DNA of 32,000 nucleotides from Wallemia ichthyophaga EXF-994 (Eukaryota > Fungi > Basidiomycota), in the NCBI RefSeq assembly GCF_000400465.1, contig NW_008806294.1, positions 30,001-62,000 of the forward strand, read 5' to 3'. A model generated the notes under the pieces. That model did not search any database, was not told the DNA's origin, and worked only from the letters and a program-made list of their open reading frames with translations. This document shows, piece after piece, positions 1-32,000 of this stretch (the stretch's first letter is position 1; every line of letters begins with the position of its first letter). The position numbers were made by a program, and so were the translations under genes.

Positions 1-1698
1 AGCCAAAATAGTGTCTCTTCAGGCACAGCGCCGGTTAAAGGAGCATCTTCATACGCCAATCCTGCACCGACTTGGCTAGGCAGAGCATCATTCACATCGC
101 TTAATATATCTGTTGTATCTCCAACAGTAGCAGTGTCATCCTCTGCATCCTCATAATCTTCGTTGTCACTGTTGCGAGACGCTTCATCTGTACCACCATT
201 TCCATTCACGTTAAGCCTCTTTTGCATTAAGTCCTCGCGTTTATCGGTGGTTGATGCTTGACTGAGACTCTCTGCGCGGCGCTGACGCGAAGATAACGCC
301 TTCCGAATAGCATGTGCTCGTCCTGGATCGGCATGCGACCACGTTTGGAGGACAACGCCGTAATATGTCTTGCGGCCATCTCTGTCTACACCGGGCTGTT
401 GATCGTTAAGACCTAGTGGATCTGGCTGTTGGTATGTTTGGTTATTCCAGTCGTACTTTTTTGAATCATTGGTTGTTTGAGTATTCGCCCAGCCTGAATT
501 GAATGAGTTGGATTGCTGCGAGTTGATTGAGTTCGACGTATAGCCGGTATTGGATCGCTGTGAAGCCACGCTGAATGAAAAAGAGTGCATTGTGGATGGA
601 GGTTGAAGAGATGACGATATGATTTCAACTTCCTGAGTAAATGAGAGCTGTATGGGTTTTAGCGTTGGTGTATCCAGCTAATTAATTACCCACTTTTAAT
701 GCCTTGGCTTGCACTTTGTTTACTTCGTCCTTAGGCATCCCGCCGACGCGCTTTTTCTTGCCATTGAAATCTAAACCAGGGACACTGATACCTGGAGAAG
801 CACTCGTACCCAGCGTTTCTGCTCTCCACCACCTGCCAACAGCATTAGGTGAGTGATGAACATTTGCGACAGAAGCTTCGTCGGCGTATGTCCAAGCAGC
901 TGGATCCTTTGGCAGACCAGATACCAAATACAAACTAGCAAGTGGAGTCTGTGTGGCTAAACTTGATGACGTTGCTGGTCTCGCCGATGTCGGTTTCTGT
1001 GGTTCCAAGAAGCTGGATTTAAGTGGGGGAAGTGGAGAAGGATCAACCTGATCGGGGTATTTGATTTGAGGCTCACGATTAATTTTGGTATCAAGATCAG
1101 ACTCACTTGGGGACCCGAGCAACGAAGTCATAGCTTTTCGGTTTTGTTGCTTTTGTCTGCGTTTCAAATCAATCGAAGTGTGTTCCACTTTCAGGGGACC
1201 GAAGTCATCCAAGTCTTCGGAATTGCTGTGACTCGGTGATGGCGTTGATGATAGCGGCTGAGAGGGATTTGATGGGAGATCAGGAAGACGTTTGTCTTGT
1301 AAAATTGATGTTGTAGATTTTCGGCGTGACTGTGGCTGTGGCTGTAGCTGAGATTTTGGCCGTGGCTGTGGCTGCAGCTGCCCTAGCTGCTGCTGCATTT
1401 CAGTATTTGCCTTTGGCTGCGCCGTTGAATAATCGATAACGTCGAATTTCGGAGTTATATGAATTGGCTCTAAATCTGTGAAATCCGTATCAATTACGGA
1501 GAGTGGTATAATTGGTTTATCGTCTGATGCTTGTTTTGGGGTAGAATGTACGTAGCTGTAGTCAACGGGCTTCCTTTGCGATTGGCTGCATTCCATTAGC
1601 TGACATTCTAAGGCTGTACACTCCACTAACCTCTTGTTCCCTTCTTTAGCCCTACTATCTCTCCTAATCGCTGGCCTAAGCTTCATCGTTGCATCCAA
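1..1698 (-). CDS. DENN-domain protein (putative Rab GEF), N-terminal part; gene runs off the window at position 1
   Basis: ORF 682-1698 ends at a GT donor (intron 648-693, 46 nt). Exon 2 (647 to 1) reads LSFTQEVEIISSSLQPPSTMHSFSF...TYYGVVLQTWSHAD...EETLFW. With LYLVSGLPKDP and AVGRWWRAETLG this matches my recollection of basidiomycete uDENN/DENN proteins. The start is uncertain: first ATG about 1686, and an acceptor-like TACAG just upstream allows a further exon. Confidence 0.7.
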
Positions 1699-2973
1699 CG
1701 GCCCTGTAATCCAATTTATTCACTTGGTGGTCAAAGCGTCAGCTTAAGGGTTCTTGTAAAATGTTTTTTAATGAATTTGTCCCGTAAGTATTTTGAATCA
1801 CCCTCAGCCCTTTCTTAGCCTCTCTCTCTGTGTCTTGCCTTTCGTGTGCCCCGTCTATCACTTCTCCAGATTCAGGAACTGCACTCGGACCGGTAAATTT
1901 TCTAATTCGAATTCTTCTTTTAGTACATATCATTCATATACGCAATTATGACAGCTAATTCCAATCAAAAGCCTCCTTATAAATAAGCGGACGTTGCTGA
2001 CTTTATCCGATCAGCGGGACCAAGAGCTCTAATAAAGTCTCCGAAAGCTTAATTAAGTACCTGCGCAATATATAATGTTGCCTGTAGTATGTGGAAGGGT
2101 TTTTGTATGTAATTTCAACTAATTTTGTCTATTGGTGAGTTCAAGGTCACGCTAGGCCAGCAAGAAAGCGCTAGCCATGCAAATATCTATATCTTAGCCT
2201 TTTTTCAAGTAAATCATAGCCAAAAACTCCTTAAAGTATCTAAATGCCATTATTAAGCCATCACTTGGTAGTAAAGTGACATTGCAGACGTGCTGTTGAG
2301 GTACTCAACAGTCAGTTCACAGGTGAGATCCCTTATTGATAACTTATTCGCGCTATTATTTCTCTCAGCTTTTCTCCCGCTTCCATATTTCAGCAGCATC
2401 TTGGACCCAAGCTTGCATGTTAACTAACAAACGCGTCAAGCGTCTACTTGTTTCCAAATACGGCGATGATGGTATTATTCTGAACTTCATGACTTTATTA
2501 TCAGGTTGGGAATATGCTTAATGTCTAATTTAGTGATATGCTCCGCTTTCGACCAGCTAGATATGGCATGTTATAGTAAGAAGGATCTGATGTTTGTAAG
2601 TCCACAGTAATACTATGACCTTTTCGATATCAACACAGCCTCAACCGCCTTTCAACTACACTTTTAAATTTTTGAAATGCACCTGTTGAAGCCAAACGCC
2701 TAAGTTCAGAGTTGGGGTGACTCCCCCCTTTTGAAGCATGGGTAGCTTTCACTAGGTGTATGATGAGCGATAGAGCCATTAATTTGTCGCTGGACGCAGA
2801 AATTAGAGCTGTGAAAGCTACGCGTCTGAAAATGCAAGACACGTCTCGGAGGATAAACAATTGATTTATGAGGGCGCTAGTGGTCTCTGTGGTTCAGTAA
2901 ATTTAAGGCATATATATCGAGCACACAAACGGATCGGTATCTTGTCCATTACGTGCTCTAGATTGACATCAAA

Positions 2974-4040
2974 TTGCAACTTACGATCACCTCACTGCTA
3001 CTAGCATCACTGGCGTCATCCACGCTCGCCGCATATAATCCAAACTCAAAGCACAATCATTGGTTGACTTTTCACGCGGATACTTCCGACGACGTAAGCA
3101 AAGTCAATAACAAAGACTTTGATTTCATTGTCGTTAGTGGCGGTGTTGGTGGTTTAGTCGTCGCTGCTAGAATAAGTGAAAACGAGAATTTCACTGACTG
3201 TAATTGAAGCTGGTGGTGATGGATCTGAGTACGAATATCGAATTTTCATTCCAGATTAGTCCTACTTGAATGGCCTTACAGGCACTGAATATGACTGGAA
3301 CTACATATTCGTTAAACAACAAGTTATCAACAATGACAAGGGATGACCACGTGGTAAAGGTTTAGGTGGTTCTGGTGCTATCAACAGTCCTATCTGGTGT
3401 AGAGCTTCTACCGATGAGTAAAAAGTTTGGAACACCCTTAAACCAGACTCAAGTATCGATTGGGGTTGGGAAGAAATGCAAAAGTACGTGAAAAAGTCTG
3501 AGACACTCCACAAGCCAAGTCAAGAACACGTTGACACCTTCAATATCAACTTTGATAAAGAATATCGCGGTACTGATGGTGTGAAATCGGTTACCAACTT
3601 GTTATCCAACATCCATTCAGGTGAGTTTTGGTTTTTGCGTTTGTCTAACTCTACTCACATAAAACAGTCGTGGTGTTATTGAAAACCAATCCAAAGATCC
3701 ATTCACCCACCCTGCCATTGATCCAGGCTACTTAACACACTCAGCTGACATGGAAATGATGCGTCAAGGTGTTCGCTTTGCTATTGAGTTATCCAAGGCT
3801 GGTGAAATGGGTGACTACATTACCAAACAAGAGAACTACAACAACAACACAGATGAGGCTATTGATATGGCTATCAGAGACGACGCACACACCGAGTACC
3901 ACCCACTCGGTACGGCTGCTATGCTTCCACTCGACAAGGGTGGTGTTGTCAACACATCTCTACTATTGACATTGTCTATGGTACTTCAAAACTCAAAGTA
4001 GTTGACTCTTTAATTATCCCAATAGATATTAGCGCACAAA
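2974..4040 (+). pseudogene. GMC oxidoreductase (AA3_2, glucose oxidase/aryl-alcohol oxidase-like) pseudogene
   Basis: Family motifs: signal peptide, DFIVVSGGVGGLVVAARISE (FAD-binding, G->S), VIEAG, *PRGKGLGGSGAIN, QHPFSRG, DPFTHPAIDPGYL, TEYHPLGTAAM, VYGTSKLKVVD. Lesions: TTG at the expected start, frameshift about 3197, stops TAG 3257, TGA 3344 and TAA 3419, a large frame-changing internal deletion about 3578, frameshift about 3965, and no C-terminal tail. Intron 3621-3667 is intact. Confidence 0.9.
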
Positions 4041-4136
4041 AAGTTTTTAAGACTTTAATCTAAACAAACGAGACTTGCAAAAATACACAGCCAACAGGAA
4101 ATTACTATCTGCATTTGTACTACACTTAAATGATGC

Positions 4137-4593
4137 TTAGTTCTGGCTACCACGAGTGTAGATGTATTGACCGTTGTGGTGAACAATTTGACGGATAGCT
4201 CTGCGAGGCGGGTGAGTAGGGTTTCTAGGGATAGCAATAGACGCACCCCTCTCTGTGAAGGTGGCGGATGGCGATACGGGCAAGAGAGCCGTTGATCTTC
4301 ATACGGTCAATGAGGGTGGATTGAGAAATCATCTTGAAAGTTGGGACTTCCTTGAGGATTCTATCGTAAGTTGGTCTGTCGAGGACAACAGCGTTTTGAG
4401 CCTTGTCCTTGACCTTGCCCTTGGACCACTTCTTCTTTGATTTGGCTCCACCCTTGCCGGCTGATGGGTTAGCTGCAGATGCTGCCTAAAGGAGTGTTAG
4501 AGCAAGTTCAAGCTGAGTGGTGGATACACGCCTTCTTTGCCACTATTGCCCTTGTTAGTCTCTGCTTATTGTGCTGTAAATTTTGTACTCACT
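4137..4593 (-). CDS. RPS25: 40S ribosomal protein S25 (eS25)
   Basis: Exons 4593, 4542-4532, 4485-4247 and 4200-4137 total 315 nt (104 aa): [112 protein letters not shown] and INGSLAR are eS25 signatures. The core is certain; the first two exons are inferred. Confidence 0.95.
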
Positions 4594-5090
4594 ACTGTGT
4601 CGCTGAAGAAAGGCAATTCGCTGTGGAAGAAATGAAATGGTTGCGAAAAAAATTTATTCCAAGTCAAGGTGAAATAAGAGCGAGGCATATCGATTTCTGA
4701 GATTATTCTCTGTGTATTTGTGTACTTGTTCTTTCAATCTGCCTCGCTGGGCTTGTCTTCTCTTTACTTCTTCAGCATATACTCTACTTGCGGCGAGTAA
4801 TGCCTTTTTGAAGCTATTTGAAGACTTTTGAAAGTTATTTAGCTATCTATTTGTGCTTATCTTGGGTCGTCTACAAGTATCAGTCCTTATTCGTCATTTA
4901 AGCGAGATTAAGCAGCCACAGAAGGCAGTGAAATCGTACAAACAGTGATACTCACAAACACTCCCTATGAATCCCTAATTGTTGTCTTTTGACCACTTGC
5001 TGCTATCTATGACGTTAAAACTCCCATTCTCCCTGACGTCCATCTTCTAAGCCCTCAATACAAAGAATCGCCAGGAATTCTCACCGTATA

Positions 5091-6508
5091 ATGTCCTCAT
5101 CTCCATCGCCACCGCCGCTGCCACCTGCACCTTCACGCAGGCTGCGTTCGAAACGCAGTGGCGCAGATAGCAGAGTCACAATGGTTGAATTCGAGCCAGA
5201 AGAGAAGACAGTGCCGTTAAAGAGATCAAAGTCATCAACATCAGCCGGATCAAAGACCAAGAAAATACAGAGGGAGTTGGATGTACCCCACGACACGCCA
5301 CAGAATTGGGAGAGAGTGGGTTTACAGGATCTCTATTGAACCACCTTGAACAGTAATCTAGGTCTATAATCTTATCAAGGATATGCGCTCGCTGCACGTA
5401 GCCCCTGTCGATACACTCGGATGCGAGAGAGAACCCACTGAAGAATTAGACGCTCGTGTGGGTTACACCTCTGCAATGTCAACCGCTGCACTTTCTAACG
5501 TCACACAGACAAAGCGCTACCAAGTCCTCGTATCGCTCATGCTATCATCACAGACAAAAGGTTGCAGTTTTGGTTGTATTGCAAGCCAAATTAACGCTCT
5601 CAGCAGACCCAGTAACTTCAGAGGCTGTAGATAATCTTAGACATGTATTGGAAGGTGGCCTCACTCTCGAATCCGTCTTGGCTGCGACAGATAAACAAAT
5701 ACGTAAGCTGAAACAAGTCTATTATCACATTTGACGTTGTTTGTTGCTCTTTTTATACAGAGGATGCGATTGGTAAGGTGGGATTCTGGAGAAGAAAGAC
5801 TGAGTGCGTTGGAATTGTTGGCTTGTTGCAAAATGAACTTGCTCATCAAAACACAGATACCTCAAGAAGGCTGCTGTCATGTTGAAAGACAAGTTCGACG
5901 GCGATGTACCGAAAGACATAGATGACCTATGTTCACTTCCTGGCGTTGGGTGGGTTGATTTGCGGTGAAAGTGTGTCGTTTATCTAACACTACCTCAAGT
6001 CCCAAGATGGGTTTCTTAGCACTGCAAGCAGCATGGAATCAGTGGGTGAACAGTAACCACATATATCTTCATCTTATAATGTTTAGAAATGATGGTATAG
6101 GTGTTGATGTGCACGTGCACCGTATTACAAACAGACTAGGCTGGCATAACCCGCCGACGACACAGGCAGAACAGACACGTCTAAATCTGCAGTCATGGTT
6201 GCCAAAAGAGCTGCATCGAGATATCAACAAGATGCTAGTTGGTTTTGGACAAGTAGGTTGATTGGTTGTACGCAACGTTAGCTCACATAACGACACCATA
6301 TCAGACGATATGTCTACCAGTGGGACCAAAATGTCATGACTGCAAGCTGCCAGCGGAGGGATTGTGCCCTTCTGCTCGAAAAGTGGGACTGAAGAAGGGC
6401 AAGAGGGAATTGAAGCGGGAAGAAACGGTCGAGCAAGCAGAAGCTGCTGAAACCAAGAAAGGAGAGCAACTTGCCAAAGTGGAGGTTATTCTAGAAGGAG
6501 AGCATTAA
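5091..6508 (+). CDS. NTH1: Endonuclease III-like DNA N-glycosylase/AP lyase
   Basis: Eight introns: 5316-5361, 5458-5508, 5561-5606, 5703-5760, 5804-5856, 5950-5999, 6042-6086, 6253-6304. The spliced product has [20 protein letters not shown], HhH motif [22 protein letters not shown] and the 4Fe-4S motif [19 protein letters not shown]. Confidence 0.95.
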
Positions 6509-6780
6509 ATTGTAGATTAAATTGAAATGGAAGAATGTTTGCTGACTTAGCCTTCGTGCCAGCCAAAGGAGAAGAAGGAAAGAGAGAGAAAGAGGGAGAG
6601 AAAGATAGCTGCCATCATAATTCTAGTGCTATATAATTATATTTAGTACAAAATACCTTATGCGCCGCTCAGAACAAATTTTAGGGCTATCAAAAGCCGA
6701 GGAAACCCTAGCGAGGCTCTCAGGTTAACTCTACCACGGTCTATCGCAAGAGATTCCATCGACGGGATCCGTATAACGAA

Positions 6781-8849
<2,069 letters not shown>

Positions 8850-9015
8850 TCGACAAGGTAGCTCATCATAGCGTATATAGGCTTGGGACAGAAATTGTAT
8901 TTAATTTCTTTTAATTTGAATTTATGTTACAGATTCTGTCAAATAGGGTTGTTGAGCTTATTTAACTTGATTAATAAGAAGATTTGTTCATAGTGTGAGT
9001 ACAAAGAAAATCTTC

Positions 9016-9380
9016 TTACTTAGCGTAAGAGAAAACGTTACGAAGGACTAAATTAGTGGGATTGTGGTTAGATCAGCCTAAAGGGTAAAGATTAAATACT
9101 CACGACCTCTCTCTGTAGCGAGTCTGTTGATAGAATCATCTGCTTCACCCATAGCTCTAACGTCTCCACTCAAAGCAATGAATTCTCTGCCATCGGTCAT
9201 TTTACCGTTAGCGTCAACTTGAGCAATTGAGATTTGAGTTGAGGTGTGATCCTTTGGTGTAATCAAACGACCAGTGGCATGGCACTTGCGTGGTACGTAA
9301 AGATCAACGAGTTCTCCCTTGTCGTTTTCTGTAGCGTGTGAGTTGTGTGCTTTTGTTTTTTTAGATTTTTATTCACCCAT
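9016..9380 (-). CDS. RPS21: 40S ribosomal protein S21 (eS21)
   Basis: Exons 9380-9377, 9328-9104 and 9047-9016 total 261 nt (86 aa): [34 protein letters not shown]...[28 protein letters not shown]. Confidence 0.97.
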
Positions 9381-9599
9381 TTTTATACGCTGGTGAGTGT
9401 CCTGGGAGAAGACTACTTGGAGAAATATTTTAACTGACTGAAATCATAAAAATTTATATTTCTCCATTTGCTTTGTATTCCAATATAACCTTAAAAATGC
9501 ACACTATATAACACTCCCCTCTTGCTCCTTCCACACCCAATCAATCTCAAACACTCGTCATACATCAATACATAGAAATTATATTTCTGTTCATCTATC

Positions 9600-11029
9600 T
9601 CATCCTCTATTCTGACCTTTACTCTTGAGCGGTGATTCCGCACTGCTTAGTTCTGCAACCGCCTTTTTCACGTTGCCTTTCTTGCTACCACGCAACACAT
9701 TCTCAATAAAGAATTCACCAGCCTGTGTCATTAACCAATCAGTTAAATGATTCTACATAGAAACTGATTGAAACCCACCTTATATGAACTCCTCACCAAT
9801 GGTCCTGACGCGACGTAGAGGAATCCCATTTCCTCTGCCACTCTCTTCCATTGCTCAAATTCATCCGGATGTACATATCGATCTACCTTCATGTGTCGCT
9901 TTGTTGGTCGCATATACTGTCCAAACGTTACGACATCCACATCCGCGTCTCTCAATCTACGCAAAGCATTAACAACCATCTCATCCGTTTCACCAACTCC
10001 GAGCATAATCGATGTTTTAGTCACTAATCCTTGCATTCCTTCAACTTTGGGATTGTTAAGTCCACCTCTCTCTTCTTTTGCGACTTGAAGCACTTTAAGC
10101 GACTGCTCGAAAGATGCTCTCCTGTCACGCACGAATGGCGTACACTCAGGCACTGTCTCAACATTGTGAGCGTAGACATCCAATCCACTCATCGCCAGTG
10201 TTTTGACTGAGTCCAAACTGCCGTGGAAATCTCCCGTCAGCGCCTCGACGAGCATATTAGGAGACTTTTGTTTAATTTTCATGATAGTGCTTGCGAAATG
10301 TTTGCTACCGCCATCAACGAGATCGTCTCTATCAACCGAGGTCAGTACGACATAACCAATGCCCCATCTACTGATAGCCTCAGCTGTGTTTTCAGGCTCG
10401 TGTGGGTCGAGTGGTGGAGGAGCCTTGCTTGTTTTAACAGAGCAAAATCTACAAGCACGTGTGCAAGTATCGCCCATAAGCATGATAGTAGCTGTAGCGT
10501 GAGCGCGTTCTTCTGCGTTATCTGAGGTGGAACCACCCCAGCATTCTCCAATATTTGGGCAACGAGCTTCTTCACATACTGTGTGCAATCCTAATCCTCT
10601 CAAATCGTTCTTAATTTTCTTGTACGATTTCGACGTTGGCACCGTAGCCCCGGGAGCGCTTCTTAACCAGTCTGGTAGACGTGGCTCGCCTGTTTTACCC
10701 AATTGCACACGTTCCTTGTCCTCCTTGTCTTCTTTGGCTGATTGGATGGCATCGTCGAGGTGCTCAGGCCCACGGATAAAGTCGTCTAAGCCGAGTCCAT
10801 CATTCAGTTTACTCCGCACTCTACTAGCCACATTCTCTGTACTCGGTGTTTGGTTTCTGCTGTTGCTCGTCTGTGGCGATGTCGGTGAGTCCTTGTGCTG
10901 TGTGGCGAATGCTCTTGTAAATGCTCTTGTTAATGGCTGCGCTGCGTTAGCCGTGTGGTGGTGTACACGCCAGGCACCCACTCTTGCTCCTGCTGCCTGC
11001 TTTTGTATCAAACGCATCGTCAACGTCAT
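9600..11029 (-). CDS. LIP5: Mitochondrial lipoyl synthase (radical SAM)
   Basis: Basic N-terminal presequence, [15 protein letters not shown] (CX4CX5C), CTRACRFC (CX3CX2C) and RSSYK. Intron 9723-9778, then last exon [10 protein letters not shown]... ending at TGA 9600. The start may be the second Met (11017). Confidence 0.97.
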
Positions 11030-11105
11030 GGTCTATTAGAAAGGACTTAAATCTCATCTTACAATTAATCTCAACTGGCTAAATTACAATTCTTCTATAA
11101 ATTTA

Positions 11106-12811
11106 TTAGTTCTTCCATCTGTTCCACTTGGTTAGCTATCCCTTTTCGTCCTCTCGTAAAATTTTCACTCACATTTTCACCGTACAGTCTCTGCCACCAG
11201 ACACGACTTTATCAGCCACAAAGTCGACGCAGTATACTTCATCTGTATGTCCAGGAAGATCAACACGGATTTTGTTAGTCTTGAGATCCCATATCTGCAT
11301 CCATCACGTCACGTCAGAAGTGTCTTCTCGATTGCAACCCACTCACCTTCAATGTCGAGTCCTTTGATGCCGAGATAAGCATGCGGCTGTCGGCTGACCA
11401 AGCGATACGATACACTGGTGCGACGTGTCCTCTGAGACTAGCGACAAATTTTCCGGTACGCCCATCCCACAACTTGATTCCGTTATCGAAACTAGCCGAA
11501 GCGATGAGACGAGAGTCAGGGGAGAAGACAACGTGGTTCACTTGTTTCTGGTGTCCTGTCAATCTCGCAATGCTCTTCTTTGAAGTGAGCGGGGACCACA
11601 GGTAGAGTGTATGATCGTCCGATCCGCTAATCACCAGCTCGGAGGCTCTCTTTACCAAGCCGTCATACCTCTCCTTAGCCATTTTGAGTGCCTCTTCGTC
11701 GCTGCTAGGTTTGGAACCCCGCCAGTCGAATGGGCCGGTACGCAGCACGAAATCAGTGGACAGGGCGAGAGTATTAACCCAGTGAGCATGTTCATTGAGC
11801 GATCTAATCAATTTCCCATCGCTGCTCCACACCTTGATGCTACGATCCTGACTAGCCGTATACAGCACGCCCTCGCCACTCCATTTCACTACATTAACCG
11901 ACGCTGTGTGACCGCCGAGTGTGTACTCCAACCTACGCGTGTCGCTCGACCACACTTTAACCGTTGAGTCTTTGGAGGACGTTGCAAAGCGAGGGTTTTT
12001 CGCATTGAGGTGTGCGGGTTCCCACGCAATGCTAGTGACCCACTTAGTGTGTCCGGTGAGCGCTCCACCGATTGCGCTGCCTGTACGAGGATCCCAAAGA
12101 CGCAAACTACCGTCTTTGCTGCCGGAAGCGAGCATTCTCTCACGAGGCTCCCACTCGACACAAAGAACGAAAGAAGGATGCCCAACAAGTGTATGCTTCG
12201 GCGTCTCAGTATTGAGGTCCCATAGACGTGCTGTGCAGTCTCCGCCACCTGTAGCGAGCATATTGCCCGTCGGGCTGAATGCGGCGCAGAGAATAGGCGA
12301 CGAGTGACCTGAAAGCGTAGAAGAGCAGCGTGAAGCGGGCCTTACTCTAAACACCGCCTGTGGCTCACAGATTATTTTGAAGGTGTCTTCGGTTGATAAG
12401 CCATACGTTGTAATGCTCTTCTGAGAAAGCGCATCAGCTAGAATGTTGGTACTGATGGGCAACCTTGACGCTTTCAAGGCCTTTTCTTCAGGCTTCACGT
12501 TCTCGTTGATGTGCTCGACGTCTAAATGGAACGAAAACGGTACTGGATCGTCTGACTGTGAGGAGATGAGTATGGACACAGCACTCACACTAATCACTCA
12601 CACTGCCTTTCAGCTGATTTACTAACACTTCTAGCGCTTCCCTGGGCGTATCTGCTGGAAGATTCACCGCTGGTCCCAAATTTGATCCGTCGTCAGCGGA
12701 AGTGAACTGGACAACAACCGATGGCGCATCAATCGCGCTGTCCTGCTTAGATTCCTCCTCGTGGGCCGTCTTGGCCTTCTTGCGGCGTGGGGGCGGGATA
12801 AGCGTGGCCAT
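11106..12811 (-). CDS. RSA4: Ribosome assembly WD40 protein Rsa4/Notchless (NLE1)
   Basis: MATLIPPPRRKK, NLE/UBL domain (VVVQFTSADDGSNLGP...PFSF, CEPQAVFRVRP) and WD40 repeats. Introns 12556-12601, 11295-11346 and 11119-11172. Ends LPGHTDEVYCVDFVADKVVSGGRDCTVKIWKN. Confidence 0.95.
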
Positions 12812-12908
12812 AGTTGATTGTCGAGAGAAGACAAGAGGAGACAAGTTCAGACCGTGGAAATCCAACTAATGTCATTAATATAGGCATGCAGTACGTGAAT
12901 GATAGCAA

Positions 12909-14061
12909 TTAAAGGAAATACAGTGGTGTTGGTCTCTTGAACGGAACTTTGTTGGTATCCTGCAATGTGTTTCAGTAAAGCAGCTACTGTCAAACAATCT
13001 ACTCACTTGGGGCGCTGCTTCGAATGTTTTGTACACTTGTTCTCCACTCTCCTCTAGGTTGAGCACGCTAGCTACATTTCCACATCTGTTACCGTGTTAT
13101 CTATCTGGCTATATCACAGTAGTGTGCACCCACCTGTAGCAGTAATTTGGTGCAGACCACACTGTAACAATCGAATTATCGAACATTATCTTGTATCCTT
13201 CCAAAACGAGTTGATGAGCGCGTGCTACCATTTGTTAGCGTAAACGAGCCATAAAAACCCAAACACACCAATCAAATCGAGGTCATTCGCGTGAACAAAC
13301 TGTCGAACAACTTCAGAACCAAATAAGAATCCAGCGCCACGTGGACTGATATTCCAACTATCTATATCGTCTGGATCTGACCACAGTAGATCGCACATTG
13401 CACCGTCATGCGGCACCTCCTGTTTCCTATCGATTGAGCGTATCTTGCAGTGATATTAGGAATTGTTTAACAGCCATTTCAACAAGCTCACCTCATCGAT
13501 CGTCTGTATCATAGGACTGAGACCGCCGTGAACGCAAAATGTCCTTCCATCAACAATCGCAGCGAGAGAAAGGTAATCAAACACTTCGCAGCAATACCGC
13601 CAGACATTAACATTGCCGTACTTTCTCAAACACTCATCATAAAACCCATAGACTTGAGTAATCTGCCGCGATTCGTGATTGCCTCGTATAAGCGTGATTC
13701 TGTCAGGGTAACGGACTTTCAGGGACAATAAGAGAAGGAACGTTTCGACAGAATAGAATCCTCTATCAACAAAGTCGCCCATGAAGAGGTAATTGGTTGA
13801 TGGACACTGTCCGGCGATTTCGAACAATTCCATAAGATCCCAGAATTGACCGTGTATATCACCGCATATCTAAGTAAATATGAGCGTGTGTATCTTCTAG
13901 CACGCTTAACACACCGTAACAGGTGAATCAACGTATTGTACATTGGCTTCTTCGACGAGGATTTCACGCGCTTTGAGGCACAATTCCTTGACTTGAGATT
14001 CTGATATTGGCTCGCATTTCCTCAGCTGAGCGATTTGGGCGTCGATATCACCAGCGGACAT
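12909..14061 (-). CDS. PPH3: Ser/Thr protein phosphatase PP4 catalytic subunit (PP2A family)
   Basis: Introns 13870-13914, 13444-13493, 13225-13268, 13086-13133 and 12960-13006. PPP motifs [35 protein letters not shown] and C-terminal [11 protein letters not shown] and [16 protein letters not shown] favour PP4 over PP2A or PP6. Confidence 0.9.
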
Positions 14062-14314
14062 TGATGGATGTAGAGAAGAACGGGGAGTGTGGGGGTGTAT
14101 ACGGGTCTATAGGGAATATATGGGAGTTAGACTTGTATTATATTTGATATCGACTGGTTACGATAGATCTGCGTAGCTCACCGCGGAATGTATCTGACAA
14201 GCATAGCAATTCTCGCAAGTCTGGAATTTCATCGACGAGGCAGGCGTGCGCTTTCTTGGGAGACTAGAGGATATTATATGCAGCTTCTAACTCTCTTTAC
14301 TTGCACAGTTCATT

Positions 14315-15463
14315 ATGCCGCATCGCTATACATCCAGCGCACCCGATGTGATCACGTCGACAGCCACGGAACAAAACTCCAGCAATTGCCATTCATTAGG
14401 CTTCGTTTTCGCCAATAAAGGCAGTGATAGTGACAGCAACAGTGACAGCAATAACAGTAGTCTGCAAAAGCCTAAGCCGTACTGCAGAACACCATCACAG
14501 CTTGCACATCAGCTTTTGTCCAGATCAGCTACTGTAAATGAAAGAGGAGCTTCTGAAGCATACGCCAAGCTCGATATACACAGGGAGCTGCAGCATCGTT
14601 TCAATCTTGGTCTCAACCGTTGTGAGACTTTTCTGGACAAGAGCAGCGATAATAAGTCCAATTTCTGGAATTCAATCAAGAGGAAAATGTCCATGACATC
14701 GCTCGCTTCGAACACCATTAGCTCTTTTAGTTCTGCTACAAAGAAGACAAAGAAATCCAGTTTCAGTTCACTCGAGCGGGAGAGTGAGAAGGAAAAGGAT
14801 GAAAAATCTGAGCAGGTCAATGAGCACACAGAAACCCCAATCAACGGTCCAAAGAGGTCAGCTACTGTTTCCCACTCGATAGCCACACAAACTCGCAAAC
14901 CCGTCCACAGGAAGAAGGTGGCAGCAGATGACACTGCCATAGACGGCTCTCAGCATAAGGCGAGACGCCCACCATCATCGCTGCTACTCGGTTTCTTCGA
15001 TCCAGACCACGGCATCGCTATCGGTCGGTATAACATTTCCCCGAAGAAGACATTATCAAAAACGGAAAGAAAGAAGACGAGAAAAAAGGACAGCTGTGAT
15101 TACTTCTATGAGCCTAACACAGCACTGGCTATTGGAAAATTCGACGACTGTGGCACTTTCCCTCAATCGCCGTTAAAATCACCATTATTTACGCAGAGGA
15201 CGACGAAACACAAAGACCTATCCAATTCAAACGTACACATTGAGGAGACGTTGCCACTGTGCGAGTCAGAACCAAAAGGGCCAAGAATCAGACGCAAATT
15301 TGCGATGAAAGTCAAGCAAACTGAGACAGAGGAGATGGTGCCACCAGCTTCTAAGAGAATTAAGATGCGCAATAAGTTAGCAAAGTCAAAACAAAGCAAG
15401 ACATACAAACGTCTCAACAGAATACTCAACATTTGTGCGTGTAGGTGCTCAAAGCTTGAGTAA
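14315..15463 (+). CDS. Hypothetical S/K-rich, probably disordered protein (382 aa)
   Basis: Uninterrupted 1149-nt ORF filling the gap between PPH3 and HOP2. No family motif recognised. Probable 5' UTR intron 14246-14308. Confidence 0.65.
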   Translation: MPHRYTSSAPDVITSTATEQNSSNCHSLGFVFANKGSDSDSNSDSNNSSLQKPKPYCRTPSQLAHQLLSRSATVNERGASEAYAKLDIHRELQHRFNLGLNRCETFLDKSSDNKSNFWNSIKRKMSMTSLASNTISSFSSATKKTKKSSFSSLERESEKEKDEKSEQVNEHTETPINGPKRSATVSHSIATQTRKPVHRKKVAADDTAIDGSQHKARRPPSSLLLGFFDPDHGIAIGRYNISPKKTLSKTERKKTRKKDSCDYFYEPNTALAIGKFDDCGTFPQSPLKSPLFTQRTTKHKDLSNSNVHIEETLPLCESEPKGPRIRRKFAMKVKQTETEEMVPPASKRIKMRNKLAKSKQSKTYKRLNRILNICACRCSKLE

Positions 15464-15640
15464 AAGCGATATCAATACAACTTATACACATAAACACTCA
15501 TTACATCATTCAAGCATCATATATTATACTTCTCTTTGTAACACACTATCATTTCATTCCTCTAAATTTTTCACGGCAAACGGTCATCATCTATTCTGCA
15601 AAGCGACGAGATAGCAGCATGACAAAGCCAAAGAAAGGAG

Positions 15641-16465
15641 ATGATGATATTGAGTGCTTATTGTTCCGCTCATCTCCTGCTAATGTTGCCAAACAGTCGA
15701 GACCAAAGTTGTCGAGTATCTCAAGAAGCGCAATAGGCCTTATTCAGCGAGTATGTCATGCGAGAACTATTTGGCTGTTCGACTGAGCCCGCTATAGGCG
15801 ACATCTCTACTAATCTCGGCCAAAGCGTCAGCAAGCTCGCCACTCAGAAAGTTCTTGTCGCGTGCGCAGAGAGAGGCGTAATCACATCCAAAGCCTATGG
15901 TGGGATCTGCGGCGAGGTACTCTCTCAAAGCTCACTCAATTCGCACAGGGAAGCAAACAGTTTTTGTCGCCAATCAGAATGACGACACCAACGCAATCTC
16001 ACCAGAAGATTTGGCAGCGCTGGTGGAGAATAACGATCACTTGAGAAAAGAGCACCAAAGTTTGAATGAACAGATCGCGCACTACAACAAAGGCAAGTGT
16101 ACCTGGAAGTGATCGAATCTTGCTGACGTGAGCGGCTAGAAATAAACGTGATGAAAAAGCTACCAGCATTCAATGAGCTGCCTAGTCTTATCGGTGCACA
16201 TAAGAAGCGTATAGGCGAACTCGACCTGCAAATAGCCGACGTCAAAGACTTCAACGATCAAGTTTCTCAACAAGAGACGGCCAAAGTGGAAAAGGAGTTT
16301 ATCAAGTGGAAAAAGCTGTACAAGAAGCGCATGAGGAAGTACAGTGACGTCCGCGATGCCCTCTGCGGTGAAGAAGCCACCAAGGAAGACGTAACCAAGA
16401 TGGACGAAGAGCTGGGCTTGGATGAGCTTGACGATGACTGCAAGATGCTGCTGGCGTTGATGTGA
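15641..16465 (+). CDS. HOP2: Meiotic recombination protein Hop2 (TBPIP)
   Basis: Introns 15654-15696, 15751-15797, 15900-15948 and 16093-16139 (GC-AG). Winged-helix motif VVEYLKKRNRPYSASDISTNL...KAYGKQTVFVANQ, then a coiled coil and WKKLYKKR...EELGLD. The start is ambiguous (15619 versus 15641/15644). Confidence 0.88.
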
Positions 16466-16700
16466 AATGAACCTATGTGAGTCATGACAGGCACGCCAAC
16501 CTTAATTAAGTGCAAATCTGAGCGTTCGGCATCTCGAAATGAAGAATGTAAATAAGACATGGAAAAACTGTATTGGTAGAGCTATATGAATGCACTGGCC
16601 TTAATGAGCTAGTTCTTACCGGTGAAATAACATATCCTGACACCTCCACATTTCAATACTCGGAATCGATCATGTGTTTGCTTCCTCGCAGTCATCCACG

Positions 16701-19700
16701 ATGGACGATATCCAGTCCGCTGAAATATCGCTCAATGCGGTCATAGCAGTGTTCGCAGTCATCGCTGGATTCGTTGTACACCAAAAATACAACAAGGTGT
16801 CACTTCCAACGACGGAGGAATACGTCCACAACGATACTCCCATTAAACCTAACGAGTACAAGCATAAAAACAGATACCTGGACTATCTTCTATTCGCTGG
16901 ACTACTTGCCGGCTTGGGTTCCTATAGCTGTGAATTCGGTTACGCTGTGATGGAGAATGATAATGTTGCATTGAGTCTGATGGGATTCTCTCAATACGTC
17001 GTCTTTCTCTGCATGGCTTATGCAGGATTAGAGTGCTTCGCGCAAAACTACCTTCTAGCCATCACCACTGCACTCAGCTTGCTCGTAAATACAGTCGTAT
17101 ATCTCCATCCCAAGTCGTCGTCGAGTCCAGTACCACTTTTAGCGACGGCTACTATGGTTTTCGCTGTGATAAACAAGAGACCTGGTCCTGATACTATCCA
17201 CAAACCAATGTACCCTCACAGGAATGACGTACTGCCATCCAAGGTCTGCCAGTCGACCAATGGATCTATCTTCGACACTCTCTTCTTCACGTATGCAACA
17301 CCTATTGTGCGAATGGGATATGAAATGCCCTCATCTATGGGTATAGACAATCTACCATTCGTACCACCTTACCTGCGTGCAAGGGCTCTTTTCGAAGGTA
17401 TCAGAAGAGTGATGGTATTCAAACCATTGCCAAAGTATCACAAAAACTCAGACGTCAGCGCTACGCCGCTGTTCATGAACATACTAAGGGCTAACAAGTA
17501 CCAGGTTAGCATGCTCGTTGGTCTCTCGCTTCTCATTGCCAGCTTGTACTACACGCCGGCAATCTTCCTCAAAAAGCTCCTTTCATCTATCGAGGACAAG
17601 GAGAGCGCGTCTTGGCAATGGTACTATGCTATGTGCTTGTTCTTTAGTTCGATTGTCTTGTCCTTGTTTTCAGGTCAGGTATGGTCATTCGCAGCTACAC
17701 AGTTCGTCGGCCGTATTCGCACTCAGCTCAACTCGCTTTTGTTTGCGAAAACACTCTCGAAGAAGGATATATCAGTAGCATCGAATAATGAGGATGATGA
17801 CGACGACATTGCAGTCAAGTCCAAGTCGCAGGTTATGACTCTAATGACTGTCGACGCTGATAGGATAAGTCAGTCTAGTATTATGGTATTCACTCTTATG
17901 GACGCTCCTATTGAATTAGCCGTCGGTTCTGTCTTCCTCTACACGCTTTTGGGTCATTCAGCTCTCGTTGGTCTGCTCGTTATTGTTTTGTTCTTGCCGC
18001 TTAATCACTACTCTGGCAAATTTGTCGTCAGAGCACAAGACAATCTCATGGTGGGTTGGCATTCTATTCTGCTTGACTAGTTCGTACTTACCTTTTCAAC
18101 AGGAAGCACGTGATCACAGAACAAGTATAATGAATGAAATACTATCCTCAATTCGCATTATCAAGCTTAGTGGCAGTGAGCGTAGAATAATGTCACGCGT
18201 TTTTGGCGTCAGAAGAGCAGAGCTATATCAGCAGAAGCTCAACTATCTCATAGAAGTTGCATTCAACCTTATTTGGGACTCGTCGCCATTTCTAGTCTCA
18301 TTGACTGCATTCATGCACTATACACTCTACAGAAGACTACCACTTACGCCAGCAATTGCATTTGCCAGTGTATCGGTATTCAACGAAATGCAATTTGCCC
18401 TGAACGGTCTACCAGAATGTTTTATAGGATTCTTGCAGACATTTGTTTCAGTGCGCCGCATTGCATCTTACCTCTCCAGTCAAGACGTCGATAACGTCTG
18501 CCACCCGGGCTCTTTCATCCAGGTATCAAATGATGCACACATGATCCTGCGTCAAACCTCGTTCGCATGGCCAACAGTAAACACCAATAAGGGGATCGAC
18601 GATGGTGATGTGTTTACACTCCACAGCATCGATTTCGAAGCTATGCCGGGACAGCTGTCGCTTGTGTGCGGTAAGTTGGGCTCCGGTAAGACACTGTTCC
18701 TCAACGGATTACTTGGTGAGGCTGATCTCGTTGGTGGGTCACTGCGTGTCCCAAGATCTGACTTCCACATCATGGAACATTTCCCTCAGGAAAAGCCAAC
18801 GATGAATGAATGGCTGGTTGATTCAATGACAGCATATGCTCCTCAGACACCTTGGTTGATGAATGCTAGTGTAAAGGACAACATCATTTTCTACCATCCG
18901 TTTGATGCCAAAAGGTACGAGGAGGTACTGAACGCTTGTTCGCTCAAAAACGATTTGGAGTATATGGAAGATGGAGACCAGACTGAGATCGGTGAACAGG
19001 GGTGAGTTTGCTGCGTTGCAATCACGGCTAGAATGCTGACCACTTCTAAAGACTCAATCTTTCCGGTGGCCAGAAGGCTAGGGTGTCTCTTGCAAGAGCA
19101 GTTTACTCTCGTGCTACCACTCTTCTGTTGGACGACGTACTCTCGGCTGTGGATTCACACACCTCTGCTTGGATATTCGAGAAGTGTATTAAAGGCCCGC
19201 TGCTCGCTGAGCGTAATGTCATTCTCGTCTCACATCACATCCAACTCATCGGACAGGCTGCAGACAACATAATTGCCTTTGACAACGGAGAAGTCATCTT
19301 CAGTGGTACAACTGCTGAGTTCGATGAGAGCGAAGTAAAGCCAACGTTGATTTCTTCGATAATGACGGACGACGAAGAGGCAATGGCTGAGGTTGAAGCA
19401 GCAACCTCGCCGCCCAGCAGCGGAACGGAAACGGAAGGGTCAGACGCCGACAGTGAAACGACAATTGGAGCGGAGAAAGTGAATGAAAAAGAAAGAAGCG
19501 TGACGCCTTCATCACCACAGGACTTTTCACCAGCTCAAAATAGCACGCCTCCAAAGATTGACAAGGCACCAAGGAAGCTTGTCCAAGATGAAGGTAGAGC
19601 AGTAGGACGCGTCTCGAAAGAGGTGTACATGACATTACTAAAGAACATGGGTGGATCTTTCTACTGGACAATCTTCACTTCCCTCTTCGTCCTCGCCGCC

Positions 19701-21527
19701 TTCTCTCCCGTGGTCGAGAACTGGATCTTGTCACAATGGTCACAGTCATACTTGAATGGTTTGGTGTCTAAGAGTGCAACGTTGAGATGGATTACCATTT
19801 ACGGTGGGGTTATCATGATTGGTATAGTCGTCGGTTCGTTGAGATGGCTCGTGCTCTATCTTGGTTCTATCAAGGCAAGTCGCCGTATCCATGACAATAT
19901 GCTCGAGAGTTGCATGCGTGCGCCTTTGCGTTTTTACGATACAGTGTCGAAGGGACGTCTTCTGAATCGGTTCGGTAAGGATTTGGAGGGTATAGATTCA
20001 TCATTAGCCGACAATTTCGGGAGATCTATCGTCAATGCTCTCGGAATAATTGCTTCGTTTATCTCTGTGATGCTTATCGGTGGATTACCCGCCATCGCCG
20101 CTCTTAGTGTGTTATCAGTGCTGTACTACCAAGTTGGAAAGATGTACAACACAGCATCCCGCGAGCTACGTCGTATTGAATCAGTGTTCAAGTCACCAGT
20201 ATACAGTCTCTACGCTGAGACTATCTCGGGAGTGGCCACTATACGTGCATTCGGTAATGGTCTAATAATGTCGGAGATGCTCGAAAAGATCGACAATGCT
20301 AACAAACCTTGGTATTGGTTGTGGACATTATCGAGATGGTTGAGTGGACGTTTCAATTTCTTTAGCTCATGCTTGATTGGAGCTACTGCAATCGGAATTG
20401 TTGCTGCGGGTGATATCAATGCTAGTTATGCAGGTTTTGCATTGGCATTTGCGATGACCGTATCTCAGAACCTCATCTTGGCTGTCAGACGTCTTACCAG
20501 CTTGGAGCAGTCAATGGTCGCGCTTGAAAGAGTGAAGGAGTACTCAGAGCTACCATCGGAGGCTGCTGAGATAACGAAACCACGTCCACCAGCAGCTTGG
20601 CCACACCAGGGTAATGTGAGGTTTGAAGATTTCAACCTAAGCTACGCACCGGAATTGCCTCTGGTATTGAAGGATATCAATCTCGATGTCAACGGTCGTA
20701 GCAAAGTCGGTATCGTTGGTCCAACAGGATGCGGGAAGGTGAGTGTGATTATTTTGTGGAGTGGATAGAGTAAGTGGATACTAACATACACACTCAGTCG
20801 ACACTCGCAAGTGCTTTCTTTAGATTTACTGAGGCTGCTTCTGGTAGGCTGCTGATTGATGGGATTGACGTGTCTACTCTCGGACTGACAGACTTGCGAA
20901 CGAGATTACAGATAGTACCGCAAGGTAGGTTGGTTGTTTTTCTCGGGTTGCAATCACTAATTACGTGTGTTACATGCAGACCCGACCATCATGTCAGGCA
21001 CGCTGAGAGAAGCGCTGGATGTGTACAACGAGTTCAGCGACGAAGAGATACTCGATGCACTCCGTCGTGTGCAACTTATTCGAGGCGCTGGTAGTGACAG
21101 TGAGTCGGAAGTGTCAAACACTCGGGAAAACAAAAATACGTTCGTTAATTTGAACAGCAAGGTGGATGAGAATGGATCCAACCTGAGTAGTGGAGAACGA
21201 CAACTGATGGTTATCACAAAAGCCATCCTTAATAGGAGCAAAGTGATTATATTCGACGAGTCGACATCTGCTGTTGACTATAAGACGGATGAGCTCATAC
21301 AAACGACGATCAGGGAGGAGTTCACGAACAGTACGATATTCACGATCGCGCATAGATTGCGCACCGTGATAGATTACGATGTCATTGCTGTTATGGATAG
21401 TGGACGGATAGTGGAGCTTGGTTCACCGGCTCAACTGCTCAATAAACAGAGCAGGTTTATGGAGATGTGCAAGGCCACTGGGAAACAGGAGTACAGTACA
21501 TTGAAGAAAATGGCGAATGACAAGTGA
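16701..21527 (+). CDS. Full-size ABCC/MRP-family ABC transporter (Ybt1/Vmr1/Ycf1-like)
   Basis: Introns 18051-18102, 19002-19051, 20739-20797 and 20925-20979. NBD1: [24 protein letters not shown]2: [30 protein letters not shown]. Two TMDs plus a hydrophobic N-terminal extension. Confidence 0.95.
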
Positions 21528-21800
21528 AAAGGACATTGCATACTTAAACATATACATACATACAATAGAGGAAATTCGTATTCAAACCCGCAAAATTGAT
21601 TGAGTAAACTATTGATCATAATTACAACATATAATACACGCAGTATAAATAGCTTTTTGAATTAAATAAGACGTAATTAGTGAGAATGCCAGCTTCTCGG
21701 GTGGTCGTGAGGGGTACGGGTGGAGATAGAGTACAGCAGATCCAGTCTGGAGTGTTAGATAAAGTTGAGTATTGAGTGTTTTAAGCTACGTGTTTCAAAT

Positions 21801-23273
21801 CTACTGATTTGCTCTCAGTGTAGCTTTTCGAAGCTCGTAGAGCATAGTGTCACCCCACAGCCAGCCGCCTGGGAGCATTGAGGGGTGAAGTTGATCGATT
21901 TGGTGAGCATGCTGGCCGAACCTAGTCGGGGAGTTAGAAAGCGACGAAAAGACAGTGGCAACGCACATAAGACGACCCCACTCATTCAAGCCAACACCAT
22001 CAAACTCCTCTTTTTGCAAAACGTACCTGGCAGCCTGGTCTAGTTGAAACAGGCGATTCAAGTGAAAATACGGTTTGTCTTGGTAGAGACGCTCCTGTTC
22101 GAGTCTGGCCATTTTAGCGTGAGTGTTGATATCAGTGTTGATGCTCCGGCCAATCCAGTCGATCCAGTCGAGTTTATGGTTAGATTCGGACGGGTAGTGG
22201 CAAGTGCGCCAAACAAGTTGTGCGCTTGGGAAAATTGACTGGGTTGCAGAGAGCATCTCACTCATTCTGTCCATATAAAAGGCTAGTCTGTCTCCAGACA
22301 AGTCTGTCATGGTGGACTTGTCGTCTTCTATGTCGATACGCGCGAAGCGGGCTAGATCCCATAACGAGCTGCTCACTTCGACGAGGTCTGGCTGGCGTAG
22401 GGTATGTGCAGCTCTGGTTTCCTTCTCGCTTTCGCCCTCACTCCGACTCTCACCCTCGTTTGTATTCGACATGGATATCCGGTCGAGGATGTTGCGCCCG
22501 TGCACTATCAATCTGTCTTCGTAGTTGTTGGGAGGATTGTACTGCTCCTTAGATGCAAAAAAAGCGTCAGTATCCATCCCGAAATGGAAAGACTGGATGA
22601 GCATGAGGTCGATGGAGGGTATGTAGCAAATGTTTGGCAGGCTGCTTTCGCGGGGGGCTCTTTTGCCATGTGAGTGTGATTTTGATTGTGAAAGGTTATA
22701 TTTTTGCGCCTCTCCTTCCCCCGCAAAAGGCGACCACGGATGGTCATCGCCCAAGTTGACAACGTCCTCGCCAAGCAAGTTGCAAAAGTACTTTACAGTC
22801 TCGCGTGCGATAGAGTCGCCCATGATGAGGATTGTTTTGTTGTGGGCGAAGGAGGTGTCTGTGTGAGAGTGTGAGAGTGTATCACCACTAATTTGCGCCG
22901 CTAAAGAAGCCATTAGGCGTGGTGGCTGGCAGCTGCTATCGAAAGGCACCCAGTTGTTCTCTTCCCGGTGGGTGAGGTTGACGTGAAGAGTGCCAAGTTG
23001 GGAGAATGGGTTTGAGCAGGTGTGCTGGGTGTTCTGCGTATTCTGCGTATTCTGCCGCTCTCCCACTCCACCTATATCCACTTCCACACCACCTATTGTC
23101 CGCGTATAATGCTGGCCGTCGATTCCGCTCAAACTCCCCCAGTAGACAGAAGCAACTATCCAAATCACGGCGATTGAGATGGACAAACTAACAAATCTGA
23201 TCCTTCTACTTCCACAAATAATTGGTAGAACTGATTTATTCGGTTGCTGTGTCTCCGCCAGTGTCGCGGTCAT
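21801..23273 (-). CDS. Type II membrane SGNH-like (GDS...DxxH) protein, Cryptococcus Cap64/Cas3-like
   Basis: One N-terminal TM (FVSLSISIAVIWIVASVYW), then ILIMGDSIARETVKYFC, FHFG, PDLVEVSSSLWD and DQLHP. Probable 45-nt intron 21922-21966. An alternative upstream ATG lies at 23360. The family call is from motif recollection. Confidence 0.6.
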   Translation of the reverse strand: MTATLAETQQPNKSVLPIICGSRRIRFVSLSISIAVIWIVASVYWGSLSGIDGQHYTRTIGGVEVDIGGVGERQNTQNTQNTQHTCSNPFSQLGTLHVNLTHREENNWVPFDSSCQPPRLMASLAAQISGDTLSHSHTDTSFAHNKTILIMGDSIARETVKYFCNLLGEDVVNLGDDHPWSPFAGEGEAQKYNLSQSKSHSHGKRAPRESSLPNICYIPSIDLMLIQSFHFGMDTDAFFASKEQYNPPNNYEDRLIVHGRNILDRISMSNTNEGESRSEGESEKETRAAHTLRQPDLVEVSSSLWDLARFARIDIEDDKSTMTDLSGDRLAFYMDRMSEMLSATQSIFPSAQLVWRTCHYPSESNHKLDWIDWIGRSINTDINTHAKMARLEQERLYQDKPYFHLNRLFQLDQAARYVLQKEEFDGVGLNEWGRLMCVATVFSSLSNSPTRFGQHAHQIDQLHPSMLPGGWLWGDTMLYELRKATLRANQ

Positions 23274-23661
23274 TGTGATTGTTTGTAAAAAACAAGTGGA
23301 CAAGGCGCGGGGAACAAGGGGAGAATCTGGGGTGCAGTCACTTGAATCTACTGTGAACATTGATTATTTATTAGGTGATCGGAATGCATATGTGCTTATT
23401 CAATGGTTTGTTCAGATTTATTTAAATTTGAGAGCCAATTTTCGCGTGATCTTTGTGCTGCATTCCCCTGTTGTCGTGCGTCATATAAAGCACAGGTATG
23501 GTAATATTTGTAAAGTGTTGAATATTAAATAATAATACATGAACAATCTCCCTTTCTAACTGCCTCACATTCCAAAGTAGAGACACAAAGTAGAGACATC
23601 CTAAAGACATCTAATAAAACCCGATAAATACGTCATAAATCTTTCTATTTTATTATATACA

Positions 23662-24932
23662 TCAATTATTGATCGAACAAACAGAATTCTGTCTCGTTAA
23701 TTGTCCTTCAGAGCATCCCCTACTAGCCACATCATCAGCTTCAACTTCGATGGTGACGTGGCTGATACCGAACCCAGCCAAACACTGACGCATCTCTCTC
23801 TCCACAGTGTGCCATTGCGTGAGAGTGAGTGAGGAAGGTACTCTAACATGCAGCGTAGCCAGAAGATCTGTTTGTGAGAGATGCCAGATATGGTGATCGT
23901 GGATGCTAACTACGTTTGGAAGGGAGAGTAAATCACTCTCTATAGCCTGCAAATCGAGATATTTGGGTGCGACTTCCAACAATATCCTTGCTGTTTTCAA
24001 CGTGAGTGGTATCGCTGATGCAAATATGATTATGGATATAATCAGTGAAGCTGCAGGATCTGCATAGAATCTATTTTCCGATTTCAACTTCAAGATGAGT
24101 ACACCGACTACTATAACACCAATGTTGTTTATAGCGTCACCTACAACATGCACAAATACACCAAACATACCCAAATCGCCATGTGGATCGATTGGTGGTG
24201 GTAGTCTGACGTGATTATGCATGTGGTGGAGAGAGTTTTCGTTATCGTGAGAATTTTCGTCGTTGTGGGAGTGTGAGTGTGAGTGTGAGTGTTCATGATC
24301 ATCATCATGCGAGTGTCTAGATAGTAAACCCTCCTCTTCGTCGGAGTTTGAGTGTGAGTGTTCGTGTTTACCATGTGAATGACCATGTCCGCCGTGTCCA
24401 TGGTCGTGTACGAAAGCAGCTGAAATGATATTCAACACCAAACCAACGCCACCTAATGAAATAACAGCGATAGGCTGATCGACGCTTTCTGGGTTAAAGA
24501 AGCGTTCAATCGATTGAAGGAAGATGGAGAGTGCGAGACCGAGGAGGAAAACGCCGTTGAAGAAGGCGCCGACAAGTCTATGTGGATTGTTAGATGGGAT
24601 AATTGATAGATCCCAACATACTCAGCTCTATGCCATCCGTATGTCCATCCAGGCAATCTTCTGCCGTGTTCGCGGAGGTAAGCGGCAGTGAAAGCGATGA
24701 CATATGCAACTAGATCCGATAGGTAGTGGAAGCTATCCGCAATCAAAGCTAATGAACGCGTTCTCAATCCCACTATGATTTGGTTAGTGGGCTATCACCA
24801 CGCACTGCGCCCACCTACCAACTAACTCCGAAACAAAGAATACGCAACTGATCCCGAGGACTATCCCGAAGCGTGTTGTGCTATATCCTGTCAGTCATGT
24901 TCCTGTATCATATATACTCCTCACTTCTTCAT
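23662..24932 (-). CDS. Cation diffusion facilitator zinc transporter (Zrc1/Cot1/ZnT1-like)
   Basis: Exons 24932-24925, 24880-24819, 24772-24622 and 24577-23662. MKNTTRFGIVL...ALIADSFHYLSD, TYGWHRAELVGAFFNG, a His-rich loop, HVVGDAINN, and IHDHHIWHLS...HVTIEVE. Confidence 0.93.
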
Positions 24933-25005
24933 CGTCGTAACTCAACGATGATTTTTTCTACACGCGCAAATATCAATAAATATAAAATCAATTATTAAGA
25001 CATTC

Positions 25006-27007
25006 TCACTCAACATCCCACAGCTCATCCACCCTCACCAACCCACACGCCATTCCCGACGCCAGCAATGCCGCGCGATCACTATCTGGGTTCCACCTAA
25101 GAATGCGCACAGCAGATTCAGCCGGGAAAGGAGCTGCGTATTTACCCAGTTCCTCTCTAGGATGTTTCTCAACCGCGTTGCCAACCTTATTGCCTTTACC
25201 TTTGTCCGTACCCTCTCGATCGCGGTTACTAGGAGGGTTGAGGTGATCAATCATGCGATAAAGCTCTTCACTACGACCGAACTCCACCGCGAAGAGGTCC
25301 ATTGAGTAATAAACCTGCAGACGTCTCGACCGTGCATGCACAATTGCGAGCGGGTTAACCACCTCCACGTGTCCATTCGACCCAGCCACCGCTACGAAAG
25401 GGTGACAAGTAGAAGTGGCTATACTGAGAACTGCGCAGGCGAAATCGGTAAGTTGGGAACCACGTTTGTAATCGCTAGCTAGTAAGCCCTGTGCGACTAC
25501 CGTGTTCTCCCCATTCGCACTAACCATGGCGTTAAGGTGGATAGAGTACCCGACTGTATACGCCACACCACGTATGTGGTCAAACAGAGTCACAGAACCG
25601 CCACTCCCACTCCCACTACCCGCTAGACGCACATCCGTTATGCAGATACTGCCGTCGTAGGCTGACGTGAGCAACTGCGTGTATTCCGCCCGTGGCCCTG
25701 TACTGAGAGTGGGTAAGAGCGTCTTGTGCGTTGTGCTTTCTTCACTTTTATTTTCACCTCCATCTCCTCGAGCCATCTCGTGAGGCGTTATCGCCACCCA
25801 TTGCATACCGTTTATGCCACCCATATGTACATCTATGTATGAGCTTGGCCGGATACTCATACGCCTTTCTCTAAGTGCGGCGCGCAAGTCGTATACAGCC
25901 ACTGCACCGTTAGAGAAACCGACAGCGAGGCGGTTAGAGCTAGCCCATTCGCACGTGAGGCCTTTAGAGGGGGGAGTTTGCATGACAAGGGTAGATGCAG
26001 GAGGGTTCAGGAAGAGGACCTCGCTATCACCCACCCCATAGAAGCGCCGCAAGAGGAGCAAGTCGGGTATGAGCATGACTTGAGCTTGTCCGTCGTTATA
26101 AGTCGCTGCAAGTGCCCCGCTCGTCACGCGCTCGCGCTCCTGATCCCCATACTCCATATATGCAGCATCTGTAGGGCTGAATTTGACATCGAGTGCAACG
26201 CCATGAGAGTGGCAGATTACGGCGAGGAGGGTGATTGAGCAAGGTGTGATTTCTTCGTTGCCGCTCTTGTGCCGTGGCACATACCCCCATAGCTGGATTG
26301 CACTCTTGTACCCCCGCCGGTCGTGTGCGCCGATCCCGTGGGCTGTGGAGTTGTTGTTGAGCACCGATACAGCGAGGATGGAGGGTTGAATGGGTGTGTC
26401 GTTGTCAGCGCTATTCTCCGCGTGATTTATATCCTCAACCTCCACCTCCCGCCACCGCCTCTGCCAATCCAGACCCATGACGCACCCGCCAGCATTAAAG
26501 ACAGAGCCGGGGCTTTGGGAGGTGTGCTCGAGGCTGTTGCTGTGGAAGCGCGGGAAAGAGAAGGGGCGGGTAGAGTGTGTGCTGCCTGCGTGCACGTTTA
26601 TGGGAGGGTTATTCGGGAGGAAATCGTTGCCAGCATCGCTGGAAACGCGCGACCACCGATGAGTCTCGAGCCAGCGCTCCATCGCCTCTAAATCCCTGCT
26701 CGGACTATCAATCTGCACGCCACGTGGATAGATATTCGCCCGGCGTGCGAGATCGACCGAGGAGAGATAGGGGATGAGGATCTGGGCGTGGTCGGCGTCG
26801 GCGGGATCGGCGGGGAGAGTGTGTGCGGTGTGGGCGTGTGCCTCGTGCGGATGGCGCGTGTTGGATGGCCCAATGCCGAGTTGCGCCGGCGCATAGGATC
26901 CCCAGGCTGTGGGGTGTGAGCAGGCTCAGTCGTGCCGGATAGATGGCTCCCCCACGCGGATGTATCGAGTACCGGGCTTTGGATTTCTTGGAAGATGGCG
27001 TACTCAT
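25006..27007 (-). CDS. TFC6: WD40 protein, probably TFIIIC subunit Tfc6/tau91 (Sfc6, GTF3C2-like)
   Basis: The open frame extends upstream of the 570-aa ORF to an acceptor near 26908; the first exon is uncertain (ATG 27007). Motifs GGCVMGLDW, AIQLW, ICHSHGVALDVKFSP, CEWASSNRLAVGFSNG, LLTSAYDG, HPFVAVAGSNG and WNPDSDRAALLASGMACGLVRVD match my recollection of fungal Tfc6. Confidence 0.65.
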
Positions 27008-27102
27008 GACGTCGCCGTGTGTGTCCAAGAACCCCGTCTCCCCATCTTGCACCTCAGCAGCGAAGATCGAATAAAAAAATCTAAAATAATAAAAATTAGA
27101 TA

Positions 27103-28032
27103 ATGGCTGATAATACATCTCCTCCAATCGCACCCGCTGAATCTCCTTCCATTGGTGACTTTGGGATGGCAACCGTCGGCCTCGGATTGGGTGTTGCTGG
27201 GTTGGGCATATCGATGCTGCCGAACATAGCGTGTACCAGGGTCGAAGCCATGTACAAGCCAGTGAGCCAGCCGGCAACCCAGCCAGCCAAATCACGCGCC
27301 AGCTGGGACAATATCAAGCTCTACCTCAGCAAAGACATATTCAAGCCGATTCTCAGGCTGGCCGTCAGCCGCATAGCATCCGAGCGTCTCTTCGCCTTGG
27401 CGGACTACGGGCTTGCTCTGGCCCTCTCCCCAATCCTCCCATACGGCAGGCTCAACGTCAGTATCGGTCCAACCTCCATCCTGCTAGCCTACGCGCCAGG
27501 TGCATTCGCCGTGTCTTTCGCTGCTACTCTCGCTCTCGACACCATCTTCCTTCCTTTCAAGGTGGCTATGACCCGCGCCGCTCTCCTCCCAAGCAGCTCG
27601 TCGTCCTGGGACCTTTTTTCCGCGAGCGAGAGACGCGACCCGACGCAGCTCTACGCTCACCTCCTCCCATCCCTCTTCCAAACCAGCGCTATCAGCACGG
27701 GCACCAGCCTCCTCTCCTCTGCGATCCTCGCCCTCCTCCCCCCAGACAGCTTCCTTGGGCTGCCTGTTAGATTCGCAGGCATCGTCGTCAACCTCACCCA
27801 GTCTCTCGTTATGGCTAGGCTGTGCGCGCAGTACACGGGTAAAGATGAGCAGATGGACTCAGTCGTCCCTCTCCGCCCTCAACCGTACACAGGCTGGTTC
27901 CAGTGCCTCAGAACTACCATCGCTGAAGAAGGCTGGTGGTTCGCTGGCTGGGTCACCATCAACTCGGCTCTCGGTCTCGGTATGGTGGAGGTGTTGACCC
28001 AGACGCAGCAAAGTGTGGAAGCCTCGCAGTAG
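27103..28032 (+). CDS. Degenerate mitochondrial-carrier-fold (SLC25-like) membrane protein
   Basis: Intronless 309-aa hydrophobic ORF with carrier-like half motifs PFKVAMTR and PYTGWFQCLRTTIAEEG. The full Px[DE]xx[KR] triplet is not present. Confidence 0.5.
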   Translation: MADNTSPPIAPAESPSIGDFGMATVGLGLGVAGLGISMLPNIACTRVEAMYKPVSQPATQPAKSRASWDNIKLYLSKDIFKPILRLAVSRIASERLFALADYGLALALSPILPYGRLNVSIGPTSILLAYAPGAFAVSFAATLALDTIFLPFKVAMTRAALLPSSSSSWDLFSASERRDPTQLYAHLLPSLFQTSAISTGTSLLSSAILALLPPDSFLGLPVRFAGIVVNLTQSLVMARLCAQYTGKDEQMDSVVPLRPQPYTGWFQCLRTTIAEEGWWFAGWVTINSALGLGMVEVLTQTQQSVEASQ

Positions 28033-28054
28033 AACAATCATTAAGGATTAGTTA

Positions 28055-28084
28055 CAATTAGCTGCAATTAGCTGCAATTAGCTG
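28055..28084. repeat. Perfect tandem repeat (CAATTAGCTG)x3 in the gap between convergent 3' ends
   Basis: Copies at 28055, 28065 and 28075. Confidence 0.9.
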
Positions 28085-28133
28085 CAAGGCGCAAGTTGTG
28101 TATAGAAGCAACCCTAACAATACAAAGATTATA

Positions 28134-28730
28134 TCACAAATACTTGCGTGCAAATTTCTCAAGTTTTTCGCCAAATGTCTTACCCTGTATGGCATCAGTG
28201 GGTGTGTAGAACGGGTTGAGGAGTGTGTCGAGAAACACCCGCCAGCATTCCTGGAAGAAGTTTCTGATATTGTCGTCGTTGGTGACTGTGTGCAGCAGTA
28301 CGAAGCGGATCGAAGGTGTGATAAACGCACTGACTGTCCACCCGTTGAAGCTGTCGACGGATTTGTGGTACCTGCGGGGCGTAAGAATGCGTATATGCTA
28401 ACCGTACCCACTACCCATCACTCACATGCTATTCGACTTGGTTTGGATATCGTCAATGACGTCGAGAGAAGCGTGTGCGACCAAGTCCATGATATCCTGG
28501 TGCATTTGGAGTGTAGTTTGTGTAGTTTGCGTAGTTTGTGTACTCTGTGCGCCGTGTGTGCCTTGTCCACCCAGTTTACCCCCGCCTCCCCCCACCAAAG
28601 CCGATATCAGGTCCTGAGGCCCACTCACATCGCCACCGCCACCGCCACTGAACCTGGAAGACGCGTACTGAGATTTGAATATCGGGGTGTCTTGGTTATT
28701 GAGGAGGTATAAATGATAAATGGCAGCCAT
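28134..28730 (-). CDS. TRS20: TRAPP subunit Trs20 / sedlin (TRAPPC2)
   Basis: Exons 28730-28426 and 28371-28134 (intron 28372-28425). LVAHASLDVIDD...MYHKSVDSFNGWTVSAFIT...RFVLLH...NDDNIRNFFQE...LLNPFY...ARKYL. Carries a Gly-rich and TQT-repeat insertion. Confidence 0.92.
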
Positions 28731-28758
28731 GGGAGTGAGGGTACAAGGAAGTAAACAG

Positions 28759-29092
28759 TTAAATTAGAGAGCTGAGTGTTTCCTGTGTATCGTATATCGC
28801 GTCAGCACTTGCATCCGCTCCCCGCGCACACACTCAACTCACAGCCAGCGTCGTCGGATCCACGCCCTGTTCAATCACATCCAGGCTACTCGATAGCGTC
28901 TCCTTGCTTATCCCGCTATTCAACGCCTGCGATAGTTCGTAAAGCGCTGTTTTTGCTGTTATATAGCCCTGCCTAGATTATCATACACCCACCATCGAGT
29001 ACTTCCTCTGCAGCCACTGGCTTTTCTGGCTTCTCTGTCGCTGATGTTGGTACTGCCGCTGCTAGCGCGTCTTTGCTCTCTTTCGCCTCCAT
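28759..29092 (-). CDS. MZT1: MOZART1 / gamma-tubulin complex receptor Mzt1 (75 aa), not in the ORF track
   Basis: Exons 29092-28993, 28946-28843 and 28782-28759, with canonical introns 28947-28992 and 28783-28842. Product MEAKESKDALAAAVPTSATEKPEKPVAAEEVLDALYELSQALNSGISKETLSSSLDVIEQGVDPTTLAETLSSLI matches the MOZART1 pattern LxxLxExSxxLNxGxxxETLxxxxxxIExGVxPxxLA. Confidence 0.88.
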
Positions 29093-29145
29093 TTCGCTGT
29101 TTTGCTGCCTTGGTGGCTGTGACTTGTACACCTACCACCACCTCG

Positions 29146-29159
29146 ACGCGTTGACGCGT
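29146..29159. promoter_or_regulatory. Two tandem MluI cell-cycle boxes (ACGCGT) in the MZT1/CDT2 bidirectional promoter
   Basis: ACGCGT at 29146-29151 and 29154-29159, inside the 142-nt gap between ATG 29092 (-) and ATG 29235 (+). Confidence 0.65.
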
Positions 29160-29234
29160 TTTTCAACTTTCCCAAAATCCTCAAAGCACTCCGAGGACAC
29201 GCTTAAACACGTTGATAAACACTACATCCAACAC

Positions 29235-31080
29235 ATGTCGTCCACACGCGATGGCTTGCGCGAATCGATCAACCGCGGATGTGATGTCGGCGTTATTGGA
29301 AGCAGCAGCAGCAGCACTAGCAACCGCGCCACGCCCACCAAACCAAAGATCAAGCTCACTCTCGATCCCTTCTTTTTCGCGCCTAAAAATGGTTCAAAGA
29401 AGCGCAAGCAGGGTGATGACGTCGGTGAGGTGGGCGATCTGGGTGACTTGAACAAATTGCGCGATCCAAACGACACAAACGACGCAGCCCAGCGCAGCTA
29501 CTTGGATAGCACGCGTCGAGCACTCACTCCGCACGCTTACCTGACGCGCACGCGGCTGAAACACTTTGATGGGCAGCTCAGTGCGCATGCGATGGATATG
29601 TGTGGAGCATACGTAGGATCGTTTAGATCCTCAGACACTGTGCACTTCCCCAGCAGGCTCTCCACGCGAACTTACGCTCCTCCACTCACAACCGCGTTCA
29701 TTCCATCCACACGCTCCACCCCCAATCCGATACTGGCAGTGGGGGATGAGGAGGGAGGTGTGACGATGGTTGGTGTTGGAGCTGACGCGTCGCAACCACA
29801 ACCACAATCACAGCAGTCTCACTCGCACTCGACCGTCGGCTGCTTCGACGCGCACGACAACGCGATCTTCGATCTCAGCTTTAGCCGCGACTCGCTCCTC
29901 TTCGCGACAGCATCGGCTGACCAGGAGACACGAGTGTGGGACACGGCTACGCAGACACACACCGCCACCTGCCACGGCCACACAGGCTCCATCAAATCCC
30001 TCGCCTGGTCGCCCTTCTCCACGCCCATACTCGCCAGTGCGGCGCGCGATGGCTGTGAGTGAAGATCGAGGTGCTTCGTACGACACTCACGCTTCTCTGC
30101 CAGCCATTCGGATCTGGGATGCACGGACGCGGTGTCGGGGTGCGAGTGCAGTGGTCAGCGAGGCACGCAATGCACACGACTCACACGACCCATCCGAGCT
30201 AGACAGCCTGCTCACTATTGATAGGGCTCACGCATCTCTCTCCGAGCAGCGCAAACGGAGCAGCATCGGCAGGAGCATCACCCGCTCTGTAACTTCCATC
30301 ACCTTCCTACATACGCGCGACAACACTCTCGCTAGCGCTGGCTCAGCTAATGGCTCAGTCAAGCTGTGGGATGTGCGCGGCGCGAGCTCGAGCTGTCGAC
30401 AGACTACAGGTAGTGGTGCAGACACATCTACACAAAGCAAACAAAGCAAACAAAGCAAACAAGCCAAGGTGAAAAACAGACCGCTCGCTGAAACACCCGA
30501 CATGACTCAGAGTGACAGCGGGAGTGGCAGCCGACGACCGCATGGCGTTGCGCATATGGTCTCGGATGGGCAGTGGTTGTGGACTCTATGTACGAATTCC
30601 ATGTGAGTTGCATATTGAGAAACTGGCTAACTGGGCAACTAAGGCACACCCCACTAACATCTCTACCCAGCATCTACGGCTATCCGGCGAACAACCTAGA
30701 CAGTAAAGTAGACGCACCGATCCAGTTGTCAGATCCGGATATGCAGTGCGCATCTTTCTGGGTCCGGCTGGCTATTAGTCCCGATGCGCGCTATTTGAGC
30801 TGCGGGAGTACTAATGGCAAGGTGTTCAGCTGGGATATCGCCAACAGCAAGAGGATGAAAAGGTCGCAAGGGAAGGCCATCCATTTTACACATGCTAGAC
30901 AGGACCTCCTCTCACAACTCAATCAGCCCGCTAGCGCGGAAGTGGGATCACTCGATTGGGCAGACGATGTGGTGCGTGCTTGTTGCTTGTCGTGACACCC
31001 TCTCTAATCTCGTAACTCATGCACAGCTCGCTACCTGCTCGGATGATATGACTGTGCGTCTCTGGAGACCTCGGCCGTAG
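29235..31080 (+). CDS. CDT2: WD40 CRL4 substrate receptor Cdt2/DTL
   Basis: Introns 30055-30103, 30603-30670 and 30972-31026. LAVGDEEG, FDAHDNAIFDL, ATASADQ, GHTGSIKS, RSVTS, LASAGSANGSVKLWDVR, RPHG, SFWVRLAISPD and LATCSDDMTVRLWRP. Confidence 0.88.
30433..30459. repeat. (CAAAGCAAA)x3 coding repeat encoding QSKQSKQSK in CDT2
   Basis: Three perfect 9-mers. Confidence 0.9.
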
Positions 31081-31164
31081 TTTTCATATAGTTTTCATAT
31101 AGTTTACTTTATTCTACTTTACTTTACGCTGTTGACGCTGTTTAACTTGTTAGTTCTCTCATCG

Positions 31165-32000
31165 CTAATTTATATCCATTCTGCCATTTACATTTCCATC
31201 ACTATTGATGCGCCCCTCGCTGTCGAAATGGGCATGCTTCGGATGAGTCACTATCCACTCGGAGAAGAGGGATGGCGGAGTGCGGAGGAGGTGTTTCAGA
31301 CGGCGGTAAGTGTTGGATGCTTCCGAGTGCTTGAGTTGGAAGTAAGTGGGGTTGGTATTGTCGTCGGCGTCATCCTCCTTGCCGCTCTTTACGTCACTCT
31401 CCCTCTCCCTCTCTCCTTTCTTCACGCTCTTAACTCCCTTCACACATTCCAGACTGAGATAGTGCCGCATCAGGTCTAATCTGCACAAACGGGATCTGCG
31501 GGTGTTGGTGAGTGAGTGTGCGAGTGAGTGTGATTGAGGATGCAAATTTTCACTCCCCACTCACCTGTATTTCCACCAGTACGGCCCGCCGCCGCGGCGT
31601 CGGAAGTTGCCGTTCTTCAGACCCCCTATCACCAATTCTGTCTGTAGGGGTGAATCGCCTGCTACGTAGTTGGCGCAGTGCATGGCGGGAAGTACGGGTG
31701 GGTGTGGGTGTTCGTTCGCATCTTGGCTTGAACTTGCACGTGCACGCGCTTCCACCTCCTCCTTGGCGTGGCAGAAACGCACCTCCGTGAATGCGATCAC
31801 CGGTCTGTGCAAGTGCAAGTGCAAGTGCAAGTGGTCTGTTGGCGTATCCAAGCGCGATGGGCTAGCTTGAGCGCTTTCCTTCGCGCTCTCTCGCACGCTT
31901 TCCTCCACGCGTAGATAGAGTGAGCGGTGGCATTCAGAGAGGTACTTTTGGCGCCCCTCCCCATCCACACTGCTGACACCGCCGATAACAATATTGTGGA
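31165..32000 (-). CDS. TAD1: tRNA-specific adenosine deaminase Tad1/ADAT1, C-terminal part (5' end outside the window)
   Basis: Frame HNIVIGG...ELVIGGLKNG...KYR, intron 31496-31564, then RSRLCRLDL...TYFQLK...YRRLKHLL...FSEWI resembles the C-terminus of ADAR/ADAT1-type deaminase domains. The catalytic HxE and PC motifs are not in the window. Confidence 0.72.
31807..31830. repeat. (GTGCAA)x4 coding microsatellite encoding HLHLHLHL in TAD1
   Basis: Four perfect hexamers at 31807-31830. Confidence 0.9.

What the first reader, a model, noticed from the sequence alone, without database searches (positions are those of the whole stretch)
28134..29092. MZT1 stop codon only 28 nt upstream of the TRS20 start: candidate dicistronic or overlapping transcription unit
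Seen in sequence: MZT1 TAA ends at 28759 and TRS20 ATG begins at 28730 on the same strand. The spacer (CTGTTTACTTCCTTGTACCCTCACTCCC) is pyrimidine-rich, has no AG acceptor and no obvious poly(A) signal, and puts the two ORFs out of frame, so stop readthrough or simple splicing cannot fuse them. Established: polycistronic mRNAs have been reported in mushroom-forming fungi from long-read data. Inference: either one mRNA encodes both small proteins (a 75-codon first ORF could permit reinitiation or leaky scanning), or the TRS20 promoter lies inside MZT1 while the MZT1 3' UTR runs across TRS20. This would link a gamma-tubulin adaptor to a TRAPP trafficking subunit.
Basis: partly seen in the sequence, partly recalled or inferred. 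Interest (0 to 1): 0.7.

Follow-up and report, generated by a model that had tools for sequence, protein, structure and literature searches.

The report
Two tightly packed Wallemia genes
Two small, unrelated housekeeping genes of the salt-loving fungus Wallemia ichthyophaga lie head to tail only 28 bases apart, so their transcripts almost certainly overlap. This looks like a by-product of an extremely compact genome, not an operon-like link between the two proteins.

Summary
On the minus strand, MZT1 (75 aa, 3 exons, TAA at 28761-28759) is followed after 28 nt by TRS20/sedlin (180 aa, 2 exons, ATG at 28730). Both models equal the public Wallemia ichthyophaga EXF-994 annotation. Pfam, five Wallemia lineages and a spliced RNA contig from a sister species support them.

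The tandem pair is conserved across the genus, with spacers of 28, 52, 65, 70 and 70 nt, always out of frame. It is absent from the three non-Wallemia TRS20 loci examined.

A 28-nt gap cannot hold a 3' UTR, a terminator, a promoter and a 5' UTR, so the transcription units must overlap. One short-read RNA contig spans both spliced genes, but it also chains three flanking genes on both strands. It therefore does not prove a single dicistronic molecule.

Translation of TRS20 from a dicistronic mRNA looks unlikely. The MZT1 AUG has a good context in this species, intervening AUGs are not depleted, the first ORF is long, and the spacer is short and unstructured.

Most likely TRS20 has its own short-leader mRNA starting inside the MZT1 3' end, and MZT1 transcripts end in or run through TRS20. 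Interest is modest.

The parts
28993..29092 (-). MZT1 exon 1 (ATG 29092-29090; MEAKESKD...EEVLD)
   Evidence: Identical to EOQ99128.1.
28947..28992 (-). MZT1 intron 1, 46 nt, GTGGGT..ACAG
   Evidence: The intron position is shared with W. hederae, W. mellicola and locus L005, and it is removed in RNA contig L001.
28843..28946 (-). MZT1 exon 2 (ALYELSQALNSGISKETLSSSLDVIEQGVDPTTLA), the MOZART1 core
   Evidence: Pfam PF12554 covers aa 30-72. tblastn finds it in all Wallemia loci.
28783..28842 (-). MZT1 intron 2, 60 nt, GTGAGT..ACAG. It contains the last ATG (28814-28812) upstream of the TRS20 start.
   Evidence: The intron is removed in RNA contig L001.
28759..28782 (-). MZT1 exon 3 (ETLSSLI + TAA at 28761-28759). 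It is the shortest version of the conserved last helix, which reads DV(I/L)L(A/S)LRDG... in the other species.
   Evidence: It aligns to human MZT1 residues SVIKELRK.
28731..28758 (-). 28-nt inter-ORF spacer CTGTTTACTTCCTTGTACCCTCACTCCC: G-poor, 82% pyrimidine, with no AG, ATG or AATAAA
   Evidence: Its composition resembles the leaders just upstream of other W. ichthyophaga start codons.
28741..28747 (-). CTTGTAC, the only spacer element conserved in all five Wallemia lineages (CCTGTAC in W. hederae). It lies 7-15 nt upstream of the TRS20 ATG. It could be the UGUA-type upstream element of the MZT1 poly(A) signal or part of the TRS20 start-site region.
   Evidence: Shuffle test: 193 of 200000 shuffles reach the observed sharing; the statistic was chosen post hoc. 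The reading frame of the motif is not conserved, so it does not act as coding sequence.
28426..28730 (-). TRS20 exon 1 (ATG 28730-28728; MAAIYHLYLLN...). It includes a lineage-specific low-complexity insert.
28372..28425 (-). TRS20 intron, 54 nt, GTGAGT..CGCAG
   Evidence: An intron at the same position is present in genomic W. mellicola, W. hederae and L005 and removed in RNA contig L001.
28134..28371 (-). TRS20 exon 2 (YHKSVDSFNGW...ARKYL, TGA at 28136-28134)
   Evidence: Sedlin_N covers aa 67-178.
29093..29236 (.). 144-nt divergent promoter region shared by MZT1 and a DTL/CDT2-like WD40 gene (ATG 29237, + strand). It holds two ACGCGT boxes at 29146-29159.
28033..28133 (.). 101-nt gap between the convergent stop codons of TRS20 and the 309-aa ORF 27103-28032. 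It must hold both 3' ends and contains TGTA 12 nt after the TRS20 stop and a 10-nt tandem repeat.

Best explanation
These are two separate, correctly modelled genes of Wallemia ichthyophaga. MZT1 is the small gamma-tubulin-complex subunit, and TRS20/sedlin is a TRAPP subunit. Genome compaction has pushed them head to tail until only 28 nt separate stop and start.

Shown:
- The gene models.
- The 28-nt out-of-frame spacer.
- Conservation of the tight tandem pair across Wallemia (28-70 nt).
- Loss in W. ichthyophaga of the MZT1 C-terminal tail and most of the spacer, leaving little more than the one conserved spacer element.
- RNA from a sister species that covers both spliced genes and the spacer without a break.

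Inferred:
- The two transcription units overlap.
- TRS20 is translated from its own capped mRNA. That mRNA starts in the last ~80 nt before its ATG (MZT1 intron 2, exon 3 or spacer), a stretch with no ATG and the G-poor composition of other leaders in this genome. The TRS20 core promoter therefore sits inside the 3' end of MZT1.
- MZT1 transcripts are cleaved and polyadenylated just inside TRS20. The conserved UGUA in the spacer and the U/A-rich AUUUAUCAUUUAUAC...AAUAAC at TRS20 codons 4-12 are the candidate signals.
- Alternatively, MZT1 transcripts read through to the TRS20 poly(A) site. That would give a dicistronic read-through RNA from which essentially only MZT1 is translated.

Nothing points to a functional coupling of the two proteins.
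For: Gene models.

Spacer and frame in five lineages.

Compact genome:
- CDS covers 73.6% of 9.6 Mb, and the mean gap is about 373 nt (PMC3849046).
- Convergent stop codons in the neighbourhood are only 39-95 nt apart, so overlapping 3' ends are routine here.
- In Coprinopsis the median 3' UTR is 141 nt and the median 5' UTR 68 nt (PMC12230235). That is far more than 28 nt.

RNA evidence: Logan contig L001 (SRR23314750) carries intron-free MZT1 and TRS20 joined by the 70-nt spacer. The introns are present in genomic W. mellicola, W. hederae and L005.

Against translational coupling:
- AUG context and intervening AUGs at chance level.
- No RNA structure.
- No Rfam family.

TRS20 leader:
- No ATG in the 81 nt upstream of the TRS20 start codon.
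- G-poor C/A/T-rich leaders upstream of other genes' start codons.

Other points:
- Conserved YCYTGTAC element.
- TGTA lies within 70 nt after the stop codon in 8 of 15 gene ends, against 4.6 expected (P = 0.05).

Precedents: read-through RNAs over independently transcribed genes in Agaricomycetes (PMC4503453). Transcription overrun plus very short leaders in microsporidia (PMC2803860).
Against: - No transcription start site or poly(A) site has been mapped, in this species or in any relative.
- The only RNA evidence is one short-read contig from another Wallemia species. It also chains three flanking genes on both strands, so it fits overlapping transcripts, a true dicistron, or low-level pervasive transcription equally well.
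- The conserved motif has two competing readings (poly(A) element or start-site region). The TGTA enrichment is marginal, and the motif statistic was defined after seeing the data.
- Conservation of the pair in the genus could reflect selection for co-transcription rather than mere synteny.
Confidence: 0.6

Rival explanations
1. Obligate dicistronic mRNA. One promoter (the MZT1/DTL-like divergent promoter) and one poly(A) site serve both genes, and ribosomes translate both ORFs by leaky scanning or post-termination reinitiation, as in green-algal polycistronic loci.
For: - The same-strand pair and its very short spacer are conserved in five Wallemia lineages.
- The RNA contig spans both spliced ORFs.
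- The first ORF is small, as in algal polycistrons (PMC7896298).
- The MZT1 AUG context is weak in the L001 species (T at -3, T at +4) and lacks G at +4 in L005 (A at -3, T at +4).
Against: - In W. ichthyophaga the MZT1 AUG has G at -3 and G at +4.
- 2-4 out-of-frame AUGs intervene in every species, against 3.8-4.8 expected, so they are not depleted.
- Established knowledge: reinitiation after a 66-79-codon ORF across 28 nt is expected to be very inefficient.
- Inference: a stop codon followed about 330 nt later by a spliced intron, with a long downstream region, would make the RNA a likely target of nonsense-mediated decay.
- No structured element lies in or around the spacer.
- The same contig also joins genes on the opposite strand, so its contiguity is not specific to this pair.
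Confidence: 0.14
2. Two non-overlapping units with extremely short untranslated regions. MZT1 would be polyadenylated and TRS20 initiated both within the 28-nt spacer, as in microsporidia, where 5' UTRs are under 7 nt.
For: - Microsporidian precedent of leaders under 7 nt, with a C-rich motif next to the ATG (PMC2803860).
- The spacer ends in CTCACTCCC directly before the ATG.
- In W. mellicola and the L001 species the longer 70-nt spacer contains TATATA and AATAA-like elements that could terminate MZT1 there.
Against: - 28 nt must hold the upstream poly(A) elements, the cleavage site and the start site.
- Polymerase II continues past the cleavage site before it terminates, so transcription would overlap the TRS20 start in any case.
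- The W. ichthyophaga spacer has no A-rich or AAUAAA-like element.
Confidence: 0.1
3. A chimeric MZT1-TRS20 fusion protein made by alternative splicing, as in the 227-aa gene calls for 21 W. ichthyophaga strains. In those calls the MZT1 exon 2 donor at 28842 is joined to an AG acceptor, with the exon resuming at 28667.
For: NCBI proteins such as E3P94_03170 carry both Pfam domains. The junction uses a GT and an AG and is in frame.
Against: - Those calls come from MAKER without RNA evidence (PMC6738226).
- The fused calls in W. mellicola (245 aa) and W. hederae (272 aa) use entirely different junctions.
- The W. ichthyophaga acceptor is not conserved in the other species.
- The fusion would delete the last MZT1 helix and the first strand of the sedlin fold.
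- The RNA contig shows the unfused splice form.
Confidence: 0.03
4. Gene-model error. MZT1 would really end at ...TTLAVS* (TGA 28836-28834) without intron 2, so the true gap would be 103 nt and less remarkable.
For: An in-frame TGA follows two codons after the exon 2 donor. Intron retention is the commonest alternative-splicing event in this fungus (PMC3849046).
Against: - Exon 3 is conserved in all five lineages and encodes the conserved last helix, which aligns to human SVIKELRK.
- The Pfam match runs into exon 3 (aa 30-72).
- Intron 2 is spliced out in RNA contig L001.
- Even at 103 nt the transcription units would still overlap.
Confidence: 0.03

Closest known systems
Read-through 'polycistronic' transcripts of Agaricomycetes (Gordon et al. 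2015, PMC4503453)
   Same: Both are basidiomycete cases of adjacent same-strand genes, each with full coding potential, covered by continuous RNA. In that study the genes were also transcribed independently, and read-through was proposed to interfere with the downstream gene. That is the picture favoured here.
   Different: - Those cases were shown with single-molecule reads. Here there is only a short-read contig from a sister species.
- Wallemiomycetes lie outside Agaricomycetes, where the authors saw conservation of such pairs decline.
- The 28-nt gap leaves no room for separate UTRs, so overlap is forced rather than optional.
Overlapping and multigene transcripts of compacted eukaryotic genomes (microsporidia; Peyretaillade et al. 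2009, PMC2803860)
   Same: - Very short intergenic spacers.
- Transcription overrun into the next gene.
- Downstream genes that still have their own mRNAs with very short leaders.
- A C-rich motif directly upstream of the ATG.
   Different: - Wallemia is a free-living basidiomycete with a 9.6-Mb genome and normal intron density, not a parasite with a 2-3-Mb genome.
- Start sites have not been mapped.
- The conserved element here is YCYTGTAC, not the CCC/AAATTT signals.
True polycistronic loci of green algae (Gallaher et al. 2021, PMC7896298)
   Same: - A small upstream ORF and a short inter-ORF distance.
- ORFs out of frame.
- The pair is conserved among related species.
   Different: - Algal loci have one promoter, one poly(A) tail, near-perfect co-expression and demonstrated translation of both ORFs. 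None of this is shown here.
- The upstream AUG context is good in W. ichthyophaga, and AUGs are not depleted.
- The median algal inter-ORF distance is 212-260 nt, not 28 nt.

Membership tests
MOZART1 / MZT1 (Pfam PF12554) | Sequence match to the family profile above the curated cut-off | tested here: met
   49.7 bits against a cut-off of 27, E = 3e-13, aa 30-72 on profile positions 2-44 of 47.
MOZART1 / MZT1 (Pfam PF12554) | Small protein (about 60-85 aa) whose helical core aligns with solved MZT1 structures, including the last helix | tested here: met
   The Wallemia MZT1 profile matches human MZT1 6x0u_A residues 4-69 at 1.4e-10. Exon 3 aligns to SVIKELRK.
Sedlin / TRAPPC2 / Trs20 (Pfam PF04628) | Sequence match above the curated cut-off, with the conserved N-terminal strand starting at residue 2-3 | tested here: met
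   107.7 bits against a cut-off of 23.1. The N-terminus MAAIYHLYLLN lines up with MAYYLVLVG and MSYYLAIVG of other fungal Trs20 proteins.
Read-through polycistronic transcripts (Agaricomycete type) | Single RNA molecules that span two or more complete ORFs | tested here: inconclusive
   Short-read contig L001 spans both spliced ORFs. It also spans genes on the other strand, so it may be a chain of overlapping transcripts. No long reads were available.
Read-through polycistronic transcripts (Agaricomycete type) | Each gene is also transcribed on its own | not testable with these tools
   This needs TSS and poly(A) mapping. There is only indirect support: an ATG-free, G-poor 81-nt stretch upstream of the TRS20 ATG.
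True polycistronic loci (green-algal type) | One promoter, one poly(A) site and equal abundance of both ORFs | not testable with these tools
   No expression data for this locus could be reached.
True polycistronic loci (green-algal type) | The sequence permits the ribosome to reach ORF 2: a weak upstream AUG context and few intervening AUGs | tested here: not met
   The W. ichthyophaga MZT1 AUG has G at -3 and G at +4. There are 2-4 intervening AUGs per species against 3.8-4.8 expected.
True polycistronic loci (green-algal type) | The gene pair is conserved across related species | tested here: met
   Met within the genus only: five Wallemia lineages. Absent in an Auriculariales locus, two other fungal TRS20 loci and a distant MZT1 locus.
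Compacted-genome overlapping transcription (microsporidian type) | Intergenic spacers too short for separate UTRs, in a genome of very high gene density | tested here: met
   The spacer is 28 nt. Neighbouring gaps are 39-143 nt. The genome has 514 genes/Mb and is 73.6% CDS.
Compacted-genome overlapping transcription (microsporidian type) | Mapped start sites a few nt upstream of the ATG, and 3' ends inside the next gene | not testable with these tools
   No 5' or 3' end data were available.

The most novel reading that the evidence does not exclude
The MZT1-TRS20 pair would be a genuine dicistronic mRNA conserved across the genus in a basidiomycete outside the Agaricomycetes. Both proteins would be translated, and the conserved YCYUGUAC element 7-15 nt upstream of the TRS20 AUG would retain or recruit the ribosome after MZT1 termination. 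This would be a cellular termination-reinitiation signal, one that W. ichthyophaga has trimmed down to a 28-nt minimal spacer.
Probability: 0.1. Interest if true: 0.6.

Novelty: new member of a known kind. Interest (0 to 1): 0.3.

Why it matters
If the favoured reading is right, this is a clean, minimal example of how far tandem genes can be squeezed in a free-living fungus. One gene's promoter would sit inside the last intron or exon of its neighbour, and that neighbour's 3' end would sit inside the first codons of the next gene.

The practical value is twofold:
- It warns annotators. MAKER fused these two genes in three Wallemia species, each time in a different way.
- It offers a compact 28-nt test case for terminator and promoter signals in Wallemiomycetes.

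Only if both proteins turned out to be translated from one mRNA would it bear on the wider question of eukaryotic polycistrons. No biological link between gamma-tubulin nucleation and TRAPP trafficking is implied by the data.

Tried and rejected
I did not try another route. The cluster table shows these exact proteins only in the NCBI reference contig, so no Logan RNA contig of this species appears to be indexed.
2. The first homology search with the 75-aa MZT1 found only a genomic exon-1 ORF. A profile of five Wallemia MZT1 proteins added only W. mellicola genomic contigs and one distant MZT1.
3. CTTGTAC as a general Wallemia start-site motif:
   - It occurs 9 times in the window against 3.5 expected.
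   - Seven of the nine copies lie away from any annotated start codon; several fall inside long ORFs.
   - It is absent upstream of the other start codons.
   - I rejected it as a general promoter motif.
4. An N-terminal extension of TRS20 through the spacer is open in three species. In W. ichthyophaga it is blocked by a TAA 11 codons upstream, and the motif's frame differs between species. Rejected.
5. Synonymous-site constraint at TRS20 codons 1-12: only TTA TAC is invariant, which is too little to argue from.
6. IRES or structured RNA: fold z-score 0.40 and no Rfam hit.
7. ORFs on the opposite strand or in other frames (28098-28712 +, 28776-28976 +, 28058-28411 -) have no Pfam match.
8. Strain polymorphism: no differences in 28731-28842 between the window and two other strains. 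At about 1% divergence this is uninformative.
9. Literature: no paper links MZT1 with bicistronic expression. The MOZART1/polycistronic co-mentions listed are unrelated to such a link, a combined MZT1/TRAPPC2/sedlin/dicistronic query listed nothing relevant, and a Wallemia/polycistronic query listed no Wallemia paper.
Full report
**What is there**

The finding lies on the minus strand of the window. Splicing the obvious GT..AG introns gives two proteins.

- A 75-aa protein from three exons: 29092-28993, 28946-28843 and 28782-28759, with TAA at 28761-28759.
- A 180-aa protein from two exons: 28730-28426 and 28371-28134, with TGA at 28136-28134.

The introns are 46, 60 and 54 nt. That fits the 61-nt mean reported for this genome (PMC3849046).

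Pfam assigns the first protein to MOZART1 (49.7 bits, cut-off 27) and the second to Sedlin_N (107.7 bits, cut-off 23.1).

It is 82% pyrimidine, contains no AG, ATG or AATAAA, and puts the ORFs out of frame.

**Whose genome, and is the model right**

The TRS20 protein is 99% identical to Wallemia ichthyophaga proteins. The cluster holding those proteins also holds the reference annotation of strain EXF-994: EOQ99127.1 (180 aa, 'Transport protein particle 20 kDa subunit') and EOQ99128.1 (75 aa, 'Mitotic-spindle organizing protein 1'). Both are identical to my models.

That annotation was made ab initio with GeneMark-ES, so it is not independent RNA evidence. Independent support comes from relatives:

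- W. hederae (L002, genomic).
- W. mellicola (L006/L007, genomic).
- An unnamed Wallemia (L005, genomic).
- A fourth relative represented by Logan contig L001 from SRR23314750.

L001 is RNA-derived. In it MZT1, TRS20 and the neighbouring WD40 gene are uninterrupted ORFs. The genomic loci of the other species carry introns at the same positions as W. ichthyophaga.

MZT1 exon 3 is conserved. It reads ETLSSLI* here and DV(I/L)L(A/S)LRDG...* elsewhere. It aligns to the last conserved helix of human MZT1, SVIKELRK.

**Comparative anatomy**

The MZT1-to-TRS20 tandem pair is present in all five Wallemia lineages. Stop-to-start distances are 28 nt (W. ichthyophaga), 52 nt (L005), 65 nt (W. hederae), 70 nt (W. 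mellicola) and 70 nt (L001). None is a multiple of three.

The distance from the intron-2 acceptor to the TRS20 ATG is 52 nt in W. ichthyophaga and 91-125 nt in the others. This species has therefore lost the MZT1 C-terminal tail and most of the spacer.

What remains is essentially the one element conserved in all spacers: a pyrimidine run ending in CTTGTAC (CCTGTAC in W. hederae), 7-15 nt upstream of the ATG. The motif's reading frame differs between species, so it acts at the nucleotide level. A shuffle test gave 193 of 200000, though the statistic was chosen post hoc.

Outside Wallemia the adjacency was not found:

- No MZT1 within 3 kb upstream of TRS20 in an Auriculariales genome.
- None called next to TRS20 in two other fungal TRS20 loci.
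- No TRS20 next to a distant MZT1.

**Context**

W. ichthyophaga has one of the most compact basidiomycete genomes: 9.6 Mb, 514 genes/Mb and 73.6% CDS. That implies a mean CDS-to-CDS gap of about 373 nt.

In the 21 kb around the locus the gaps are as follows:

| Orientation of neighbours | Gaps between CDS ends (nt) |
|---|---|
| Convergent | 39, 91, 95, 273, 844 |
| Divergent | 94, 98, 143, 286 |
| Other same-strand pair | 402 |

Overlapping 3' ends must therefore be commonplace in this genome. The 28-nt tandem gap is the extreme of a general tendency.

**Transcription**

A 28-nt gap cannot contain a 3' UTR with its poly(A) signals, a termination zone, a core promoter and a 5' UTR. For scale, Coprinopsis has a median 3' UTR of 141 nt and a median 5' UTR of 68 nt (PMC12230235). 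The two units must overlap.

L001 shows continuous RNA from spliced MZT1 through the spacer into spliced TRS20. But the same 4.7-kb contig also joins an upstream gene, the divergent WD40 gene and the convergent downstream gene. It is therefore what a de Bruijn assembler makes from overlapping transcripts of both strands. It does not prove single dicistronic molecules.

Fused MZT1-TRS20 gene calls exist in the population genomes: 227 aa in W. ichthyophaga, 245 aa in W. mellicola and 272 aa in W. hederae. They come from MAKER runs without RNA evidence (PMC6738226). Each uses a different junction, so they are artefacts of the tight spacing.

**Translation**

If TRS20 depended on a dicistronic mRNA, ribosomes would have to scan past MZT1 or reinitiate after it. 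The sequence argues against both.

- In W. ichthyophaga the MZT1 AUG has a purine at -3 and G at +4.
- Two out-of-frame AUGs lie between the start codons.
- Across four species there are 2-4 intervening AUGs against 3.8-4.8 expected, so they are not depleted.
- From established knowledge of eukaryotic initiation, reinitiation after 66-79 codons across 28 nt is expected to be poor.
- As an inference, a dicistronic RNA whose first stop codon is followed by a spliced intron would be a likely substrate of nonsense-mediated decay.
- The region has no unusual structure (z = 0.40) and no Rfam match.

By contrast, the 81 nt upstream of the TRS20 ATG contain no ATG. The spacer also has the G-poor C/A/T-rich composition seen just upstream of other start codons in this genome. 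Both fit a short private leader.

**Most likely mechanism (inferred, about 0.6)**

TRS20 is transcribed from a start site within the last ~80 nt of MZT1. MZT1 transcripts are cleaved just inside TRS20 or run on to the TRS20 poly(A) site as a read-through by-product.

The conserved UGUA-containing motif may be the upstream element of the MZT1 poly(A) signal. TGTA occurs within 70 nt after the stop codon in 8 of 15 gene ends against 4.6 expected, with P = 0.05, which is only suggestive. The motif could equally belong to the TRS20 start region.

This matches the read-through-plus-independent-transcription picture of Agaricomycetes (PMC4503453). It also matches the overrun-plus-short-leader picture of microsporidia (PMC2803860). 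It fits the single-promoter polycistrons of green algae less well (PMC7896298).

**Verdict**

- The either/or interpretation is partly supported, with the 'overlapping units' branch favoured over the 'one mRNA, two proteins' branch.
- The suggested functional link between gamma-tubulin and TRAPP is not supported.
- This is a new example of a known phenomenon in a lineage where it has not been described. The full-text searches turned up no paper on polycistronic or overlapping transcription in Wallemia.
- Decisive data, namely TSS and poly(A) mapping or long reads, could not be obtained here.

Noticed in passing
window 29145-29160 (between MZT1 ATG 29092 on - and WD40 gene ATG 29237 on +): Two ACGCGT boxes (GACGCGTT x2, resembling MluI cell-cycle boxes) sit in the 144-nt divergent promoter. 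The WD40 gene's orthologue best matches human DTL/CDT2 (9c5t_A, 3.3e-37). ACGCGTGAA also lies just upstream of the MZT1 ATG in L001, L002 and L005. This hints at G1/S-type co-regulation of MZT1 and a Cdt2-like gene.
   Followed up: partly
window 28047-28087: A 10-nt tandem repeat, ATTAGCTGCA x4.1, lies in the 101-nt gap between the convergent stop codons of TRS20 and the 309-aa ORF. Two other W. ichthyophaga strains (L009, L010) have one unit fewer.
   Followed up: partly
window 28480-28670 (TRS20 exon 1): A lineage-specific low-complexity insert (GGGGG, GGGGG, QTTQTTQTT; 9-nt repeat at 28511-28542) sits between the conserved N-terminal strand and the HQDIMDLVAHASLD helix of the sedlin fold. 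The other Wallemia species carry a different, Ser/Pro/Ala-rich insert at the same place.
   Followed up: no
window 1-32000: GC content steps from about 0.41-0.51 (mostly 0.43-0.49) over 1-25000 to 0.49-0.60 (mostly 0.53 or more) over 25001-32000. No explanation was sought.
   Followed up: no
window 27103-28032 (+); L001 3588-4487 (-); L002 4151-5158 (-): A 299-309-aa protein conserved in Wallemia, convergent with TRS20, has no Pfam match.
   Followed up: partly
NCBI proteins E3P94_03170, E3P99_02104 and W. mellicola 'Sedlin' TIB69977 etc. (P0002, P0004, P0019): Population-genome annotations fuse MZT1 and TRS20 into one gene in three species, through three different junctions. This is probably one of many such merges behind the drop from 4884 to about 4188 predicted genes.
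   Followed up: yes
L001 1-4487 (Logan SRR23314750_59024): One RNA-derived contig chains five fully spliced genes lying on alternating strands. It implies overlapping 5' ends of a divergent pair (111 nt between the ATGs) and overlapping 3' ends of two convergent pairs in this Wallemia species.
   Followed up: partly
window 28955 versus 28946 (MZT1 intron 1 acceptor): A second in-frame AG nine nt upstream would add Ala-Lys-Thr to MZT1. The orthologues and the reference model favour the downstream acceptor.
   Followed up: partly
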